Of a stretch of DNA of 64,000 nucleotides, positions 1-64,000 are shown one piece after another. This DNA comes from Christensenellaceae bacterium (lineage in GTDB: Bacteria > Bacillota > Clostridia > Christensenellales > Borkfalkiaceae). The stretch lies in assembly GCA_045536025.1 (NCBI GenBank), contig JAZSMT010000034.1, positions 2,085-66,084 on the forward strand. Direction: 5' to 3'. The position numbers were made by a program, and so were the translations under genes. The stretch's first letter is position 1. Each line of letters starts with the position of its first letter. The notes under the pieces were generated by a model. The model made no database searches and had not been told where the DNA came from. It saw only the letters and a list, made by a program, of their open reading frames with translations.

Positions 1-165
1 AGCAACTAAGGTTACGCCTTGAACGTCGTCGATTATTTGAGTGTAAATGTGGTTAAGACTTCTGTAAACGCAGAGCCTTGGGCATTCAGCAGTGCCGGAT
101 ACCTTTTTTCTTACTCTTTTATGCCTGTTAATTCTATCGGCATTTTTATCAATTCTAGATATCAT
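1..165 (-). CDS. rplR: 50S ribosomal protein L18, N-terminal part (runs off window start)
   Basis: Not in ORF track because there is no stop in the window. Minus-strand ATG at 163-165 follows AAGGAG. Translation [47 protein letters not shown] matches the L18 N-terminus, and the position after rplF is as expected. Confidence 0.85.
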
Positions 166-178
166 ATCAAGTTACTCC

Positions 179-721
179 TTATTTACCCGCCGTCTTACCT
201 TCCTTACGCTCGATTACTTCGTCGCTTAAGCGAATACCGTAACCGTGATAAGGTTCAGGCTTTCTAATGGCTCTAATTTTTGCAGCTTCTGCGCCTACGA
301 GCTCTTTACTGATACCTTTAACGGTAATTTCAGTAGGAGAGGGACAAGCAAGCGTAATGCCGTCAACTGCCTTGAAATCAACAGTGTGGCTAAGACCTAC
401 CGATAAAACGATATCTTTACCGTTTTGAGTAACCTTCCAACCTACGCCGTTTACGATAAGGGTTTTAGTATAACCTGCCGTAACGCCCGTAACCATATTG
501 AAAAGTAAAGCTCTGTATAAACCGTGTTTAGACTTGGTAGTGTTTTCTTCGTTTTTACGAGAAACGATTGCCTCGCCGTTTTCAATTTTGATTTCAATAA
601 CTTTTCCGTCGTAATCTTGAGTAAGAGTTCCTAAAGGACCTTTTACCGTAATAAGATTTTCGTCGATTTTAATTTCTACACCTGCGGGGATTTTAACGGG
701 TGCTCTACCTATTCTTGACAT
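179..721 (-). CDS. rplF: 50S ribosomal protein L6
   Basis: 180 aa starting MSRIGRAPVKIPAGV, typical of L6; spc operon order. Confidence 0.95.
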   Translation of the reverse strand: MSRIGRAPVKIPAGVEIKIDENLITVKGPLGTLTQDYDGKVIEIKIENGEAIVSRKNEENTTKSKHGLYRALLFNMVTGVTAGYTKTLIVNGVGWKVTQNGKDIVLSVGLSHTVDFKAVDGITLACPSPTEITVKGISKELVGAEAAKIRAIRKPEPYHGYGIRLSDEVIERKEGKTAGK

Positions 722-736
722 AGTTTTAACCCTCCC

Positions 737-1129
737 TTACCAGATGTAAGCAAGAACTTCGCCACCGTGGTTAGCTTTTCTTGCTTCCTTATCAGTCATA
801 ACGCCCTTGGGGGTAGAGATGATTGCTACGCCTAAACCGCCGAGAACTTTAGGAAGTTCGTCGTGGCCTGCGTAAATTCTTAAACCGGGCTTAGAAACTC
901 TCTTAAGTCCGTTGATAACCTTTTCTCCGTTAGGACCGTATTTAAGCGTTATAACGATTTTATCTTGCACTTCTTGTTCTACGATTTCGTAAGAAGTGAT
1001 GTAACCTTCCTGCAATAAAAGTCTTGCTATTTCTTTCTTCATATTAGATGCAGGAACTTCAACCACGTCATGTTTAACGATGAGCGCGTTTCTGATTCTA
1101 GTGAGCATATCTGCTATTGGATCTGTCAT
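737..1129 (-). CDS. rpsH: 30S ribosomal protein S8
   Basis: 130 aa starting [15 protein letters not shown], typical of S8. Confidence 0.95.
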
Positions 1130-1144
1130 TTTATGTTCCTCCTT

Positions 1145-1330
1145 TTACCAGCTTGACTTTTTAACGCCGGGAATTTGACCTTTATATGCTAAATTTCTAA
1201 AGCATATACGGCAAATGCCGTATTTACGAAGTACAGCGTGCGGACGACCGCAAATACTGCATCTCGTGTATGCCCTCGTTGAAAACTTGGGGGCTTTTTG
1301 TTGCTTGTTAATCATTGCTTTCTTTGCCAT
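1145..1330 (-). CDS. rpsN: 30S ribosomal protein S14 type Z (zinc form)
   Basis: 61 aa with CSICGR...CRICFR, the CxxC-CxxC zinc form. Confidence 0.93.
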
Positions 1331-1349
1331 TACCGTAAATCTCCTTCAA

Positions 1350-1934
1350 TTAGGCTCTGAACGGCATACCCATTGCTTTAAGCAATTGATATGCTTCTTC
1401 GTCGGTTTTAGCGGTGGTTACGAAACAAATATCGAAACCTCTGATTTTCTCAACTTGGTCGTATTGAATTTCAGGGAAGATAAGTTGTTCTTTAATACCC
1501 ATCGCGTAGTTTCCTCTGCCGTCGAAAGACTTATCGGGAACACCCTTGAAGTCTCTAACGCGGGGAAGAGCAATTGAAACGAACTTGTCAAAGAACTGAT
1601 ACATTTTGTCGCCTCTCAAGGTAACCTTGATACCAACGGTCATACCCTCTCTTACCTTGAAGTTAGCAACTGATTTTTTTGCTTTGGTAAGAACGGGTTT
1701 TTGTCCGCTAATTAAAGCGAGTTCTTTTTCAACGTTTTGAACACTTTTAGCGTTGTCCTTAATATCGCCAAGACCACCGTTGATGGTGATTTTAACGAGT
1801 TTGGGAACTTGATTAACGTTTTTATAGTTGAAATGCTTCATAAGGTAAGGTACAACTTCACTTTTGTACGTATCTCTTACTCTGCAAACCGAATCGGTTG
1901 CAGCTACCTTAGCAACCTGAGTCTTTTCTGCCAT
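1350..1934 (-). CDS. rplE: 50S ribosomal protein L5
   Basis: 194 aa; AAGGAG 8 nt upstream of the ATG; L5-like core; operon order. Confidence 0.93.
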
Positions 1935-1954
1935 AATAAGTTCTCCTTATAATT

Positions 1955-2434
1955 TTAAGCGTTTTCCGCTTCTACCGTTTCTTCTTTAACGGCTTTCTTT
2001 CTCGTAGAAGTCTTCTTTACCGTTTCGGTTTTAACTTCTTCGGTTTCGGTTTTCTTTTTTCTAGTAGTTGCTTTTTTAGGAGCAGCTTCGTCTTTAACCG
2101 CCTTCTTAGTCGCTTTTTCAGGCTTTACGTCTAACGACGCACCGCACTTTTTGCAAACTCTAACCTTCTTGCCGTCAACCTCAGCGTGAGCAACTCTAGT
2201 TGCCTTGTTGCAAACGGGGCAAATTACTAAAACGTTAGAAGCGTCGATTGCGCCTTCCTTTTTAATAATTTGGCTGGTCTCGTTAGCCGTACGAGCTTTT
2301 TTGCTCTTAGATTGAACGTTTACACCTTCAACAACAACTCTGTTTGCCTTGGGCATAACTGCAAGAACTTTACCGGTTTTCTTTCTATCTTTTCCCGTAA
2401 GAACTACTACGTTATCGTTTTTCTTAACTTTCAT
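1955..2434 (-). CDS. rplX: 50S ribosomal protein L24 with Cys4 knuckle and Lys/Thr/Glu-rich C-terminal extension
   Basis: Start moved to MKVKKND (ATG 2432-2434, AAGGAG upstream). KOW motif GKDRKKTGKV. CPVC...CKKC spaced 19 aa. About 55 extra C-terminal residues, 159 aa total. Confidence 0.9.
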   Translation of the reverse strand: MKVKKNDNVVVLTGKDRKKTGKVLAVMPKANRVVVEGVNVQSKSKKARTANETSQIIKKEGAIDASNVLVICPVCNKATRVAHAEVDGKKVRVCKKCGASLDVKPEKATKKAVKDEAAPKKATTRKKKTETEEVKTETVKKTSTRKKAVKEETVEAENA

Positions 2435-2444
2435 ATCAATCTCC

Positions 2445-2813
2445 TTACAGTACTTCCGGTGCAAGAGAAATTATCTTGATAAATTCTCTTTCACGAAGTT
2501 CTCTCGCAACAGGTCCGAAAATACGGGTTCCTCTGGGCTGTTTATTGTTGTCGATAATAACTGCTGCGTTATCGTCAAATCTAATGTGAGTGCCGTCAGG
2601 TCTTCTTAAACCCTTAGCGCTTCTAACGATAACTGCCTTTACTACGTCGCCTTTCTTAACAGCGCCACCGGGAGTAGCGGTTTTAACACTTGCAACGATA
2701 ACGTCGCCAATGTTACCACATCTTCTGAAAGAACCGCCTAAAACTCTAATGCACATAATTTCTTTTGCGCCTGAGTTATCCGCAACTTTTAATCTGGTTT
2801 GTGGTTGTATCAT
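2445..2813 (-). CDS. rplN: 50S ribosomal protein L14
   Basis: 122 aa starting [17 protein letters not shown]. Confidence 0.96.
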
Positions 2814-2831
2814 TTTCGCTTCCTCCTCGTA

Positions 2832-3086
2832 TTACTTCGCCTTTTCAACGATTTCGGAAACTCTCCAGTTTTTGGTTTTGGAAAGTTTTCTGGTTTCAAC
2901 GATTCTTACTTTATCGCCGATACCGCACTCGTTGTTTTCGTCGTGCGCCTTAAACTTAATGGTTTTCGTCATGGTTTTCTTGTAAAGAGGATGTTTTCTC
3001 TTGTCGGTAACTTCTACTACGACGGTTTTATCCATCTTGTCAGAAACTACTAAGCCGACTCTTTCTTTTCTTAAATTTCTTTCCAT
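2832..3086 (-). CDS. rpsQ: 30S ribosomal protein S17
   Basis: 84 aa; S17-like, containing [15 protein letters not shown]. Confidence 0.93.
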
Positions 3087-3103
3087 AATTAACTACTCCT
3101 CAA

Positions 3104-3298
3104 TTACGCCTTAATTTCTCTTTCACGAAGTACCGTCTTAACTCTTGCAATATCCTTTTTAACACCGCTTAAAACGTTAGGATTTTCAAGTTGACCGGTC
3201 GCGTGACGGAAACGAAGGTTAAATAATTCTTCTTTTAACGACGCGAGTTTTGCAACTAACTCGTCGTTAGTCATTTCTTTAATTTCTTTCGCTTTCAT
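3104..3298 (-). CDS. rpmC: 50S ribosomal protein L29
   Basis: 64 aa containing [16 protein letters not shown]. Confidence 0.93.
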
Positions 3299-3726
3299 TA
3301 ACCTTCACCGCCTTCTTGACTTTCTTTCTTAACGAACTTGGTCTTAATAGGTAACTTATGACCTGCAAGACGCATTGCCTCTCTTGCAATAGTTTCGTCA
3401 ACACCGGACATTTCGAACATTACTCTACCCGGTTTTACTACTGCTACCCAATACTCAACCGAACCTTTACCTGAACCCATTCTGGTTTCAGCAGGCTTTT
3501 GAGTGATGGGCTTGTGGGGGAATATGTCAATCCATACTTTACCGCCACGTTTGATAAATCTCGTCATTGCGACACGGGCTGCTTCAATCTGGTTGGAGGT
3601 AATCCAAGCAGGTTCCATAGCAACTAAACCGTATTGACCGTATGCTATGGTGTTACCCTTGTTAGCCTTACCAGTCATTCTGCCACGATGAACTCTTCTT
3701 CTTTTAACTCTTTTAGGCATCAACAT
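3298..3726 (-). CDS. rplP: 50S ribosomal protein L16
   Basis: 142 aa starting [17 protein letters not shown]. Confidence 0.95.
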
Positions 3727-3728
3727 AA

Positions 3729-4391
3729 TTAAGCTTCGCCTCCTTCGTTAGTCTTCTTTCCACCCAATACTTCGCCTTTGTATATCCATACTTTAATACC
3801 GATAATACCAAAGGTGGTGTGAGCTTCAGCCAAACCGTAGTCGATATCTGCGCGGAGAGTTTGAAGGGGAATTGAACCTTCGTGATATTGTTCAGAACGT
3901 GCAATTTCAGCACCGTCAAGTCTACCACTAACCATAATCTTGACACCTTTAACACCAAGTCTCATAGCTCTAGAGATAGCTTGCTTCATAGATCTTCTGA
4001 ACGAAGCTCTCTTTTCAAGTTGAGCCGCAACGCCTTCTGCTACAAGTTGAGCATCGCTATCGGGCTTCTTAACTTCTACGATATTGATTGCGATTTGTTT
4101 ACCTTTCGCAATTTTAGAAAGGTTTTGTTTCATTACTTCGATTTCTGCACCTGCTTTACCGATTAAAACGCCCGGTCTTGCAGTGAACACGGTGATTGCA
4201 ACCTTGTTAGCCGCCCTTTCGATTTTAATCGAAGAAACAGCTGCTTGGAAGTAGGTTTCTTTAACGTACTTTCTGAGCTCGTAATCTTCTTTAAGATTTA
4301 CGGAGAAAGCCTTTTTATCAGCATACCATTGGGTATCCCAATCTTTAATTATTCCGACTCTTAATCCGTGCGGATTTACTTTCTGTCCCAT
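3729..4391 (-). CDS. rpsC: 30S ribosomal protein S3
   Basis: 220 aa starting [14 protein letters not shown]. Confidence 0.96.
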
Positions 4392-4400
4392 AATACCCTC

Positions 4401-4790
4401 CTACTTCGCCATTACATCAAGAATAATCGTGATGTGACTGGTGCGCTTTAAAATTCTGAAAGCTCTGCCGTGAGCCATAGGTCTCATTCTCTTAAGAGTA
4501 GGACCTTGGTCAGCGTAAGCAACTGCAATCTTAAGGTCGTCTTTGTTCATACCCAAATTATTCTCTGCGTTAGCAGCAGCGGATAAAACAACCTTTTTGA
4601 TAGGTTCAGCGCCTGCTTTCGAGGTGTTTTCAAGTATTGCAACGGCATCGTTAACGCTTTTGCCTCTAATATTGTCAAGTACAACTCTTACTTTGTAAGG
4701 AGAAATTCTGACAAACTTCGCGGTTGCCCTAGCGCGTTTATCTTTATTTTCCTCAATACGTTGAGTTTTTAATTTCATATTCTTAGCCAT
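4401..4790 (-). CDS. rplV: 50S ribosomal protein L22
   Basis: 129 aa; L22-like core; operon order. Confidence 0.9.
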   Translation of the reverse strand: MAKNMKLKTQRIEENKDKRARATAKFVRISPYKVRVVLDNIRGKSVNDAVAILENTSKAGAEPIKKVVLSAAANAENNLGMNKDDLKIAVAYADQGPTLKRMRPMAHGRAFRILKRTSHITIILDVMAK

Positions 4791-4801
4791 TTCAATTCTC
4801 C

Positions 4802-5080
4802 TTATCTACCGCCGGTAGTCTTAGCGCCTGCGTGGCCTTTGAACGTTCTAGTGGGAGCAAACTCACCAAGTTTACAACCTACCATATCTTCGGTAATGTA
4901 AACGGGAACGTGCTTTCTACCGTCGTGCACAGCAATGGTATGACCTACCATTTGCGGGAATATCGTCGATGCTCTTGACCAGGTTTTAAGAACGGTTTTT
5001 TTGTTTTCCGCGTTAAGAGCTTCTACTCTTTTTAATAATCTTTCTTGGACGTAAGGTCCTTTTTTAACACTTCTACTCAT
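4802..5080 (-). CDS. rpsS: 30S ribosomal protein S19
   Basis: 92 aa starting [11 protein letters not shown]. Confidence 0.96.
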
Positions 5081-5095
5081 TTATCGTTCCTCCCG

Positions 5096-5923
5096 TCAGT
5101 TAACTCTCTTTAAAATGAACTTATCGGTTCTGTTTTTCTTCTTTCTGGTCTTGTAACCAAGAGCAGGTTTACCCCAAGGAGTAACAGGGCCCGATCTACC
5201 GATAGGTGCTCTACCTTCACCACCACCGTGGGGGTGATCGCAGGGGTTCATTACCGAACCTCTAACGGTGGGTCTGATACCCATGTGTCTAACCTTACCA
5301 GCTTTACCAATTCTGATAATTTCGTGGTCGAGGTTACCAACCTGTCCGATAGTTGCTTTACATTTTACAAGGATAAGACGCATTTCACCACTAGGCATTT
5401 TAACTTGCGCATACTTATTGTCTTTAGCCATAAGTTGAGCAGCAACACCTGCAGATCTAACGAGTTGACCACCCTTGCCAGGTTGAAGTTCAATATTGTG
5501 AATCATCGTACCTACGGGGATATTCTCGATTGCGAGTGCGTTACCCGGCTTAATATCAGCTTTAGCACCGCTAAGGAGCTTATCGCCAACGGTTAAGCCT
5601 ACGGGAGCGAGAATATATCTCTTTTCACCGTCTGCATAGCACAAAAGTGCAATGTTAGCCGTTCTGTTGGGATCGTACTCGATAGTTTTTACAACTGCTA
5701 CGATATCGTCTTTATTTCTCTTGAAGTCAATGATACGGTATTTTCTCTTGTTACCGCCGCCGTGATGTCTTACGGTGATTTTACCTTGCGCGTTTCTACC
5801 CGCTTTGTGTTTCTGGTCTTCAAGTAAAGACCTTTCGGGAGTCGTACACGTAATTTCTTCGAAAGAACTTACCGTCATAAAACGACGTGCGGAAGAAGTA
5901 GGTTTATATCTCTTAATACCCAT
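5096..5923 (-). CDS. rplB: 50S ribosomal protein L2
   Basis: 275 aa containing [13 protein letters not shown]. Confidence 0.96.
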
Positions 5924-5938
5924 TACTTAGTCCTCCTT

Positions 5939-6229
5939 TTAAGCTAACGAGTCGAAGAACTCGATGCTCTTGCTGTCTGCCTTAAGCTGAACGATAGCTT
6001 TTTTGTATGAAGGAGTGTAACCCTCGTATCTACCCATTCTCTTAAGCTTACCACGGCAGTTAGCAGTGTTTACGGAATCAACCTTAACGCCGAAAAGTTT
6101 TTCGATAGCGAGCTTAATTTCCGTCTTGTTTGCCTTTTTATCTACGATGAAAACGTATTTCTTCGTTGCAATATCAGCATAGCTCTTTTCAGTTAAAAGA
6201 GGTCTGATAATAATATCTCTTTCTTTCAT
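5939..6229 (-). CDS. rplW: 50S ribosomal protein L23
   Basis: 96 aa; L23-like; operon order. Confidence 0.9.
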
Positions 6230-6852
6230 TATTCTCCGTAAACCTCCTCTAATTTTTCAACGGCGCTCTTAGCAATTACAACTACTGCGTTTTTAACAAC
6301 TTCGTAGGTGCTTAAAGTATCAACCGAAATCGTAGAAAGTTCGGGGATATTTCTTGCTGCTCTTAAAACCTGAACGTCGTTGTCGCCCATTACCATTAAA
6401 ACGGTCTTATCAAACTTGAACGCGTCAAGGAAAGCTACCATTTCTTTGGTCTTGCCCGTTTCAACCGCTAAACTGTCGATAACGAACAACTGCTCGTCTG
6501 CAATCTTTTTAGAAAGTGCGCTGAAAAGTGCAACTCTCTTTGCGGTTATGTTCATCTTCTTAGAGAAATCTCTCGACTTGGGTGCGAATACTACGCCACC
6601 TTTGGTCCATTGAGGAGCTCTCGTCGAACCTTGACGTGCGCTACCCGTACCTTTTTGTCTATAAGGCTTCTTACCACCGCCTCTAACTTCCGATCTAGTC
6701 AAAGTGCTCTTGGTGCCTTGACGCTCGTTAGCAAGACGAGTAACTACTGCCTGATGAATTAAAGGTTCGTTATATTCAATAGCGAAGATTTCGCTAAGTT
6801 CCATCGAGCCGGTTTCTTGGCCTTTCATATTGTAAACTTTAATGCTTGGCAT
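6229..6852 (-). CDS. rplD: 50S ribosomal protein L4
   Basis: 207 aa containing [19 protein letters not shown]. Confidence 0.95.
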
Positions 6853-6863
6853 AATTGTCTCCT

Positions 6864-7496
6864 TTAGGCTTTAACGCTCTTCGATACCGTAACGATACCG
6901 CCTACTGCCCCAGGAATAGCGCCTTTAATTAAAAGCACGTTTCTCTGCGTGTCGACTTTCACGATTTCAAGGTTTTGAACGGTTACTCTTTCGTTACCGT
7001 ACTGACCGGGCATATGTTTGTTCTTAAATACTCTCGAGGGAGAGCTGTTTGCGCCCATAGAACCAACTTCTCTGTGAACGGGGCCGGTACCGTGAGTCAT
7101 TCTAAGCTTTGCTTGGTTCCATCTTTTGATTACGCCGGAGAAACCGTGACCTTTCGTCGTACCTGCTACGTCAACTTTGTCGCCTTCTGCGAAAACCTCA
7201 ACGGTTACCGCCTTGCCTACTTCGTAAGCCGAAAGGTCGTCAAATCTAAATTCTTTTAAAACTCTTTGGCAAGCAACGCCTGCTTTCTTGAATTGACCTG
7301 CTTCGGGCTTGTTGAGCGCGCCTTCTTTAACTTCGCCGAAACCGAGCTTAACTGCAGCGTAGCCATCTTTTTCAACCGTCTTAAGTTGAACGATCGGGCA
7401 CGGACCTGCCTCTACTACGGTTACGGGGATTACTTTTCCGTCAGCGGAAAAGACCTGTGTCATACCTAATTTTTTTCCAATGATTGCTTTATTCAT
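6864..7496 (-). CDS. rplC: 50S ribosomal protein L3
   Basis: 210 aa containing [12 protein letters not shown]. Confidence 0.95.
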
Positions 7497-7564
7497 CGAT
7501 AAAGTTCACCTCCAAATTATTTACAAATTTAATTGTATTGTTTTTTGCTTTAAAACCGTAAAAA

Positions 7565-7864
7565 TTACAGTTTAATCTTAACGTCTACGCCTGCGGGCAA
7601 ATGAATACTGTCAAGTATCTTTGCGTTAGTCGAATAGATGTCGATAAGTCTTTTGTGAGTTCTAATTTCGAACTGCTCTCTACTATCCTTGTACTTGTGA
7701 GGAGAACGTAAGATAGTTACGATTTCCTTTTCAGTAGGAAGGGGGATAGGTCCGCTTATTTTAGCGCCTGCTTTCTTCATCGTTTCAACGATTCTTTCAG
7801 TCGCTTGGTCAACCATCTTGTGGTCGTAAGCAGCCAACTTAATTCTGATTTTCTGACCTGCCAT
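7565..7864 (-). CDS. rpsJ: 30S ribosomal protein S10
   Basis: 99 aa containing [16 protein letters not shown]. Confidence 0.96.
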
Positions 7865-7938
7865 TTGTTTCTACTCCTTTTTTTATACTAACTAATAAAT
7901 GTAGTCAACATTGCCGTGTGTGTCGCACCCTATGACAT

Positions 7939-7977
7939 AAAAAAATCATTCGCTACTGTGTTTTTTGCTGCGAATGA
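7939..7977 (-). promoter_or_regulatory. Terminator-type hairpin inside the S10 operon leader (putative attenuator)
   Basis: Minus-sense UCAUUCGC-16 nt loop-GCGAAUGA followed by U7. It lies about 75 nt upstream of rpsJ and downstream of the promoter at 8128-8156. Confidence 0.6.
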
Positions 7978-8127
7978 CGTAGTTATCCCTGGGCACGGTT
8001 AGTCGCAAGAGTTAAACTCTCACATTTGTCAACGAAAATTATCTTCTTGAAATTTCAGCGATTTCCGGATTCGCTAAAACAAAGTTTAAGTAACTTTTCG
8101 TATCAACCCTATAAACACAGCGTGTCT

Positions 8128-8156
8128 ATAATAATATATTTTTCAGGTATTGTCAA
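8128..8156 (-). promoter_or_regulatory. sigma-A type promoter of the S10 operon
   Basis: Minus-sense TTGACA, 17 nt, TATTAT. Implies a leader of about 255 nt. Confidence 0.6.
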
Positions 8157-8200
8157 ACGATTTTGCGCTGTTTTTAAAAAAATTTTTTTGCTTAAAAAAG

Positions 8201-8229
8201 TTGATTTTTGAGCGAGTTTTAGGTATACT
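8201..8229 (+). promoter_or_regulatory. sigma-A type promoter of mgtE
   Basis: TTGATT, 17 nt, TATACT. Confidence 0.55.
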
Positions 8230-8235
8230 AAAATA

Positions 8236-8431
8236 AAAAAAGGAGGTGCGGTAACATGGGTAGTGACGCGAGTGGTCGAAGTACACAATATATAGTATTT
8301 TTATCTAACGTAACCGCATCTTTAGGCTCTTTTTAATACGTACGCGCGTACGCGTATCCGTATATATATTACTCTACCCGTCGGTTGCGTCGGGTTTTTT
8401 TGTTCAAAAAAATTAAAAGGAGTAATATAAT
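8236..8431 (+). promoter_or_regulatory. Structured mgtE 5' leader with intrinsic terminator (8376-8401); class unassigned
   Basis: Long-range helix AGGUGCGGUAAC (8243-8254) with GUAACCGCAUCU (8309-8320). 14-nt perfect palindrome CGTACGCGCGTACG. Hairpin ACCCG/CGGGU plus U7 just before the mgtE Shine-Dalgarno. Confidence 0.5.
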
Positions 8432-9862
8432 ATGGATATGAAAGACGTAAACGAAGTTATCGCAATTCCCGAAAAAAGAGATTACGAGAGTGAACTTCTT
8501 AAAATTATTAAAAGCAATTTAACAAAAGCTGAGCTTAAGGATAAACTTAGCGAGTATCACGACAACGATATTGCAAAGATTTTCCCCCTTATAACACCTA
8601 GCGAAAGAAAGAAGTTATATAAGGTTTTATCCGACGAAGAGATTTCGGATATATTTGCATATTTAGAGGACGCTAACGAATACGTTTCCGAACTCGGTAA
8701 CGAAAAGCTGGCTGACATTATCGAGGAAATGGACGCCGACGACGCTATCGACCTTCTTTCCGACCTTGAAGAAGATAAACGTCAAGACATTATAACGCTT
8801 ATCGAGCCCGAGGCAAAGGCAGACATTATACTTATCGACTCCTACTTAGAGGACCAAATAGGTAGTATAATGACTACCAACTTTATTTCCATCGATAAAA
8901 ACTTTACCGTTAAGCAAGCTATGCGTTCGGTTATAAATCAAGCGGCGGAAAACGACAACATCTCTACCGTTTACGCAGTGGAGGAAGACGGGCGCTTTTA
9001 CGGCGCGATTGAGCTTAGAGATTTGGTAATCGCAAGAGATACCACCCCCCTATCCGACATTATATCGACGAGCTACCCTTATTTTTACGCGCTTGAAACG
9101 ACGGCGGAGTGCATTGAACAGCTTAAAAACTATTCGGAAGACTCAATTCCCGTACTCAATAAAGAAAACAAGCTTATAGGTGTAATAACCTCTTCCGACC
9201 TAGTTGAGGCGGTTGACGAAGTTTTAAGTGACGACTATGCTAAACTTGCAGGTCTTACCAAGGAAGAAGATTTAGACGAGCCGGTATTTAAAAGTATCGG
9301 AAAGCGCATACCTTGGCTTATAATACTTTTAATTCTCGGCGTGGGCGTTTCGGCGGTAATTCAAAGTTTTCAAACGCTAATACCCACCTCACTTATAATA
9401 CTTTATACCTTCCAAAGCTTAATACTCGGTATGAGTGGTAACGCAGGCACACAAAGCCTAGCAGTAACGGTAAGGGTTTTGAGCGACGAGGAGCTTGACC
9501 GCAAGCAAAAGTTTAAGTTTATACTTAAAGAACTGCGCGTGGGATTTATGAACGGGCTTATCGTAGGAACACTTGCCTTTTTGATAATAGGAATTTACGT
9601 TCAATTCTTTGAGCCTACGTTCGTATCAAACTTTGGCGTATCGGGCTTTGCAGTATCAGCGTGTATAGGTATATCGCTACTTTTATCAATGGTGCTCGCA
9701 GGGCTTGACGGAACGCTTATTCCCATAATATTTAAAAAGATAGGCATTGACCCCGCTGTTGCATCAGGACCGCTAATTACCACGATAAACGATTTACTTG
9801 CCGTAATTATTTATTATAGCGTATCAATATTGATGCTAGTAACCCTACTCGGAATTGCATAA
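8432..9862 (+). CDS. mgtE: Magnesium transporter MgtE
   Basis: 476 aa: acidic N domain, CBS pair, C-terminal 5-TM domain with the GNAGTQS motif. Confidence 0.9.
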   Translation: MDMKDVNEVIAIPEKRDYESELLKIIKSNLTKAELKDKLSEYHDNDIAKIFPLITPSERKKLYKVLSDEEISDIFAYLEDANEYVSELGNEKLADIIEEMDADDAIDLLSDLEEDKRQDIITLIEPEAKADIILIDSYLEDQIGSIMTTNFISIDKNFTVKQAMRSVINQAAENDNISTVYAVEEDGRFYGAIELRDLVIARDTTPLSDIISTSYPYFYALETTAECIEQLKNYSEDSIPVLNKENKLIGVITSSDLVEAVDEVLSDDYAKLAGLTKEEDLDEPVFKSIGKRIPWLIILLILGVGVSAVIQSFQTLIPTSLIILYTFQSLILGMSGNAGTQSLAVTVRVLSDEELDRKQKFKFILKELRVGFMNGLIVGTLAFLIIGIYVQFFEPTFVSNFGVSGFAVSACIGISLLLSMVLAGLDGTLIPIIFKKIGIDPAVASGPLITTINDLLAVIIYYSVSILMLVTLLGIA

Positions 9863-9915
9863 AAAAAGCACGCTTTTCATATGGTTTTCCCTATAAGGAA
9901 TTTTTAGATATTATA

Positions 9916-9950
9916 AAAGGATAGCAAAATTTTGCTATCCTTTATCTTTT
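9916..9950 (+). terminator. Intrinsic terminator after mgtE
   Basis: AAAGGATAGCAA/TTGCTATCCTTT stem followed by a T-rich tract. Confidence 0.7.
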
Positions 9951-10036
9951 GCTTGGCAAAAACACACGACTTTCTTTTATAAGTATAGTGTACTATATTA
10001 ATCGCAAAATGAAAAGCGACTCCCTATTGTTTTCAT

Positions 10037-10522
10037 TTATGCTGGATATATAGTATAGGCTTTATCAATAAGATAATCAGCATATATATCATCTTCGTCA
10101 TAAATGTTAAGCGTAAATTTTATCTTATTTACTTGAGTGATTCCTAATTCTTCAAAATCAGACTCAAAAAAACTTATATGTCCAACAGCTTTGCTTCCTG
10201 GCGTAACACTTTTTGCCCAGAACGGATCACACATGTAATCATTAACTGAAACATCATCTAAAGAAAACATCAAATTTTTATTAGTTTTATTTTCTAAGGA
10301 TACATTAAGTGTGTATCCATAAAATCCGTTTGGATTAACACCAGTTATTTTAAATAAGCAATTTTCATCATCAACGATTATTTGAGTATATGAGTTTTGC
10401 TCTCCACCTATGTTATTGTTATTTCCACTTGTCGAATTATCTGTGGAATCAAAACAACCTACAAATGAAAAGCACATAGCCAAAACAAGAATTATAAAAA
10501 ATAGTTTACTTAATTTTTTCAT
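10037..10522 (-). CDS. Putative lipoprotein, function unknown
   Basis: Start moved to MKKLSKLFFIILVLAMCFSFVGC (lipobox; GGAGG 5 nt upstream). No family recognised. Confidence 0.6.
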   Translation of the reverse strand: MKKLSKLFFIILVLAMCFSFVGCFDSTDNSTSGNNNNIGGEQNSYTQIIVDDENCLFKITGVNPNGFYGYTLNVSLENKTNKNLMFSLDDVSVNDYMCDPFWAKSVTPGSKAVGHISFFESDFEELGITQVNKIKFTLNIYDEDDIYADYLIDKAYTIYPA

Positions 10523-10754
10523 TTCATCCTCCATTAAAAAAGTGCGCCAACCGAAGTTAACGCACCGAAAAATGCGAAACTCCAAGTTGTCGCCAAACGA
10601 ACTTTATCGCAAGTATAAGCATAGCCATACCACCGAACGGGAGTCGCACTTTTACCAAATGGATTATGTTCGATTAGTATGACAAAATAGGGGCATAATT
10701 ATCCTATAAAAAAAGAAACTACGCCTATTTGCGACAATATTAAGTTCGTTTGGC
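10523..10754 (-). promoter_or_regulatory. ~230-nt structured leader with terminator/antiterminator upstream of the lipoprotein gene
   Basis: 13-bp long-range helix (10742-10754 with 10592-10604). 10-bp UUCG-tetraloop hairpin plus U6 at 10536-10565, directly before the Shine-Dalgarno. Competing CGCA/UGCG pairing. Confidence 0.55.
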
Positions 10755-10760
10755 ATTATT

Positions 10761-10789
10761 ATTTTAACACATATGAAAAGATTAATCAA
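10761..10789 (-). promoter_or_regulatory. sigma-A type promoter of the lipoprotein leader
   Basis: Minus-sense TTGATT, 17 nt, TAAAAT. Predicted start coincides with the 5' arm of the leader helix. Confidence 0.5.
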
Positions 10790-10810
10790 GCAGTTTTATG
10801 TGGACAAAAG

Positions 10811-10840
10811 AAAACTCGACTTGAACAAAGTCGAGTTTTA
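10811..10840. terminator. Bidirectional terminator hairpin
   Basis: AAAACTCGAC-loop-GTCGAGTTTT. Confidence 0.65.
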
Positions 10841-10844
10841 TAAG

Positions 10845-11198
10845 TTATTTTTTCTGCTTTAATGTTTTACACGAAGAAATCAACATTTTCCGTATAGCGC
10901 CACAATCGTTATTCAGTTTTTTATATTGATTTTCTTCTAAATATCCTGTTTCAGATAGCAATTCTAACTAATATTCGCTTTCAAAGCATTCTTTTAACGC
11001 TATTTCAAGTTTTGAAATAAAGTCAGCCGTTCCTTGTGCATATTGAGCTTCGTGGATATTTGCACCAATACTTGTTCCGGAACGCAATAATTGATTAGTC
11101 AATACACTTTCTTTGTTATTAGATTTAATTTCTTTAGTTATGTAAACTATATTTTTAGCAAACTCTTTTGCTTTTTCTCTTAAGACACTTTCACTCAT
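10845..11198 (-). pseudogene. Four-helix-bundle protein (23S rRNA IVS protein / Avd family) interrupted by an in-frame TAG
   Basis: The 76-aa ORF stops at TAG (10968-10970), exactly where the intact paralog (26323-26673) has Trp in ...EYWLEL. The frame continues LELLSETGYLEENQYKKLNNDCGAIRKMLISSCKTLKQKK to TAA at 10845-10847. Confidence 0.8.
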
Positions 11199-11234
11199 AA
11201 GTTAATTATAAAATATTACAAATTTTAAGTAAAG

Positions 11235-11408
11235 TGATATTGTTTGCACAGCAAACAGTTATATTTTTAGACTTAATCTAAAAGTTATATTTTGGCTACA
11301 GCCAAAGTTATATTAAATAAATCCACAACTTACCGTAGGCAAATATCACTGCCGATAGGCAATATCACTCGTCGCTAGACGAATATCACAAATCCGCTTG
11401 CGGATTTA
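11235..11408 (-). repeat. Hairpin array, heptamer type (GTGATAT/GTTATAT block then ATATCAC block)
   Basis: Plus strand: 4 x GT(G/T)ATAT and 3 x ATATCAC. Each is followed by a different perfect hairpin (TGTTTGC/GCAAACA, TTTTAGA/TCTAAAA, TTTGGC/GCCAAA, TGCC/GGCA, TCGTC/GACGA, AAATCCGC/GCGGATTT). Confidence 0.8.
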
Positions 11409-11461
11409 TTTAGTTGCCGAACCCCTTGCAGGGACTCGGCTAAAGCGTGCTTTTAATTTTA

Positions 11462-12325
11462 TTATTTGTTTTGACCGTTAGCTAGTTCGGCTTTAACTTT
11501 TAAAGGCGTTTGGGGTAAAACGAAGATATCTTGAATACTTTTTGAGTCGGTTATCTTTTTATATTTTGCGTAATCAACAGCGTCCTCATTGTCGTATTCC
11601 ATTTTTTCATACTCGCCGTCTTCGTCTTTGCTGTGATAATAAGATTCGCCGTCGAAATAATACTCAAAATCGGTATTAGCAACTAACTTACCGTCCTCTT
11701 CATTTCTATCGCCAACGTATTTTGCACGATAATAACTTTCGTCGTAACTAGCAGTGTCAATCAAAGCTTCTTGCAAAAGTTCAACCACCCCGTCGTTAAT
11801 ATAACCGAATACGCAGAACTTATCGTTAGTGAAAACTCCACTATCGGTTAAAACGATTGCAAAGCTTGCCTTTGCCGTATCGTATTTAGGCTCGCCGATT
11901 TCCGAGTCAAACTCTCTTATCATAACGAGCGCACCAGCTCTTACTTTAAGCTTAGACTCTCTGCCCGCAGAGGTAAACTCACCCTTTAAACCTTCGCCGG
12001 TATAAGCTTTTTGAACGTAATCTTCCGCAAAAGTATATCCACCAACCACTAAATAGTCTTGTTGTTTAGAAAGTACGAGTGCAGTATCGTTATAAAAACC
12101 GCTTTCTATAAGGTCGATAACCCTATCACACGTTTTGGGCGCAAAAGTTTTATATAAAGATAAAGTGGAATTGATAGTAGTAGTTCCACCGTCCACCTTA
12201 TAAGAAATGTCAAACTTCACGTCTTGAATAACGCTACCGTTTTTAGTGTAAGTGGTGCAAGCAGTCATAGAAAAGGTTAAAACCGCAATAACGAAAACCG
12301 CAAGCGCTTTAATAAATTTTTTCAT
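11462..12325 (-). CDS. Lipoprotein with cyclophilin-like (PPIase) region
   Basis: Lipobox FSMTAC. Segment CDRVIDLIESGFYNDT...VVGGY resembles the cyclophilin fold signature. Acidic C-terminal region. Confidence 0.45.
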   Translation of the reverse strand: MKKFIKALAVFVIAVLTFSMTACTTYTKNGSVIQDVKFDISYKVDGGTTTINSTLSLYKTFAPKTCDRVIDLIESGFYNDTALVLSKQQDYLVVGGYTFAEDYVQKAYTGEGLKGEFTSAGRESKLKVRAGALVMIREFDSEIGEPKYDTAKASFAIVLTDSGVFTNDKFCVFGYINDGVVELLQEALIDTASYDESYYRAKYVGDRNEEDGKLVANTDFEYYFDGESYYHSKDEDGEYEKMEYDNEDAVDYAKYKKITDSKSIQDIFVLPQTPLKVKAELANGQNK

Positions 12326-12344
12326 AATTCCTCCAAAACGGGCA

Positions 12345-13424
12345 TCACCCGTAATTATACAATAAAAATCCTAACAACCCTACTAAAGCTATACCTAATA
12401 AAGTAGCAATCAAAACCTTTAAGGGAGATATCGGCGACTTGCCAGCAACCCTCCCCGTGTTGCCGTTTATATGTACAGAGTAAAGCTTTTTGCCGTACTT
12501 ATAGTTAAGAAGATAAACGGGAAGTAAAACGTATTTATACGTCACTCCGCTATGCGTGGTAGAAACGTTTAAGTAATCTACAACGTCGTAAAAATACTTG
12601 GATAAAATGCCTCTTTTAATAGCCCCGTCCATCTTAGTTTTTGCATCGTTCCAACAGTTCTCCACCGCCCTGTTTGAACGCTTTGCCATAAAGCCAGTCA
12701 AATACTCATCGTCATACACCCTGATGGTAGAGTAATCATACGGAGATATTTTATCAAGAGTTTTTTGTGAATAACTATCGTCACCGTTAATTAAAACGTC
12801 GTTAAAAAACTCGCTGTAAGTCCCTGATATATTACGCCAAACTATATACGTTTCAGTTCGCCTGTTTTTACCCGAGCCAACCACTCTCGTATGACGCTTA
12901 CCTATTCTGCCTTGGTAGTACGACTGGGTATTACTGTCAAACGTGAACGACGGCTGATACACCCCTCTAAAATTTTCAGCGCTTAAGTTCTTTTTAAACT
13001 TTCTTGGAGCGAACAGCTTTGATTTAGCCCACTTTTTAGAAAATTCAAGCGCCGAGCTTTGAGTTACGGTAAAAGGATATACTGCGTTTGGTTTAAGCCC
13101 CGCAGTTTCTTCCGATTTTACAACGTGCGAAGTTTCGCAGTAAGGGCACTTAGTTGCCGTTTGACCACTTGTCAAAACGACTACCGCACCGCAGTTTTCA
13201 CAGCGGTAAACGGCGTTTTCGCCCTTCCAGCTCTCACCCTCGCCAAAAGCCTTTAAAATATCGACTTCTTCAACCTTTTCAGATTTTTCAAAATCCTTAA
13301 CGCTACCGCAATGGGGGCATTTAAGCATTTGAGTTTCAGGGTCGAAAACCATATTCGCACCGCAACCGTCGCACTTTGCAGTAACGGTGTCTTTCTGATG
13401 GTCAAAAGATTTATCTTCAAACAT
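12345..13424 (-). CDS. Zinc-ribbon membrane protein (YdjG-like)
   Basis: Two double CxxC ribbons (CDGCGAN...CPHCGS; CENCGAV...CPYCET) and a C-terminal TM helix. Adjacent to an SPFH gene, as in B. subtilis ydjGHI. Confidence 0.45.
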   Translation of the reverse strand: MFEDKSFDHQKDTVTAKCDGCGANMVFDPETQMLKCPHCGSVKDFEKSEKVEEVDILKAFGEGESWKGENAVYRCENCGAVVVLTSGQTATKCPYCETSHVVKSEETAGLKPNAVYPFTVTQSSALEFSKKWAKSKLFAPRKFKKNLSAENFRGVYQPSFTFDSNTQSYYQGRIGKRHTRVVGSGKNRRTETYIVWRNISGTYSEFFNDVLINGDDSYSQKTLDKISPYDYSTIRVYDDEYLTGFMAKRSNRAVENCWNDAKTKMDGAIKRGILSKYFYDVVDYLNVSTTHSGVTYKYVLLPVYLLNYKYGKKLYSVHINGNTGRVAGKSPISPLKVLIATLLGIALVGLLGFLLYNYG

Positions 13425-13427
13425 AAA

Positions 13428-13628
13428 TTATTTGTTAAGATCTCTTAAAAGGTCGTTTACGTCTATGCCGTGAACTTGAGCTGCCTCGCCGATAGTTTCA
13501 CCGTGGGCGATAGCACAACCTAAGCAGTGCATGCCGTAACCGAGTAAAATTTCAGGTGCGTTGGGGTTAGCCTCAACAGCCTCCATAATTAAAGTGTTTT
13601 CAGTAATAACTTTCTTTTCCATAATCAA
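13428..13628 (-). CDS. DUF1858-type small redox-disulfide domain protein
   Basis: 66 aa containing GMHCLGCAIAHGETIGEAA. Confidence 0.55.
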   Translation of the reverse strand: MIMEKKVITENTLIMEAVEANPNAPEILLGYGMHCLGCAIAHGETIGEAAQVHGIDVNDLLRDLNK

Positions 13629-13645
13629 TTCTCCTTATTTAGCGT

Positions 13646-14695
13646 TTATTTAAGTTTATTTCCGCAAGAGGGGCAGAACTTAGCGTTTGAGGACACCTCT
13701 TCACCGCACTCCGAGCAGAAAGCTTTTACGTTTAATTTTTCACCGCACTCGGGGCAAAACTTTGCCTTTTGCGCTACGCTTGCACCACACTTAGCGCAAG
13801 TTTTAGTTCCCTCGCCTTTTTGCTGAGGAACGTTTTGATTGGAACTTGCTGACTTGAACGCGTCGGCAAATATTTGCCCCATACCAAGCCCTGCGCCTAT
13901 TGACACGCCTGCACCAGCCATGGGATTGCCTTCGTTCTTAGCCGCGTCCTTCATAGCTTCGGCTGCGGCAACTTTCATCATAACGTCCGTCTTATCGCCC
14001 AAGATTCCAAGCTTACTCCTTTCGTCAAGCGCCTTTTCAACCTCCGAAGGAACGGACATATTCTCTATGAAAAGGTTAGTAAGTTTTAAGCCGATTTCGT
14101 TAAACTTAGCCTGAATACCCCTCTTAACGATTTCGTTAAACTCTAAGGTGTTTCCGGCGAGGTCTAACGCCGACACCTTGCTTTCACCAAGCGCGTCGGT
14201 AAGCGCTGATACAAGCATGGTTTTAAGATAGGATACGATATCGTTCGTTTTGAACGAAGAATCCGTACCGAAAAGCTCTTTTAAAAACACGGTAGGGTCG
14301 TCAACCTTAAATGCAAACGCTCCAAAACCTCTAACTCTTATAACGCCAAACTCAGGGTCGCGCATCATTATGGGGTTTTGCGTTCCCCACTTAACGTCGG
14401 TAAACTGCTTAGTATTTATAAAATAAACGTCCAAGGTTATTGGCGTTTCAAAAGCGTATTTCCAAGCGGCAAGCTTAGTAAGTATAGGAAATATATCAGT
14501 TTTAAGGTCGTAAAGGCCAGGACCAAAAACGTCCGCTATTTGACCTTTGTAAACGAATACAGCGCATTGAGATTCCCTAACCGTAAGGGTTGATTTATTA
14601 TTGACTTCTCTACCCGATTTTTTAAAGGGATATTTGTAAACTAAAGTGTTATTAGAGCTGTCGCTCCACTCGATATTAAGACGAAATAATGCCAT
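13646..14695 (-). CDS. SPFH/band-7-like protein (YdjI-like) with C-terminal zinc ribbons
   Basis: 349 aa. N-terminal region resembles the virion-core/SPFH YdjI family. C-terminus has CAKCG...CPECG...CSECG...CPSCG. Confidence 0.6.
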   Translation of the reverse strand: MALFRLNIEWSDSSNNTLVYKYPFKKSGREVNNKSTLTVRESQCAVFVYKGQIADVFGPGLYDLKTDIFPILTKLAAWKYAFETPITLDVYFINTKQFTDVKWGTQNPIMMRDPEFGVIRVRGFGAFAFKVDDPTVFLKELFGTDSSFKTNDIVSYLKTMLVSALTDALGESKVSALDLAGNTLEFNEIVKRGIQAKFNEIGLKLTNLFIENMSVPSEVEKALDERSKLGILGDKTDVMMKVAAAEAMKDAAKNEGNPMAGAGVSIGAGLGMGQIFADAFKSASSNQNVPQQKGEGTKTCAKCGASVAQKAKFCPECGEKLNVKAFCSECGEEVSSNAKFCPSCGNKLK

Positions 14696-14865
14696 AAAGT
14701 TCCTCCTAATAAAGTTTAATCATAAGATATAATTAACTATTAGTAATTATAACATACATTTTCTCGCTTTACAACAACATTTTTGCAATTTTTTGTATAT
14801 CAAACTTAACGATTTGACATTATTTAATTACAATGTTATTATTATTGTGAAAATTAGGTGAAATT

Positions 14866-16137
14866 ATGAAAATAGCAATTAAAAAGTTACCTTACGAAAA
14901 AGTTATATGCTTAAAAAAATTCAAGCATAAAAATCCTAAAAAGCCGAGCAGGCTACTTAAACTTATTATAAGGTTAATTTCAGCAAAAGCTCTTAAAAAC
15001 GTCAACTTTTCCTATGCTTTTCCGCAAAAAGATGCTATCGGCAAAGGCCCGTTTTTAATACTTATGAATCACTCAAGCTTTATTGATTTTCAAATAATAT
15101 CAAAAATCTTTCCAAAGCTTAGATACAATATCGTTTGCACTACGGATACTTTAACCGGCAAAGAGCTTTTAATGAGGTATATAGGCTGTATCCCCACTCA
15201 AAAATACGTGCACGACGTAACGCTTATAAAAGATATGGCATACGCCGTTCAAAAACTAAAAACAAGCGTGGTAATGTTTCCCGAAGCGGGCTACTCGCTT
15301 GACGGTTCAGCAACGCCTATTCCCGATGGGTTAGGTAGGCTTATTAAACTTTTAGGCGTTCCCGTAATATTTGTTAAAACTAGCGGTGCGTTTCATCACG
15401 ATCCACAGTATAACTGTTTGCAAAAAAGAAAGGTTGACGTTTCAGCCGACGTCAGCGTTTTAGTGAGTAAAGACGATATTCTCTCTAAGTCCGCAAGCGA
15501 GCTTTCAGACCTCGTTGAAAAGGCTTTTACTTTTGATAATTTCAAGTGGCAATACGATAGAAAAATTGAGATAACCGAAAATTATCGTACCGACGGGCTT
15601 GAAAGGGTTTTATATAAATGTCCAAACTGCAAAACTGAGGGAAAAACCCTTGGAAAAGGTATTCATTTTACCTGCAACGCTTGCGGTAAAATTTACGAGC
15701 TTACAACGCTTGGTAGGATGAAAGCAGTAAACGGCAAAACGGAATTTGAACATATTCCCGACTGGTATAAATGGCAACGCGCCGAGGTTAAAAAAGAGAT
15801 TATAAACGGCGATTACACTCTCGACTTAAAAGTTAGAATAATGATGATAGTTGATTATAAATGCGCGTACGACGTAGGAACTGGACGGCTTATTCATAAT
15901 AATAGCGGTTTTACCCTCACGGGGGACGACGGCGTTTTAAGCTACACTCAAGGCCCGCTAACTAGTTATTCGCTCAACTCCGATTACTACTGGTACGAAA
16001 TAGGCGACGTTATATCGTTTGGTGATAAAACCGCCCTATACTACTGTTTTCCGACTGAGCAAGGGGTTGTATCAAAGGCTCGCCTTGCAACTGAAGAGCT
16101 TTATAAAATAACAAAGCAAAGCCTTTCAAAAAATTAA
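14866..16137 (+). CDS. PlsC-family acyltransferase with internal zinc ribbon
   Basis: HX4D motif NHSSFID. CPNCKTEG...CNACGK. Paralog at 40865-42187. Confidence 0.6.
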   Translation: MKIAIKKLPYEKVICLKKFKHKNPKKPSRLLKLIIRLISAKALKNVNFSYAFPQKDAIGKGPFLILMNHSSFIDFQIISKIFPKLRYNIVCTTDTLTGKELLMRYIGCIPTQKYVHDVTLIKDMAYAVQKLKTSVVMFPEAGYSLDGSATPIPDGLGRLIKLLGVPVIFVKTSGAFHHDPQYNCLQKRKVDVSADVSVLVSKDDILSKSASELSDLVEKAFTFDNFKWQYDRKIEITENYRTDGLERVLYKCPNCKTEGKTLGKGIHFTCNACGKIYELTTLGRMKAVNGKTEFEHIPDWYKWQRAEVKKEIINGDYTLDLKVRIMMIVDYKCAYDVGTGRLIHNNSGFTLTGDDGVLSYTQGPLTSYSLNSDYYWYEIGDVISFGDKTALYYCFPTEQGVVSKARLATEELYKITKQSLSKN

Positions 16138-16146
16138 CTTTAACGC

Positions 16147-16176
16147 AAAAAACTCTCGTAAAAGCGAGAGTTTTTT
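16147..16176. terminator. Bidirectional terminator
   Basis: AAAAAACTCTCG-loop-CGAGAGTTTTTT. Confidence 0.75.
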
Positions 16177-16203
16177 AATATTATAAACTTATTAGGAACA
16201 ACC

Positions 16204-16330
16204 TTTTAAGACGCTAGAAACAAGTATAACGAGGCTCACGAAAAAGGTGAGATTGGATAGACTTTTTTGGTCATCCAAGTCCGACTTTTGAGTAGAAACA
16301 AAGTTATACGCCGTTTATAACGTTTTAAAA
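16204..16330 (+). repeat. Structured interspersed element, copy A
   Basis: Contains the blocks TTTTAAGACGCTAG, GAGGCTCAC, ATAGAC-T6-GGTCAT, GTAGAAAC and ATAACGTTTTAAAA. Stems GTATAAC/GTTATAC and TTGGAT/ATCCAA. Confidence 0.8.
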
Positions 16331-16332
16331 AT

Positions 16333-16361
16333 AAAAAAAGCATAGATCAACCCTATGCTTT
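16333..16361 (-). terminator. Intrinsic terminator of the rplJL transcript
   Basis: Minus-sense AAAGCAUAG-loop-CUAUGCUUU followed by U7. Confidence 0.7.
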
Positions 16362-16394
16362 AATTATCTAACGCAAAGCTTATACAAAGCTCTA

Positions 16395-16523
16395 TTTTAA
16401 GCCGGTAGTTTGGGTATTAGACGAGGCTCACGCAAGACGATAAGCAGAGATAGACCTTTTTGGTCATCGAGGTTTATCGGCTAAGTAGAAACGAAGTATA
16501 ATGCCCGAAATAGTGGCTTAAAA
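16395..16523 (+). repeat. Structured interspersed element, copy B (ends at the base before the rplL stop codon)
   Basis: Same blocks as copy A. Outer stem TTTTAAGCC/GGCTTAAAA, inner stem TTTGGGTATTA/TAATGCCCGAA. 107 nt identical to copy C. Confidence 0.85.
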
Positions 16524-16892
16524 TTATTCAGCAACAGCAGTAGCGCCAGCTTCTTTAAGCTTAGCAACCATCTTTTCAGCTTCGTCTTTAGCAACAGCTT
16601 CTTTAACGGTGCCAAGTTTTTCAACCATGTTCTTAGCTTCAACAAGACTAAGACCAGTAAGTTCTCTAACTGCTTTAATAACAGCGATTTTGTTTGCGCC
16701 AACTTCTTTAAGAACAACGTTGAATTCAGTCTTTTCTTCAACTGCTTCAGCTGCGGGAGCTGCAACGCCTGCTACTGCAACGGGAGCTGCTGCGCTAACG
16801 CCGAACTCTTCCTCAATTGCTTTTACTAAACTGTTAAGTTCCATAACAGTCATACCTTTAATTTCTTCTATCATTTTTGCAATATCTGCCAT
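16524..16892 (-). CDS. rplL: 50S ribosomal protein L7/L12
   Basis: 122 aa; Ala-rich hinge; contains [16 protein letters not shown]. Confidence 0.96.
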
Positions 16893-16948
16893 TTTAAATT
16901 TCCTCTCTTTATAATTTATAATTTGTTTTTTAAGACGGTTTATTTTAA

Positions 16949-17440
16949 TTATTCGCCCATCTTCTCGGCAACTCTGTTAAGAGCAACTGCCAATCCACGA
17001 ACAAAGTTCGAAAGCGTTCCTGCAAGCATGCTGTAAAGAGCATCTTTTGAAGGAATTGCCGCTAACGCTTCTACGCCCTTTTTGTCAACGTATTCACCGT
17101 TAACGTAAGCGCTTTTTGCCACAAGTTTATTATCATACTTTTTAGCGTTATCAATTACGATTTTTGATGCGCCAGTTTCGTCGCTACCGAAAGCAACTGC
17201 GGTAGTGCCGTTAAGGTCTGCATCAAAACTGTCAACGCCGAGTTCGTTAAACGCTCTTCTAATAAGCGTGTTTTTAAGCACTTTGTATTCAACGTTGGCT
17301 TTTCTGAATTCATTACGAAGTTCAGTATCTTCTGCAACGGTTAAGCCATTGTAGTTTACTAAAACTACCGACTTACTGTCCGAAATTTTTGCCTTAATGC
17401 TTTCAACAACCTGCTTTTTAGCCTCTAAATTTGCTGACAA
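16949..17440 (-). CDS. rplJ: 50S ribosomal protein L10
   Basis: 163 aa; TTG start with GGAGG upstream; L10-like. Confidence 0.92.
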
Positions 17441-17597
17441 CTTCTTTACCTCCGTTATTATTTTTACCTAATGAAAATCCGCTTTTTGCCGAGCATGGCA
17501 AAAAGCGGACGTAAAAAATATCTGCTTATTTATCCACAACCTCGGCAGGTGTAACGTAAACGTTACTTAAAAACCGGCTTTCTTCGGCTATTGATTG
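17441..17597 (-). promoter_or_regulatory. rplJ (L10) leader with terminator hairpin at 17474-17509
   Basis: Position between the promoter and rplJ. Minus-sense 13-bp hairpin UCCGCUUUUUGCC/GGCAAAAAGCGGA followed by UUUUC. Consistent with the attenuation-type L10 leader of Firmicutes. Confidence 0.6.
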
Positions 17598-17604
17598 TAC
17601 GGTA

Positions 17605-17633
17605 ATTTTAGCATACCGCACCTTATTTGTCAA
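17605..17633 (-). promoter_or_regulatory. sigma-A type promoter of rplJL
   Basis: Minus-sense TTGACA, 17 nt, TAAAAT. Confidence 0.65.
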
Positions 17634-17719
17634 ACGATTTTTACTAAAACCGAATAAAAACTTATTATCCTTATATAACGCACACGCGTATACAAGTTGT
17701 TAAACTTCTTAAAAGCTCA

Positions 17720-17847
17720 TTTTAGGCGTTAGTTTGGGTATTAGACGAGGCTCACGCAAGACGATAAGCAGAGATAGACCTTTTTGGTCATCGAGGTTTA
17801 TCGGCTAAGTAGAAACGAAGTATAATGCCCGAAATAACAACTTAAAA
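17720..17847 (+). repeat. Structured interspersed element, copy C (between rplA stop and rplJ promoter)
   Basis: 17730-17836 is identical to 16406-16512; the flanks differ. Confidence 0.85.
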
Positions 17848-17849
17848 AA

Positions 17850-18536
17850 TTAGTTTTTAACTTGTACTTTAACGCCAGGTCCCATAGTGCTTGCTAATGA
17901 AATACCTTTAATGTATTGACCTTTTGCAGCAGCGGGTTTAGCTTTAACGATAGCATCAAGTAATGCGTTGTAGTTTTCGATAAGCTTTTCTTTACCAAAG
18001 CTCTTTTTACCGATAGAACAGTGAATAACAGCCGTTTTATCAAGTCTATATTCTACTTTACCTGCTTTAACGTCTTTGATTGCCTTTTCAACGTCCATAG
18101 TAACGGTGCCTGACTTGGGGTTAGGCATTAAACCCTTAGGACCTAAGAGTTTACCGATTCTACCTACCATACCCATCATATCAGGGGTGGTAATCATAAC
18201 GTCGAAATCAAACCAGTTTTGCTGTTGAATTTTAGCAATCATATCTTCAGCACCAACGTAGTCAGCGCCTGCTTTTTCAGCGAGGTCAGCCTTGTCACCC
18301 TTAGCGATAACTAAAACCCTTGAAGTTTTACCAGTACCGTTAGGAAGAACGATAACGCCTCTAACTTGTTGGTCAGCTTGCTTGGGGTCAACGCCGAGCT
18401 TGGTGTGAAATTCGATAGTTTCATCGAATTTTGCTTTTGCAGTGTTAAGTACGATATCCATAGCCTCAGCTACGTCGTACTGTTTAGTTGTATCAAACGC
18501 CTTAATGCTGTCAGCGTATTTCTTTCCAAATTTCAT
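17850..18536 (-). CDS. rplA: 50S ribosomal protein L1
   Basis: 228 aa; L1-like, containing [11 protein letters not shown]. Confidence 0.95.
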
Positions 18537-18592
18537 TATTAAAACCTCCTCGTGGTACGTGCGAGATTAAAAATCTCTCCCACTCTCCTTTA

Positions 18593-19018
18593 TTAGTCTT
18601 CGACGGTAACGCCCATACTTCTTGCAGTACCTGCAATCATGCTCATGCAAGCTTCAAGAGTGTTTGCGTTAGTATCTACCATCTTGATTTTAGCGATTTC
18701 CTCAACTTGAGCCTTGGTAATTTTAGCAACCTTGTTCTTGTTGGGTGCAGCGCTCGCAGTTTCTATACCGCACGCTTTTTTAATAAGTTCTGGTGCGGGT
18801 GGGGTTTTAAGAATAAACGTGAACGAACGATCTTGATAAATAGTAATAACCACGGGGATTACGTAACCGAGTTTATCTTGCGTTTTAGCATTAAACTCTT
18901 TAGTAAAACCGGGAAGGTTAATACCGTAAGGTCCAAGCGTTGAACCAACGGGTGGGCCCGGGGTTGCCTTGCCTGCCTGTAACTGTAACTTAACTACAGC
19001 GGTAACTTTTTTTGCCAT
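18593..19018 (-). CDS. rplK: 50S ribosomal protein L11
   Basis: Start moved to [25 protein letters not shown] (141 aa). Confidence 0.94.
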
Positions 19019-19102
19019 AATAAATTCCTCCAATGGTGGTACTTGCAAAGCGCCATACAAATTTAACGCTTCTCCCACATATTCTAAAAGGCAATTTGCC
19101 TA

Positions 19103-19627
19103 TTAGTTCACTTTTTTAAGCTGAACGTAGTCAACCTCAACCTCAGTTTCGGTATCGAACATAGCAACTTTAACTTTTGCTTTTTGAGCAGTGTCGTTCA
19201 AATCAAGCACTACGCCAACGAAACCGTCAAGCGGGCCGGATACGATTTGAACGCTATCGCCCTTAACGAAATCAACCTCTTCAACCCAAGTATCAAGGCG
19301 CATGCGCTTAACCTCTTCGTCAGTAAGCGGAACGGCTTTACCTTGCGGACCTACGAAACCCGTAACGCCACGCGTGTTGGTAATGAGATACCAAAGTTCG
19401 TTAGAGTAAACGAGCTTGATGAAAACGTAACAAGGTAAAATTTTGCGAAGAACTACCTTCTTTTTACCGTTTGCCTTTTCTTCAATGGTTTGCTCCATAG
19501 GGATTTTAATTTCGAGTATTTGCTCTTGAAGGTTGCTGTTTTCAATAAGCTTTTCAAGAGTGTTTTTTACCATTGCCTCATAACCCGTATTAGTATGGAT
19601 TACGTACCATTTTGCAACTTCTGCCAT
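19103..19627 (-). CDS. nusG: Transcription termination/antitermination factor NusG
   Basis: Start moved to ATG 19625-19627 (AAGGAG 6 nt upstream). WYVIHT N-terminus and a C-terminal KOW domain. Confidence 0.9.
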   Translation of the reverse strand: MAEVAKWYVIHTNTGYEAMVKNTLEKLIENSNLQEQILEIKIPMEQTIEEKANGKKKVVLRKILPCYVFIKLVYSNELWYLITNTRGVTGFVGPQGKAVPLTDEEVKRMRLDTWVEEVDFVKGDSVQIVSGPLDGFVGVVLDLNDTAQKAKVKVAMFDTETEVEVDYVQLKKVN

Positions 19628-19637
19628 AGCGCGCTCC

Positions 19638-19898
19638 TTAACCACCGATGTTAGTCAACAACTGTAACAATGCACCAAGACCTAAATCCATAAGCGTGAT
19701 TACAATCATAAACATCAAAACTACGCCTAATACGATAGCAGTTTGTTTAACGATTTTATCAAAGCTCGGCCAAGACACCTTTTTAAGCTCGGAGAAAACC
19801 TCTTTAAGCTTTTTGAACATACGCTTAAAGAAATTATCTTTCTTGTTTTTTTGTTGAACCTTTTTATCTTCAACTTTTACAACTTTCTTTTCTTTCAT
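19638..19898 (-). CDS. secE: Preprotein translocase subunit SecE
   Basis: 86 aa; Lys-rich N-terminus; contains ELKKVSWPS and a single TM helix; position before nusG. Confidence 0.85.
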   Translation of the reverse strand: MKEKKVVKVEDKKVQQKNKKDNFFKRMFKKLKEVFSELKKVSWPSFDKIVKQTAIVLGVVLMFMIVITLMDLGLGALLQLLTNIGG

Positions 19899-19927
19899 TT
19901 TACACCTTTAAGCACAAACTCAATAAA

Positions 19928-20089
19928 TTATTTAGTTTCCTTATGAGTAGTGTGCTTCTTGCAGAACGGGCAATATTTGCTAAGTTCAATTCTGTCGGGC
20001 GTGTTCTTTTTGTTCTTATAAACGTCGTAGTTTCTTTGTTTGCACTCGGTGCAAGCAAGAGTTATTCTAACTGCATTACCTTTTGCCAT
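19928..20089 (-). CDS. rpmG: 50S ribosomal protein L33 (zinc form)
   Basis: Not in ORF track (53 aa). [53 protein letters not shown]. Confidence 0.9.
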
Positions 20090-20141
20090 TTTATAATTCC
20101 ATCCTAAAAAATTAACACCCCAATTTTCGGAGTGCTACATT

Positions 20142-20170
20142 ATTTTACACTACTAAAAAAATCTTGTCAA
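20142..20170 (-). promoter_or_regulatory. sigma-A type promoter of rpmG-secE-nusG-rplKA
   Basis: Minus-sense TTGACA, 17 nt, TAAAAT. Confidence 0.65.
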
Positions 20171-20259
20171 CGGTTTTTCAGCTATTTTCTTAATTTTTTT
20201 ATATATTTATATATAATAGCTATTTTCGACGGCTTTTGGGGCATATTAAATCAAAATTA

Positions 20260-20288
20260 TTGTAAAATTTTCAAAAAAGTGGTAGAAT
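20260..20288 (+). promoter_or_regulatory. Promoter of trkAH
   Basis: TTGTAA, 17 nt (ending in TGG, an extended -10), TAGAAT. Confidence 0.5.
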
Positions 20289-20332
20289 AAACTTGTTACT
20301 TTATAATTTTTAGGGGGTTTTTACTTAAAAAT

Positions 20333-21691
20333 ATGAAAGTTATAGTATCAGGCTGTGGAAAAATCGGCACGGCTATCGTTGAAAGCTTACTTAAGGAAAA
20401 GCACGATATCACCGTTATCGACGTAGACAGGTCGGTTATTGAATTTATAACCAACCGTTACGACGTTTTGGGATATCTAGGTAACGGTGCAAGTTACGAC
20501 GTTTTGCGTGAAGCAGGCGCGGACAAGTGCGACCTTTTTATCTCGGTTACGGCGTCTGACGAGTTTAATATGCTATCTTGTTTCGTAGCTAAAAAAGCAG
20601 GCACTAAATATACCGTTGCAAGAATAAGAAATTCCGAATATAACAATAAGAGTTTTGAATTCGTTAAAAACGAACTTGGATTAAACGTAATTATCAATCC
20701 CGAGCTTTTGACTGCTCAAACGATTTTTAACGTTTTAGAACTTCCCTCCGCCACTAGCATCGAGGCGTTTTCTTCAAGCGAGACGGAAATGGTTGAAATT
20801 ACCCTCAAAGAAACCTCTAACGCTTTGGGCACGCCACTTTACGAACTTAGAAAAAAATACAACTATAATTTTCTAGTTTGCTTAGTTCAGCGTGGCGAAG
20901 AGGTTTATATCCCCAACGGCTCGTTTGTTTTACAAGCTGGAGATAGACTTGGTGTTTTTGCTTCCAAGTTGGATATAAGCAAACTTTTTAAAGCTTTCGG
21001 GTTGGAGCACAAGCCCATAAAGTCGGTTATGATAGTAGGTGCAAGTAAAACGGCGCATTATCTTTCAAAACTTTTAGTGGACGCTAAAACGTCGGTAAAG
21101 CTCATTGAGATTAATAAAGATAAGTGTGAAGAGTTTGCAAAAAACATCGAACAAATAAGCGTAATAAACGGTGACGGCATGTCGCAAGACCTTCTTTTAG
21201 AAGAGGGAATAGGAGAGGTAGACGCTTTCGTTGCACTTACGGGAAAGGACGAGCAAAACGTTTTAATGTCCGTTTACTCTCAAAGCAAAGGCGTTAAAAA
21301 AACGCTTACGAAAATCAATCGCGACGAAATCGTCCATTTATCTAAGAGTTTGGGGATTGAAACGGTTATCACCTCTAAAAACTTAGTTGCTAACGTAATA
21401 GTTAGTTACGCGCGCGCACTTGAAAATTCTAAAGGAAGTCAAATAGAAACTCTTTATAGTTTGTTATCAGGCAAAGCCGAAGCTGCGGAGTTTAAAGTTT
21501 TATCCGATTTCAAACGCACTGGCATTCCCATAAAAGACCTAAAAATCAGTCAAAACGTTTTAATTGCAGGAATTATCCGCAACCGCGACATTATTATTCC
21601 CTGCGGTGAAGACGTAATTTTGGAAGGAGATAGGGTTATCGTTATAACGGCAGGTCGCTCGCTAGTAGGTCTTAGCGACGTAATAAGTTGA
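20333..21691 (+). CDS. trkA: Trk/Ktr potassium uptake protein, NAD-binding subunit (two RCK units)
   Basis: 452 aa; SGCGKIGTAI and VGASKTAHYL Rossmann starts. Confidence 0.85.
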   Translation: MKVIVSGCGKIGTAIVESLLKEKHDITVIDVDRSVIEFITNRYDVLGYLGNGASYDVLREAGADKCDLFISVTASDEFNMLSCFVAKKAGTKYTVARIRNSEYNNKSFEFVKNELGLNVIINPELLTAQTIFNVLELPSATSIEAFSSSETEMVEITLKETSNALGTPLYELRKKYNYNFLVCLVQRGEEVYIPNGSFVLQAGDRLGVFASKLDISKLFKAFGLEHKPIKSVMIVGASKTAHYLSKLLVDAKTSVKLIEINKDKCEEFAKNIEQISVINGDGMSQDLLLEEGIGEVDAFVALTGKDEQNVLMSVYSQSKGVKKTLTKINRDEIVHLSKSLGIETVITSKNLVANVIVSYARALENSKGSQIETLYSLLSGKAEAAEFKVLSDFKRTGIPIKDLKISQNVLIAGIIRNRDIIIPCGEDVILEGDRVIVITAGRSLVGLSDVIS

Positions 21692-21692
21692 T

Positions 21693-23138
21693 ATGAATAA
21701 AAGACTTATTTTCAGCACGGTATTAAAGGTTATAAAGGTGGAGGCAATATTAATGTTACTTCCCCTCGTTACTTCACTAATTTACGGTGAAAAAACGGCG
21801 TTTTATTCCTTTTTAATAACCTTGGTATCGGCGTATTTATTATCGTTTATATTAGAAAGGTTAATAAAACCTAGTTCGCAGGAATTTTATTCTAAAGACG
21901 GGTTTATAACCGTTGCGCTTACCTGGATTTTCGTGTCTTTGATAGGGTGCTTGCCCTTTTATATAAGTCGGGAAATCCCCTCGTTTATCGACGCTTTTTT
22001 TGAAACGGTTAGCGGTTTTACAACCACGGGTGCATCAATTCTTAAAGACGTTGAAGTTTTGAGCCACGGTATGCTTTTTTGGCGTAGCTTTACCCACTTT
22101 ATAGGCGGTATGGGCGTTTTGGTTTTCATTATGGCAATAACGTCTAAAACCACCGACCGCCCCATACACATTTTAAGGGCAGAAATGCCAGGGCCGATAG
22201 TTAGCAAGCTCGTTCCACGCTCTAAAGACACGGCTAAAATATTATACCTTATCTACGTTATAATGACGGTAGTTTGCGTAATATTTCTACTATTTGGCGG
22301 TATGCCGTTGTTTGAAAGTATCGTTCACGCACTTGGAACGGCAGGCACGGGCGGTTTTGGAGTTAAGAACGACAGTATTGCAGGATATAGCCCTTATATT
22401 CAATGGGTGCTTGCCATATTTATGCTACTTTTCGGCGTTAATTTTAACCTATATTATTTACTACTTTTGAAAAAAGTGGGCGCAGTACTTAAAAGCACCG
22501 AACTCAAAACTTATTTTATTATAGTTTTGATAGCGGTTGTTACTATAACTATTAATATATATTCGCTTTACGGCAACCTTTTCGGCGCACTTACCGCGTC
22601 GGTATTCCAAACGTCGTCAATAATTACTACTACGGGCTACTCTACCGCCGATTTTAACACTTGGCCAACACTATCTAAAATCGTTTTATTCACGCTTATG
22701 TTTATAGGCGGTTGTTCAGGCTCGACGGCAGGTGGTATCAAGGTTTCTAGAATAGTAATTTTATTCAAGAAAATCCGCCTCACTCTTAGAAAGCTTCTTC
22801 ACCCGAACGCCGTTTCAGTAGTTAAATTCGAGGGTGAAAAGATAGAAAAAAACCTTTCGGCGGAAATCGGCAATTATATATCCCTTTACTTTATTTGTTT
22901 CGTCGTAATAGCGCTGTTTATATCTCTTAATAACTTTGATTTCGAAACGACGATAAGCGCGGTTGCCACTTGTTTTAACAACGTAGGCCCAGCTTTCGGG
23001 CTCGTAGGACCTATGTCAAACTATGCAGATTTTAGCGGTTTTTCTAAGTTTGTTTTGTCTATTGCAATGCTTATGGGCAGACTTGAAATTTATCCCTTAC
23101 TGCTTGCGTTTATCCCGTCAACTTGGATTAAAAAATAA
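21693..23138 (+). CDS. trkH: Trk/Ktr potassium uptake membrane subunit
   Basis: 481 aa, polytopic, with repeated TTTG/GTGG selectivity-filter-like motifs. Confidence 0.85.
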   Translation: MNKRLIFSTVLKVIKVEAILMLLPLVTSLIYGEKTAFYSFLITLVSAYLLSFILERLIKPSSQEFYSKDGFITVALTWIFVSLIGCLPFYISREIPSFIDAFFETVSGFTTTGASILKDVEVLSHGMLFWRSFTHFIGGMGVLVFIMAITSKTTDRPIHILRAEMPGPIVSKLVPRSKDTAKILYLIYVIMTVVCVIFLLFGGMPLFESIVHALGTAGTGGFGVKNDSIAGYSPYIQWVLAIFMLLFGVNFNLYYLLLLKKVGAVLKSTELKTYFIIVLIAVVTITINIYSLYGNLFGALTASVFQTSSIITTTGYSTADFNTWPTLSKIVLFTLMFIGGCSGSTAGGIKVSRIVILFKKIRLTLRKLLHPNAVSVVKFEGEKIEKNLSAEIGNYISLYFICFVVIALFISLNNFDFETTISAVATCFNNVGPAFGLVGPMSNYADFSGFSKFVLSIAMLMGRLEIYPLLLAFIPSTWIKK

Positions 23139-23140
23139 CA

Positions 23141-23167
23141 AAAAGTGCACTGAAAAGTGCACTTTTT
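23141..23167 (+). terminator. Intrinsic terminator after trkH
   Basis: AAAAGTGCAC-TGAAAA-GTGCACTTTTT. Confidence 0.75.
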
Positions 23168-23267
23168 ATATTGTTACGATTAACGTTGAGCCCTCGCCCT
23201 TTTTACTATACTAAGCCCAAACCCTAATCCGTTTCTAGAGGTGGGGCTTTTTACTTGATAAAACTTA

Positions 23268-23378
23268 TCAAATTTTCTTAACGTTTTCTTCTGAAATACC
23301 TATACCCTCGGCTTTGAGTTTGATATCCATAAGTTTTCTTAAATTTTTATCGTCCTCTACGATTAATACGGTAAACAT
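23268..23378 (-). pseudogene. Remnant of a response-regulator receiver domain (36 codons)
   Basis: Minus-sense MFTVLIVEDDKNLRKLMDIKLKAEGIGISEENVKKI, preceded by GGAGGG. Only the first ~20 residues resemble a receiver domain. No kinase or output domain nearby. Confidence 0.45.
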
Positions 23379-23548
23379 ACTGCCCTCCGTTAATCATTTT
23401 AACATAAAAATACTAAACCTCATTTTTTTGTCGGTAATTTTTCAAAAATCACTTTAAATTATTAAAATATCTTGTTATTTCTTTTTGTTTACATACCGAT
23501 ATTTTTATGTTAAAATATATTAACTAACTTAAATTTTTGGAGAAATTT

Positions 23549-24313
23549 ATGTATCCTCACGAATTATTTTTAGGAATACACCTTTACGGCGTTATGATAT
23601 CCGTTGGTATTCTCGCCTGCTTTTTGGTGCTTTACTATATGGGTAAGAAAAAGGGTGTAAACCCTAACTTTTTAGACTTTGTGTTTTATAACGCGGTAGT
23701 TGCAATCGCTTTCGGCTTTTTAGCCGCCGCACTTTTTCAAGCTACTTATAACTATATTCAAAACCCCGAAGAGGGCTTTAACCTCGGTAGCGGTATAACG
23801 TTTATAGGCGGTTTAATAGGCGGTGTTGTAAGTTTCTTAGCAATTTACTTTATCTTTAGAAAAAAACTTTCAGGAAAACTTACGGATATTATTGCAATTG
23901 CACCAAGCTGTATTACGGTAGCTCACGCCTTCGGGCGCGTAGGCTGTGCGTTTGCAGGCTGTTGCTACGGTAAGGTAACCGATAGCCCTATCGCTATGTA
24001 TAACCACGGCGCTTGGCGTATTCCCGTTCAACTTTACGAGGCAGGCTTTTTGTTTATACTCTTTTTCGTGTTTACCTATCTCGTTTTGAGAAAAGACTTT
24101 AAATACACCTTGCCGTTGTATCTTTTCTTCTATGGAATATTTAGGTTTATTATCGAGTATTTTAGAGACGACGCAAGAGGTTCAATTGGAACTAGCGTAA
24201 TATCTCCGTCTCAACTTTGGTCGATAGTAATGGTAGTTGCAAGCGTTTTGGTTTTCTTGTTATTAAAATACGTTTTTGAGGGCAAAAAGGAGCCTATAAG
24301 TCGAAATGAATAA
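23549..24313 (+). CDS. lgt: Prolipoprotein diacylglyceryl transferase
   Basis: Start moved to the ATG at 23549 (GGAG upstream). Polytopic; contains HAFGRVGCAFAGCCYG and the FRFIIEYFRDD motif. Confidence 0.85.
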   Translation: MYPHELFLGIHLYGVMISVGILACFLVLYYMGKKKGVNPNFLDFVFYNAVVAIAFGFLAAALFQATYNYIQNPEEGFNLGSGITFIGGLIGGVVSFLAIYFIFRKKLSGKLTDIIAIAPSCITVAHAFGRVGCAFAGCCYGKVTDSPIAMYNHGAWRIPVQLYEAGFLFILFFVFTYLVLRKDFKYTLPLYLFFYGIFRFIIEYFRDDARGSIGTSVISPSQLWSIVMVVASVLVFLLLKYVFEGKKEPISRNE

Positions 24314-24896
24314 GTTTAAGACGATATTAAAACTATTTATAACGATGTTTAAAGTGGGGCTTTTCACCTTTGGCGGCGGATATGCAATGATAGCCGTTTT
24401 AGAACACGAATTCATTGAAAAGAACGGCTGGATTAAAAGGGAGGAGTTTTACGATATGCTTGCCGTTGCCGAGTCAACCCCAGGCCCTATCGCAATAAAC
24501 TCGGCAACGTTTATAGGCTACCGCTTAGCAGGGGTTTTAGGCTCGGTGTTTGCAACTATTGCAATGTGCTTACCCTCGCTTATAATCATCTATATAATAT
24601 CTTTGTTTTTTGATGCGTTTTTATCAATAACGCTAGTTGCTTACGCCTTTAAAGGTATTCAAGCGTGCGTGTGCTACTTAATACTTTCAGCTGGTATAAA
24701 AATGATTAAAAAACTTAAAAAGACGGCGCTTACCTTAACGCTTACCACCTTTACATTTATTGCGTATATTACGCTTACGTTGTTTGCGGTAAAATTCTCG
24801 TCAATTTTCTATATTTTGATAGGCGCGGGCATTTCGCTAACGGTATACCTTATAATCGTAGTTTCTAAAAAGCAAAAAGGGGGAGATAAGCAATGA
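24306..24896 (+). CDS. Chromate transporter family protein (half-size, first)
   Basis: FTFGGGYAMIAVLEHE...AESTPGPIAIN; CHR family signature. Confidence 0.8.
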   Translation: MNKFKTILKLFITMFKVGLFTFGGGYAMIAVLEHEFIEKNGWIKREEFYDMLAVAESTPGPIAINSATFIGYRLAGVLGSVFATIAMCLPSLIIIYIISLFFDAFLSITLVAYAFKGIQACVCYLILSAGIKMIKKLKKTALTLTLTTFTFIAYITLTLFAVKFSSIFYILIGAGISLTVYLIIVVSKKQKGGDKQ

Positions 24897-25465
24897 TTTT
24901 TCTCGACCTTTTTCTAACCTTTTTAAAAATAGGCGCGGTATCGTTCGGCGGTGGCTACGGTATGATTTCACTTATTAGTGAAGAGGTTGTTAACCACAAC
25001 TGGCTAACTGAAGGCGAGTTTATGAACTTTATTGCCGTTGCCGAATCAACACCAGGCCCTATCGCAGTTAATATGGCAACGTTAATAGGTAGCTCGCAAG
25101 CGGGGCTACTTGGTAGCTTGGTTGCAACGCTTGGCGTTGTGTTGCCGTCGTTTATTATAATTCTTTTAATCTCGGCAGTATTTTTCAACCTTTTAAAATA
25201 TGCTGGCGTAAAGTGGGCGCTTAAAGGCGTTAAAGCAGTTGTTGCAGGGCTTATAACCGCAACGGGCTTGACTATGGCTTTTTTTTGCATACTTGGCACT
25301 AAAACGATAAATACTCCTATCGCGTTTGACTATAAAGCGCTTATTATCTTTATAGCCGTTTGGCTTACTGCATTTTTATTTAGCAAATTTAAAAAGAAAA
25401 AATTATCGCCGATAATTTTAATAGTTATTTCTGCGGTAATGGGAATATTATTTTATGCTTTGTAA
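24893..25465 (+). CDS. Chromate transporter family protein (half-size, second)
   Basis: VSFGGGYGMISLISEE...AESTPGPIAVN; overlaps the stop of the first half. Confidence 0.8.
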   Translation: MIFLDLFLTFLKIGAVSFGGGYGMISLISEEVVNHNWLTEGEFMNFIAVAESTPGPIAVNMATLIGSSQAGLLGSLVATLGVVLPSFIIILLISAVFFNLLKYAGVKWALKGVKAVVAGLITATGLTMAFFCILGTKTINTPIAFDYKALIIFIAVWLTAFLFSKFKKKKLSPIILIVISAVMGILFYAL

Positions 25466-26207
25466 TTATCACACCCACACTAAAAGGTGCCACCACGCCG
25501 TTGGCGAGGATAGGGAATATATTGAAAACTCCATAAAAATCGGCATAAAGGTGCTTGGGTTTTCCGAGCATCCACCGTATATTTTTGACGACGGGTATAA
25601 TTCCTTTTATCGCATGGATTTTGACGATATTGACAATTATTGCAAGTCAGTTTTAGATTATAAAAGGGAATATAGTAGCGATATAGAAATTCATTTAGGC
25701 TTTGAGCTTGAATATTATAAAAGCATGCACGAGCGCGAAATGAGGTTTTTAAAATCTTTTAACCCCGAATATTTCATTTTAGGTCAGCATTATATCTACG
25801 AAGAAAAAAATAGCTGTTACGCTTATAATTTATCGAGTGAAACACTGTTTAAACAGTATATAAACGAGTGCATCGAGGCTATCAAAACGGGGGATTTTAT
25901 CTACCTTGCCCACCCCGACCTTCCAGGGCTTAAAGTTTCGCCCTCCGTTTATAATACGGAATATACGAGATTACTTGAAGTTGCAAAAAAGCACGATATG
26001 CCCATCGAGCTTAACTGCTACGGCATGATAAACAACCGCTGTTACCCCGATAGAAAGTTATTTGAACTCGCCGAAAAAATAGGCAATAAAGTGATTATCG
26101 GCATTGACGCGCATAATCCAACTAACGTATCTACTAAAACGTATGATAACGCCTTTAATCTAATAAAAGGCTTAAACCTTAACTTAATAGAAAAACTTGA
26201 GATATAA
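25455..26207 (+). CDS. PHP-family histidinol-phosphatase-like protein
   Basis: NYHTHTKRCHHA N-terminus typical of PHP HisK-type phosphatases; 250 aa. Confidence 0.6.
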   Translation: MLCNYHTHTKRCHHAVGEDREYIENSIKIGIKVLGFSEHPPYIFDDGYNSFYRMDFDDIDNYCKSVLDYKREYSSDIEIHLGFELEYYKSMHEREMRFLKSFNPEYFILGQHYIYEEKNSCYAYNLSSETLFKQYINECIEAIKTGDFIYLAHPDLPGLKVSPSVYNTEYTRLLEVAKKHDMPIELNCYGMINNRCYPDRKLFELAEKIGNKVIIGIDAHNPTNVSTKTYDNAFNLIKGLNLNLIEKLEI

Positions 26208-26236
26208 AAAAAGCATTTGCTCTAGCAAGTGCTTTT
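26206..26236 (+). terminator. Intrinsic terminator
   Basis: AAAGCATTTGC-TCTA-GCAAGTGCTTTTT (one G-U pair). Confidence 0.7.
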
Positions 26237-26254
26237 TAATTTCTATAAACTTAT

Positions 26255-26326
26255 ATTTAACCTTGCTAAGCAAGATTTCATCGCGTAGCGATTTCATCTA
26301 CGGCAGTAGATTTATTCCGCATTTAG
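26255..26326. repeat. 72-bp direct repeat, copy 1
   Basis: Identical to 26808-26879. Contains hairpins CTTGC/GCAAG, ATCGC/GCGAT, ATCTAC/GTAGAT and a half hairpin TCCGC. Also contains the TAA stop of the 4HB ORF. Confidence 0.95.
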
Positions 26327-26673
26327 TTTTGCATATTTTCCTTTGTTGTATTAATAGAAGAAATGAGCATTCTTCTAATTGAACCACAATCGTGTAAGAG
26401 TTTTTTTATGATATCATCAATAAAAATCTCTGACTTTTTTACAAGTTCAAGCCAATATTCTGTTTCATAACACTCTTTAAGCGCAATCTGCAATTTCGAA
26501 ACAAAATCCGCTTTGCTGTGAGCGTATTTTGCCTCTCTTATATTTGCTCCGATAGACGTTGCACTACGTTCTAATTGATTAACAAGAGAATAATGCCCCT
26601 TAATACCATCGGTCATCCTTAATATTTCGACTGCAAAGTCCATAGATAAATCTACAAGTTTGTTTTCTGCCAT
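26323..26673 (-). CDS. Four-helix-bundle protein (23S rRNA intervening-sequence protein / DGR Avd family)
   Basis: 116 aa. Motifs QLERSATSIGANIREAKYAHSKADFVSKLQIALKECYETEYWLEL are typical of this family (recalled, not searched). Confidence 0.75.
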   Translation of the reverse strand: MAENKLVDLSMDFAVEILRMTDGIKGHYSLVNQLERSATSIGANIREAKYAHSKADFVSKLQIALKECYETEYWLELVKKSEIFIDDIIKKLLHDCGSIRRMLISSINTTKENMQN

Positions 26674-26721
26674 AACAATCTCCTTTAATTATTTATAACA
26701 TAGAACCAAAGAAAAATCAAT

Positions 26722-26886
26722 AATGAAATCACCTATGGTGATGAAATCCAAACTTGTTTGGATGAAATCTTTAGCCTACGGCTTCAGATGAAATTAAATC
26801 CGCTAGCATTTAACCTTGCTAAGCAAGATTTCATCGCGTAGCGATTTCATCTACGGCAGTAGATTTATTCCGCATTTAGCGGATTT
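26722..26886 (-). repeat. Hairpin array, GATGAAATC / GATTTCATC type
   Basis: Plus strand: hairpins 26728-42, 26746-63 and 26767-89 joined by GAA; centre hairpin 26796-811; hairpins 26813-29, 26833-45 and 26849-64 joined by TTC; then 26869-83. All stems close with ATC...GAT and all variable parts are self-complementary. Confidence 0.85.
26808..26879. repeat. 72-bp direct repeat, copy 2
   Basis: Identical to 26255-26326. Confidence 0.95.
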
Positions 26887-26891
26887 AGTTG

Positions 26892-26924
26892 AAAAATGCT
26901 CAAGATTAAGTCTTGAGCATTTTT
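26892..26924. terminator. Bidirectional terminator downstream of tRNA-Leu
   Basis: AAAAATGCTCAAGA-TTAA-GTCTTGAGCATTTTT. Confidence 0.75.
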
Positions 26925-26925
26925 C

Positions 26926-27008
26926 TGGTGCGGATAACAGGAATCGAACCTGCACGGTTTCCCACAGGATTCTAAGTCCTGCGCGTCTGCCAGTTCCGCC
27001 ATATCCGC
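26926..27008 (-). tRNA. tRNA-Leu (anticodon UAG)
   Basis: Minus-sense GCGGATATGGCGGAACTGGCAGACGCGCAGGACTTAGAATCCTGTGGGAAACCGTGCAGGTTCGATTCCTGTTATCCGCACCA. Cloverleaf with a long variable arm, anticodon loop CUUAGAA, TPsiC GGTTCGATTCC and an encoded CCA. Confidence 0.9.
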
Positions 27009-27031
27009 GTATATTAAGGGGTACTAGCCCC

Positions 27032-27673
27032 TTATTTGTTCATAATTTCTACACCCGAGGACGTTCCTATTCTACTTGCGCCAATCTCAATAAACTTAAC
27101 GGCGTCTTGATAAGTTTTTATTCCGCCCGAGGCTTTAATAAGCGTTTTACCGCTTAAATTTTCCTTCATAATTTTAACGGCTTGCTCGGTTGCTACGCCA
27201 CCTGTAAAGCCCGTGCAAGTTTTAACGAAATCTGCGCCCGCCTCACAAACGATTTTTGTAGCCAAGGCAATTTCTTCGTCAGTTAAAAGCCCGCTTTCAA
27301 TTATTACTTTTACTACGTTGCCGTTTGCAACCTCGATAACTCTTTCGATTTCAGTTTTTACAAAATCAAAATCGCCCTCTTTAAGCTTTGCTACGTTTAT
27401 AACCATATCAAGCTCGGTAGCTCCGTCTTGAACTGCAAGCCTTGCCTCTTCTACCTTAATTTCGGTTTTGTTTTTGCCGAGTGGAAAGCCTATAACGGTG
27501 CATACTTTAACGTACGTATCGCCTAGCAATTTTTTGCAAAGAACTACGTCGCAAGGGTTGACGCAAACAGATTTAAAATTGTATTTAACCGCCTCATAGC
27601 ACAGTTTTTCAATATCTTTATCCGCGCAAAATGATTTAAGTGCGGTATGGTCTATGTATTTATTAATATTCAT
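27032..27673 (-). CDS. deoC: Deoxyribose-phosphate aldolase
   Basis: 213 aa containing IDHTALK...VCVNP...KASGGI. Confidence 0.88.
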   Translation of the reverse strand: MNINKYIDHTALKSFCADKDIEKLCYEAVKYNFKSVCVNPCDVVLCKKLLGDTYVKVCTVIGFPLGKNKTEIKVEEARLAVQDGATELDMVINVAKLKEGDFDFVKTEIERVIEVANGNVVKVIIESGLLTDEEIALATKIVCEAGADFVKTCTGFTGGVATEQAVKIMKENLSGKTLIKASGGIKTYQDAVKFIEIGASRIGTSSGVEIMNK

Positions 27674-27693
27674 TATTTACCTATTAATACACG

Positions 27694-29034
27694 TTACTTG
27701 CCTACACAAAACTTAGAAAAAATTTCGTCTATTATTTCTTCGGTTGCAGTTTTGCCGGTGATTTCACCAAGCGCGTCCCACACCGACTTTACGTCCTCTG
27801 AAACTATATCTAAAGGAACGTTATCTTCAATTCCGCAAATAGACGCGTCTATATAATCACGAGCCTTTTCAAGGGCTTTTAAATGCCTTTCTTCAGTGAT
27901 AAGCTCGGCGTTTCTATCAATGCCACCGTCAAACGCTTTTTGATACAAAAGGGTTTTAAGCTCTTCTAACCCTTCGCCCGTTTTTGCCGATATTGATACG
28001 CCGTTTTTACTATCAAAGCCAAGGTCTTTTTTATTGTAAACCTTTATATGGTTTAAACTTTCTACCTTATTATAAATTAATTTATCTTCTTCCGTCAAGG
28101 AATTTGCACCGTCAAACACCATAAGGCACACGTCCGCACTTTTAAGTATTTTTTCCGAGCGTTCAATGCCTAATTTCTCAATCTCGTCAGACGCGGTGCG
28201 AATACCAGCCGTATCAAACAAGTCAAACCTAACGCCGTTTATATCGATAGCGCCCTCAACGACGTCACGCGTCGTTCCCTCAATCGAGGAAACGATAGCC
28301 TTGTCGTAATTAAGTAATGCGTTAAGTAGCGAAGATTTGCCAGTGTTGGGCTTACCCACTATTGCCACCTTTACGCCGTTTTTGATTTTACTACCCTTGT
28401 CGTAACCGCTAATTAAAGCGTTTATCCTTGAATACGCGTACTCAAGCGTTGATTTAAGCGTGTCAAACGCTAACTCTTCTAAATCTTCTTCGGGATAATC
28501 TACGTCCGCCCCGATTTCAGCTAATGCGTAAGTTAACTTTGACTGAATTTCTTCAATCTCGGCAAAAAGCTTTTCGCGGTATAAGCCGTAACCTGCTTTA
28601 ACCGAGGCTACACTTTCGCCGTTTATCATATCGATTAAACCTTCCGCTGAAGAAAGCGAAAGCTTGCCGTTTAAAAAAGCACGCTTGGTAAACTCGCCCT
28701 TGGTTGCTGGAACAGCACCGTTTTTAAAGGTTGCCTTTAAAACGCCTTGCTGAATTTGAATACCGCCGTGCGAGTGAATTTCAAACATATCCTCGCCCGT
28801 GTAACTGTTAGGTGCTTTAAAGTAAACCGCCATACCAAAATCGGTAAACTCGCCACAGTCAATCTCGCCAACGTAAAGCTTATACGGCTCGAAATCTTTA
28901 ACCTTAACGCCCCTTTTAATAGGGCGGAACATTTTTTCTAATAGCTCAAGCGAGCCTTTACCACTAACGCGAATAATGGCAACGCCACCAACGCCGTTTG
29001 CCGTGCCTATTGCAGAAATAATTTCGTTATTCAT
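27694..29034 (-). CDS. mnmE: tRNA modification GTPase MnmE
   Basis: 446 aa; GKPNTGKSSLLN, DTAGIR and C-terminal FCVGK. Confidence 0.93.
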   Translation of the reverse strand: MNNEIISAIGTANGVGGVAIIRVSGKGSLELLEKMFRPIKRGVKVKDFEPYKLYVGEIDCGEFTDFGMAVYFKAPNSYTGEDMFEIHSHGGIQIQQGVLKATFKNGAVPATKGEFTKRAFLNGKLSLSSAEGLIDMINGESVASVKAGYGLYREKLFAEIEEIQSKLTYALAEIGADVDYPEEDLEELAFDTLKSTLEYAYSRINALISGYDKGSKIKNGVKVAIVGKPNTGKSSLLNALLNYDKAIVSSIEGTTRDVVEGAIDINGVRFDLFDTAGIRTASDEIEKLGIERSEKILKSADVCLMVFDGANSLTEEDKLIYNKVESLNHIKVYNKKDLGFDSKNGVSISAKTGEGLEELKTLLYQKAFDGGIDRNAELITEERHLKALEKARDYIDASICGIEDNVPLDIVSEDVKSVWDALGEITGKTATEEIIDEIFSKFCVGK

Positions 29035-29036
29035 AC

Positions 29037-29828
29037 TTAGTTAAAAAAATCGTCGCTCGAACTTGAAGAATCGTTGCTTTTATTTTCTTCGTCGCCAAAC
29101 TCAGGGAAGGGGTTTTCAACCGGCTTTTTATTTTGAGGTGGTTGCTGAGGATTATATCCACCGTAATATCCACCGCCGTAGTAACCGCCACCGTACGGAG
29201 TTTGCGGTCTTACTATAACGTGTTTGGGGTTGTTCCTGCATGTGAACAAAAGAATACCGAAAAGCGGTTCAATGAACACCGAAAGCAATGCGTAAAGTAT
29301 CGCCGATTGCGGACGGTAAAGCCTAAATACCAAAAATACAAGGCTAACGTTAAAGAAAATGTAGGCTAAATCAAATAAAGAACTACCATAATAAGTTATA
29401 AACCAAACGACGTTAGTGTTGTCAATCCACGTAAGTAAAAACTCGTTAGTTATTTGAAATTTTATAGGAAATATAAGCTCAACCAAGTTTATATAGTAGC
29501 CTAAATCGATAATAAAAGTAAAAAACGCACTTACAATGCCCGTTATGCACGCCCATACGCCCACGTTTTTAAGTTTTAATCCCCAAACGGTGGTTTTGCC
29601 AACCAACTTACCAAGCGGAATAAGATTGAAAAAAGGCACGAACGAAACCCAAAGCTTTTTATACCCTTGTTTTTTCGTCATCGTAAATATGGCAATTGAT
29701 AAAAACAAATGCCCTACAACCCAAACAACAATATCAAAAATTACCGAAAAAAGCACATATGTCGGGCTAGAAAGTATGCTATCTAGCATAGTTGTATAAT
29801 CTAAACTGCCTGAAAGTAAATTAAACAT
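29037..29828 (-). CDS. Polytopic membrane protein with Gly/Tyr-rich and acidic Ser-rich tail, function unknown
   Basis: 263 aa; several TM helices; tail YGGGYYGGGYYGGYNPQQPP...SSSSSDDFFN. Confidence 0.5.
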   Translation of the reverse strand: MFNLLSGSLDYTTMLDSILSSPTYVLFSVIFDIVVWVVGHLFLSIAIFTMTKKQGYKKLWVSFVPFFNLIPLGKLVGKTTVWGLKLKNVGVWACITGIVSAFFTFIIDLGYYINLVELIFPIKFQITNEFLLTWIDNTNVVWFITYYGSSLFDLAYIFFNVSLVFLVFRLYRPQSAILYALLSVFIEPLFGILLFTCRNNPKHVIVRPQTPYGGGYYGGGYYGGYNPQQPPQNKKPVENPFPEFGDEENKSNDSSSSSDDFFN

Positions 29829-29844
29829 TTTTAACTCCTATAAA

Positions 29845-31275
29845 TTAGTACGCCCTAGCAAAATAAACTATCTTTTCAGCTTTTTTACCGCAAACGGCGC
29901 AGGTCTTACCCTCGGCACTATCTTCGGCAATTACTCTTGCAGTAGCCTGAGTTTGTTCTTTAATTTTTTCTTCGCACTCACGGCAACCGCACCAAGGCGC
30001 TTTAACGAAATTCTTGCCCTCAACAGCAGAAAGAATACCTTCTAAATTTTCAGCGTAAACGATTTTTGAATCACGGCGCTCGCGCGATTTTTCAAGCATA
30101 TCTTTTTGAACCGTGCTTAAAAGACTTAAAACTGCCTCGCTATCAAAGAGTTTTAACTCTGATTTTTCAAGCGTATCACGGCGCATAGCCATCATCTTGC
30201 AGTTTTCGATATCTCTAGGACCAACTTCAATTCTTACGGGAACGCCTTTCATCTCCCACTCGTTAAACTTCCAACCGGGCGTAGCGTCGCGCTTATCAAC
30301 CTCGGCGCGAATACCTGCGCTTTCTAAAATATCGCAAAGTTTTTGCGCGTTTTCTAAAACGCCCTCTTTATGCATACAAACTGGGATAATAATTACTTGA
30401 ATAGGTGCAACTACGGGCGGAATTACCAAACCACGCTGATCGCCGTGCGCCATAATAAGCGCGCCTATTAAACGAGTTGATACGCCCCACGAGGTAGAAT
30501 ATCCGTATTTAAGCGCACCGTCTTTATCCAAAAATTTCATATCGAAAGCTTTAGCAAAGTTTTGACCTAAATAGTGGGAGGTGCCTGCTTGCAAGCTCTT
30601 ACCGTCAAGCATCATAGCCTCCATACCGTAGGTAGCAATTGCGCCTGCAAACTTTTCTTTATCCGTTTTTCTACCCGTTATTACCGGGATAGCCAAGCAG
30701 TTTTCAGCAAAGTCTTTATACACGCCGAGCATAGTTTGGGTTTCAATTTCAGCCTCTTCTTCCGATGCGTGAACGGTATGACCTTCTTGCCATAAAAACT
30801 CGCTCGTTCTTAAAAAGGGACGGGTAGTTTTTTCCCATCTCATAACGTTACACCATTGATTCATTAAAATAGGAAGGTCACGATAGCTTTCCATCCACTT
30901 AGCATACATATTGCAAATTATAGTTTCGCTGGTGGGGCGAATAACCAAATGCTCTTGAAGTTCTTGCCCACCTGCTTTGGTAACGACTGCAACTTCAGGC
31001 GCAAACCCCTCTACGTGCTCAGCCTCTTTTTTAAGATAACTTTCGGGAATTAAAAGCGGAAAGTATGCGTTTTTAACACCCTGTTTTTTAAAGCGTTTGT
31101 CAAGCTCTTTTTGAATATTTTCCCATATAGCGTAGCCGTAGGGGCGAATTACCATAGTGCCTTTAACGGGACCGTAATCAACGAGTTCGGTCTTTAAAAC
31201 AACGTCTGTATACCATCTGGGGAAATCTTCATTAATATCTGCAATTTCTTTTACGAATTTTTTATCGTTTGCCAT
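29845..31275 (-). CDS. proS: Prolyl-tRNA synthetase (archaeal/eukaryote-like short type)
   Basis: 476 aa; class II motifs; C-terminal zinc-binding CGC...C...CAVCG region. Confidence 0.9.
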   Translation of the reverse strand: MANDKKFVKEIADINEDFPRWYTDVVLKTELVDYGPVKGTMVIRPYGYAIWENIQKELDKRFKKQGVKNAYFPLLIPESYLKKEAEHVEGFAPEVAVVTKAGGQELQEHLVIRPTSETIICNMYAKWMESYRDLPILMNQWCNVMRWEKTTRPFLRTSEFLWQEGHTVHASEEEAEIETQTMLGVYKDFAENCLAIPVITGRKTDKEKFAGAIATYGMEAMMLDGKSLQAGTSHYLGQNFAKAFDMKFLDKDGALKYGYSTSWGVSTRLIGALIMAHGDQRGLVIPPVVAPIQVIIIPVCMHKEGVLENAQKLCDILESAGIRAEVDKRDATPGWKFNEWEMKGVPVRIEVGPRDIENCKMMAMRRDTLEKSELKLFDSEAVLSLLSTVQKDMLEKSRERRDSKIVYAENLEGILSAVEGKNFVKAPWCGCRECEEKIKEQTQATARVIAEDSAEGKTCAVCGKKAEKIVYFARAY

Positions 31276-31515
31276 AATCTCTCCTGAATAATCCTAATAA
31301 TTATATATTATTATATCTATATTTACCTAAAAAGTAAAGCGTTTTACAAAAAACCACTTGCCTCCCAAGAGGTTTTTACTAAAATATAATTTAATTTTCA
31401 CAAAATTTATAGTTATTTTATTATTTATGCTTTATTTAACTGAAAAAGTGTGCTAAAATAAGATAGTAAAATTACTCCGCACGAATTTAGCGGACTAATA
31501 AAAAGGAGAAATCTA

Positions 31516-33486
31516 ATGGAAAACAACAATTTAACCGTCAACACCATACGCCTTTTATCGGCAGACGCGATTGAAAAATCAAACTCCGGCCACCCCGGCA
31601 TTTGCCTCGGTGCTGCTCCTATTGCCTATTCTTTATGGCAAAACTTTTTAACTTTTAATCCGTCAAGCAGTAAAAAGTTCTATAACCGCGACAGATTTAT
31701 TTTGTCAGCAGGTCACGGCTCTATGCTCAACTATTCTTTACTTCACTTGTACGGCTACAAGCTTTCGATTGAGGATATTAAAAATTTCCGTCAATTCGGC
31801 TCGAAAACTCCCGGTCACCCCGAATACAATCACACCGACGGCGTTGAAGTTTCAACCGGCCCGTTAGGTCAAGGTATTGCAAACGCAGTTGGTATGGCTA
31901 TTGCTGAAACCCACCTTGCGTCCGTTTACAATAAAGAGGGCTTCCCCGTTGTAGACCACTACACCTACGCTCTTTGTGGCGACGGTTGCTTGATGGAAGG
32001 TATTGAATACGAGGCTGCTTCGCTTGCAGGCTCACTTAAGCTTGGCAAACTTATCGTTTTATACGATTGCAACTACATAACTATCGAGGGCGACACTTCG
32101 CTCACGTTCAGTGAAGACGTTAAAAAGCGCCACCAAGCACAAGGCTGGCAAATTATCGAGGTTAAGGACGGTAACGATTTAGTAGCCCTCAATAAAGCTA
32201 TTAAGAAAGCAAAGGCTGAAAAGGAAAAGCCCTCGCTTATCGTATGCTATACCAAAATCGGTTACGGCTCTTCAAAAGAGGGTTCTGCAAGTTCGCACGG
32301 CGCACCCTTGGGCGCTGAGGCTCTTGAAGGTCTTAGAAAAAATCTCGATTACCCCTACGCGCCTTTCGAGGTTGCTGACGAGGTTTACGCTCACACCAAA
32401 AAAGCTATCAACCGCGGTAAAAAGGCTGAACGCGCTTGGAAGAAGATGTTTGCTGAATATTCTAAGCAATATCCCGAACTTGCAAAAGAGTTTATCGACC
32501 GCATGAACGGTAACCTCCCCGAAATTGACTGGGAAGAGGTTTACAAATTTGAAAAGGACGATGCTACTCGTGGAACTAGCGGTACGGTTATTAACAAACT
32601 TGCACCTCAAGTATCTATGCTTTTCGGCGGTTCGGCTGACCTTAACCCGTCTACTAAATCACACATGAAAACGGCTGGCGAATACTCGCCCGAAAACCGC
32701 GCAGGTAGAAACCTCCACTTTGGTATAAGAGAGCACGCAATGAGCGCAATTTGTAACGGTCTTGCTTGCCACGGCGGTTTCTTACCCTACTGTTCTACCT
32801 TCTTCGTATTCAGCGATTATATGAAGAACGCAATGCGCTTATCCGCGCTTATGGACCTTAACGTAACTTACGTTTTAACGCACGACTCTATCGGCGTTGG
32901 TGAAGACGGTCCTACCCACCAACCTATCGAACACTTAACTGCTCTTCGCTCTATGCCCAACATGAAGGTATTTAGACCTTGCGACGGTAGAGAAACTGCT
33001 GCAGGTTACGAAGTTGCCCTCACTGGTAACGGCCCTGTAAGCTTAATTCTTTCACGCCAAACTTTAAAGGGCTATGAAGGAACGGGCAAAGCTGCTCTTA
33101 AGGGCGGTTATATCCTTGCTGATAGTGACAAGAAGGTTCCCGACGTAATACTCATCGCGTCAGGCTCTGAAGTTGAGTGCTGTATGAACGCTAAAGAGCT
33201 TTTAAAAGCAGAAGGCGTTGACGCAAGAGTAGTTTCTATGCCCTGTATGGAACTTTTTGAAGCACAATCTCAAAAGTATAAAGAAAGCGTTATTCCTTCT
33301 AGCGTACGCGCAAGAGTGTGCGTTGAAGCAGGCTCTTCTATGCCTTGGTATAAGTACGCCGGCTTAGACGGAAAGATTATCGGCGTTGACGAATACGGTA
33401 TATCCGGCCCTGCTAAACAACTCTTTAACCACTACGGCTTTACCGCTGAAAACGTAAAAGCAACTGCGCTTGAAATAGTTAAATAA
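31516..33486 (+). CDS. tkt: Transketolase
   Basis: 656 aa containing [13 protein letters not shown] and [16 protein letters not shown]. Confidence 0.95.
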
Positions 33487-33499
33487 TTCTAAACAAAAC

Positions 33500-33893
33500 A
33501 AAAACCCTTTGCCGTTAGCGTGATACTCTTAACGGAGTATCACGCAGTCAAATCCGTCTTCGCAGGGTAGCGAAGTGGCGCGAGCGCAATAAATGACAAC
33601 GCGGTGCGTTGTCAGAACGCGAGCGTGACCGAGCCGCAGCGAGACGGGAAATACGGATTTGTTTTCATCCAAGGCGCGTCCTTGGATTTCATCTGAACAA
33701 AGCGAAGATTTCATTAAACCAACAGAAAAAGAGAGAACATTTCGGCTATGAACCGATTTGTTCTCTCTTTCTGTCGTTATAAGGGTTTGGGCTTAGCCCA
33801 TAGAGTGTTTGACCAGTCAAATGCGATGCTCGCACTTAGCGGTATTTTCAAATTCTCCGCTAAGGACATCACCATTTCGGCAAAGGGTTTTTT
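33500..33893. repeat. Split bidirectional terminator stem enclosing a 363-nt hairpin-rich insert
   Basis: AAAAACCCTTTGCCG (33500-14) pairs with CGGCAAAGGGTTTTTT (33878-93). About nine hairpins lie between them, including ATTTCAT-linked units at 33662-33716. Confidence 0.75.
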
Positions 33894-33894
33894 A

Positions 33895-34818
33895 TTACGT
33901 TAAATTTACTAGTTGCTCTTCGGTGGTGGGCATAGGAAGTTCTTTACTATCTAAATATTCTAGCACCAAACGAGTTTCTCCCGCAAATTCCATATAATGA
34001 ACTCTAGCCGTTAGTTCTATCCAGCTCTCGTTATTAATAACGTCATTATCGTTATAAGCGCAAAGATGCCCTATAGTTTGAATATCGTCCATACAACAAG
34101 TGAGCGCCCCGCGACCTGCAACGAAAGTTTTAGGCGGAAGTTGGTCGCTAAACAGCGCCATACACTCAAACTTTACCACTCTATTTTGATATCTATTTAT
34201 ACTTTCAAAGCTGTCCACGTAAAAATCGCCAAACTCTTTAAGCCCTATTTCGATAACGTCCTTGTTAACGTCATACGGTAAATCGCTTACGAGCCTTATT
34301 TGATTTCCTGAATTATCAAGCGCAATAATTTCTAAAGCGCTGTTAATTACCTTTATATTTTTCTTTATTTTTGAAGTTTCTTGAGTAGGCTCACAGCGGT
34401 TGATAATAACCAGCTCACTTTCTTTTATCATATCGAAAAACAGTTGGCGCATTGACTGAAAGTATATGTTAAACGACGAGCCGTCTATTATGGTTATTAC
34501 CTGCTGAACGTCAAAATACGAGGGATAAAACACGCCACTTCCCCACATTTCGTTGCACTCGATAAAGATAACTTGCGGTTTATGCTTTCTAATAACGTCG
34601 TTAATTTGCTTGCCTTCCCACTCGTCTTTATCAAGATACTCAAAGCTGGCGTTATATTTTTTTAAAAACGCCTCGTCAAACTCCTCAACGCCCTCTTCTT
34701 GCGAAAGTATCAATACCCTGCCTAGGTCACCAAAATCTCCGCGAATAAGCGAATCTTTTATAAAATAGCTTTTACCACTTTCAAGTATGCCTTTTATTAT
34801 AATAACGGGTATTCCCAT
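33895..34818 (-). CDS. P-loop protein distantly related to the COG0523/CobW family, function unknown
   Basis: Start moved to MGIPVIIIKG. Degenerate Walker A GILESGKS. Directly follows a COG0523 gene (1-nt gap at the moved start; only the longer ORF-track start would overlap it). Confidence 0.4.
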   Translation of the reverse strand: MGIPVIIIKGILESGKSYFIKDSLIRGDFGDLGRVLILSQEEGVEEFDEAFLKKYNASFEYLDKDEWEGKQINDVIRKHKPQVIFIECNEMWGSGVFYPSYFDVQQVITIIDGSSFNIYFQSMRQLFFDMIKESELVIINRCEPTQETSKIKKNIKVINSALEIIALDNSGNQIRLVSDLPYDVNKDVIEIGLKEFGDFYVDSFESINRYQNRVVKFECMALFSDQLPPKTFVAGRGALTCCMDDIQTIGHLCAYNDNDVINNESWIELTARVHYMEFAGETRLVLEYLDSKELPMPTTEEQLVNLT

Positions 34819-34819
34819 C

Positions 34820-35896
34820 TTAGTTACCAAATAATTCCTCTAATTTTTGCTTGTTAAGTTTTACGCCGATTACACAAATTTTACCGCTTATATCAGGCGT
34901 GCCCTTTCTTATTTCTATCATTGAGGGAACGTAGTCAAACTCAAGCCAGCCACACTCGCCGTCAACTATTCCTTTTGCGCGCAAAACTTCACCGCAAACG
35001 CCTTTATCAAGCTCTTCTAAAATGCTTTGTAGCTTTTGCTTGCTAAACTTAGTGGGGGTTACGAGATAAAAACTGTCAAACACCTCGTCGGCATCGTGGT
35101 GATGATGATTACAACAGCACCCCTCGTGGTGTTCGTGTTCACAATCAAAATCGTGGTGATGATGCTCGTGATGTTCGTGCCCACAATCGCAGTCGTGATG
35201 GTGCTCGTGATGTTCGTGTTCACAATCACAATCGTGGTGATGATGCTCGTGATGGTGGTGATTTTCGGGGTTTTTCTTAAGCGCGTTTATAATAAGCGAC
35301 ATAAGTGCCTCGCCGTCTTCTAAATTTTCAAGTAAAACGCTACCGTCAAGCTCTTTTACTGGGGTAGTTATAATTGTTGCCGTGGGGTTAAAGTTTTTAA
35401 TATACTCGCAAGTATTTATTAGTTTTTCTTGAGAAAACCCCTCTATTTTAGATAAAACTATAGAATTTGCATTAACTATTTGGTCGATATAAAATTCACC
35501 GAAATTTTTGTGGTAAAGCTTTAATTTGTTACCGTCAACAACCGTACACAAAACGTTTACTTTAACACCCTCAACGTCATTAACTGCCGAAATAACCTCT
35601 GAAAGTTTTCCCACGCCCGACGGCTCGATAATAATTCTATCAAGGTCGTACGTTTTTATAAGTTCTGAAAGTGCCTCTTTAAAATTACCCGAAAGCGAGC
35701 AACAAATACAGCCCGAGTTTATCTCTTTTATATTAATACCCGTATCCTTTAAAAAAGCGCCGTCAATACCTATTTCACCAAACTCGTTTTCAATAAGCGC
35801 TACCTTTTCGTTTTTAAAAGATGACGAAAACAGTTTTTTAATAAGCGTAGTTTTACCCGCCCCCAAAAAACCAGAGATTATATCTACTTTAACCAT
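34820..35896 (-). CDS. COG0523-family metallochaperone GTPase with very long His/Cys/Asp/Glu-rich insert
   Basis: GFLGAGKTTL Walker A, ENEFGE, and the GCICCS (CxCC) metal motif. 57-aa insert NHHHHEHHHHDCDCEHEHH...GCCCNHHHHD. Confidence 0.8.
   Translation of the reverse strand: MVKVDIISGFLGAGKTTLIKKLFSSSFKNEKVALIENEFGEIGIDGAFLKDTGINIKEINSGCICCSLSGNFKEALSELIKTYDLDRIIIEPSGVGKLSEVISAVNDVEGVKVNVLCTVVDGNKLKLYHKNFGEFYIDQIVNANSIVLSKIEGFSQEKLINTCEYIKNFNPTATIITTPVKELDGSVLLENLEDGEALMSLIINALKKNPENHHHHEHHHHDCDCEHEHHEHHHDCDCGHEHHEHHHHDFDCEHEHHEGCCCNHHHHDADEVFDSFYLVTPTKFSKQKLQSILEELDKGVCGEVLRAKGIVDGECGWLEFDYVPSMIEIRKGTPDISGKICVIGVKLNKQKLEELFGN
35123..35263 (-). repeat. In-frame 39-42 nt tandem repeats encoding the His/Cys-rich units
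   Basis: Three units coding HHH(H)D(C/F)DC(E/G)HEHHE plus a partial fourth. Confidence 0.85.
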
Positions 35897-35998
35897 AATT
35901 CTACCTCTCAAAGCTAATTAACTATATTTTAAAACTTTTTAAATAAAAATACAAACAAAAAGCGTCGCATTTTGTAGATACGGCGCTTTTATTTTAAA

Positions 35999-38356
35999 TT
36001 ATACCGTCGGCCCCCAGAAAGCGTTATCGTCTTTATACTGTGCAATTAAATAAGAACCGTCGTAACTTTCTACGTCCCAAACGTCGGAAAGGGCGTAAAA
36101 TTTACCGTTATAGATAAAGCCGGTAAGCATATATCCGTTTTTAGCAATAGGCTTAGGAGAAATGGACGAAAGAGTTTTGCCCACCTCAATTTTAGCGCGC
36201 GTTGAACCTTCTCCACCGTTGAGGTCAATTTTTACCGTAACCGTTTCAACTTCGGGAACGTCTTCATACTGTGCAATTAACGGCTCGCCGTCGTAATCGA
36301 CGATATCCCAAATATCAGCAAGTGCATAAACTTTTTCTCTATACTTATATCCAACCAGCTTTTTGCCCGTAGGCGGTGTTGGCGCATTAATTAACCCACT
36401 TAATTGTTTACCGAGCGTAATCGTACCGTAAGAATTACCCGTACCCCCGTTAACGTCTATATTAACTGAAATTGATACTGGATTATACTTATCAATAACG
36501 GCAACAAAAGTAACGTCGCTTGCTGTAGTCCACTCTCCCGTGTAGGGAACTTCCGTTCCGTTAAGCATCCATTTAACGGTAAATAAATCGCCCTCAACCT
36601 TAACGGTATACAACTCGTAATTAGATTTAAATGACACCTCTTGCGTGTTAGATACTTGTTGGTCGCCACTATAAAGCGTACACTCGACTGGTATGGAGCT
36701 TAAATCATAAGTAATAGTGTAAGAAAGTGGAGAATACACCGAATAAAGTTTCAAAGTGCCAGCAACCGTCAACTTATACTCGCCGTTTATATAGTTTTGC
36801 TTATCCGATGACGAGAACGACCAACCTAAAAGCCTATATCCTTCTTTTGCAACCTTTTCATGCTCTTCTGTAGGCAAGGTTATTACTTGCCCATACTGAC
36901 ACGATTGAGTAAAAAGCTCCCACCCCCCACTCATAAATTTAATAATATAATTGTGTGGTTCACCTTTAACTGCTTTAATCTCAGTAGTTTCCATTGCCAT
37001 AATCATGTCTTCGGTTGAAATATCCCAAGCGACTTTAAATCCCGTAAGCCCTTTAGGAGTAGGAATATCATCCTCAGTCAATCTGCTATCAGTAGGTATT
37101 TCAATTTTTTCAACACTGCCGTCTATATGGATAAATATTAGGTATTGCTTTTCGGTATACTCGGCAACTAGCTCGCCCGAATAATCGAAATAATATACGG
37201 TATAACCGCTGTGTGTAGATACTATGGTATCGGTATCCTTAATTTTCCAACCGAGAAATGCTTTGCCGTCAATCGGTGTTGGAACGGGTAGATTATACTC
37301 TTGCCCATACGTCAATTCAGCCTGATTTTCATCCGTTAAAACTCCCTCGCCTGCGTTCAGCGTTACCGTATAAGACTTTGGTGAAAATTCAGCCTCAACG
37401 GTTACGGTAGAGCCCGACGACGGAAGATAATTCCACGTATCGCCCAACTTTTCACTATTAACCGTCCAACCCTCAAATTTATATCCTTCTTTACTTGCGG
37501 ATATCTCTTTAATAGAATTAGTTGACGAACCGAATTTTATTATACCGCCCTCGCTTTCTAAATAAGCGCCGTCCGCACTTAATACGTACGTTACGCTAAT
37601 AGGCTCCCAGACGACTTTAACCGTGGGATTTTCAACGTCTACGTTCCAAACGGAGCTATCAAGCCTTACGCCGTTAACGGAATAGCCAGAAAATACGTAG
37701 CCTTGCTTAGATGGAATAGGCAAATCCAAAAGCTGACCGTAAGTTTGAGTGCGCGTGCACGAGCTAAGCGTTTGACCATTTTCTATAATCTCGCCCCCGT
37801 CAAAATCCACGTTTACGTTGTACGTTTTAGCTAACCATTTAGCTTTTACCGTCATTTCGAAAAGGTTTTCGATACTAAAGGGGTTGAAATCTATAACACC
37901 ACCGTTATAAATCCAACCGCCAAAAGAATAACCAACTTTGTTAGGCGTAGGTAAAGTAGCCGACTCGCCGTATCTAACTCTTATAATTGAGTCTTGCCCG
38001 CTTTGTAAACTGCCACCGCTTAAATCAAGCGTTACCGTGCACGGAGTTCTTACCCACTTAGCTTTTAAAGTAACCGAATATTTAGAAACGTTAAAAGGCG
38101 ATAGCGAAACGTCACTACCGTTACACGTCCAACCAGCGAAATCGTAACCGTATTTGGTTGGCGTTTCTATTATTAAATTTTCGCCTATAACAGCCGTGTA
38201 GGACGTACCGCCCACTATCTCACCACCATCAAGGTCAAGAGTTACTGCAACTCGCGTAGGTTGAGGTTCGATAGGGGGCGTTTGGTCTTTGCACGCCGAT
38301 AAAAATATTACGGCGCACACGCACGCTATTACGCACAAAAACCTCTTCATCGCCAC
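35999..38356 (-). CDS. Large surface lipoprotein with multiple Listeria-Bacteroides (Flg_new type) repeats
   Basis: Lipobox FLSAC. About nine repeats with the G(Y)xFxGW signature (GYDFAGW, GYSFGGW, GYVFSGY, GYKFEGW, GYRLLGW ...). Confidence 0.7.
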   Translation of the reverse strand: MAMKRFLCVIACVCAVIFLSACKDQTPPIEPQPTRVAVTLDLDGGEIVGGTSYTAVIGENLIIETPTKYGYDFAGWTCNGSDVSLSPFNVSKYSVTLKAKWVRTPCTVTLDLSGGSLQSGQDSIIRVRYGESATLPTPNKVGYSFGGWIYNGGVIDFNPFSIENLFEMTVKAKWLAKTYNVNVDFDGGEIIENGQTLSSCTRTQTYGQLLDLPIPSKQGYVFSGYSVNGVRLDSSVWNVDVENPTVKVVWEPISVTYVLSADGAYLESEGGIIKFGSSTNSIKEISASKEGYKFEGWTVNSEKLGDTWNYLPSSGSTVTVEAEFSPKSYTVTLNAGEGVLTDENQAELTYGQEYNLPVPTPIDGKAFLGWKIKDTDTIVSTHSGYTVYYFDYSGELVAEYTEKQYLIFIHIDGSVEKIEIPTDSRLTEDDIPTPKGLTGFKVAWDISTEDMIMAMETTEIKAVKGEPHNYIIKFMSGGWELFTQSCQYGQVITLPTEEHEKVAKEGYRLLGWSFSSSDKQNYINGEYKLTVAGTLKLYSVYSPLSYTITYDLSSIPVECTLYSGDQQVSNTQEVSFKSNYELYTVKVEGDLFTVKWMLNGTEVPYTGEWTTASDVTFVAVIDKYNPVSISVNIDVNGGTGNSYGTITLGKQLSGLINAPTPPTGKKLVGYKYREKVYALADIWDIVDYDGEPLIAQYEDVPEVETVTVKIDLNGGEGSTRAKIEVGKTLSSISPKPIAKNGYMLTGFIYNGKFYALSDVWDVESYDGSYLIAQYKDDNAFWGPTV

Positions 38357-38429
38357 TCCTTTAAAAACTATTCTATCTTAGATTTTAACTTATAAGTTAA
38401 AAATTGTCAATAGTATGTATAAACGGCAT

Positions 38430-38462
38430 AAAAAAATACCGACGCAAGTCGCGTCGGTATTT
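38430..38462 (-). terminator. Intrinsic terminator after gap
   Basis: 10-bp stem ATACCGACGC/GCGTCGGTAT; U7 on the minus strand. Confidence 0.8.
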
Positions 38463-38474
38463 AAAAACTTTTTA

Positions 38475-39494
38475 TTAGATTTCAGCGAAATATTTGATAG
38501 TTCTAACCATTTGAGAGGTGTAAGAATTTTCATTGTCATACCAAGAAACAACTTGAACTTGGTAAGTATCGTCGTCAATCTTAGAAACCATAGTTTGAGT
38601 AGCATCAAAGAGCGAACCAAACTTCATACCGATAACGTCAGAAGATACGATTTCGTCGGTGTTGTAACCAAACGACTCGGTAGCTTGAGCCTTCATAGCA
38701 GCGTTGATACCCTCTTTAGTAACGTCTTTACCCTTAACTACTGCGATTAAGATAGTGGTCGAACCGGTAGCGGTGGGAACACGTTGAGCAGCACCGATAA
38801 GTTTGCCGTTAAGTTCGGGGATAACAAGACCGATAGCTTTAGCAGCACCAGTAGAGTTAGGAACGATGTTCATAGCGCCTGCTCTAGAACGACGAAGGTC
38901 ACCCTTTCTTTGAGGACCGTCAAGAATCATTTGGTCGCCAGTGTAAGCGTGAACGGTAGTCATAATACCCGATTGAATAGGAGCGTAATCGTTAAGCGCT
39001 TTAGCCATAGGAGCAAGGCAGTTAGTGGTGCAAGATGCAGCCGAAATAACCTTATCTTCAGCGGTTAAAGTTTCGTGGTTAACGTTGAATACGATAGTGG
39101 AAAGGTCGTTACCTGCAGGAGCAGAAATAACAACTTTTTTAGCACCTGCGTTTACGTGTGCCATAGCCTTTTCTTTAGAAGTATAGAAACCGGTACATTC
39201 TAAAACAACGTCAACACCGATTTCACCCCAGGGAAGTTCAGCAGCGTTTGCTTTAGCGTAGATGATAATTTCTTTACCGTCAACGATAATCGAATTGTCG
39301 GTAGCTTCTACAGTGTGGCCTTTTGCAAGATAGTTACCTTGCATGGTATCGTACTTAAGAAGATGAGCGAGCATCTTTGGGCTGGTAAGGTCGTTGATAG
39401 CAACTACTTCGTAACCGTCAGCATCAAACATTTGTCTGAAAGCTAAACGACCGATACGACCAAAACCGTTAATTGCAACTTTTACATTTGACAT
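38475..39494 (-). CDS. gap: Glyceraldehyde-3-phosphate dehydrogenase
   Basis: Start moved to [16 protein letters not shown]; contains SCTTNCLAP. Confidence 0.95.
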
Positions 39495-39579
39495 AATTTC
39501 GTCCTCCATAATTAACTTTACGTTAAATTTTTAACAATTTAATTTGAAACTTTGGTTTCACCAAAGCCTACCATACGAT

Positions 39580-39608
39580 ATTATATATGCTTTTTTACGT
39601 TTAGTCAA
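39580..39608 (-). promoter_or_regulatory. sigma-A type promoter of gap
   Basis: Minus-sense TTGACT, 17 nt, TATAAT. Confidence 0.65.
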
Positions 39609-39622
39609 ACAATTTAAGGGGT

Positions 39623-40738
39623 TTATTTTAAATTGCAAGGATTTAAACATTTAAGTTCGTCTAAAACGAAAAGCCCGTCTTTTCTTATAAGCTTGTCGTC
39701 GAAATAAATATCTCCCCCACCGTATTTTTCACTCATAATTAAAACCATATCCCAGTGAAGCGCTGATTGATTGCCGTTGTCGCACTCTTCGTAGCAAGAG
39801 CCGGGGGTAAAGTGGATAGAGCCTGCAATTTTTTCGTCGAATAAAATATCGCCTATCGCGTCGTTTATAAAGGGGTTAACGCCGAAGGAAAACTCGCCCA
39901 CGTATCTTGCGCCCTCGTCGATATCTAGTATCTCGTTAAGCTTTTCGGTGTAATTAGCCGTTGCCTTTACTATTTTACCTTTTTCAAAGGTAAGCGAAAC
40001 GTTTTCAAACTTAAGCCCGTCTTTGATTGAAGGCGCGTTAAAGGTAATAACGCCGTTGACGCTATCTTTTACCGGCGCGGTAAAAATCTCGCCGTCAGGG
40101 ATATTTCTTTTGCCCGAACATTTAATTCCAGGAAGACCTTTAATAGAGAAGGTAAGGTCGGTATCTTTTGCAACTAAACGCACTTTGTCCGTTTTTTCAA
40201 TAAGGTTTTCAAGCGCGTCCATCGCCCTGTCCATCTTAGAGTAATCAAGGGTGCAAACGTCAAAGAAAAAGTCCTCAAACGCCTCGGTTGACATGCCTGC
40301 AAGCTGTGCCATACCGGGGTCTGGGTATCTAAGTATTACCCACTTAGTTCCGTTAACTCTTAACTCGTGGTGTACTTTTTTAGAATAGATATTGTTGTAA
40401 ATTTTGCGCTTTTCACCGTCAACGTCCGAAAGTTCGTAGGCGTTGTTACCTCCGCGAATACCAATATACGCGTCCATTTCTTTCATCATATACCCGTCAA
40501 AGTCCGCCATATACGAGGAAAGTTTTTCGTCCATACCGTTTAAAATTAAACGGTTTACTTGATTATCTCTAAGCCAAACGAAAGGATATGCACCCACGCT
40601 TAAAACTTCTTTAACAAGCTCTTTGGTTAAAGCGTTATCTATATCAAACGTTTCAATCAAGCACTTTTCGCCCGCCTTTAACTCGCACGAATAATTAACT
40701 AAACCACTAGCAAGCTTTTTAACCCTACAATCTACCAT
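39623..40738 (-). CDS. M29-family aminopeptidase (AmpS/PepS-like)
   Basis: 371 aa. Overall resemblance to thermophilic metalloprotease M29, with a C-terminal HFTPGS...ALHWDMV region. Confidence 0.6.
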   Translation of the reverse strand: MVDCRVKKLASGLVNYSCELKAGEKCLIETFDIDNALTKELVKEVLSVGAYPFVWLRDNQVNRLILNGMDEKLSSYMADFDGYMMKEMDAYIGIRGGNNAYELSDVDGEKRKIYNNIYSKKVHHELRVNGTKWVILRYPDPGMAQLAGMSTEAFEDFFFDVCTLDYSKMDRAMDALENLIEKTDKVRLVAKDTDLTFSIKGLPGIKCSGKRNIPDGEIFTAPVKDSVNGVITFNAPSIKDGLKFENVSLTFEKGKIVKATANYTEKLNEILDIDEGARYVGEFSFGVNPFINDAIGDILFDEKIAGSIHFTPGSCYEECDNGNQSALHWDMVLIMSEKYGGGDIYFDDKLIRKDGLFVLDELKCLNPCNLK

Positions 40739-40864
40739 AATTTACCTTCTTAGTTTTATTTTTTATTAATTTTAGCACTATTTTCAAGTTTTGACAACTT
40801 TTTATATTTTGAAAACTTAAAATAATAAACAAACGCACATTATAAAATAAACTAGTAAACACTA

Positions 40865-42187
40865 TTGACATATCTGCCAAACATCTTTTATAATTACCTT
40901 GATATGAAAAAGCAAAAATTTGGTAAAATGCGTGTTAAAAAATATAAGCAAGGCAAAACGGTTAAAGGTTACGATTTTACGCGTAAACCTATAAAACCTT
41001 ATTTGCTTATGTGGCTTATCCATATACTAGTAAAAATACTTCTGATACCAAGAAAGATTAAGATACGTTTTCACGGCAAAAAGCCTAAGCGCCCTGCACT
41101 CGTTCTTGCCTCGCACGCGGCGTTTAACGATTTTTATATGCTATTTTCAGCGGTAAAGTCGTATAATATCAACTACGTAGTTGCGATTGACGCCTTTTAC
41201 GATATGTCGGCGTTTTTGATGTGGACGATAGGCGCAATCGGTAAAAGAAAGTTTATTCAAGACCTCAATTTAATGCGCAATTTAAAATACACCGTAAACG
41301 ACCTTAAAGATATAGCGGTTATTTATCCCGAAGCAAGATATTCTATCGACGGCACGACCAGTTATCTTCCCGATTCGCTTGGAAAGCTCGTTAAATTCTT
41401 AAACGTTCCCGTTTACGTTTACACCCTTAAAGGCTCTTACGTCAGCGACCCACAATGGAATAAGTACAAGCAAAACCGTATGCCTATGGAGGGCGATATG
41501 TACGAAATCGTTACGGCAGAGGAAATAAAAACCCTTTCGGTTGACGAAATAAATAGACGTATCCGCGAAAAATTTACCTACGACGACTGGGCTTGGCTTA
41601 AAGAGCAAGGAAATATCTTAACGTATAAAAAAAGAGCTGAAAATTTAAACGCACTACTCTATCAATGCCCTCATTGTAAAACGGAATTTAAAATGGTTGG
41701 CGAGGGCTCAACGCTTACCTGCACTCACTGCAACAAGGTGTGGGATATGCTTGAAAACGGTGAACTAAAAGCGCGCGAGGGCGAAACGTATTTTTCGCAT
41801 ATTCCCGACTGGTACGCTTGGCAGAAAGAAAACGTTAAAAAAGAGGTGCGCGAAGGCAAATATAATTTAGACGTAGAGTGCGAAGTGTTCACCTTGCCCA
41901 ATTCTTTAAGTTTTTATCATCACGGCAAAGGAAGGCTCGTTCAAACTAGCGATAAAACCGAGCTTATAGTTAACCTTTACGGAGAGGATAGAGTTATAAA
42001 CTATTCGGGGCTTAACCTTGAAAGCGTTCATATAGAATACAAATATAAAGGTTACGGTGATATGCTTGATTTCAGCATAAAAGGCGACAGCGTGTGGATG
42101 CACCCCTATCACAAAGACATTATTACTAAGATTTCAATAGCTACCGAAGAAATTCGCGATTTAGCAACCGATAAACTTAAATCATAA
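40865..42187 (+). CDS. PlsC-family acyltransferase with internal zinc ribbon (paralog of 14866-16137); start uncertain
   Basis: HX4D motif SHAAFND. CPHCKTE...CTHCNK. Shares IPDWY(K/A)WQ with the paralog. Confidence 0.6.
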   Translation: MTYLPNIFYNYLDMKKQKFGKMRVKKYKQGKTVKGYDFTRKPIKPYLLMWLIHILVKILLIPRKIKIRFHGKKPKRPALVLASHAAFNDFYMLFSAVKSYNINYVVAIDAFYDMSAFLMWTIGAIGKRKFIQDLNLMRNLKYTVNDLKDIAVIYPEARYSIDGTTSYLPDSLGKLVKFLNVPVYVYTLKGSYVSDPQWNKYKQNRMPMEGDMYEIVTAEEIKTLSVDEINRRIREKFTYDDWAWLKEQGNILTYKKRAENLNALLYQCPHCKTEFKMVGEGSTLTCTHCNKVWDMLENGELKAREGETYFSHIPDWYAWQKENVKKEVREGKYNLDVECEVFTLPNSLSFYHHGKGRLVQTSDKTELIVNLYGEDRVINYSGLNLESVHIEYKYKGYGDMLDFSIKGDSVWMHPYHKDIITKISIATEEIRDLATDKLKS

Positions 42188-42188
42188 A

Positions 42189-42224
42189 AAAAGCGTAGCA
42201 AATTTGCTACGCTTTAATTTTTTT
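42189..42224. terminator. Bidirectional terminator
   Basis: AAAAAGCGTAGCAAATTTGCTACGCTTT flanked by A and T runs. Confidence 0.75.
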
Positions 42225-42591
42225 ACGCCTTCCAAAGCCCGTGAAGATTGCAATAAGCATAAACGCCTACAACCTCGTCACCACTAACGAGAGCAAACTC
42301 CGCTTTAGGTAAAGAGTTGGGCTTTAAGTGTTTTACTTGGTATCCGCTTTTAGTTTCAACCACTACCCACTCGATAAAATGCTCGGGTAGCATAGGATGT
42401 TCAACCGAGCCAACCGTAACCTCAACCAAATTGCCGTTTACAGCGTATACTGGGATATGCTTTTCGCGAGAAGCCTCTACCGTGCCTGCAATAATTTCGC
42501 TCATAGCCTCACCGCAACAAACGGTGGGCACGGAGGTTTCGTTTATTTGGGTTATAATTTTACCGCATGTATTACATTTATAAAACTTCAT
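42223..42591 (-). CDS. dfx: Desulfoferrodoxin (2Fe superoxide reductase)
   Basis: MKFYKCNTCGK...VCCGE N-terminal domain; EKHIP..., HPM..EH..., CNLHGLW centre II ligands. Confidence 0.85.
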   Translation of the reverse strand: MKFYKCNTCGKIITQINETSVPTVCCGEAMSEIIAGTVEASREKHIPVYAVNGNLVEVTVGSVEHPMLPEHFIEWVVVETKSGYQVKHLKPNSLPKAEFALVSGDEVVGVYAYCNLHGLWKA

Positions 42592-42593
42592 AA

Positions 42594-42791
42594 TCAACCT
42601 GCCATTAAATCCGATATGATTTCAACTACTTTATCGTGGCAACCACCGCAACCAGTCGAGCAATGAGTTATTTTTTGCACGGCTTCAAACGCCTTTAACA
42701 CGTCCTCAAAACGGTTGAGGGTGTGAAGCGCTCTTTCAATATCGTTATAGCTGACTTGCTTGCAGTTACAAACCATATAATTTTCTTTCAT
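42594..42791 (-). CDS. BFD-like [2Fe-2S]-binding domain protein
   Basis: Start moved to MKENYMVCNC (AAGGAG upstream). CNC...C..C pattern with CSTGCGGC. Confidence 0.6.
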   Translation of the reverse strand: MKENYMVCNCKQVSYNDIERALHTLNRFEDVLKAFEAVQKITHCSTGCGGCHDKVVEIISDLMAG

Positions 42792-42930
42792 ATAAGTCGT
42801 TCTCCTTAGTTTAAGTAATAATATTTTATACCGAAATTTTACGATAGTCAATAGTGTTTTATGAATTTTAAAAGTAATTTGAACAATTTTTTTTCTTTAC
42901 AAATTTATAATATGATAGTATAATTAAAAA

Positions 42931-43479
42931 ATGAATATAATCTTAGCAAGCAATTCTCCAAGGCGGAAAGAACTTCTTGCGCGTGAGGGAATTGACTTCA
43001 CCGTTATCCCCTCAACCTATAAAGAACCTAAAAATTTTGGCTTAAGTCCTGAAAAATACGTTGAATTTTTAGCGTATAACAAGGCAAAATCGGTGTTTGA
43101 TAAAAACGGTGGCATTGTTTTAGGCGCGGATACGGTCGTGGTTTTAGAGGATAAAATTTTAGGAAAGCCAAAGGATAAAGCCGACGCAAAGTCAATGCTT
43201 GAAAGCCTTAGCTCAAAAACGCATAAGGTAATAACCGGTTATGCTATCGTGTCAAAAACAAAAACCGTTCAGAGGCACGAAGTAACCGAGGTTACCTTTA
43301 AAAATTTAACCGATAAGGTAGTTTGCGATTACGTAAACACAGGTAGTCCACTCGATAAAGCCGGCGCTTACGGTATTCAGGATGGGGACTTTTTAGTAGA
43401 AAAAATAGTTGGCGATTACGATAACGTCGTGGGGCTACCCGTTTATAAAATCAAAAAAATTTTAACGGAGTTTGTATGA
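42931..43479 (+). CDS. maf: Maf-family nucleoside triphosphate pyrophosphatase
   Basis: 182 aa containing ILASNSPRRKELL and AGAYGIQ. Confidence 0.88.
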   Translation: MNIILASNSPRRKELLAREGIDFTVIPSTYKEPKNFGLSPEKYVEFLAYNKAKSVFDKNGGIVLGADTVVVLEDKILGKPKDKADAKSMLESLSSKTHKVITGYAIVSKTKTVQRHEVTEVTFKNLTDKVVCDYVNTGSPLDKAGAYGIQDGDFLVEKIVGDYDNVVGLPVYKIKKILTEFV

Positions 43480-44474
43480 AACCTAAAATTGCAATCGATA
43501 TAGGAACTTCATATACTAAAATTTACAAATCAAAAGCAGACGTAGTGCTTTGCGAGCCAACTTGCATTGCCATCAAGAACAAAAACTATAAAGCGCCGTT
43601 TGCCTACGGTGAAGAGGCTAAAGAACTTATCGGCAAAACCCCTGAAAACGTAGAGGTAATATTTCCCATATCAAGTGCCGAAATAATGGACAATAAGGCG
43701 CTTGTTGCCCTACTTTCACACTTTGTTAAAAAGATAAAAAAGCCGTTTGAAATACTGCAAGACGTAATGTTATCGGTTGGTTGCGGTAGCAATCGCGACA
43801 CGATAAAAAAGTTTGAAAACGCTTTAATCGGCGCAAAACTTTATAACGTATGTTATGCTGAAGCGCCCCTTTTATCGCTTATCGGTGCGGGGGAAGAACT
43901 TTCTTACGAAACGCCGTCGGCGGTGATTGATTTCGGCGGTGGGCAAACTACAGTTTGCGTGCTAACAAAAGCAGGCGTTATCTCGGGCGTATCGGCAGAG
44001 TTTGGCGGAAACGACCTCAATAAAATGATTGTAAAGCATCTTGAGAAAGAGCTAAACCTACTTATTTCGCTAAGCTCGGCAGAAATGCTTAAAACCCAGC
44101 TTTCAAGTCTTGACGAGGACGATGAAACGAAAATCGTAATAAGCGGAAAAGACACCATGACGGGAAAGCAACGCGTAAGCCAAATCACGGCAAGCCAAAT
44201 TTACCTGCCCGTTAAAGAGTTTACCGATAAAATACTTAAAATCGTAAACGTGATACTATCCTCTTTACAAAGTGAAACGCTAAGTCAGCTTTGCAAAAAC
44301 GGCATAAAACTCACAGGTGGCGGTGCAGGCGTTTACGGCATTTGCGACTATATCTCGAACGCTCTTGACATTAAGGTGGAAAGAGGTAGCGAGTGGGAGA
44401 TTGCCTCCATTATTGGCGCAGGAAAATTAGTTGAAGATACTGAACTGCTTGAAAAATTAAAACTAAAGGTATAG
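43476..44474 (+). CDS. Divergent MreB/actin-like ATPase
   Basis: IAIDIGTSYTKIY, DFGGGQTTVCVL and LTGGGAGVYG phosphate/adenosine motifs; position after maf. Confidence 0.6.
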   Translation: MKPKIAIDIGTSYTKIYKSKADVVLCEPTCIAIKNKNYKAPFAYGEEAKELIGKTPENVEVIFPISSAEIMDNKALVALLSHFVKKIKKPFEILQDVMLSVGCGSNRDTIKKFENALIGAKLYNVCYAEAPLLSLIGAGEELSYETPSAVIDFGGGQTTVCVLTKAGVISGVSAEFGGNDLNKMIVKHLEKELNLLISLSSAEMLKTQLSSLDEDDETKIVISGKDTMTGKQRVSQITASQIYLPVKEFTDKILKIVNVILSSLQSETLSQLCKNGIKLTGGGAGVYGICDYISNALDIKVERGSEWEIASIIGAGKLVEDTELLEKLKLKV

Positions 44475-44486
44475 AAAGGAGAAATT

Positions 44487-45017
44487 ATGAATATTTGGAA
44501 AGACATTAGTGCTGAAAGAATTAACCCTCAAGATTTCGTTGCTTGTATTGAGATTGAAAAAGGCTCTAAAAACAAATACGAGCTTGATAAAGAAACGGGT
44601 TTAATTATCCTTGACAGAGTGTTGTTTACTAGCACCCACTACCCTATGAACTACGGCTTTATTCCAAGAACCTTATCTGGTGACGACGACCCGTTAGACG
44701 TATTCGTTTTATGCTCTCAACCGATAGAAAAAATGAGCCTCGTTCGTTGCTATCCCATCGGCGTAGTGTTCATGACGGACAATGAAGAAATTGACGAAAA
44801 GATTATAGCTATCCCGTTTGGCGACCCGCAATACAACGGCTACAAGGATATTTGGGAGCTTCCCGTACATATAATCGACGAGCTTAAGCACTTTTTATCG
44901 GTATATAAAACACTTGAAAATAAGCAAGTGCACGTCTTAGAGGTAGGCTCGCACGAAACGGCTGCAAAAACCATTAGAGAAAGCATTAAAAACTACAACA
45001 AAGCTTTTGAAAAATAA
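44487..45017 (+). CDS. ppa: Family I inorganic pyrophosphatase
   Basis: 176 aa containing YPMNYGFIPRT and DDDPLDV. Confidence 0.9.
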   Translation: MNIWKDISAERINPQDFVACIEIEKGSKNKYELDKETGLIILDRVLFTSTHYPMNYGFIPRTLSGDDDPLDVFVLCSQPIEKMSLVRCYPIGVVFMTDNEEIDEKIIAIPFGDPQYNGYKDIWELPVHIIDELKHFLSVYKTLENKQVHVLEVGSHETAAKTIRESIKNYNKAFEK

Positions 45018-45021
45018 TATA

Positions 45022-45054
45022 AAAAACTCCCAAAGGTAACCCATTGGGAGTTTT
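45022..45054. terminator. Bidirectional terminator
   Basis: AAAACTCCCAA-loop-TTGGGAGTTTT. Confidence 0.75.
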
Positions 45055-45058
45055 AATT

Positions 45059-46744
45059 TTATTTAATTTCTTCGCGCTTAACAAGCGTTAAGTCGTTACG
45101 TTTTATCTTTAAGTTAATCGTAACGCCTTTTTTGTTGAGATAAGATAGTGTGGGCGCGATTATAATTACCGCAACTAATATTATAACTATAAGCCACATA
45201 AGCCAATTAGGAATTGCTGAAACCTTAACCTCGTCCCACATATCGTTTAAAAGCTTCATCTCGCTATCTGAAAAGTTTTTCATAATAGCGCATCTAATTA
45301 CGGTGTCCTTTTGAGGATATTGCGTTTCGAGCTGACGACCTAAAGTGTCCGTCCAAATAAACATTTCGTCTTGCTCGTTACGGGTATTTAATAAATAAGA
45401 TACGTCATAGCGATAAAGCTGAACGCCATTTTCTTCATAATAGCCTATAACGTTGTCGTCCTCGTCGTATTCAGGGTAAATTATATCGTAAACGTTTTGG
45501 GCGTTTTCTTCAATTAAGCCCTCGTCAAGCGCATCTTGAAAATAATATTCATCGTAATACTTTCCGTCTATATAAACGCTGTCTTCACACGGCTCGTCCG
45601 TTTCAATTAACACCCACGTACCGTACCAGTCGATAGCGTTATCAAGCATAGTAGAGCCCGAAACTACGGGGGTATAGCCGATATAATTCATATTGACTAC
45701 CGCGTTATCAGGGTCGGCTAAAAAGTTAATAAATTCTTGAGCAAGCTCAACGTTCGCGCCTTTTGGCATAACCCAACCGTCAAACCAAATGTTACTGCCC
45801 TCTTCGGGAACGGTGTAGTAAAGTATAGTTCCGTCCTCTTCGGCAATGTCTAAAGTGTAAACGGCGTCGCCACTCCAAGCAAAGTTGATGGCGATTTTGC
45901 CAGACGCCATGTCCCGCTTACCACTATCGACCTCAAAGCCGTAAACGTTGCCTTTTAGCTCGATAAGCTCTTTCGTTACCTTTTGAACGGTAATTTCGTC
46001 GGTGCGGTTAAAAATTTCAACCAACTTTTCTTGATAATTTTCGTCCGTTAGCTCGCCTGATTTATATTGACTTGCTAAACCTTTAAGCTCGTCCGTATAA
46101 ACTTTGCCAAGCGCTAAAGCGTAGGTATCTCTAATACTGTCTTTTATCGTTCCAAGGTTTTTAGAGTACGTTTTCCAAGGAAAATCCCAATGGTTTTCGT
46201 CGCCCTCAACGTACTCTCCGCTACGCGATAACACCTCGGGGTTGTAAACAAAACCCATCGTGCCGTACATATAACCGCAGGCGTATTCCGTCCAACCGTA
46301 GCTGTCAAAAAGGTCTAAGATGTATTTTGAAGAATATTCGTAGTAATTTGATAAACTGCCCTTTTCGCCATCAGCAATAGTTCTATCAAGCTTTTCGAGC
46401 ATATTTTCGTTTATCATTTTTTGTATCATATAGTCAGACGGGCAAACGAGGTCGTATCCGTAATCGTAGCCGTTTTCCGTTTCAACCTTAGATAGCTGAA
46501 GCTCGTTGTACATATTCTCGTTAGTTCCAAACGTAGAGTAGTTAACGACCACCTTTTTGCCGTATTTTTGAGTTGCAAAAGCCTCAAAGTCTGAAATTAA
46601 GTCTGCATTTTCGTCTTTACAAATATAGTCTTCCCAATTATAAACGTTTAAAATTAAAACGTTTTCTTCTTGTTTACAGCCGACAAACGAAAAGCAAGAT
46701 ACTATCATTACAGCGGCGAGAAAAATATTAATTATCCTTTTCAT
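45059..46744 (-). CDS. potD: Spermidine/putrescine-type ABC substrate-binding lipoprotein, oversized with C-terminal TM anchor
   Basis: Lipobox FVGC; PotD-like core; 561 aa with large inserts; C-terminal helix WLMWLIVIILVAVIIIAPTL. Confidence 0.65.
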   Translation of the reverse strand: MKRIINIFLAAVMIVSCFSFVGCKQEENVLILNVYNWEDYICKDENADLISDFEAFATQKYGKKVVVNYSTFGTNENMYNELQLSKVETENGYDYGYDLVCPSDYMIQKMINENMLEKLDRTIADGEKGSLSNYYEYSSKYILDLFDSYGWTEYACGYMYGTMGFVYNPEVLSRSGEYVEGDENHWDFPWKTYSKNLGTIKDSIRDTYALALGKVYTDELKGLASQYKSGELTDENYQEKLVEIFNRTDEITVQKVTKELIELKGNVYGFEVDSGKRDMASGKIAINFAWSGDAVYTLDIAEEDGTILYYTVPEEGSNIWFDGWVMPKGANVELAQEFINFLADPDNAVVNMNYIGYTPVVSGSTMLDNAIDWYGTWVLIETDEPCEDSVYIDGKYYDEYYFQDALDEGLIEENAQNVYDIIYPEYDEDDNVIGYYEENGVQLYRYDVSYLLNTRNEQDEMFIWTDTLGRQLETQYPQKDTVIRCAIMKNFSDSEMKLLNDMWDEVKVSAIPNWLMWLIVIILVAVIIIAPTLSYLNKKGVTINLKIKRNDLTLVKREEIK

Positions 46745-47544
46745 CTTCTCTCCTTTTTATCTGCTTTTTTATTCGATATAACGTATCTTATAACCACGAA
46801 AGCTATCATTACCATAAAAATTATGGTAGACAGCGCGCGAAGCGCGGGAACTGACGACGATTTACCGCCTTTAGCGTACGCGTCAAAAACGTAAGTTGAT
46901 ATAGTTTCGAAGGTAGACGGTTTTGTAAAAGTAGTAATAATATAATCGTCAAGCGACATATTAATTGCGAGTAAAAATCCAGATAAAATACCAGGTAAAA
47001 TCTCTGGGATTATTACCGTAAACAAAGCTTTAGTCGGCGTTGCGCCAAGGTCGAGTGCAGCCTCGTAAAGGTTGTTATCCATCTGCTTAAGCTTGGGCAT
47101 AACGGATAATACGACGAACGGAAAGGTTAAAACTATATGCCCGATTAATAGCGAGGCGTAGCTTCTTCCAAAGGCAAACATAGTGCAAACTAGCGCTATT
47201 GAAATAGCCGTTACGATTTCAGCGTTAATTATAGGTATTTGCGTTGCGCCGTTTAAGATTTTGCGCGTTCTTTGCTTAGAGTAAAACATACCGATTGCGC
47301 CAAGCGTTCCAAGTATAGTAGAAAGCGCGCTAGATACGATTGCAAGAATAAAGGTGTTAAGCACCGTTTGCATAATGTCGGCGTTAGAAAATAATTCTTG
47401 ATAGAGTGAAAAACCCCACTCGCTTGACCAAATACCGATTTCGCGCGACATATTAAAGCTATATGCAACAAGTAGCATAATGGGCGCGTAAAGAATTAAT
47501 ATTATTAAAAAGACGTAACCGCCCGCAAAGAGTTTTTTTACCAT
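46741..47544 (-). CDS. potC: ABC transporter permease (PotC-like)
   Basis: 267 aa; EAA-loop region AALDLGATP. Confidence 0.8.
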   Translation of the reverse strand: MVKKLFAGGYVFLIILILYAPIMLLVAYSFNMSREIGIWSSEWGFSLYQELFSNADIMQTVLNTFILAIVSSALSTILGTLGAIGMFYSKQRTRKILNGATQIPIINAEIVTAISIALVCTMFAFGRSYASLLIGHIVLTFPFVVLSVMPKLKQMDNNLYEAALDLGATPTKALFTVIIPEILPGILSGFLLAINMSLDDYIITTFTKPSTFETISTYVFDAYAKGGKSSSVPALRALSTIIFMVMIAFVVIRYVISNKKADKKERR

Positions 47545-48374
47545 AGCCCGTTCCCCCTTGCTTGACCGTCGTCATCGGTGAATTTGTTAGTTATTGCCAT
47601 AGTTATAAAGATAATTACGAGTAGCACCATAGCAATAGCCGAGCCTGCGTGCCAATCAAACACCGTTGAAAACTGCGATTCTATAACCTTACCTATTATC
47701 GTTACGTTGCCGTTGCCGAGCGTATCGGATACGACGTAGCTCGTGGTAGTGGGAAGAAGCACCATAGTAACCGCCGAAACAATACCGGGAACGGTTAACG
47801 GAAGAGTTATTCTTAAAAATGTGCTAGACGGCTTTGCCCCAAGGTCTTGACTTGCCTCGATTAAACTTTTATCTAGCTTTATCATAACGGTATAAAGTGG
47901 CATTATAACGAAAGGCAAATAGTCGTAAACCATACCTATAACGGTGTTTACGAAACTAAGTTTATTTGAGTTATACATACCTATAGCAAACAAAAGCTCT
48001 TTCATTGCGGCAGTTCTTAAAACGAAGTTTATCCACATAGGCAAAATAAAAAGTAAAAGCAAAACTCCGCTTTTATTAAGCTTAGATTTTGAAAGGATAT
48101 ACGCAAGCGGATAGGCAATTATTAAGCATAGCGCGGTGGTTACGATAGCCAATCCGAAACTTATAAACAATACCCTAATATTCGAACTTTTTGAAAAGAA
48201 CTCTATAAAGTTATCAAGCGTAATTGACACCCTCACGCCCGACAACACAATCGAGCCGTCAGGGTCAACCTTAGTAAAGGCGTATAAAATTATTAATACA
48301 AGGGGAAATACCACGAAAAGTAGAAGGAATAAAAAGTATGGTATCCCTAGCTGTTTTCTTGAAAAGCGGAGCAT
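47538..48374 (-). CDS. potB: ABC transporter permease (PotB-like)
   Basis: 278 aa; EASQDLGAKP. Confidence 0.8.
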   Translation of the reverse strand: MLRFSRKQLGIPYFLFLLLFVVFPLVLIILYAFTKVDPDGSIVLSGVRVSITLDNFIEFFSKSSNIRVLFISFGLAIVTTALCLIIAYPLAYILSKSKLNKSGVLLLLFILPMWINFVLRTAAMKELLFAIGMYNSNKLSFVNTVIGMVYDYLPFVIMPLYTVMIKLDKSLIEASQDLGAKPSSTFLRITLPLTVPGIVSAVTMVLLPTTTSYVVSDTLGNGNVTIIGKVIESQFSTVFDWHAGSAIAMVLLVIIFITMAITNKFTDDDGQARGNGLW

Positions 48375-49876
48375 TATTTTTTATCCTCCGTCTTTAATTT
48401 GAGTTTGATTTTTTCTTTAGGAATTTTCACGGAAACCCTATCGTTTTCGTTCCAAACGTATTCAGTATCGCAAACGAAATCTTCCTCTTCCTCGTCGGTG
48501 CGGATAATAATTTGATAGTGGTCGCCTTTATAAACTATTGAGATAATCGAACCGCAAGCGTCCCCGCCCTCGTCGTTATCGATAATTTCAATATCCTTAA
48601 GACCAACCTCAACCTTAACGTCAACGTCGGTTAAATCTATTTTCTCGCCCTCTTGGGTAATTAAGTAACCGTCTTCGTCAAGAGTAGAATTTTCGTAAAG
48701 CTGAGTAACGTCGCACTCGAACTCGCCGTCTGCAAAGCAAACTTTATTGTCTTTAGTGATATATCCGTCGTAAACGTTGGACACGAATTCCTTGTGCATA
48801 ATGTGAATATCGTCAGGCGCGATTGTAATTGAAACCTTTTCGCCAACTTGATAACCTTTAGTAGACTGAATAACCACTTCGCTTCTTCCTACCATCATAG
48901 TCATTTGGTAGTGAACGCCTTTGAATATACACGAGGATATTACGCCCTTTACCATACCCTTATCTTCGGATACGATTTTAACGTCTTCTGGTCTAACTAC
49001 GACGTCGACTTTTTCGTTAATTTCAAAATCGTCAACGCACTCGAATACTTTATTGATAAACCTAACCTTGTTTTTGCCTACCATCGTACCGCTAAAGATA
49101 TTGCTTTCGCCGATAAAGTCTGCAACGAAAGAGTTAACAGGCTCGTTGTAGATATCTTGCGGAGTTCCTATTTGCTGAATTTTACCGTCTTTCATAACGA
49201 CTACGGTGTCGCTCATAGTAAGAGCTTCCTCTTGGTCGTGAGTAACGTAGATAAAGGTTATACCAAGCTTTTTATGCATTTCTTTAAGCTCAAGTTGCAT
49301 ATCTTTGCGCATTTTAAGGTCAAGCGCGCCAAGAGGCTCGTCAAGCAATAAAATTTCAGGCTCGTTTACGATAGCGCGAGCTATAGCGATACGCTGTTGC
49401 TGACCACCAGATAAAGTCGTTACGCTACGCTTTTCAAACTCTTCAAGGTCAACGATTTTAAGCGCGCGCGAAACCTTATCGTCAATCTCTTTCTTAGAAA
49501 GCTTTTCGATTTTTTCAACCGTTTTACCGTTCTTGTCGGTATAGGTTGCCTTAACCCTTTTAAGCTTTAAGCCGTAAGCTATATTTTCATACACGTTAAG
49601 GTGCGGAAATAAAGCGTAACGCTGAAACACCGTGTTTACTGGGCGCTTGTGCGGAGGAAGATGGGTAATATCTTTACCGTTAAGCATAATGCTACCAGAG
49701 GTAGGAAGCTCAAAGCCTGCAATCATACGTAAAGTAGTAGTTTTACCGCAACCCGAAGGCCCTAAAAAAGTAATAAACTCCCCCTTTCTAACGTAAAGAT
49801 TAACGTCCTCTACCGCTAAAGTGCCGTCGTATTTTTTAGATACGCCTGTGAGTTCAATAATTTTTTGCTTGCTCAT
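48374..49876 (-). CDS. potA: ABC transporter ATPase (PotA-like) with extended C-terminal region
   Basis: GPSGCGKTT, LSGGQQQR and LLLDEP motifs. 500 aa, with about 120 aa beyond the usual TOBE region. Confidence 0.85.
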   Translation of the reverse strand: MSKQKIIELTGVSKKYDGTLAVEDVNLYVRKGEFITFLGPSGCGKTTTLRMIAGFELPTSGSIMLNGKDITHLPPHKRPVNTVFQRYALFPHLNVYENIAYGLKLKRVKATYTDKNGKTVEKIEKLSKKEIDDKVSRALKIVDLEEFEKRSVTTLSGGQQQRIAIARAIVNEPEILLLDEPLGALDLKMRKDMQLELKEMHKKLGITFIYVTHDQEEALTMSDTVVVMKDGKIQQIGTPQDIYNEPVNSFVADFIGESNIFSGTMVGKNKVRFINKVFECVDDFEINEKVDVVVRPEDVKIVSEDKGMVKGVISSCIFKGVHYQMTMMVGRSEVVIQSTKGYQVGEKVSITIAPDDIHIMHKEFVSNVYDGYITKDNKVCFADGEFECDVTQLYENSTLDEDGYLITQEGEKIDLTDVDVKVEVGLKDIEIIDNDEGGDACGSIISIVYKGDHYQIIIRTDEEEEDFVCDTEYVWNENDRVSVKIPKEKIKLKLKTEDKK

Positions 49877-50097
49877 AATCGTTTCTCCATTAGAGTAATT
49901 TTTATAATTTTAATATTGTTTAATGTTTAAGGCTTATTAAGGCGTCTTAATAAACGCCGATAGTAAAGTGCGCTTCAAACGCGATAAAGGCGCGACTTGT
50001 GCCCGAAGTTAAGAGTATACATCTTTACGAGGGCAAAAGACGTGTACTTAGAAGTGTTTCAAGTGCACTTATCGGTGGCTTATCAAGATTGAGCCTT
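49877..50097 (-). promoter_or_regulatory. Structured intergenic leader between the XRE-cupin gene and potA
   Basis: Minus-sense long-range helix CCGAUAAGUGCACUUGAAAC with GUUUGAAGCGCACUU..UAUCGG. Inner 12-bp hairpin whose loop UGCCC can pair with a downstream GGGCA. Confidence 0.4.
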
Positions 50098-50631
50098 TTA
50101 AAAGGTTGGTGGCGAAGATATCCATAAAAACTTCGCGGTTTTTTCTTTAGTGTTTATAATGTAGTGAGATTTTGCCGAGGTAAAATAAAAGCTTTCGCCC
50201 TTTTTGCAAACGTATTTTTTCTTGCCTAGATGAATTACAATCTCGCCGTCTAATACGTAACCGAATTCCTCTCCCTCGTGCGGAACGTCCTCTTCCGTTG
50301 CGCAGTTTTTATTAAGCTCGATAAGCACCGGCTCCATACTGTTTTTTTGCGCGTTGGGAACTAGCCAGTTAAGCATCATCTGCTCGGTCTTTTTCTCGAT
50401 AAAGTCTTGCTCGGAAAAAACTATTTTTTCTTCAACCTCTTCACTAAAAAAATCTTTAAGCGAAGTGCCAAGCGCCGAAAGTATGTCTATAAGCGTTGTT
50501 ATCGACGGGCTTGTTAAATCGTTTTCAAGCTGGGATATATAGCCTTTAGATAATTCACACCTGTTGGCAAGTTCTTCCTGCGTTAAATCGCATTGAAGCC
50601 TTAACTCTTTAATTTTATCGCCTATTATCAT
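50098..50631 (-). CDS. XRE-family HTH plus cupin domain transcriptional regulator
   Basis: 177 aa; N-terminal LTQEELANRCELSKGYISQLEN; C-terminal cupin (GEEFGYVLDGE). Confidence 0.8.
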   Translation of the reverse strand: MIIGDKIKELRLQCDLTQEELANRCELSKGYISQLENDLTSPSITTLIDILSALGTSLKDFFSEEVEEKIVFSEQDFIEKKTEQMMLNWLVPNAQKNSMEPVLIELNKNCATEEDVPHEGEEFGYVLDGEIVIHLGKKKYVCKKGESFYFTSAKSHYIINTKEKTAKFLWISSPPTF

Positions 50632-50746
50632 TTTTTACACCGTTTATATATCGTAAACTTTTTGTTTAGCAAAACTAAACAAGCATATTATATAAACGCT
50701 ACGCATTATTGTCAATAAAAATAAAGCAGTTTTACAAAATTTTGTC

Positions 50747-50783
50747 GAAAAAATAAAGTAGCGTGGGCAAATCACCCACGCTA
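50747..50783 (-). terminator. Intrinsic terminator after the GH2 gene
   Basis: 9-bp stem TAGCGTGGG/CCCACGCTA; U-rich tract on the minus strand. Confidence 0.7.
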
Positions 50784-50787
50784 TCTG

Positions 50788-52518
50788 TTAATTATTAAAT
50801 TTTTCATCAAAAGTTTTATAGATTTTTTCGTTTAACTCAGTTAAAAAGTCTTTGTTTAGCTTTAGCTCTCTATCAAAGGTTAAAATGCCGTTAACCTCGT
50901 CCTCTACGTCTGTAAGTTCGGTGTAAACGGTTGCGCATAAACCCTCCTTTTCAATGAGAGGAATAATCTCGTTTATATAAAGATTTTCATACGCTTTTTG
51001 CAAATCGTCTTGCTTTTTAAAGAATTTATATCCAAACTTTTTATCCGAAAAAACGTGCCCCTCAAGCTGTAAGCTATAACCGCCGAACTCGGTGAGCGCA
51101 AGCACCCTTTTACCATCGTTTTTCATTCGCGCCTTTCTAAAATAGATGTGTTTACTGTTAAAGTCGCCACCGCCCTTGTCTTGCCAACCGCTAGCGTGGT
51201 CGTAAAGCCTAGTATTATCCCTCTTTTTTAACTCCTCCGTAACCTTAACGGCGTCAAATTGCCCCCACGCCTCGTTAAACGGGGTGTATACGCAAAGAGA
51301 TACTACGTTTTGTAAAGTTTCTTGCAAAAGATACGCCTCTTTATAATATTGCTCGCGCGACTTTTCACTTCTACCCATTGACTTATAGTTGTTGTCGTTA
51401 AGATTAAGATTTATAAACGGCGCAAGCATAATGCGGTGCGCTTTGTATTTTTTACCGCCGTTTATCATATCCTGCCAAACTAGCACGCCTAACACGTCGC
51501 AGTAATAATACCATAGTAACGGCTCTACCTTTATGTGCTTTCTAAGCATATTGTAGCCGAGAGTTTTCGCGGTTAAAACGTCCTCATACATACGCTCGTT
51601 GCTCTCTGGAGTGTAAAGCCCTTTGTGATAATAACCTTGGTCAAGTAGCCCGTTATTAAATATAGGCTTATCATTAAGTGCAAATAGTTTATAACCGCCC
51701 TTTTTTATTACCGAAAACTTTCTAAGCCCAAAATAACTTTCAACTAAATCTCTACCGTAGCTTATATATACTGCGTATAATTCTGGATTTTCAAGCGTCC
51801 ACGGTTTTAAAGAGGATACGTCAAGCGTTAGCTCGTTACCGCCACTAGCCGTTGAAATAACCCTTTCGCCGTCTTTTATCTCTACTTTAATTTGTTGGTT
51901 GCCACCAACGGTATCAACGGCTACTTTTAGTTTTTTATTATCGTAGTCGGGCGTGAGTTTTATCGAGCGAATATAATCGTTTGGAACGCTTTCTAAAAAC
52001 ACCGTTTGCCAAATACCGCTAGTTGCCGTATACCAAATACCACCGCGCTTATATTTTTGCTTACCGCGACCATAAACGTCACTATCCGCATCGTCAAACA
52101 CTACTACTTTTAAAGTGTTTTCACCATCTTTTAAAGCGGTGGTTATTTCAAAGGTAAAGGGAAGATATCCCCCCTCGTTTTCGCCCACCATTATACCGTT
52201 TACGTAAACGGTGGTAATTTGGTCACACGCGCCGAAATTTAGTAGCACGCGCCCCTCGTTAAAATCGTTAGGCAAGATAAAAGACCTTTCGTAAATAAGC
52301 GTTTCAGTCTTTTTAAGCTGGTATAAAACGCCCGATAGGTCGCTTTCTGGCGAATACGGCACGTTTATTTTGCCTTGAGATTTAATAACCTCTCCCTCTT
52401 TTATAGTATAATTCCAAAACCCGTTTAAACACAAATAGCTACTGCGCTTAAACTGTGGGCGAGGATATTCTGAAAGGGGAATTTTACTATTTTTTTCAAA
52501 TTGAACGTCAAATATCAT
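50788..52518 (-). CDS. Glycoside hydrolase family 2-like protein
   Basis: 576 aa; N-terminal sugar-binding-like domain and a TIM-barrel region with NEAWGQ. Confidence 0.55.
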   Translation of the reverse strand: MIFDVQFEKNSKIPLSEYPRPQFKRSSYLCLNGFWNYTIKEGEVIKSQGKINVPYSPESDLSGVLYQLKKTETLIYERSFILPNDFNEGRVLLNFGACDQITTVYVNGIMVGENEGGYLPFTFEITTALKDGENTLKVVVFDDADSDVYGRGKQKYKRGGIWYTATSGIWQTVFLESVPNDYIRSIKLTPDYDNKKLKVAVDTVGGNQQIKVEIKDGERVISTASGGNELTLDVSSLKPWTLENPELYAVYISYGRDLVESYFGLRKFSVIKKGGYKLFALNDKPIFNNGLLDQGYYHKGLYTPESNERMYEDVLTAKTLGYNMLRKHIKVEPLLWYYYCDVLGVLVWQDMINGGKKYKAHRIMLAPFINLNLNDNNYKSMGRSEKSREQYYKEAYLLQETLQNVVSLCVYTPFNEAWGQFDAVKVTEELKKRDNTRLYDHASGWQDKGGGDFNSKHIYFRKARMKNDGKRVLALTEFGGYSLQLEGHVFSDKKFGYKFFKKQDDLQKAYENLYINEIIPLIEKEGLCATVYTELTDVEDEVNGILTFDRELKLNKDFLTELNEKIYKTFDEKFNN

Positions 52519-52551
52519 AGATATTATTATATATGTAAAAAGTCGTTTTGT

Positions 52552-52593
52552 AAAGAATAAAAAAGAACGGTGCTCCGTCCTTTTTTATTCTTT
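52552..52593. terminator. AT-rich bidirectional hairpin
   Basis: AAAGAATAAAAAAG...CTTTTTTATTCTTT. Confidence 0.55.
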
Positions 52594-52622
52594 AACGCTT
52601 TATTCAATAAATATTATACAGT

Positions 52623-53252
52623 TTACTCTTTATATAGTTGAGTGTATTCAAAGTCAGGGTCTACGCCTATACTTTTTAAAACCTCTGCTTTCTTTTCAAG
52701 AACGCTTTGCTCAAGCGCGTCGAAATAATTATTGCCTTTAGTGTCTATATCTACGATAAACGGACCTAGATTATCTACTTTAAAAAACCAGCTTGCCTCA
52801 ATTCGACCAAGCTCGTCGTACAAGTAAACGTCTTGAACTTCGATAGAGTCAATCCACAAGTTAGGGCTTACCGATTGAGGAGATACGTGAACGCACTTTT
52901 TCTCTTTCATCATATCCATCGTCTTTTTACCCATAGTGGTTTTGCCTACTATCATTTTAAGATTCCACTCGTCAACGCTTTTTGCCCCCCACTTTTCAAA
53001 TCTTATTGATGAAGTTGGCATAAACGACATAAGCTTCCACTTACCGTTTTCTTTAACGACGATAGGTCCGTTGTGAATAAGTACGTTTCTATTCTCAGTT
53101 GAAAAGGGTAGTTTATTCCCCTCGTCGAAGATATATTTTTGCAGTCTTGAACGGCAGGTAAATACCTCGCCCGTTATGTAAACAACGTCGCCAACGTTAA
53201 GCTTTTCAACGTCTTTATCGGTTAGGGGTAACTTTAAATTATATTGTGCCAT
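52623..53252 (-). CDS. Fe-S hydro-lyase, tartrate/fumarate type, beta subunit
   Basis: 209 aa containing LNVGDVVYITGEVFTCRSRL; partner gene upstream. Confidence 0.6.
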   Translation of the reverse strand: MAQYNLKLPLTDKDVEKLNVGDVVYITGEVFTCRSRLQKYIFDEGNKLPFSTENRNVLIHNGPIVVKENGKWKLMSFMPTSSIRFEKWGAKSVDEWNLKMIVGKTTMGKKTMDMMKEKKCVHVSPQSVSPNLWIDSIEVQDVYLYDELGRIEASWFFKVDNLGPFIVDIDTKGNNYFDALEQSVLEKKAEVLKSIGVDPDFEYTQLYKE

Positions 53253-53254
53253 AA

Positions 53255-54175
53255 TTATCTCCTTTCATCAAACCACGAAGGGCTTTCAAGCGGAATAATT
53301 TCACCGCCGTCTTTAATAAGAGTGCTTGCGCGCCTTGCTACCATACAGTTACTGCTAGTTGCAACGCATATACCTGCTATATGAGTGTAAGCGTATTCTA
53401 CGTTTACGGCTAAAACCGAGGTGTCGCCACCAGCGCCCATTATACCTATACCGAGGTCGTTAAGTGCCTTATAGAGGTCTTTTTCAATATCGTTAAAGGC
53501 TTTTTCGGGGTGAGAAGAGCCAACCGTTCTTAAGCACGCCGCCTCTTTTGCAAGGTTAGCCGCAACGTTAGCCGTTCCACCTATACCTACGCCTAATACC
53601 GACGGAGGGCATATAGCACCCGCTCTCGTAGAGGCGATAAAACAGTCAACTATAAACTTTTTAATACCCTCAACGCCGTCTGCAAAGGCAATAACTTTAT
53701 GCCTCGTTCCACCAAAGCACTCGCTACCGCCACCTTTTGCTACGTAGATAACCTCTATATCTTTACCGTCGACAAACTTATAGGTAAAGTCGGGAATATT
53801 AACGCCGACGTTGTTTCCAGGGTCGTAACCCGTCAATGGGTGTTTCATAGTAGCGCGGATATAACCTTTTTCGGTAGCTTTGGCAACTGCTCGCCTCGTG
53901 GCGTTTTCAAGCTCTTTAAATCCGCCCTCAAGCTCGCAGTCGTTACCAACCTTAAAATAGAATATCGGCCAACCAGTATCAACACATAAGGGATTTTCGC
54001 GTTTTTTAGACATTTCCATACTTTCAAGCGTAGCGATAAGCCCTCTTTTAGCGTCCTCTTTAGTTTCCTTTTCAATCGCCTTTTCAAAAGCCTTTTTAAC
54101 GTCCTTTGAAATTTCGGTAGCACCACGCTTAATGGTTTCAAATATAACCTGCTCGTAAACTTCAGTTTTTATCAT
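53255..54175 (-). CDS. Fe-S hydro-lyase, tartrate/fumarate type, alpha subunit
   Basis: 306 aa; NPLCVDTG and other class I fumarase N-domain-like motifs. Confidence 0.6.
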   Translation of the reverse strand: MIKTEVYEQVIFETIKRGATEISKDVKKAFEKAIEKETKEDAKRGLIATLESMEMSKKRENPLCVDTGWPIFYFKVGNDCELEGGFKELENATRRAVAKATEKGYIRATMKHPLTGYDPGNNVGVNIPDFTYKFVDGKDIEVIYVAKGGGSECFGGTRHKVIAFADGVEGIKKFIVDCFIASTRAGAICPPSVLGVGIGGTANVAANLAKEAACLRTVGSSHPEKAFNDIEKDLYKALNDLGIGIMGAGGDTSVLAVNVEYAYTHIAGICVATSSNCMVARRASTLIKDGGEIIPLESPSWFDERR

Positions 54176-54327
54176 AATTCTTTCTCTCCTAACCTATCGG
54201 CGTCTACGCCGTACATATTGTCAAGAACGAACTCTGCGCGTTCGCTCCTATCTTAACTATCTTAAAAGCGTCCATTTTTACGCTTTAAACTTATTATATA
54301 ATCTTTATCAGCGTACGTTTTATTTCC

Positions 54328-54627
54328 TTATATCTCAATTAAAGATAATGGAACGTGTTGTTGGCAACCGTAGATATCGTCGTCGTTAAGACTTCCGCTA
54401 ATATTTTTCCTTGGGAAAGTTATTTTAATAGAATTTACGACCTCGTATTTTATAATAGATACGTCTTTTTCATCAACGCCGTATGCTTTAGAAACCATTT
54501 CTTTCGATAAATTATTGATAACGTATTCCATTTTTTCACTGCAATCAAACATCAAGTCAAACGTGATAAAAAGTGGCCCTGCGTTTTTGCTTCTTAAAAT
54601 CTTAGTGTAATCTATAAGCTTTTTCAT
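54328..54627 (-). CDS. Small DUF4387-like protein
   Basis: 99 aa immediately downstream of the DUF1446-like gene (1-nt gap), matching the split AtuA-type architecture. Confidence 0.4.
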   Translation of the reverse strand: MKKLIDYTKILRSKNAGPLFITFDLMFDCSEKMEYVINNLSKEMVSKAYGVDEKDVSIIKYEVVNSIKITFPRKNISGSLNDDDIYGCQQHVPLSLIEI

Positions 54628-54628
54628 A

Positions 54629-55942
54629 TCATACCCTCTCTTCGGTTGTTTTAGAAGTTTCTAACAAATCGTCAACCTCAACGAGATGGAAAACTGAAAA
54701 CTCGTACACCTCGCCAACGTGGATATCCGACGGCGAAAAGGGAAATGCAAGGTTGCCAGCTGAAGACTTTCTACCCTCGTAATCGCAATGAAGCATACGG
54801 CTTCTAGCTAACGCGCAAACGGTATCGGCAATATCTTGCGTTTTTGCAACTACGTCGATAATTATCGAAAGCGAGCTCTCTCTACCGCCTGCAGTCTTGT
54901 AATTTATTGAATAATCGTTTTGGTCGATTTTTCCACTTAGGTTATCTTTAACAAAATTATTAACAGTGTTTGTTATAAAATCAAGATTATCAATCGTTAT
55001 CGGGTCGTTAATAACTGCGGGAGAAACCGTCCTATAGCCCGATATTTTAACACCTTCAAGCTTTAAGGTCTTTTGCTTTGCCGGCGTGAATTTCGAACGG
55101 CTTACCCTCACGGTTCTTTCGTCTATTTGAACGTAACTACTGTCGTGAAGGTCAACTACTCCGTCCGGCTCGAAAATTAAATATGGGTTTGATTGCTCAT
55201 ACAAGGTGTGTGCCGCAACCCTTTCAACCGTACATCTTCTCTTTTTATTTGCAGGGCGAAGTTCAAAATAATCTTTTTCTACGTACGCTTGCATAACGTC
55301 CGCCGCGGCAACGGGCTCAGAGCACATCGCACCGCACTCCATAATCTTTGCCATATGAAAGGCTAAGCCTTCGTCGTAACCGTTTAGAAGTAACGGAGCT
55401 GCGTAAATTGCCGTATCGCACGCGCGACCACAAATTATAACGTCAACTTTTTTATTTAAAAGTTCTATAATAGGCGCAACGCCTATTTGACTTACTATAG
55501 TAGTGCTTTTTTCAATTTCTTCATTTATAAGTGGAAATTTATCACTTAAATTTATAACTTTACCTTGCTTAAGTTTTTCCCTAACGTATTCTTTAGTAAC
55601 GTCGGAATAAACCGTTCCAAGTGAAAAGTGAAGATTTTCTTCACTAGCAATCTCGTAAATGATATCTTTAAGCCATTTAACGTGCCTATCACTACCTGCA
55701 CCACCTGCCGTTCCTATAATAAAAGGCGTTTTATTTTTGATTGCAAGAGGAAGCGCAAGCGCCAAATCTCTTTTAACGGCGTTTCTATCGGTAAAAGATT
55801 TACCACTACCTAAATAATACGGGCCGGGGTCGGTTGAGCCAGCGTCTACACCTAAATAATCAACCTTTTCTTCAAAGGCGTTAATTAGCGACTGTTTGTC
55901 GTAACCGTATCCTAAAAGACCACATAAAGCAACTATCTTCAT
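54629..55942 (-). CDS. DUF1446 (AtuA-like) family protein
   Basis: 437 aa; assignment by remembered architecture only. Confidence 0.4.
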   Translation of the reverse strand: MKIVALCGLLGYGYDKQSLINAFEEKVDYLGVDAGSTDPGPYYLGSGKSFTDRNAVKRDLALALPLAIKNKTPFIIGTAGGAGSDRHVKWLKDIIYEIASEENLHFSLGTVYSDVTKEYVREKLKQGKVINLSDKFPLINEEIEKSTTIVSQIGVAPIIELLNKKVDVIICGRACDTAIYAAPLLLNGYDEGLAFHMAKIMECGAMCSEPVAAADVMQAYVEKDYFELRPANKKRRCTVERVAAHTLYEQSNPYLIFEPDGVVDLHDSSYVQIDERTVRVSRSKFTPAKQKTLKLEGVKISGYRTVSPAVINDPITIDNLDFITNTVNNFVKDNLSGKIDQNDYSINYKTAGGRESSLSIIIDVVAKTQDIADTVCALARSRMLHCDYEGRKSSAGNLAFPFSPSDIHVGEVYEFSVFHLVEVDDLLETSKTTEERV

Positions 55943-56044
55943 AATTTCCTCCTTTTTTACATTATAGCACTTAAATTTACGGCTTATATTGCATTTTGTC
56001 TTTGTTGTATTGCATTAATTCCGTTTTTGTGTTAAACTAGTTTT

Positions 56045-56899
56045 ATGAACGTTAAAAATTTTGTTTTATCCTATTACAAAAATGCATCTCCTAATATGCA
56101 CGTACATAAAGTGCATAATTCTTTAGAGGCGCAAAATCCCCACACGCACGACTATTTTCAGATTTACTACGTTACGCGCGGTAGCGTGGCGCACTTTACC
56201 GAAAACGGCTCGACAATACTTCTTAAGGGGGATATGTTTATCATGCCACCTAAGTGTATGCACTATATAAACCAGTCTAAAGATTCGGAGTTTTTCTCTT
56301 TTTCTTTTTCCCCTGATGGAATTAATAGAATAAACAACGAAAACAAGCTGGCTATAGAATTTTTGTCAATGTTACAGAGTAACGGTGCACCGCTTAACAA
56401 AGTGGTTTTAACCCAAGAAGAGGCTAACTTTGTAGAAAACGTCTTAAACCAAACGCTTTACGAGTTTGAAAAAAAGGCGGTTGCCTACGAAGAGATTATA
56501 AAATGCTACTTAACCGTTCTTTTAACGGTTTTTGCCCGCAAGCACCTAGAGGGCGCTATGCCTGAAATGAAGGTGTCTAATCAAAACCGCGAGCAAATAA
56601 AGTACTGCATCGACTATATAACTAAAAATTATTTCGAGGACTTTTCTTTGAGCGAAATATCGCATCACTCAGCTCTAAGTAAAAGCGTGTTTTGCAAGGC
56701 TTTTAAAGAGCAATCTGGCTATACCTTTAACGAATTTATCAACCGCGCACGCATAAACTCGGCTAAAAATTATATACGACAAGGCTATAAAATTACCGCC
56801 GTTTACAGCGCTTGCGGATACAAAGACTTTTCTACCTTTTATAGAAATTTCAAAAAAATAGTAGGCGTATCGCCCGAAGAATATAAAAACGGAATATAA
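56045..56899 (+). CDS. AraC-family transcriptional regulator (cupin plus HTH)
   Basis: 284 aa; C-terminal double HTH (LSEISHHSALSKSVFCKAFK...). Confidence 0.8.
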   Translation: MNVKNFVLSYYKNASPNMHVHKVHNSLEAQNPHTHDYFQIYYVTRGSVAHFTENGSTILLKGDMFIMPPKCMHYINQSKDSEFFSFSFSPDGINRINNENKLAIEFLSMLQSNGAPLNKVVLTQEEANFVENVLNQTLYEFEKKAVAYEEIIKCYLTVLLTVFARKHLEGAMPEMKVSNQNREQIKYCIDYITKNYFEDFSLSEISHHSALSKSVFCKAFKEQSGYTFNEFINRARINSAKNYIRQGYKITAVYSACGYKDFSTFYRNFKKIVGVSPEEYKNGI

Positions 56900-57041
56900 A
56901 ATAGTAAAAATTGTTAAGTTTTTAGCACTATTTTTTTAGTGTGGAGTTCGGCGATTTTTCTTGCTATATTTTAACGCTTTTAGGGTACTTTTTCGTTGCT
57001 TTTCTATTGCATTTATTTTATTTATGTGATAAAATAAGTCT

Positions 57042-58313
57042 ATGTATAATGCGTTATTAGAAAAATTAAATGCCCCAACAGCTAACGAGCGCCTAATTGC
57101 ACTCAAAAACCTTATAGAGTTTGAAAAGGAAAAGCCCGTTCGCCGTGAAAAGGACGCAAACAATCACATTCACACCATTTACTCTTTTTCGCCGTATTCA
57201 CCAACTAAAGCAGCTTATATGGCTTATAAGTCTGGGCTTACTTCGGCAGGAATTATGGATCACGATTCTCTTTCTGGCGCAATTGAGTTCAAAAAAGCGT
57301 GTCAAATTCTAAATATAGGCTCTACTTGTGGCGTAGAGGTAAGAACTAAATTTAATAAGGGTTTCGGCAAGATAAACCACCCCGACCAGCCTGACTGTAT
57401 TTATATGGCGGCGCACGGTGTTCCCTCTCAAAATTTAGAAAAGTTCAACGAATATTTGGCCTTTTATCGTGAAAAAAGATATTTAAGAGATCAAAAAATG
57501 TGCGAGCTTATTACTAATAAGTACGGCAAATTCGGTTTGGGTATAGATTTTTATAAAGACGTTTATCCCCTTTCTCAAGCACGCGAAGGTGGCAGTATTA
57601 CCGAAAGGCATCTTTTATACGCACTTGCAATTAAGCTTGCAAACAAATTCGGCAAAACCAACGCTTTAGTTGAATTTTTAGGAAACGACTTAAATCTTGC
57701 CGTATCAGATAAAGTTAAGGGCTTTTTAACAGACGAAAATAATCCTCATTTCTTATACGACCTATTAGGCGTTTTAAAAGCGGATACCAAGTTTTTCTAT
57801 ATAGACGCTGACGACGAGATGCCTATTGCTGAAGACTTTATTAAGTTTGCTAAAGAAATGGGCGCTATTCCAGCCTACGCATACCTTGGCGACGTTGGCG
57901 ATTCGGTTACCGGCGATAAAAAAACGGCTAAGTTTGAAGATTCCTTCCTTGACGAGCTTGTTGTTGAGCTTAAAAAAGCAGGTTTTTTGGCGATAGCGTA
58001 TATGCCTACGAGAAACACGCCCGCTCAGCTTGAAAGAATTATGAAACTTTGTAGAGATAATAATTTCTTTGAAATCAGCGGAGAGGACATTAATTCGTCT
58101 AGGCAGAAATTTGCTTGCGAAGCGCTTGCAAAACCTGAGTTTTCGCATTTAATAAATTCTACGTGGGCGCTTATAGGCCACGAGCACGTTACTTCGACAA
58201 AAGGCGTAGAGTACGGTATGTTTAGTGAGAAAACTCTTTCTTTAACGCCAGATTTGAAAGATAGGATAGAACAGTTTGCCTCAATCGGCAGAAATACTGT
58301 TAAAAATATTTAG
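57042..58313 (+). CDS. PHP-domain protein
   Basis: NNHIHTIYSFSPYS...GIMDHDS, PHP N-terminal metal motifs; 423 aa. Confidence 0.5.
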   Translation: MYNALLEKLNAPTANERLIALKNLIEFEKEKPVRREKDANNHIHTIYSFSPYSPTKAAYMAYKSGLTSAGIMDHDSLSGAIEFKKACQILNIGSTCGVEVRTKFNKGFGKINHPDQPDCIYMAAHGVPSQNLEKFNEYLAFYREKRYLRDQKMCELITNKYGKFGLGIDFYKDVYPLSQAREGGSITERHLLYALAIKLANKFGKTNALVEFLGNDLNLAVSDKVKGFLTDENNPHFLYDLLGVLKADTKFFYIDADDEMPIAEDFIKFAKEMGAIPAYAYLGDVGDSVTGDKKTAKFEDSFLDELVVELKKAGFLAIAYMPTRNTPAQLERIMKLCRDNNFFEISGEDINSSRQKFACEALAKPEFSHLINSTWALIGHEHVTSTKGVEYGMFSEKTLSLTPDLKDRIEQFASIGRNTVKNI

Positions 58314-58321
58314 GAGACATT

Positions 58322-59098
58322 ATGAGTTTAATTGATTTAAAAAACAAAGTTGCAGTAGTTACAGGCGCAAGCCAAGGTCTTGGCGAAGCGTTAGCAAAAA
58401 GGCTTGACGAAGAAGGCTGTAAAGTTGCCGTTTGCGATATCAATATCGAAGGCGCGCAAAAGGTAGCAAGTTCGTTAAAGGACGCGATTGCAATAGCAGT
58501 TGACGTTACTAATTTTGAGCAGTTACAACAAGCGGCTAAAACGGTTATTGACAAGTGGGGCAAAGTTGATATTTTAATCAGCAACGCGGCAATCGTTAAA
58601 AGCGGTGATATCTTCTCACTTTCTCCCGAAGCATTTGCGCTTGTTACTAACATTAACTTGAACGGTTACTTTAACACCGTTAAAGCTTTTGCGCCCTATA
58701 TGCTTGAAAGAAAATGTGGTAGCATTATTCAAATTAACAGTAAATCTGGTAGAAAAGGCTCGTTTAAAAACGGCGCGTACGCTTCAAGTAAGTTTGGTGG
58801 CGTAGGCTTAACTCAAAGCTTAGCTCTTGAATTTGCTGAATCGGGCGTTAGAGTTAACTGCATTTGCCCCGGCAACCTTCTTAACTCTCCTCTTTGGGTT
58901 AACAGCTTATTTAAACAATACGCTGCAAACCAAGGCATTACTGAAGAAGAAGTTCGCGCAAAATATATTAACCAAGTTCCAATGAAACGCTCTTGCGAAT
59001 ACGAAGATATCGCAAACGCTATGGTATTTTTAGCTTCTGACCAATCTTCTTATATGACCGGTCAAGCAATCAACGTAACCGGCGGTCAACAAATGTAA
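58322..59098 (+). CDS. Short-chain dehydrogenase, sorbitol-6-phosphate dehydrogenase-like
   Basis: TGASQGLG. INSKSG...YASSKFGGVGLTQSLALE closely resembles SrlD/GutD. Confidence 0.7.
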   Translation: MSLIDLKNKVAVVTGASQGLGEALAKRLDEEGCKVAVCDINIEGAQKVASSLKDAIAIAVDVTNFEQLQQAAKTVIDKWGKVDILISNAAIVKSGDIFSLSPEAFALVTNINLNGYFNTVKAFAPYMLERKCGSIIQINSKSGRKGSFKNGAYASSKFGGVGLTQSLALEFAESGVRVNCICPGNLLNSPLWVNSLFKQYAANQGITEEEVRAKYINQVPMKRSCEYEDIANAMVFLASDQSSYMTGQAINVTGGQQM

Positions 59099-59136
59099 GC
59101 CCTGCCGTAACAATTAAAATAATAGGAGATATTTTT

Positions 59137-60390
59137 ATGAAAACAAAAGCCATTAGATTATACGGAAAAAACGACTTAAGACTTGAAGAGTTTGACTTGC
59201 CCGAAATTAAAGACGATGAAATTTTAGTTAAAATCGTTTCGGACAGTATTTGTATGTCAACCTACAAAGCAGCAATTCAAGGCGAGGACCACAAGCGCGT
59301 TCCCACCGATATATCTACTAACCCCGTAATTGTCGGCCACGAATTTTGCGGTGATATTATTAAAGTTGGCGCTAAGTGGAAAAACAAATATAAAGAGGGT
59401 GGTAAGTTCGGTATTCAACCTGCTTACGGTCCTTTACAAGCCCCAGGTTATTCCTTCCCGTACGTAGGTGGAGATTCAACCTACGCTATTATTCCTAACG
59501 AAATAATTGAAGCTGATTGCTTTATTCCTTACAATGGTGACGCTTATTATAAAGCTTCTTTAGCAGAGCCTATGTCTTGCATAATTGCCGGCTATCACGA
59601 AAACTACCACTCGGTATATGAAAACCACACACACGCAATGGGTATTAAGGAAGGTGGCGCAGTTGCAATTTTAGCAGGCGTTGGTCCTATGGGCTTAGGC
59701 GCGATTGACTACGGTATCCACTGCGATAGAAAGCCCTCGCTTATGGTAGTTACCGATATCGACCAAGCAAGGCTTGATAGAGCGGCTTCTTTATTAACGG
59801 TAGAAGACGCTGCTAAAAACGGCGTTAAGCTTATCTACGTTAATACCTCAATCGTAGATGACCCCGTTGCATACTTAAAAGAGCTTAACGGCGGTAACGG
59901 TTATGACGACGTTTTCGTTTACGCTCCCGTTTCAGCACTCGTTGAACAAGGCGACGCTATTTTAGGTCAAGGCGGTTGCTTAAACTTCTTTGCAGGCCCA
60001 ACTAACCCTCAATTTAGCGCTAAGTTCAATTTCTACGACGTACACTATATGTTCCATAGAATTACCGGCACTTCGGGCGGTAATACCGACGACTTAAAGG
60101 AAGCGCTTAAGCTTGCAGGCGAAGGCAAAATCAATCCTTCTATTATGATTTCTCACGTAGGCGGTTTAGATAGCGTTATCGACACTACTTTAAATCTTCC
60201 CAATATAAAGGGTGCTAAAAAGCTCGCTTACACTCAAATTTCTATGCCGATGACGGCTATTGCAGATTTTGCTAAGCTTGGCGAAACTGACCCCTTCTTC
60301 AAAGCCCTTGCCGATATTTGCGAGAAAAACAACGGTATTTGGTCTACCGAGGCTGAAGAATATCTTCTTAAAAATGCAAAGAGCATTTAA
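59137..60390 (+). CDS. Zinc-type medium-chain alcohol/sugar-phosphate dehydrogenase
   Basis: 417 aa containing GHEFCG and GVGPMGLG. Confidence 0.65.
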   Translation: MKTKAIRLYGKNDLRLEEFDLPEIKDDEILVKIVSDSICMSTYKAAIQGEDHKRVPTDISTNPVIVGHEFCGDIIKVGAKWKNKYKEGGKFGIQPAYGPLQAPGYSFPYVGGDSTYAIIPNEIIEADCFIPYNGDAYYKASLAEPMSCIIAGYHENYHSVYENHTHAMGIKEGGAVAILAGVGPMGLGAIDYGIHCDRKPSLMVVTDIDQARLDRAASLLTVEDAAKNGVKLIYVNTSIVDDPVAYLKELNGGNGYDDVFVYAPVSALVEQGDAILGQGGCLNFFAGPTNPQFSAKFNFYDVHYMFHRITGTSGGNTDDLKEALKLAGEGKINPSIMISHVGGLDSVIDTTLNLPNIKGAKKLAYTQISMPMTAIADFAKLGETDPFFKALADICEKNNGIWSTEAEEYLLKNAKSI

Positions 60391-60402
60391 TTATAAAGCA
60401 AT

Positions 60403-60436
60403 AAAAAGCACTCCCTTCAAGGTAGTGCTTTTTTAA
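60403..60436 (+). terminator. Intrinsic terminator
   Basis: AAAAAGCACT-loop-AGTGCTTTTTT. Confidence 0.75.
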
Positions 60437-60460
60437 TTTAAGTGATTGATTTTATATATA

Positions 60461-60489
60461 AAAACTCTCGTTTTTACAAACGAGAGTTT
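60461..60489 (-). terminator. Intrinsic terminator of prs (downstream of element D)
   Basis: Minus-sense AAACUCUCG-loop-CGAGAGUUUUU. Confidence 0.7.
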
Positions 60490-60501
60490 ATTTTTATTCG
60501 C

Positions 60502-60629
60502 TTTTAAGACGTTAGTTGCAAGTTAAAGAAGGCTCGCATAGACGGGTGGTTGCAATAGACCTTTTTGGTCATTGCAGACGCACGGCGACGGCAGAAACGC
60601 ACTTTAACGACGCAAATAACGAATTAAAA
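60502..60629 (+). repeat. Structured interspersed element, copy D (ends 1 nt from the prs stop codon)
   Basis: Blocks TTTTAAGACGTTAG, AAGGCTCGC, ATAGACC-T5-GGTCAT, GCAGAAAC and ATAACGAATTAAAA. Stems GTTAAAG/CTTTAAC, TTGC/GCAA and TTGCAAT/ATTGCA. Confidence 0.8.
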
Positions 60630-60630
60630 C

Positions 60631-61584
60631 TTAGTAGCTATTGTAAATATCAGACATCTTTCTATCGTGATAAACGTTTTCGATAGCAAGTGCGAAAAGC
60701 TTAGCACAAGATACGACTTCAATTTTATCAATCTTCTTTTCTTCGGGAAGCTGAATAGTATCTAAAACTACGAGCTTGGTGATGTGTGAATTTTTAATTC
60801 TTTCAATCGCAGGGCCACTAAATACGGCGTGCGAGCAACAAGCGTAAATTTCTTTAGCGCCGTTGTTGTAAAGGGCTTCAGCACCTTGAACGATAGTGCC
60901 TGCGGTATCAATCATATCGTCAACCATCAAGCATTTCTTGCCTTTTATATCGCCGATAATGTTCATAACTTCAAGCTGATTTGCTTTGGGACGGCGCTTA
61001 TCAATAATAGCCATCGAGCAACCGAGCTTACCAGCTACGCTTCTTGCTCTCGTAACCGAGCCAACGTCGGGCGATACGACAACGAAATCCTCGTCAACTT
61101 TATCTTTAAAATATCTAAATAAGAGAGGACCGCCCACTAAGTGGTCAACGGGAATATTGAAAAAGCCTTGAATTTGAAGAGCGTGTAAGTCCATCGTTAA
61201 AACTCTATCTGCGCCAGCAGCTTGAATAATATCTGCAACGAGTTTAGCGGTAATGGGGTCTCTAGGTCTTGCCTTTCTATCTTGACGAGCGTAACCAAAA
61301 TAAGGTATAACCGCCGTTATACGACCTGCCGACGCCCTCTTTGCCGCGTCAATCATAACGAGTAATTCCATTAAATTATCGTTAACCGGTTGCGACGTTG
61401 ATTGAATTAAGAAAACGTCTTTACCTCTTACCGTTTCGCCGAGATGAACATTTATCTCCCCATCACTGAAACGACTAACTTCGATATTGCTGAGTTGCAT
61501 ATCTAACTCTTTCGCAATTGCCTCTGCGAACGGTCTATTTGAATTGCCCGCAAAAAGCTTTATCTCTGTTCCGTGTGTTATCAT
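60631..61584 (-). CDS. prs: Ribose-phosphate pyrophosphokinase
   Basis: 317 aa containing FSDGE, YARQDRK and DDMIDTAGT. Confidence 0.95.
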
Positions 61585-61677
61585 AACTCCTCCGTAAAAA
61601 ATATTAAATTTAAGGTAATGTAACCTTATATATATTGTAATAAATTATGAAAATTAAGTCAATGAAAAGTTGATAAG

Positions 61678-62127
61678 TTATCTCTTTTCCTTAAAAAACT
61701 TTTTTAAAACTTCCGAACACTCGTTCTCGAGTATCCCACCTTCCGCGTCCGCCTTGTGATTTAAGCCACCGCTAAAAAGTATGCGATAATTACTCATAAC
61801 CGCACCGCTTTTTCGCTCGTACGCCCCAAAATATACCTTTTTAATGCGCGCGTTAACTATCGCGCCCGCGCACATAGGGCAAGGCTCTAACGTAACGTAC
61901 ATTTCAGCGCCATCAAGCCTCCAATCACCCAATTTTTTGCAGGCTTTTTTTATAGCTAAAATTTCGGCGTGGGAAGTCGCGTCCTTACTTTGATTTCGCT
62001 TGTTATACGCGCTTGCAATAACCTCGCCGTTTAAAACTATTACCGCGCCGATGGGAACTTCCCCCTCGCTACCCGCCTTATAGGCAAGTTTTAGCGCCTT
62101 TTTCATATAAAACTCAGGTGTTTTCAT
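61678..62127 (-). CDS. tadA: tRNA adenosine(34) deaminase
   Basis: 149 aa containing HAEILAI and PCPMCAGA. Confidence 0.9.
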   Translation of the reverse strand: MKTPEFYMKKALKLAYKAGSEGEVPIGAVIVLNGEVIASAYNKRNQSKDATSHAEILAIKKACKKLGDWRLDGAEMYVTLEPCPMCAGAIVNARIKKVYFGAYERKSGAVMSNYRILFSGGLNHKADAEGGILENECSEVLKKFFKEKR

Positions 62128-62597
62128 TTATGATATTTACCGTCCTCAAGTATAGTAAAAGCGCGGTATATTTGCTCGACTAGCATCAGTCTTAAAAGGG
62201 TGTGCGGAAAGGTCATATCCGATACCGAAATTCTATCGTCCGCCAGCTTTTTAACGCTTTCATCAAGCCCGTAAGAACCGCCTATTACGAAAGTTATTTC
62301 TCCGCGCAAATTCTTTGTTCTTTCAATAAAATTTGAAAGCGCTTCAGAACTATATTTTTTACCCTCGATAGCCATTGCGACCACGTGGCCTTTAAGCTCT
62401 TTTTTAATATCCTCGCCTTCGCGCTTTAGTATCTCTGCCATCTCGGAGGCGTTAGGCTCGGTTGTAATATTTTTTTCTTTTATTTCTATAACGTTTACTT
62501 TTGCATAGCGAGTTAGGCGCTTTAAATACTCGTTAATTCCCTCTTGAAAATAGCGTTCTTTAACCTTGCCCACCGCAACGATATTGATTTTAACCAT
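62124..62597 (-). CDS. rlmH: 23S rRNA (pseudouridine1915-N3)-methyltransferase
   Basis: Start moved to MVKINIVAVGK (ATGGTTAA overlap with the upstream stop); SPOUT C-terminus. Confidence 0.88.
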   Translation of the reverse strand: MVKINIVAVGKVKERYFQEGINEYLKRLTRYAKVNVIEIKEKNITTEPNASEMAEILKREGEDIKKELKGHVVAMAIEGKKYSSEALSNFIERTKNLRGEITFVIGGSYGLDESVKKLADDRISVSDMTFPHTLLRLMLVEQIYRAFTILEDGKYHK

Positions 62598-63507
62598 TGA
62601 TAAGCCCCTGTATCCAAATTGCAAGCGACGCAAGTACGCCCATAACCGCGCCAAGCAAGAAGTTAATGCGGTTAGCGCGCTTTTCATTGGGTGGTATAAC
62701 TACCGCTTTTCGTCCGTTTAACAGTATAAACAAGCCTACAAATAACGAAAGTATACCAGCTATCGTCATAATAACGTCAACCGTTCCTACAAAAACTATA
62801 TTGAAATAATAGTAGTTTAAAACGACGTATAAATTATTTATAAAGTGGATAATTACGGTATAAAGTAAATTACCGCCGTAAATTATAATAAGCGAGTATA
62901 TGCACCCCACCACGAATTGATATATCGTTTGCGCGGGTGACATATGAAAGATTGAAAATAGTGCACCCGATATAAGCGTTGCAAATATAATTCCAGTTTT
63001 AGATAGGCTTTTAAGTATCAAGCCCCTAAATAAAAACTCTTCAAAAATAGAGGGTAAAAGGCATACCGATATAATTACAAGTATTACGTTAATAGGCGTA
63101 TTCGTAGGTAGCGTAGGCGAGGAGACCTCTAAGCCTAAACTGCTTAAAACCCCAACGAAAAGCTCGTTTAATTTAGAAAGCCCAAACATCAGCCCAAAGC
63201 CGATTAAAAGGCTTGCTATCATGGGTTTTACGCTGAAATTATTAGAAAGAGTAAGAGCGATATAATTCTTTTTACTTTTGTAACGCAAAATGCCGATTGC
63301 TAAGCATATTGCAATCGGCGATAATATATAGTTAAATAGTATTACGATATCGGATGAAAAAACCGCTAAATCTTTACTAGCTATTACCGATAAAACGGTA
63401 GAATATATAATAGAACAAAGTAAAATCGAAATTACCGAAAAAGAGTATGCAAAGCCCCCGTCCTCAGAGGTAATTGTATTAAGATTTTGCTTATCACGGT
63501 TATCCAT
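62590..63507 (-). CDS. CPBP-family intramembrane glutamic endopeptidase
   Basis: EEFLFRG, FSIFH and HFINN motifs; polytopic. Confidence 0.8.
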   Translation of the reverse strand: MDNRDKQNLNTITSEDGGFAYSFSVISILLCSIIYSTVLSVIASKDLAVFSSDIVILFNYILSPIAICLAIGILRYKSKKNYIALTLSNNFSVKPMIASLLIGFGLMFGLSKLNELFVGVLSSLGLEVSSPTLPTNTPINVILVIISVCLLPSIFEEFLFRGLILKSLSKTGIIFATLISGALFSIFHMSPAQTIYQFVVGCIYSLIIIYGGNLLYTVIIHFINNLYVVLNYYYFNIVFVGTVDVIMTIAGILSLFVGLFILLNGRKAVVIPPNEKRANRINFLLGAVMGVLASLAIWIQGLING

Positions 63508-63552
63508 ACTTATATAATAACCTAAATTCTCGTTATTTTCAAGGGTTTTTAG

Positions 63553-63882
63553 CTAATCGTCTTGAAAACCGTCACAGTCTTCTTGAGGCGAGCAGTCGTC
63601 CTTGCACGAAAAACAATCTTCTTTTCGCTTGGGCGGTTTTTTACACTCGCAGTTTTCAGATAAATCAACTAGTATTACGTCGTCGCCTATTTTATGAATA
63701 CGAGAATATTTAATTTCCAAGTTTTCACAGCTTAAAAAACCACCGCGCTTGCCGGGAACTACTATTTTTAAAACCTTGCCCGATTTTTTTTCGATAATAA
63801 GGTCGGATATTTTACCTAAATTTTTACCCGACGAAATTTCTAAAACGTCTTTCTTTTTAAGTTCTTGATAGGTTATACTCAT
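63553..63882 (-). CDS. YlmC/YmxH-family PRC-barrel protein with Cys-rich C-terminal tail
   Basis: 109 aa; N-terminal LGKISDLIIEKKSGKVLKIVVPG; tail CECKKPPKRKEDCFSCKDDC. Confidence 0.7.
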   Translation of the reverse strand: MSITYQELKKKDVLEISSGKNLGKISDLIIEKKSGKVLKIVVPGKRGGFLSCENLEIKYSRIHKIGDDVILVDLSENCECKKPPKRKEDCFSCKDDCSPQEDCDGFQDD

Positions 63883-63926
63883 ACCCCTATTTTATGGCGT
63901 AATTTGTAATAATATGCAATAAATAT

Positions 63927-63996
63927 CCACGGGTGAAAACCCGTGGTATTTCATTTTAGGGGTAAAACCCCATGTTCTAGCCACGCGTAAACGCGT
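63927..63996. repeat. Three short hairpins with an ATTTCAT linker (possible edge of another hairpin array)
   Basis: CCACGGG-TGAAAA-CCCGTGG, then GTATTTCAT, then GGGG-TAAAA-CCCC, then ACGCG-TAA-ACGCGT. The window ends here. Confidence 0.5.
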
Positions 63997-64000
63997 AGTC

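Follow-up and report, generated by a model that had tools for sequence, protein, structure and literature searches.

The 64-kb window analysed here (by which we mean the whole stretch of DNA, 64,000 nucleotides) contains a gene of the PF05635 family preceded by an array in which a constant heptamer alternates with small hairpins. The locus raises the question of what such an array is and how it relates to the gene beside it: a regulatory region of that gene, a structured RNA, or part of something larger that carries both.

The array and the Gut-1 motif

The array extends from 11234 to 11416 and is made of seven GTKATAT/ATATCAC heptamers interleaved with perfect hairpins, all of its spacers being hairpins of 4-8 perfect pairs (Table 1). 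On the plus strand, GTGATAT starts at 11234, GTTATAT at 11258, 11284 and 11307, and ATATCAC at 11343, 11362 and 11383. A first model-made inspection of the DNA (hereafter, the sequence-only reading) had named the same heptamers, with every start placed one base too high; its description of two inverted blocks of heptamers and hairpins upstream of the gene is borne out by these positions and by the hairpins themselves. The heptamers follow one another at start-to-start distances of 19, 21, 23, 24 and 26 bp, and a gap of 35 nt separates the array from the ATG (in gene sense, the last heptamer ends at 11234 and the ATG lies at 11198). The clustering of the heptamers speaks for a genuine array: seven fall within 180 nt, compared to 27 in the whole 64-kb window, and 200 shuffles of the window never placed more than four in any 180 nt. 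The array folds far more stably than shuffled sequences, with z = -5.4 on each strand.

Table 1. Features of the insertion and of the terminator around it (positions in the window; gene sense is the minus strand).
Feature	Position	Strand	Description
Half of split intrinsic (bidirectional) terminator	9864..9876	.	AAAAGCACGCTTT; just past the mgtE stop (9860-9862); complementary to 11442-11454
Right end of insertion	9877..9905	-	TIR-like core TTCCCTATAAGGAA, gene sense AAAAATTCCTTATAGGGAA
Internal bidirectional terminator-like hairpin	9916..9943	.	12 pairs; counterpart in the C9 copy
Cargo gene, 161-aa lipoprotein	10037..10522	-	MKKLSK...FVGC lipobox; no Pfam family
Cargo promoter and structured leader	10523..10789	-	TTGATT-17-TAAAAT; leader of ~230 nt with its own terminator; kept in the C9 copy
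Terminator hairpin after PF05635 gene	10811..10839	-	12 pairs, then a T-run; kept in the C9 copy
PF05635/TIGR02436 four-helix-bundle gene	10845..11198	-	Pseudogene; TGG to TAG at 10968-10970
Promoter	11205..11233	-	Sigma-70-type TTTACT-17-TATAAT, 10/12 matches; same layout in the C9 copy
Gene-proximal (mirror) block	11234..11313	-	Four heptamers, gene sense ATATCAC and three ATATAAC, interleaved with three 7-bp hairpins
Array centre	11314..11342	-	GGATTTATTTA, distal complement of the Gut-1 5' arm, and central hairpin TTGCC-TAC-GGTAA
Distal block	11338..11416	-	Rfam Gut-1 match; three hairpins with GUGAUAU between them
Array hairpin stems			TGTTTGC/GCAAACA, TTTTAGA/TCTAAAA, TTTGGCT/AGCCAAA, TGCC/GGCA, TCGTC/GACGA, AAATCCGC/GCGGATTT
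Hairpin-0	11416..11440	-	Gene sense GCCGAGTCCCTGCAAGGGGTTCGGC; left end of insertion; conserved AGGGRWT core
Other terminator half	11442..11454	.	AAAGCGTGCTTTT; 7 nt downstream of the convergent-gene stop
Convergent gene	11462-12325	-	

The distal block aligns with the Rfam family Gut-1 (RF01706) over the full length of the model (positions 1-77), scoring 49.6 bits (E 3.1e-8) against a gathering score of 50, and it carries GUGAUAU linkers where the consensus reads GUGAAAU. Copies of the same class elsewhere in the genome score 54.7 and 53.2 bits and a canonical copy 74.9 bits, the range for the other copies in the genome being 53-75 bits. In the array located at 26.7 kb of the window, whose heptamer word is GATGAAATC, both blocks match the model, one on each strand. 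The sequence-only reading had considered the two arrays to be built on different constant linkers; instead, both match one known family, GUGAUAU being a one-base variant of GUGAAAU. The hairpin that it saw in both arrays (the AAATCCGC/GCGGATTT type) is real and corresponds to helix P1 of the Gut-1 model. Three hairpins parted by a GUGAAAU-type linker, with covarying stems, are all present here, and by these matches we regard the array as a diverged mirror pair of Gut-1 blocks. A scan of the array and the cargo leader against Rfam gave no credible family other than Gut-1, as three further families matched only at E 0.4-0.8, far under their gathering scores.

Gut-1 was described as a non-coding RNA candidate from gut metagenomes, graded as a likely RNA and reported without any link to a gene (Weinberg et al. 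2010, PMC2864571). The published motif shares with the window array the three short hairpins parted by a constant heptamer, as well as the gut habitat, and differs in the linker, which is GUGAAAU there and GUGAUAU/GUUAUAU here. More importantly, it was published as a single block with no gene association, whereas the blocks found here are always one half of a mirror pair and stand beside PF05635 genes or inside an insertion in a terminator loop, at about 25 per genome. Our literature search for a link between Gut-1 and PF05635, or for MITEs targeting terminator loops, found none.

The stems were compared in an alignment of the distal half of the array from 34 distinct copies. In this alignment, 98.7% of stem cells are paired, compared to at most 51% in slid-register controls, and ten stem pairs with changes on both sides account for 83 cells versus 28 +/- 4 in shuffles (none of 500 reached 83). 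Such covariation shows that the array stems evolve under a pairing constraint. The outer stem of hairpin-0 also covaries between copies (GCCGA/TCGGC, GTCGC/GCGAC, GTCGA/TCGAC), and of 60 distinct inter-linker segments in the mirror block of the copies, 48 look like hairpins. The centre, GGATTTATTTA, complements the 5' arm of the Gut-1 block in copies; RNAalifold pairs the two over 11 bp, and the three partner words switch together between array classes. We also considered a nested pairing of distal with proximal linkers, which would fold the array into a stack of four-way junctions, and rejected it: the variable third base of the heptamer (G/T versus C/A) shows no covariation among the copies, whichever nested register is tried, and the window array itself sets three GTGATAT opposite three ATATAAC. 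Linker-linker pairing is therefore not supported here, although it may occur in lineages with invariant words. Templated repair of quasi-palindromes, it should be added, could imitate compensatory change.

An insertion inside a split terminator and its dispersed relatives

The sequence-only reading did not see that the array is the end of a larger insertion in a terminator. The window copy forms the left end of a 1,565-bp insertion, 9877-11441, in the loop of a bidirectional terminator that lies between mgtE and a convergent gene; the partner halves of this terminator lie at 9864-9876 and 11442-11454, and thus everything between them is inserted. In the congener G014, the sequences that flank the window copy join directly over an ordinary hairpin, AAAAACCTTGCCA-CG-TGGCAAGGTTTTT, and the same site is also empty, with the terminator intact, in G006 and G004. 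In a further congener, G009, this terminator is occupied by a short copy that points the other way. A paralogous copy on contig C9 of the same genome has the same build, sits inside a different split terminator and carries, at the position of the window lipoprotein, a different, Ltp-type lipoprotein (PF07553). The start of the cargo leader is also conserved in copies of two congeners (G003 and G047) that carry other cargo. The insertion has a right end (...AAAATYCCCTWWWAGGRA...) that is also found at the end of 12 other copies; by a manual count, about 14 of 21 bases agree between it and hairpin-0 in inverted orientation, which makes an imperfect repeat with the core TYCCTAYAAGGGAWT.

The PF05635 gene of the insertion scores 102.3 bits with the PF05635 profile when its TAG is read as W and 97.3 bits in the six-frame translation (cut-off 33.8), and 113 bits with TIGR02436 (cut-off 24). 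Its reading frame is not intact, as the in-frame TAG at 10968-10970 replaces a tryptophan that is invariant in the paralogs; stops also occur inside the genes of the congeners G049 and G048. The paralog on C9 is intact, encodes 117 aa and matches PDB 2RLD (E 6e-33), the nearest solved structure, for which five chains are deposited; its array is of the same class, with the same heptamer words, as that of the window. In the window promoter, 6 nt separate the -10 box from the ATG, and no Shine-Dalgarno sequence is present, which leads us to predict a leaderless mRNA. The array, treated in the sequence-only reading as a possible 5' UTR, is not one for the window gene, since a good promoter, TTTACT-17-TATAAT, sits between array and ATG. 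At loci of the TGAATT class, a TTGCAA-17-TATAAT promoter lies directly upstream of the array, which then falls in the predicted 5' UTR, with about 20 nt from the last linker to the ATG. The order of array and promoter is thus not conserved.

The genome, 1.29 Mb in size, contains 28 Gut-1 matches (E < 1e-3), or about 25-28 arrays, compared to three PF05635 genes. About 30 copies follow one plan, which reads, in order, hairpin-0 (GCCGAGTCCCTACAAGGGATTCGGC or GTCGCTCTTCCC..GCGAC), the Gut-1 block, the centre GGATTTATTTA, the mirror block of ATATAAC and hairpins, a long hairpin with T-runs and the end AAAATYCCCTWWWAGGRA. Most members of the family are short copies of 312-372 nt (about 330) without any gene. 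Identity between the two long copies of the genome is 83% for the first ~900 nt and 75% for the final 100 nt; the cargo in between is unrelated. Short and long copies have their left 130-170 nt in common at 83-96% identity; their right ends also align, although blastn-short tied only an 18-nt arm of the long hairpin. Among ten long copies inspected in the genus, the PF05635 gene is the only constant ORF. What follows it may be nothing at all, various lipoproteins (one of the Ltp type), an EcoRI-type adenine methyltransferase, a SAM methyltransferase or small ORFs; the case without cargo is locus L018, where the PF05635 gene stands alone between the terminator halves AAAAATAAGGTCAAATC and GATTTGACCTTTATTTTT.

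The flanks of the copies tell the same story as those of the window insertion. In 12 of 14 copies, an A-run with 6-9 specific bases on one side meets the exact complement with a T-run on the other; these flanks differ from copy to copy, and mismatched left and right flanks do not pair. Junctions are A/T-rich (TAA, ATA or TTA on both sides in several copies); as the orthologous loops differ, these are at most a candidate target-site duplication. Joined flanks were searched in the genus for five of the eight short copies; for three of these (the loci on C3, C9 and C19), the search returned contiguous intact terminators, in 2-4 congeners each. These empty and occupied sites show that the family moves into terminator loops or disappears from them, and the mobile-insertion part of the explanation proposed below is well supported by them. 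Copies lie either way round beside their neighbouring genes; contexts that are co-directional, convergent or antisense-only all occur, and a lock of orientation to transcription was accordingly rejected.

As to the enzyme that might move the family, no transposase was found inside the ten long copies inspected. The genome contains no rve-type transposase, which removes an IS3-type mobiliser of the kind that serves IS1397, and a search of this 94%-complete genome for a reverse transcriptase (PF00078) gave no match. It does have three tyrosine recombinases and several copies of an IS200-like element with a Y1 transposase (Y1_Tnp fragments at two contig starts, and the end of the same element at two more). 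The end hairpin of this IS200 element, CCACGGGATAGTCCCGTGG, is unlike the ends of the family; we rejected it as the mobiliser on this ground and keep it as a weak rival.

Array and PF05635 gene as a recurrent pair

The suggestion that array and gene form a unit held up in the wider survey. All three PF05635 genes of the genome have an array upstream, and most of the 31 PF05635 loci inspected in the genus have a two-block array directly upstream. In other Clostridia, a relaxed count finds arrays upstream of 42 of 52 PF05635 genes (81%) versus 11 of 597 control windows (1.8%). A strict detector, which demands the exact word, mirror order and hairpin spacers and was applied to 80 loci from other Clostridia, finds them upstream of 40/72 genes versus 9/1,182 control windows. 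Such enrichment shows, at the level of genome comparison, a link between array and PF05635 across Clostridia. The converse, that arrays are confined to such genes, did not survive: about 25 copies in the genome are gene-less, and the genus as a whole has 290 Gut-1 matches versus 51 PF05635 genes (Spearman 0.46). Four congeners that are 92-95% complete have 8-20 intact arrays each and no PF05635 gene, which means that arrays persist without a resident protein.

At least ten linker words are in use (GTKATAT, GATGAAATC, AATGATG, ATGAATTG, GTGATGC, TTATCAT, CATGTAATC, CATATCATC, CATTATGT, ACGGTGT). Within a single array, all 7-8 linkers carry one word, and the word differs between protein clades. 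A tree of 96 proteins requires 12 changes of word class, whereas shuffled labels need 51.7 on average and never fewer than 46. This match of word and clade shows co-inheritance and is not proof of co-evolution, because relatives share labels. Words that are uniform within an array and yet specific to a clade argue, in our opinion, for a reader that acts in trans.

Explanations for the array

The explanation that we prefer is that the array is the Gut-1 mirror-pair end of a terminator-loop cassette and, at the same time, a docking place for the cassette's own protein; taken as a whole, we give it about an even chance. The array and hairpin-0 constitute the left terminal module of the insertion, and the family occurs genus-wide as three kinds of copy: long ones with PF05635 and variable cargo, the shortest gene-bearing ones with PF05635 alone, and gene-less ones of ~330 nt. 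The heptamers, held between small hairpins, would be docking sites for an oligomer of the Avd-like four-helix-bundle protein of the cassette, each protein lineage reading its own heptamer word. The array would act in a single-stranded, folded form, RNA being a slightly better candidate than ssDNA. Its complex with the protein would help the cassette to propagate or to be maintained, and autoregulation at the neighbouring promoter would be a by-product. With the window gene dead by its TAG, the intact C9 paralog could act in trans. Both the docking role and the choice of RNA over DNA are inferred. Points against the explanation are the survival of arrays in the four congeners that lack PF05635, the fact that plain co-inheritance would also make words follow clades, the shifting order of array and promoter, the balance of G.U and A.C intermediates in the distal block, and the absence of a transposase from the copies.

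An unlikely alternative, although the likeliest of the three rivals, is that the element works purely at the RNA level, as a structured non-coding RNA (3' UTR read-through, 5' UTR or sRNA) that stabilises transcripts or titrates an RNA-binding protein, its insertion polymorphism being incidental. The published rating of Gut-1 as a likely RNA (PMC2864571), the C(UUCG)G loops in the Rfam consensus, and the extension of hairpins by A-U and U.G pairs in the Gut-1 orientation only all favour such a role, as do the TGAATT-class loci, where the promoter precedes the array and the ATG follows ~20 nt past the last linker. The mirror block adds six G.T versus no A.C intermediates on the gene strand. In the distal block, however, G.U and A.C intermediates are equally common (about 12 each), so that no strand or RNA signature is found there. 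Moreover, the mirror block has the wrong sense in any single transcript, copies occur in either orientation relative to flanking genes (including that of G009), and array classes A and B have the array before the gene promoter and behind a terminator.

It is rather improbable, in our estimate, that the family is a selfish palindromic repeat of MITE or REP type moved in trans by a host enzyme, for example an IS200-type Y1 transposase or a tyrosine recombinase, with PF05635 as a frequent cargo or hitch-hiker and with hairpins kept perfect by templated quasi-palindrome repair. The predominance of gene-less copies, the imperfect terminal repeats with hairpins, the presence of a multi-copy IS200-like element and three tyrosine recombinases in the genome, the persistence of arrays in genomes without PF05635 and the decay of PF05635 itself (TAG in the window; stops in G049 and G048) are all what such a repeat would leave behind. 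Against it stand the pairing of array and gene far beyond this repeat family, with at least ten linker words and different flanks, the unlikeness of the IS200 end hairpin to the element ends, and the concerted change of all linkers in an array, which is hard to imagine without a trans-acting reader. MITE-like and REP/BIME-like repeats, as well as insertion into palindrome loops of the IS1397 type, are well-known bacterial systems. The family resembles them in that its short, non-coding, hairpin-rich copies are intergenic and multiple, have imperfect terminal repeats, are inserted at the centre of palindromes and are polymorphic for presence and absence, with empty sites in relatives. Unlike a MITE with a transposase-bearing parent, however, it has none that we could find; its long copies encode only the 117-aa four-helix-bundle protein and cargo; and the conserved part is here the linker, with variable hairpins, whereas in REP the reverse is true.

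The least probable rival, which we find very doubtful, is a double-stranded operator or iteron set on which a PF05635 oligomer, bound to heptamers 19-26 bp apart (about two helical turns), would repress the adjacent promoter, the palindromic spacers being irrelevant or cruciforms: the spacings of 19, 21, 23, 24 and 26 bp, a mirror layout natural for dsDNA sites and a last heptamer that touches the -35 box in the window, and touches or runs into it in several other lineages (L024 and L039, with CATCATTTGACA), would suit it, but duplex DNA gives selection on spacer pairing nothing to act on, ~25 arrays per genome have neither a gene nor a promoter to regulate, and some lineages lack a promoter after the array. 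The likeness to omega-repressor sites of pSM19035 (WATCACW), which the sequence-only reading had raised while itself suspecting chance, is on our comparison a coincidence. ATATCAC does fit WATCACW, and in both systems direct and inverted repeats lie upstream of a promoter; however, omega sites are contiguous heptads, whereas the heptamers here are 12-19 nt apart with hairpin spacers, the partner is PF05635, a four-helix bundle and not a ribbon-helix-helix protein, and other lineages use unrelated words (TGAATTG, ATGATG, GTTATG).

Returning to the cassette with its own docking protein, we know of no catalytic motif in PF05635. Membership in HEPN was considered and rejected, as the family is absent from the HEPN survey and an Rx4-6H motif is lacking in the protein. 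Diversity-generating retroelements (DGRs) have an accessory protein, Avd, which binds nucleic acids. PF05635 is homologous to Avd and has been treated in the literature only as Avd-like or as encoded by intervening sequences (PMC10053308). The two share the four-helix-bundle fold (PDB 4DWL for Avd), and Avd is a nucleic-acid-binding oligomer encoded beside the structured RNA on which it acts, which is the arrangement that we propose here. The DGR setting of Avd is absent, as there is neither a reverse transcriptase in the genome nor a template/variable repeat; a DGR context was rejected for the former reason.

It is tempting to suppose further that PF05635 and Gut-1-type arrays form a self-contained mobile system without a conventional transposase, integrase or reverse transcriptase, in which the oligomer would read its own heptamers on the folded array and direct or license insertion at stable hairpins, either in their apical loops or in their 3' flanks (mRNA terminators; tRNA, tmRNA and rRNA terminators; by extension, 23S rRNA helices). 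We consider this extension speculative and, on present evidence, unlikely. If true, it would explain the origin of ORF-bearing intervening sequences in rRNA. Intervening sequences of 23S rRNA with an S23p/PF05635 ORF occur in Leptospira, Coxiella and others. As in those sequences, the PF05635 ORF lies here inside an insertion at the apical loop of a stable hairpin, framed by the split stem, and the spread is sporadic and mobile-looking. The host hairpin is an mRNA terminator here and helix 25 or 45 of 23S rRNA there; the flanks of the window insertion are 3' ends of protein genes, and there is no rRNA in the window. The window element also has promoters and terminators of its own, together with Gut-1 arrays and additional cargo. 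Intervening sequences with an S23p ORF are cited in PMC10053308, and our result bears on the old question of how they come to lie within rRNA helix loops.

Gut-1 has been an orphan RNA motif since 2010, and PF05635 is a widespread orphan protein family. Array and gene recur as one unit, the unit is inserted in terminator loops, and its word tracks the protein lineage; thus, the two orphans would become one apparently mobile system that can be tested experimentally. The family also puts promoters, terminators and cargo genes inside terminators. Finally, a BLAST search with a single copy finds about 30 places in the genome, many of them at contig ends, so that these repeats break the assembly; they do the same at many places in gut Christensenellaceae-like genomes.

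Leader and array upstream of the genes of the element

Within the terminator-loop element, the lipoprotein cargo gene is preceded by a promoter and a structured leader, which ends at its 3' side in a UUCG-capped terminator. The leader is conserved in the C9 copy, a paralogous long element of the source genome. Element copies of two congeners, G003 and G047, likewise conserve its promoter and the first ~40 nt. The lipoprotein genes located 3' of this conserved leader differ among element copies, and an Rfam scan returned no match for the leader. It looks like a portable expression platform of the riboswitch or attenuator type.

For the PF05635 gene, the region 5' of the coding sequence was read for promoters in two loci with TGAATT-class arrays, L025 and L041 (congeners G035 and G003). 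Directly upstream of the first linker, L025 carries a promoter-like TTGCAA-17-TATAAT with a TG, and L041 has a weaker promoter-like TTGTAA-17-TAAAAT. The last linker is followed by the ATG after only ~20 nt that include a Shine-Dalgarno sequence, so that the entire array would be the 5' UTR in TGAATT-class loci. Across copies, the hairpin loops of the distal block are semi-conserved (C-TAAC-G, C-TATC-G, C-TAC-G; e.g., window 11350-11382), unlike those of the mirror block, and could represent a second recognition feature.

Features in the window, the source genome (G000) and locus L001
Feature	Location	Strand	Remarks
Promoter and structured leader of ~230 nt	window 10523-10789; L001 ~1295-1440	minus (window)	5' of lipoprotein cargo gene
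Second PF05635 module	window 26255-26886		linker GATGAAATC
~128-nt repeat family	window 16204-16523; further members next to the copies at C19:12471-12820 and C7:1-190		
IS200-like element	G000 C11:1-700, C12:1-700; also starts of C16 and C39		encodes Y1 transposase (MKDTNSLAHTKWNCKYHIVFAPKYRR...)

Partial, gene-less and possibly duplicated copies

A short copy occupies the orthologous mgtE terminator of congener G009 (L009 2396-2876; contig C24) in the orientation opposite to that of the window copy. This short copy lacks both the right end and the right half-stem, pointing to an independent insertion with a subsequent partial deletion. In the source genome, the highest-scoring canonical Gut-1 copy (C37:17958-18129, 74.9 bits) is a mirror pair without a gene, lying immediately 3' of a tRNA terminator and having TTCG and TTTT among its hairpin loops. 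The second PF05635 module is placed outside a loop, with a tRNA terminator on one side and another, intact terminator on the other. Here, a Gut-1 block is followed by a mirror block, the gene and a second, identical Gut-1 block, so that a direct repeat of ~70 bp flanks the PF05635 gene on both sides. Finally, the copies at C4:153-699 and C39:11421-11940 of the source genome have near-identical left half-stems and share their right flank for >150 nt; the pair is either a segmental duplication that took in the element or one locus assembled twice.

Neighbouring repeats and an IS200-like element

Some copies of array class B are adjoined by a separate family of ~128-nt repeats (…TTTAAGGCGTTAG…GACCTTTTTGGTCATCGAGG…), whose ends are unrelated to those of the terminator-loop element. 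The source genome also harbours at least 2-4 copies of an IS200-like Y1 element, cut off at contig starts. This element is inserted after TTTTTTGTTAC, beside terminators, and bears the hairpin AACCACGGGATAGTCCCGTGGTT at its left end.

Follow-up and report, generated by a model that had tools for sequence, protein, structure and literature searches.

The stretch of Christensenellaceae DNA analyzed here (64,000 nt, hereafter the window) contains four copies, denoted A to D, of a non-coding element of about 128 nt, each located downstream of a housekeeping gene encoded on the minus strand. A sequence-only reading of the window had reported the four same-strand copies along with the sequence blocks that they share; both the coordinates, all on the plus strand, and the blocks proved correct. 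The copies and the features next to them are as follows.

16148–16178: bidirectional terminator of the ACTCTCG..CGAGAGT family, closing the array rplL-B-A
16204–16330, plus strand: copy A (118.7 bits with the covariance model), the second array unit downstream of rplL in the mRNA sense, past the T-tract of the terminator at 16337–16361
16257–16274, plus strand: invariant hairpin at the tip of copy A, GAT-A-GAC(C/T)-T5-GGTC-ATC, in which one A is bulged; the equivalents are 16450–16467 (B), 17774–17791 (C), and 60555–60572 (D)
16337–16361, minus strand: intrinsic terminator of the GCATAGG..CCTATGC family, between copies B and A
16395–16523, plus strand: copy B (101.7 bits), with its 3' end directly at the TAA stop of rplL (16524–16526, minus strand)
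16926–16948, plus strand: probable scar (TTTTTTAAGACGGTTTATTTTAA) left by a copy lost from the rplJ-rplL spacer, where the related locus L109 has a full copy
17720–17847, plus strand: copy C, between the rplA stop (17850–17852, minus strand) and the rplJ promoter/L10 leader
60462–60489: second bidirectional terminator of the ACTCTCG..CGAGAGT family, adjoining copy D
60502–60629, plus strand: copy D (135.4 bits), ending 1 nt short of the TAA stop (60631–60633) of the gene for ribose-phosphate pyrophosphokinase (minus strand)

The core sequence ATAGACYTTTTTGGTCAT occurs four times in the window, against 0.13 occurrences expected from shuffled sequences. The covariance model, which was derived from 78 full copies of the element, recovered exactly copies A to D in the window, with scores of 100 to 135 bits, and the next match, obtained with the filters off, scored 16 bits. 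Copies B and C differ by a single change in the interior and at 6 positions in the outer stem. Comparison with Rfam 15 at gathering thresholds detected only a tRNA in the window. A permissive search (E <= 10) of the region 16100–17900 returned the L10 leader upstream of rplJ (39.1 bits, below the threshold) and chance-level matches of at most 24 bits. In neither scan did the element match an Rfam family (the hammerhead, twister, pistol, HEARO, and IS605-orfB motifs included), in agreement with the sequence-only reading, which recognized none.

A family of hairpin repeats in gut Christensenellaceae

We searched 185,579 species-representative genomes with the pattern GGCTCRC-N(8-38)-ATAGACYTTTTTGGTCAT and obtained 97 loci from 36 assemblies (species-level genomes), all of which are Christensenellaceae or unclassified Clostridia metagenome-assembled genomes (MAGs) from human and ruminant guts. 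When applied to these loci, the covariance model identified 139 copies beyond the four in the window. The unit is discrete, non-coding, and 128 to 132 nt long, with TTTTAAG and CTTAAAA at its ends. The family is wider than the search pattern: further subfamilies keep the basal blocks and differ in the apical parts, loops, and stems, with the apical stem represented by GACC/GGTC, AACC/GGTT, GAAC/GTTC, or GTAC/GTAC. Variants that diverge past GAGGC (GAGGCACAAGATT.. and GAGGCGTTTG..) were considered as candidates for a longer, autonomous relative and turned out to be other subfamilies of about 130 nt, not a long, ORF-bearing element. The phage and plasmid collections contained no match to the element, and a scan of viral contigs yielded only chance matches to an 18-mer. 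No description of this hairpin repeat family was found in the searchable literature; it is a previously undescribed family of gut Christensenellaceae.

Compensatory evolution of the fold

Each of the copies A to D is predicted to fold into one end-to-end, rod-like hairpin, with plus-strand energies of -37 to -51 kcal/mol and z-scores of -5.1 to -7.6; the reverse complements fold too, less well. The RNAalifold consensus of 78 copies consists of 33 pairs, 22 of which show compensatory double changes. When 120 copies were aligned to the model, 95.0% of the pair cells were paired, compared to 78.5% in column shuffles and to only 21 to 44% when the 3' partner was slid by 1 to 3 columns. Both sides have changed in 28 of the 33 pairs, and the covariation score is 0.432, against 0.148 in the shuffles. 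The helices vary in sequence yet remain paired, and this holds for the terminal one (helix 1), in which 9 of the 10 pairs have changed on both sides. Compensated variants of the terminal and the next helix include TTTTAAGACG/CGGATTAAAA, GAAACGAG/CTTGTTTC, and TTTGCTTT/AAGAGCAAA; another example of covariation is the alternation among copies between CTCAC...GTAG and CTCGC...GCAG. The invariant parts comprise several G.A mismatches, a C.A mismatch, a bulged A, a T.G pair beside tandem G.A, and the tip GAT-A-GACC-T5-GGTC-ATC.

This combination of invariant blocks and covarying stems indicates that the fold is selected, as had been proposed from the four copies in the window: the stem differences noted there are real and extend to the 120 copies. 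The pairing of the termini with each other, also proposed earlier, is maintained through compensation in the terminal helix, and covariation of this helix argues against a sequence-specific terminal inverted repeat. The suggested pseudoknot between AGAAA and the T5 loop, by contrast, was abandoned, given that it shows no covariation: among the copies with a T5 loop, AGAAAC is present in 46 and AGTAAC, AGTTAAC, or AGTAAAC in 51.

For 111 of 122 copies, the predicted fold is more stable on the plus strand; mean energies are -45.5 kcal/mol for this strand and -39.4 kcal/mol for the reverse complement. The excess of G-T pairs on the plus strand, which the sequence-only reading took as weakly favoring this strand, is present among the consensus-model pairs (170 G:T against 35 A:C) but originates mostly from one helix: about 130 of the 170 belong to the three-pair helix 7, beside the tandem G.A. 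In per-copy folds of the other helices, the hypervariable one included, the counts are 82 G:T and 32 A:C; outside helix 7, G:T makes up about 2.5% of the pairs, a low share for a typical RNA family. The folding preference for the plus strand stands and is modest. Mutational bias as the source of the G:T excess was rejected by reasoning, deamination of the G-rich sense strand being predicted to produce the reverse asymmetry.

Docking at stop codons and fixed orientation

Three features are new relative to the sequence-only reading, namely, docking at TAA, orientation fixed to the gene and the replichore, and tandem arrays. A gene was called on the 3' side of 110 copies; it is convergent in 105 of them, and its stop codon lies within about 10 nt of the 3' end of the element in 61; the copies without a close stop are mostly second or third members of head-to-tail arrays. 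At the 5' end, a stop codon abuts the element in none of 35 cases. Of 64 adjacent stop codons, 63 are TAA, compared to 81% for all genes in the same loci. In about one-third of the cases, this TAA lies within the TTTTAA of the element, which supplies the last codons and the stop of the gene. The 3' end of the element, then, lands on a TAA stop, supplies one, or meets the T-run of a terminator. Viewed in the mRNA sense, the element comes after TAA (with 0 to 2 nt in between) or after a T-run, and no single 4- or 5-mer target is definable. The genes next to the element have housekeeping roles: rplL, rplA, prs, gap, tpi, pta, purH, mnmA, and a hydrogenase gene.

The element has one orientation per locus, in every locus, and the 11 contigs that carry several blocks of copies, up to 136 kb apart, each show a single orientation. 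In 70 of 73 loci, and likewise throughout the window, GC skew is negative in the orientation of the element, so its plus strand is the C-rich one and the inferred template of the leading strand. This strand is also antisense to the neighboring gene. Because the adjacent housekeeping genes are mostly leading-strand, gene strand and replichore go together here, and either may set the orientation.

Transcription across the element

The reverse complement is certainly co-transcribed in those cases in which the element is located between a stop codon and a terminator (copies B and D) or within an operon (copy C and the copy in the rplJ-rplL spacer of L109). A dedicated intrinsic terminator often lies 10 to 30 nt downstream of the element in the mRNA sense; the GCATAGG..CCTATGC terminator hairpin recurs in several species and is at most 30 nt from a copy in 8 of its 9 occurrences. 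The element itself has no U-run after the hairpin in either orientation, and terminator scans revealed only separate, classical terminators beside the copies.

On the plus strand, no sigma-70-like promoter was found upstream of copies A, B, and D, and a weak match upstream of copy C (9 of 12 positions) ends 52 nt before the start of the element. The 5' flanks are heterogeneous and consist of terminator tails, 3' ends of preceding or degenerate copies, and unrelated DNA. The motif YTTATnnAA found in some of these flanks was considered as a -10 box or as a part of the element and was rejected, being heterogeneous and not common to near-identical copies.

Gain, loss, and replacement of copies

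For 16 pairs of copies that occupy unrelated loci and have interiors at least 97% identical, the proportion of differences jumps from about 0 to 50–90% at alignment columns 6/7 and 152/153, just outside TTTTAAG and CTTAAAA, indicating sharp unit boundaries. L079 (SIG397) and L096 (SGB_6712) share a copy that is identical at 140 of 140 positions, in flanks that are not homologous. The two genomes share 88.4% identity in orthologous coding DNA; at a divergence of 12%, common descent would not be expected to leave 140 bases unaltered (0.88^140, or about 2e-8).

Occupancy of individual sites was compared between the window and related loci; for the rplL site, the comparison was made through close RplL homologs, the exact RplL protein of the window being without a record.

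Site after rplL: two copies in the window; one copy, past the terminator, in L104; none in L101–L103, L105, L109, and L110
rplJ-rplL spacer: a full copy only in L109; a remnant of about 20 nt in the window, L101, and L105
Site after rplA: filled in the window and in L101–L109, by differing subfamilies; empty in L110–L113
Site after gap (GAPDH): no copies in the window and L095; three copies each in L035 and L041

The RplL proteins of L101–L105 and L109 are 95 to 100% identical to that of the window, and that of L110 is 87% identical. Copies are arrayed head-to-tail, with units joined by 0 to 4 nt in arrays of 2 to 4, and the copy number in an array varies between orthologous loci. Some arrays include truncated units, with a recurrent break just before CAG(A/T)AAC. 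Taken together, gain, loss, head-to-tail multiplication, and subfamily replacement at one site all occur among close relatives. Some copies are kept at one site across species, which runs against mobility as the whole account and could mean that they have a function there.

In near-identical pairs, such as B and C, the outer stem has diverged about sevenfold more than the interior (14.8% against 2.2%), a fast divergence that simple copy-and-paste mobility does not predict. A target-site duplication and a clean empty site were sought, and neither is definable because the ends of the element and its targets are both TTTTAA-like. TTAA is found at both ends in 72 of 113 copies; given that it is palindromic and lies within the stem, a duplication would be indistinguishable from it. 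Downstream of rplL and in the rplJ-rplL spacer, the sites that seem empty already contain remnants resembling TTTTAAG or GTCTTAAAA. Within about 4 kb of the copies, no transposase, recombinase, reverse transcriptase, or other protein family was found to recur, which weighs against a mobile element.

Relationship to known palindromic repeats

The element resembles the REP and REPIN sequences of the RAYT (Y1 HUH) systems in being a short, intergenic, palindromic, non-coding, and non-autonomous repeat that is present in many copies at gene 3' ends and shows compensatory stem changes; the mobile unit of REPINs is thought to be a long, single-stranded hairpin. However, REPs are 20 to 40 nt long with a GTAG/CGTC head, and REPINs are inverted doublets, whereas the element is one 128-nt hairpin, the arms of which are not palindromes themselves and the ends of which lack the GTAG head. 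Furthermore, its arrays are head-to-tail rather than alternating, its orientation is locked, and no RAYT gene is found near its copies (about 4 kb). Without a REP head or a doublet architecture, the element was not assigned to this group.

With PATEs, the elements related to IS200/IS605, it shares an orientation that appears tied to the direction of replication, probable recognition of structure over sequence, the absence of an evident target-site duplication, and apparent insertion beside short, AT-rich sequences. The architectures differ: in PATEs, each end has its own subterminal hairpin, and terminal inverted repeats are absent, whereas the element is a single end-to-end hairpin with paired termini, which argued against assigning it to PATEs. 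No TnpA or TnpB was found near the copies (about 4 kb). The strand that folds better is the inferred leading-strand template, opposite to the IS608/ISDra2 rule for the top strands of IS200/IS605 elements, an observation that weighs against the mobile reading.

ERIC, Correia (CREE), and RUP elements are, similarly, interspersed imperfect palindromes of about 100 to 160 nt that are co-transcribed as RNA hairpins and can form nested or tandem copies. These miniature elements have conserved terminal inverted repeats and TA-type duplications and occur in both orientations, in contrast to the locked orientation of the element, the docking of its 3' end on TAA, and its covarying terminal helix. The latter changes with compensation where a DDE-mobilized MITE (ERIC, Correia, or RUP) would have a conserved terminal repeat, and this assignment was also rejected. 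Finally, integron attC sites (such as the VCRs of about 125 nt) are, like the element, imperfect palindromes (57 to 141 nt) that directly follow the stop codon in a fixed orientation, with structure better conserved than sequence and with invariant mismatches and extrahelical bases, and fold as the single strand that is antisense to the gene. The differences from attC are that the element is not accompanied by an integron (intI, attI, or a cassette array) and adjoins core housekeeping genes, that it has GTTAG on the 5' side and ATAAC on the 3' side where attC has R'' (RYYYAAC) and R' (GTTRRRY), respectively, and that its apical part is the most conserved one, whereas that of attC is variable. 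The reversed box polarity and the lack of integron context led us to reject attC membership. Given that it lacks defining features of each of these groups (REPINs, PATEs, attC sites, and DDE-type MITEs), the element is a bacterial interspersed palindromic repeat that is a member of no named family.

A proposed mobile hairpin repeat and the alternatives

We estimate at roughly 50% the probability that the element is a non-autonomous, mobile hairpin repeat that is recognized by its structure, behaves similarly to REPINs, PATEs, and attC sites, and is carried in the 3' regions of mRNAs. The mobile candidates named in the sequence-only reading (MITE- or PATE-like) are in this general sense the best fit, in view of the polymorphism, the arrays, the identical copies in different species, and the strand lock; specific membership in ERIC/Correia or PATE did not survive the comparison of defining features. 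Presumably, a trans-acting enzyme recognizes the fold of the single strand and not a sequence at its ends, and insertion would be coupled to the strand asymmetry of replication and/or transcription, with T-rich or TAA sequences at the 3' ends of leading-strand, well-expressed genes as the likely targets. Insertion coupled to strand asymmetry at such targets would explain both the strand lock and the docking. Once inserted, the element would be co-transcribed, as its reverse complement, into a long hairpin in the mRNA 3' region that could be tolerated or mildly useful, and copies would probably be lost by deletion across the stem, leaving scars of about 20 nt.

A less likely alternative is a cis-acting RNA of the mRNA 3' region, in which the reverse complement hairpin would serve as a barrier to 3' exonucleases, an RNase III site, or a protein-binding module. 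Selection for such a function would explain the position and the orientation of the copies and is compatible with a mobile origin; the element begins at or inside the stop codon of genes with housekeeping roles that are probably well expressed, often with a dedicated terminator 10 to 30 nt beyond that recurs in sequence with the element, the copies after rplA are retained in all close relatives, and both strands fold well. Yet it is the mRNA-sense strand that folds less well in 111 of the 122 copies, and wobble tolerance favors the other strand, 82 to 32. Little transcript is expected from the many copies located past the T-tract of a terminator (all three in L035, copy A of the window, and the copy in L104), relatives with 95 to 100% identical RplL live without copies after rplL, and arrays of 2 to 4 units, as well as truncated units, are hard to explain functionally. 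If it is instead the plus strand that acts as RNA, the better folding of this strand, its RNA-typical features (G:U and U.G pairs as well as conserved tandem G.A mismatches), and the A-run, hairpin, and T-run that follow some copies in the plus orientation as a possible terminator could reflect a family of independent small RNA genes acting in trans or as antisense. Such a gene had been among the earlier candidates and now appears improbable: copies A, B, and D lack a sigma-70-like promoter and C has only the weak match, the 5' flanks are heterogeneous, the 0 to 4 nt between tandem units leave no room for a promoter, the 3' end enters the convergent coding region without a terminator in 61 of 110 copies, G:U accounts for about 2.5% of the pairs outside one helix, and Rfam contains no matching family. 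A duplicated intrinsic or hairpin-dependent transcription terminator, which a very stable hairpin at gene ends might bring to mind, is highly improbable because the hairpin lacks a following U-run in both orientations, canonical terminators of their own come after the element, and the operon-internal copies (rplJ-rplL in L109; rplA to the rplJ promoter), which require read-through, rule out strong termination.

The remaining possibilities concern a folded, single-stranded DNA substrate. In one, which we regard as unlikely, the element is an attC-like recombination site, and a site-specific recombinase swaps the interior of the hairpin at fixed docking sites at gene 3' ends. The location directly 3' of the stop with fixed orientation, the better-folding strand being, as in attC, the antisense of the gene and the inferred template of the leading strand, the size within the attC range, the conservation of structure over sequence, and the invariant mismatches and bulges all accord with such a site. 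So do the differing subfamilies at one site in close relatives, the identical interiors with differing outer stems (2.2% and 14.8% divergence, respectively), and the pairing of GTTAG with ATAAC at the foot of the exchangeable part. Against it stand the polarity of the GTT/AAC boxes, reversed with respect to R''/R' of attC, the adjacent genes, which are core genes and not cassettes, the lack of an integrase recurring within about 4 kb, and the homology of near-identical copies, which reaches the tips of the outer stem instead of stopping at GTTAG/ATAAC. A broader version, to which we give slightly more credence while still considering it rather unlikely, is that the hairpin is the substrate of a structure-specific transaction on single-stranded DNA that docks exchangeable cassettes of about 105 nt onto leading-strand TAA stops, that is, an integron-free, attC-like system. 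The agent may be an HUH-type or a recombinase-type enzyme, or else reverse transcription of the 3'-UTR copy into folded antisense DNA.

Implications

Christensenellaceae rank among the gut bacteria with the highest heritability and the closest association with health, and we know of no previous work on their repeats and RNA elements. The combination of features found here, namely, compensatory evolution of the whole element, docking at TAA, a strand lock across the replichore, head-to-tail arrays, and rapid turnover from species to species, has not been described before. On the practical side, the repeats coincide with MAG contig ends and with the synteny break downstream of rplL, and the copies that supply the stop codon can alter the last codons of the annotated protein. 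For biology, the family offers a clean system for the choice of strand and target by structure-recognizing mobile DNA and a system for the effects of hairpins on the 3' ends of highly expressed mRNAs.

Probable element traces and gene order around rplJ and rplL

The rplJ–rplL spacer of the window carries a short sequence, TTTTTTAAGACGGTTTATTTTAA, that resembles what would remain if a copy of the hairpin element had been lost and its two ends joined. At the same site, the spacer of L109 (L-numbers denote comparison loci from other genomes) contains a full element copy; the spacer of the outgroup L110 contains neither a copy nor a remnant. Upstream of rplJ lie a ribosomal protein L10 leader, missed by the default Rfam scan because its match, at 39.1 bits, falls short of the gathering score (44), and a consensus promoter, located immediately downstream of element copy C in the mRNA sense.

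16926-16948, rplJ–rplL spacer: TTTTTTAAGACGGTTTATTTTAA, putative element remnant
17464-17605, minus strand: ribosomal protein L10 leader
17633-17605, minus strand: promoter, TTGACA-17-TAAAAT with TG

Comparison of window positions 16138-16523 with L101-L110 showed that synteny is lost directly past rplL among genomes whose RplL proteins are 95-100% identical. In the window, rplL is followed by a gene for an acyltransferase homologue; L102 has a MatE transporter gene in this position and L109 an AP endonuclease gene. L101 and L105 both have an uncharacterised gene of 269 aa there.

Recurring terminators and an element-like skeleton

Two terminator families recur in and beyond the window.

16337-16361: intrinsic terminator, stem GCATAGG..CCTATGC (also in L032, L039, L041, L051, L079, and L096)
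16148-16178 and 60462-60489: bidirectional terminator, AAACTCTCG-loop-CGAGAGTTT (also in L012, L040, L063, L064, L068, L101, and L105-L108)
24302-24346, plus strand: element-like skeleton, TTTAAGACGAT-ATTAAAA...TTTATAACGATGTTTAAAG

The stem of the first family is the same in several species, at differing loci, and an element copy lies within 30 nt in 8 of 9 occurrences; terminator and element may move as a pair, or both may favour a common site. Members of the second family likewise occur in several genomes, at loci unrelated to one another, with an element copy no more than 80 nt away in 5 of the 12 occurrences. The skeleton, which lies in the overlap of two plus-strand genes, lacks the element interior; with a score of 10 bits (E = 5), it may be either a relic or a match that arose by chance because the coding sequence is rich in A and T.

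Broken array units, contig ends, and protein C-termini

In head-to-tail arrays of L049, L054, L062-L064, L017, L030, and L092, some units retain the 5' arm and tip and then break at one recurrent point, after ..AAG and before CAG(A/T)AAC. Past the break, a short degenerate segment resembling the 3' end (YYTATTnnAAC..) precedes the next unit. Element copies are frequently found at or near MAG contig ends (L016, L026, L035, L045, and several short contigs, L005, L007, L008, and L013), which suggests that these repeats break short-read assemblies.

The orthologous glutamine amidotransferase-like genes of L070 and L053 encode different C-termini (..YCWTGKKN* and ..YCWSGK*, respectively) because the terminal stem of the element contains the last codons and the stop. 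The element therefore slightly reshapes protein ends.

Follow-up and report, generated by a model that had tools for sequence, protein, structure and literature searches.

The window, that is, the whole stretch of 64,000 nucleotides of Christensenellaceae DNA that was analyzed, carries a tRNA-Leu gene (anticodon tag) on its minus strand at 26926-27008 (ARAGORN; Rfam tRNA model, 60.1 bits), with its CCA end at 26926-26924, as the preliminary description had proposed for the DNA next to a hairpin array. Directly behind it lies T1 (26891-26925, minus strand), a bidirectional intrinsic terminator made up of an A-run, a 15-bp stem (inverted repeat I5 of a local repeat search, 15 nt, 100% complementary), and a T-run. 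It was thought previously that the module starts after this terminator; however, T1 is part of the module and its first element, and consequently the module starts at 26923, the first base past CCA. The next element, A1 (26796-26886, minus strand), is a Gut-1-type block in which the hairpin h0 (26869-26883) is followed by three hairpins with GAUGAAAUC linkers between them, and in which a predicted 10-bp stem, AAATCCGCTA/TAGCGGATTT, would be able to close the entire block. Then comes B (26721-26799, plus strand), an inverted Gut-1-like block of three hairpins whose linkers read GAUGAAAUC on the plus strand, which is GAUUUCAUC on the gene strand. A putative promoter (26680-26720, minus strand) was read from the sequence as TTGATT at 26720-26715, a 17-nt spacer, and TATAAA at 26697-26692, together with a ribosome-binding site, AAGGAG, at 26685-26680 on the minus strand. 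This promoter-like site is missing from the output of the promoter scan because the scan accepts a second hexamer only if its sixth base is T; similar sites, of the TTGAYT/TATGCT or the extended -10 type, are found in five of the related loci discussed below (L016, L026, L047, L074, and L110). A weak promoter-like site on the plus strand, at 26695-26724, is directed into B.

The gene itself (26323-26673, minus strand) encodes a 116-aa four-helix-bundle protein assigned to PF05635/TIGR02436 by profile matches. At its stop codon, and hence in its 3' UTR, begins A2 (26247-26329, minus strand), a second, partial Gut-1-type block that has neither strand of the closing stem. The module ends with T2 (26208-26237), a bidirectional terminator detected both as inverted repeat I11 and by the terminator scan, which it shares with a convergent PHP-domain gene (25455-26207, plus strand). 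The order on the minus strand is T1, A1, B, promoter-like site, gene, and A2. The ten neighboring genes, between 20333 and 33486, encode TrkA, TrkH, Lgt, ChrA, PHP, DeoC, MnmE, a protein of no family, ProRS, and transketolase, and no reverse transcriptase is among them, in agreement with the preliminary description.

The ordered hairpins described previously, closed by ATC...GAT and joined by linkers that read GAA at 26722-26795 and TTC at 26813-26868, are indeed present, and the motif GATGAAATC occurs 34 times in the window with at most one mismatch (11.7 expected), with six of its seven exact matches lying in the module region. The segment 26674-26925 folds much better than shuffled sequences on both strands (z -6.6 and -6.5). 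The idea of two inverted blocks holds in part: linkers, closing pairs, and loop types are inverted, the loop types of A and B being reverse complementary to each other, but the blocks are not mirror copies. Complementarity of A to B is confined to the 9-nt linkers, and the local repeat search revealed no long stem between the module ends.

Judged by covariance models, the window arrays are diverged copies of Gut-1 (RF01706), an orphan motif of Rfam. The Rfam model gives 40.2 bits for A2 (at 26250-26318), 39.9 bits for A1 (at 26803-26871), 31.8 bits for B, and 49.6 bits for a second module described below, all under the gathering score of 50. However, this score is passed at the equivalent position in 16 of 20 diverse loci (50.2-73.3 bits), and further related arrays reach 53.7-57.7 bits; thus, the window copies are diverged homologues rather than formal members of Gut-1. 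A single covariance model, R1, joins all of the arrays, with the window copies at 76.4 (A1), 58.5 (A2), and 57.7 bits (second module) and B at 22 bits. The Gut-1 architecture, namely three tandem hairpins, covarying stems, and UGAAAU-type linkers, is present, and compensatory changes are seen in 16 of 24 predicted pairs. Stem sequences vary within and between arrays and only the linkers are conserved. The stems are about 97% Watson-Crick, with G-U pairs making up about 1%. The hairpins are under selection, and the A and B blocks differ by only about 4-5% between lineages at dS 0.30. An exact 9-mer of the A1 closing stem is shared by 60 of the 74 unique homologous regions, and in two loci (L083 and L105) the antisense strand of the B block satisfies the Rfam gathering threshold. 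U-G closing pairs, present in 13-15 of 46 A blocks, are strand-specific, as are the UUC loops. Counts of G-U versus A-C pairs in stems (2:0 in the A block, 11:4 in the B block) were dropped as an indicator of the transcribed strand, since there are too few non-Watson-Crick pairs.

When Gut-1 was reported, no context or function was given for the motif (Weinberg et al. 2010, PMC2864571). It resembles the present arrays in its three or four short hairpins, its variable, covarying stems, and its (G/A)UGAAAU or GUGAUAU linkers, and both the motif and the arrays are confined to gut metagenomes. Furthermore, the Gut-1 seed alignment already includes arrays in both sense and antisense orientation, along with a terminator and the 3' end of a tRNA. 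The literature searched contains no description of an inverted partner block, a closing stem, or a built-in terminator of Gut-1, of its exact start at a tRNA or tmRNA end, or of an association with a PF05635 gene.

Nor is this the only array of the window: Gut-1-type arrays also lie at 11240-11430 and 33550-33720. The first of these belongs to a second module of the same kind (10845-11445, minus strand), with an A block having GUGAUAU linkers (11315-11411), a B block at about 11240-11314, and a promoter-like site. Its TIGR02436 paralogue (10845-11198) has an in-frame TAG where relatives encode Trp and scores 113.4 bits with TIGR02436 once Trp is restored; this copy is pseudogenized. The other is an array remnant without a gene (33550-33720, plus strand; R1, 19.4 bits), recognized by BLAST to A/B junctions of other loci, in which a GC-rich segment bounded by the stem AAATCCGT...ACGGATTT is followed by two B-type hairpins with TTC linkers. 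By eye, 33540-33660 had seemed homologous to DNA that follows the gene in L016, but only an exact match of 21 nt was left of this likeness. The Rfam search of the whole window found nothing else relevant and no rRNA match anywhere, so that the module does lie outside rRNA, as described before.

The direct repeat that brackets B and the gene is perfect, as first reported: copy 1 (26255-26326, inside A2) and copy 2 (26808-26879, inside A1), which form repeat family D1, are identical at 72 of 72 positions. The repeat represents the second, partial A block at the stop codon. The duplication is also kept in L001 and in L126, the latter at dS 0.30, and the copies differ at 0-3 sites; these few differences, together with two derived sites common to both L126 copies, point to concerted evolution. 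The presence of the repeat in a lineage at this distance, with its copies in concert, indicates that it is not a fresh att duplication, and reading it directly reveals no tRNA sequence within it. In two other loci where an A block stands on either side of the gene (L100 and L125), the repeat boundaries are unlike those of the window, which argues against a precise site-specific crossover and against the fixed crossover point implied earlier. At least two sense linkers downstream are found in only 4 of 81 unique downstream contexts.

The open reading frame behaves as predicted. It lies on the minus strand, with its stop codon (26323-26325) inside repeat copy 1, and its product matches PF05635 (E 7.2e-26, 90.9 bits; cut-off 33.8), TIGR02436 (104.6 bits; cut-off 24), and PDB entry 2RLD (E 1.3e-23). 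The motif GxxRxxxSxxxNxxE is present as ERSATSIGANIRE. The protein is under selection, with a dN/dS of 0.04-0.13 against homologues, and has a pI of 6.3 (homologue median, 6.4). The family member Xcc0516 is built from five four-helix bundles, and 2RLD was deposited with five chains; Avd, the only characterized relative, forms a pentamer that touches an RNA stem-loop with each of its five protomers (bioRxiv 10.1101/2023.10.23.563531). The array may be what the encoded pentamer of the Avd family binds, and it is the best candidate for such a ligand. An accessory gene often comes after the family gene, with overlapping stop and start codons; such genes are variable and include GNAT, NUDIX, MazG, and nucleotidyltransferase genes. 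Phage and plasmid collections yielded gene-level matches only, at 68-74% identity, and a viral contig scan gave two matches, each at a contig end.

Comparison with relatives, for which most data are metagenome contigs, many of them from few samples, has confirmed that the module is discrete and occurs in many contexts. The conserved unit of about 0.6 kb consists of a bidirectional terminator, an A block, an inverted B block, a promoter and ribosome-binding site, and the TIGR02436/PF05635 gene, and it follows the 3' end of a tRNA or tmRNA gene with no base in between. Among the 56 unique loci with at least 420 nt of upstream DNA, 41 have a same-strand tRNA upstream, representing 13 isotypes and mostly ending 196-281 nt before the ATG; a 14th isotype, tRNA-Glu, is in the non-deduplicated list. 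The remaining loci include four contigs cut inside tmRNA and one locus with a tRNA found by Rfam, and two modules adjoin tRNA 3' fragments. Most loci have the same layout, in which CCA is followed directly by GAAAAA, the stem, and TTTTTCAAC, and near-identical terminators adjoin different tRNAs. CCA is absent at the junction in L056 and L123, which argues against spread via mature tRNA.

The boundaries are sharp. Pairwise homology between copies ends at about -270, where the terminator starts, and, on the other side, between +227 and +340 within the 351-nt gene. Over 499 nt, L059, beside tRNA-Tyr, and L106, without a tRNA, show 95.8% identity; L074 and L082 have module and GNAT gene in common over 1246 nt (92%), and their adjoining tRNA sequences differ; and in L129, two identical tRNA-Gly genes diverge directly after CCA, with a module at just one of them. 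The preliminary description had made its proposal depend on arrays beside other family members, and these were found in the second module of the window and upstream of nearly every close homologue having sufficient upstream DNA. Tandem and compound forms also exist. In L083, tRNA-Trp is followed by array, gene, and cargo, by array, gene, and cargo again, and then by an array ahead of an open reading frame outside the family; additional A blocks lie past the gene or cargo in L100, L125, L077, L082, and L093; and in L095, two head-to-head A blocks flank one terminator. By comparison, a gene-independent sample of about 110 kb from related Clostridia (L003-L013) gave one weak match only. The empty site sought earlier did not emerge. 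No database record was found for the window's exact PHP and DeoC proteins, and searches with the two recovered no occupied/empty pair within one species; a PHP protein scan, made as a single genome scan, reached only other species (identity of at most 68%), in which the orthologous interval from PHP to tRNA-Leu contains membrane and XRE genes and offers no clean empty site.

Taken together, these findings are best read as showing one copy, at 26208-26925, of a multi-copy cassette of uncultured gut Clostridia. The hypothesis tentatively preferred, with confidence somewhat below even, is that this cassette is portable and probably mobile, and that the double array serves as its cis-acting structured element and marks its boundaries. 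In this model, the arrays would mediate the recombination or insertion by which one and the same unit comes to lie beside unrelated tRNA-like genes, and such events would also yield tandem arrays and arrangements with an A block on both sides of the gene, such as the one that gives rise to the 72-bp repeat. The architecture, the boundaries, the spread across loci, and selection on protein and hairpins follow directly from the data; that the unit spreads by moving actively, that it does so by way of the arrays, and that the protein binds them is what we infer. A hairpin array and gene forming a sharply bounded module at tRNA and tmRNA ends suggest a unit that spreads without an integrase, a view favored by the stem-loop contact of Avd, the sharp boundaries, the tandem cassettes, and the spread over tRNA and tmRNA genes. 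However, the protein is not basic, unlike Avd; the strand-specific U-G closing pairs and UUC loops fit an RNA role without mobility; family members without arrays exist elsewhere, as in Monoglobus, with hsdS and hsdR on either side of the gene; and the repeat boundaries differ between loci. In addition, no occupied/empty pair within one species came to light, the ten neighboring genes, all of them housekeeping, include no enzyme able to move the cassette, and PADLOC gave no match. A bolder version, in which an integrase-less cassette homes to any tRNA-like 3' end by shape, with the Gut-1 double array as cis element and the Avd-family pentamer as nucleic-acid-binding subunit, is rated as improbable. 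One conceivable route would have a reverse transcriptase, acting in trans, attach module RNA to the 3' ends of tRNAs, with the product then recombining into the tRNA gene; a similar mechanism has reportedly been described for a Neurospora mitochondrial retroplasmid.

Another explanation, possible though on balance unlikely, dispenses with mobility. It has been considered that the arrays are Gut-1 RNAs within a ribonucleoprotein or regulatory unit, in which A1 would arise when strong transcription of the tRNA reads on past its end, A2 would form the 3' UTR of the gene, and a divergent promoter would give rise to B. The pentamer would then bind the recurring hairpins and GAAAU units much as TRAP or CsrA bind repeats, the protein would control its own expression or that of a coupled downstream gene, and a place beside tRNA would let the module hitch-hike on the transcription of stable RNA, as rRNA intervening sequences do. 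The use by Avd of all five protomers on a stem-loop is consistent with such a unit, as are the U-G closing pairs and UUC loops on the sense strand of A, with mirror features on B's other strand, and arrays that are more conserved than synonymous sites. Furthermore, A2 must be transcribed, since it sits between the stop codon and a terminator; three variants (L060, L080, and L081) have no promoter between B and the ribosome-binding site; and the weak plus-strand promoter-like site in the window points into B. However, a strong terminator precedes A1, few of the stem pairs are G-U, the pI of the protein is in the acidic to neutral range, and the sharp homology boundaries, the at least 14 tRNA isotypes, and the arrays before unrelated genes would go unexplained.

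Arrays without the gene (33550-33720, the third cassette of L083, L077, L082, and L093), the bidirectional terminator that always accompanies the arrays, and an inverted-pair organization as in BIMEs have led to a further idea, that of self-proliferating repeats of the REP/BIME type acting as terminator, insulator, or mRNA stabilizer, with the gene simply a frequent neighbor. This is improbable: array stems are unconserved in sequence, whereas REP stems are conserved, array and gene lie within the same homology blocks, an A block precedes nearly every close homologue with enough upstream DNA, and the gene-independent Clostridia sample gave its single weak match. The original suggestion of att-type integration, in the form of an IVS-like element inserted site-specifically, with the 72-bp repeat as its duplicated att site and with possible excision of the element by RNase III at the RNA level, now seems very improbable. 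A perfect direct repeat does bracket B and the gene, tRNA flanks are classic integration sites, and tRNA 3' fragments are duplicated near modules in L060, L103, and L126. However, these fragment duplications are attributable to other insertions into the same tRNAs, the repeat contains no tRNA sequence and has no integrase nearby, the duplication is old with its copies evolving in concert, most homologous modules have no downstream repeat, and a single att specificity cannot explain positions beside at least 14 different isotypes.

These results provide a genomic context for Gut-1, an orphan RNA motif since 2009-2010, and tie it to the PF05635/TIGR02436 proteins, a family in search of a role since 1993, when rRNA intervening sequences were described; they also extend the link of this protein family with stable RNA from rRNA to tRNA and tmRNA. 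If true, integrase-free targeting of any tRNA-like gene end would be a new insertion mechanism, and homing by shape would establish both a role for the IVS-protein family and a new class of mobile element. In practice, repeats of 0.6 kb may add to the breaks in gut metagenome assemblies beside tRNA genes.

Among known systems, integron attC arrays and the recombinase cassettes of gut Bacteroidales combine variable accessory genes with structured, imperfect palindromes. The module is integron-like in keeping its fold while its sequence varies, in its small accessory genes, and in the tandem cassettes of L083, but it has no integrase or other recombinase nearby and no R''/R' core sites of the form RYYYAAC ... 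GTTRRRY, carries its own terminator and usually its own promoter, and has a tRNA or tmRNA end, not attI, as its anchor. A 'TTTCAAC' at the left edge is a partial match to RYYYAAC, with no inverted partner at the right edge. REP and BIME elements are intergenic hairpins in direct and inverted orientation that are associated with RAYT transposases. Like them, the arrays are intergenic hairpins near terminators in multiple copies; in REP, however, the stems are conserved in sequence, whereas here only the linkers are, and there is no RAYT gene among the immediate neighbors. A CRISPR-like reading, like the integron and REP readings, was ruled out on defining features, and a type III toxin-antitoxin system of the ToxIN kind was rejected as well, since the units are not identical repeats and the protein is of PF05635 rather than of the ToxN/AbiQ fold. 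Of the features of tRNA-targeting islands, an integrase is absent among the neighbors and the repeat contains no tRNA 3' end.

The likeness to Avd lies in homologous four-helix-bundle proteins, each encoded beside a structured RNA. However, the arrays consist of four plus three short hairpins, whereas the Sp RNA of Avd is one stem-loop of 9-11 bp, and Avd is strongly basic, unlike the module protein. The NCBIfam Avd model NF033474 does not match the 116-aa protein and gives 16.7 bits for the paralogue (cut-off 80), and the local repeats at 26000-27100 include no pair resembling a template repeat and variable repeat. The likeness to the intervening sequences of 23S (and 16S) rRNA stands as to size and protein family only: the window has no rRNA match, and no long terminal stem was seen in the local repeat search. 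Such sequences with PF05635 proteins were reportedly described by Ralph and McClelland in 1993. The module differs from them in lying after a tRNA or tmRNA 3' end, behind a terminator and usually with its own promoter, and in showing no long terminal stem that would stand in for an rRNA helix; excision by RNase III is not implied. Nevertheless, the intervening sequences of Leptospira, Coxiella, and CPR bacteria likewise consist of one PF05635 gene in an insert of about 0.5-0.7 kb and, like the module, are tied to a stable-RNA gene and have structured flanks.

Re-reading of the sequence has borne out what the preliminary description reported at this locus: a 72-bp direct repeat (26255-26326 = 26808-26879) found to be identical throughout by repeat search and by reading, a 116-aa ORF (26323-26673, minus strand) whose end falls within repeat copy 1, a neighboring tRNA-Leu ending in CCA (26926-27008, minus strand), and a series of hairpins. 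The proposed assignment of the product to PF05635 was confirmed by the profile (90.9 bits; cut-off 33.8), and the product also matches TIGR02436 (104.6 bits) and 2RLD (E 1.3e-23), an uncharacterised structure with five chains deposited. The region 26674-26925 folds far more strongly than shuffled controls on each strand (z -6.6 and -6.5), and, with at most one mismatch allowed, the window has 34 copies of the 9-mer GATGAAATC versus 11.7 expected; six of the seven exact copies fall in the tRNA-Leu/hairpin-array region. In Rfam, the arrays match the Gut-1 RNA motif (RF01706) at 26250-26318 (minus, 40.2 bits), 26803-26871 (minus, 39.9 bits), and 26721-26799 (plus, 31.8 bits), all below its gathering score of 50.

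In the published Gut-1 seed alignment, a tRNA 3' end is followed by a terminator, a sense array, and an antisense array. On the gene strand of the window, the order is tRNA-Leu, terminator T1, block A1, block B, promoter-like site, ribosome-binding site, gene, block A2, and terminator T2. T1, which is bidirectional, lies directly after tRNA-Leu (26925-26891, gene-strand reading). A1 consists of hairpin h0 and three further hairpins with GAUGAAAUC linkers; the 5' arm of h0 can pair alternatively with a distal copy, giving a 10-bp closing stem. Block B has three hairpins and is the reverse complement of block A in its linkers, closing pairs, and loop types. The promoter-like TTGATT-17-TATAAA and the ribosome-binding site lie between B and the gene. 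A2 begins at the stop codon, holds repeat copy 1, and is followed by T2; given this position, it belongs to the gene's transcript.

The combination of terminator, A block, B block, promoter-like site, and gene (hereafter, the module) is not confined to this site. Relatives of the protein number at least 8000 in the protein collection, the best 120 being 83-100% identical, and a metagenome scan confirmed at least 435. In three relatives with recovered context, the gene is immediately 3' of tmRNA or a tRNA; the tmRNA-linked contexts carry a sense Gut-1 match above the gathering score 3' of the tmRNA, and all of these loci have a weaker antisense match ahead of the gene. Of 56 unique loci with 420 nt or more of upstream sequence, 41 have an upstream tRNA on the same strand, representing 13 isotypes (a 14th, tRNA-Glu, comes from the non-deduplicated list) and mostly ending 196-281 nt ahead of the ATG. 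The remaining 15 comprise four contigs truncated within tmRNA, one locus where Rfam detects a tRNA, two that adjoin tRNA 3' fragments, one in which the gene is second in a tandem pair, and seven lacking a recognisable tRNA. The array upstream of the gene reaches the Gut-1 gathering score in 16 of 20 diverse loci, antisense-strand B blocks exceeding it in two, and R1, a covariance model from 46 A blocks, detects an A block upstream of nearly all genes with sufficient upstream DNA.

Arrays accompanying other family members are also found within the window, where a second module (10845-11445, minus strand) sits 3' of a protein-coding gene rather than a tRNA. Its A block has GUGAUAU linkers (Rfam 49.6 bits, R1 57.7 bits), and an inverted B block and a promoter-like site are present. 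Its TIGR02436 gene is probably a pseudogene, judging from an in-frame TAG at a codon that is a conserved Trp in relatives. R1 and BLAST comparison also revealed an array remnant without a gene (33550-33720, plus strand), consisting of a stem-bounded GC-rich segment and two B-type hairpins. A GC-rich 21-nt repeat within it (33625-33645; GTCTCGCTGCGGCTCGGTCAC) recurs inverted ~160 nt 3' of tmRNA-linked family genes (L016-L025 and L041). Elsewhere, 17464-17605 (minus strand) resembles a ribosomal protein L10 leader, at 39.1 bits just short of the gathering score of 44.

In 60 of the 74 unique upstream regions, an exact 9-nt inverted repeat surrounds the A block, whose length is, with few exceptions, 88-97 nt. 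Three segments, namely the 5' arm and its local and distal partners, covary together (e.g., CCGTCC/GGACGG/GGACGG, CCACCC/GGGTGG/GGGTGG). Most predicted pairs of the three inner hairpins show compensatory changes; with the closing stem the count is 16 of 24 pairs, but the closing-stem pairs are true by construction, since that stem was the criterion for extracting the blocks, and support for it comes from the 60/74 count. Stems are ~97% Watson-Crick and G-U is rare; 13-15 of the 46 A blocks close with a U-G pair. The commonest A loop by far is UUC (70 cases), and B loops are enriched for its complement GAA and for complements of other common A-type loops. Thus, B is an inverted version of A, which would fit an element acting at the DNA level and read from both strands, or else two converging RNAs.

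At many unrelated tRNA-like genes, the module starts, with single-nucleotide precision, where the gene ends. In locus L129, two identical tRNA-Gly genes part at the first base past CCA: one runs on into a terminator of its own and the other into GAAAAA-stem-TTTTTCAACTAAATCC, the module. At most junctions, CCA is followed by 0-1 base and the A-run of the terminator; L056 and L123 lack the CCA. Near-identical terminators and A blocks adjoin different tRNAs or no tRNA, as in L059 and L106 (95.8% identity across 499 nt). Homology between copies extends from about -270 to between +227 and +340 of the 351-nt gene; the sequence 3' of the module is unrelated from locus to locus. Of 81 unique contexts, 49 have an ORF of 70 aa or more that begins -12 to +45 nt from the stop; ATGA overlaps are frequent, and a few of these ORFs appear spurious. 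Sampled products include GNAT, NUDIX, MazG, nucleotidyltransferase, AAA_18, DUF1349, and others without a family match. Between L074 and L082, a stretch of 1246 nt comprising the module and a GNAT gene is 92% identical, and the adjacent tRNA sequences differ. L083 (1-3500), 3' of tRNA-Trp, is a small cassette array: two array-gene-cargo units, differing in linker variant (GTGAAATA versus GATGAAATC), and a third array preceding a 157-aa ORF outside the family. The protein has a dN/dS of 0.04-0.13, and the arrays are more conserved than synonymous sites. The module is a discrete unit under purifying selection, and it occurs tandem, flanked, and head-to-head.

Other arrangements were seen. L095 (1-260) has a head-to-head pair of A blocks flanking a single shared bidirectional terminator, with no tRNA between them; this looks like two modules back to back. 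The entire A+B array is in tandem duplicate ahead of a single gene in L115 (~2100-2500) and L125 (~2050-2500). A duplicated tRNA 3' fragment adjoins the module in L060 (~2050-2300), L103 (~360-590), and L126 (1-75), the order being intact tRNA or unrelated sequence, short insert, then fragment; here, other elements seem to have entered the same tRNA genes, displacing the module. Where no tRNA is present, conserved ~26-nt units (GGTRYACTTTT...CTCTTTCACA), two to three in tandem, directly precede the module terminator (L074 3440-3470, L082 1482-1510, L106 820-850, L093 ~1570-1630) and may be the 3' end of a preceding cassette.

It was previously suggested that the 72-bp repeat marks integration or recombination at an att-like site, or slipped duplication within an array. 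The repeat is no recent target or att duplication. The A-gene-A arrangement is also found in L001 and L126 of the window lineage, and the L126 protein is 95% identical to that of the window at a dS of 0.30. Between the two L126 copies there are 3 differences in 72 positions, and both carry two sites that are derived when compared with either window copy. These data indicate that the duplication is old and that its copies evolve in concert. Its left edge falls at an 8-nt microhomology, AACTAAAT, between gene end and array start, and edges vary from locus to locus. A second A block also lies past the gene in L100 (two nearly identical A copies) and L125, and past the cargo gene in L077, L082, and L093. 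The proposed search for an empty site gave no clean example in the orthologous PHP-to-tRNA-Leu interval of other species examined, which holds other small genes and one solitary GAAATC-flanked hairpin. In this last case (L004, 7800-7870), the tRNA-Leu flank has a terminator and then a single GAAGAAATC-flanked hairpin, and the next GC-rich hairpin resembles that ahead of the second window module (11415-11445); the arrangement may represent a decayed array.

Taken together, these results suggest a model in which the module spreads, the double array would serve as the cis element of this spread, and the encoded pentamer would bind the array. tmRNA and tRNAs have only the tRNA-like 3' domain in common; consequently, targeting, if real, must recognise tRNA-like shape or a gene end rather than sequence. 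Spread via mature tRNA 3' ends is conceivable, but the L056 and L123 junctions argue against it, and no reverse transcriptase was seen. Neither this enzyme nor an integrase was found among the ten neighboring genes, all housekeeping, in agreement with the earlier remark that no reverse transcriptase is present.

The earlier observations stand, and their interpretation is partly right. The likeness to rRNA intervening sequences extends only to size and protein family; an Rfam scan found no rRNA in the 64-kb window. Family genes inserted within cas operons and rRNA genes have been published, and an unannotated homologue in the cultured relative Monoglobus pectinilyticus (NZ_OY725736.1, 80805-81272), which lacks a Gut-1 array and occupies the hsdS-hsdR gap of a type I restriction-modification operon, agrees with these. 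PADLOC gave no match, the family protein does not match the Avd equivalog model, and the literature searched gave no description of the joint Gut-1 and PF05635-gene architecture. The proposed protein-array binding is drawn by analogy with Avd, the accessory protein of diversity-generating retroelements, in which five of five protomers touch an RNA stem-loop and beside whose genes stem-loops are conserved (bioRxiv 10.1101/2023.10.23.563531); the pI of 6.3 of the module protein weakens this analogy. At this locus, a diverged copy of a known motif, Gut-1, is joined to a gene from a known protein family.
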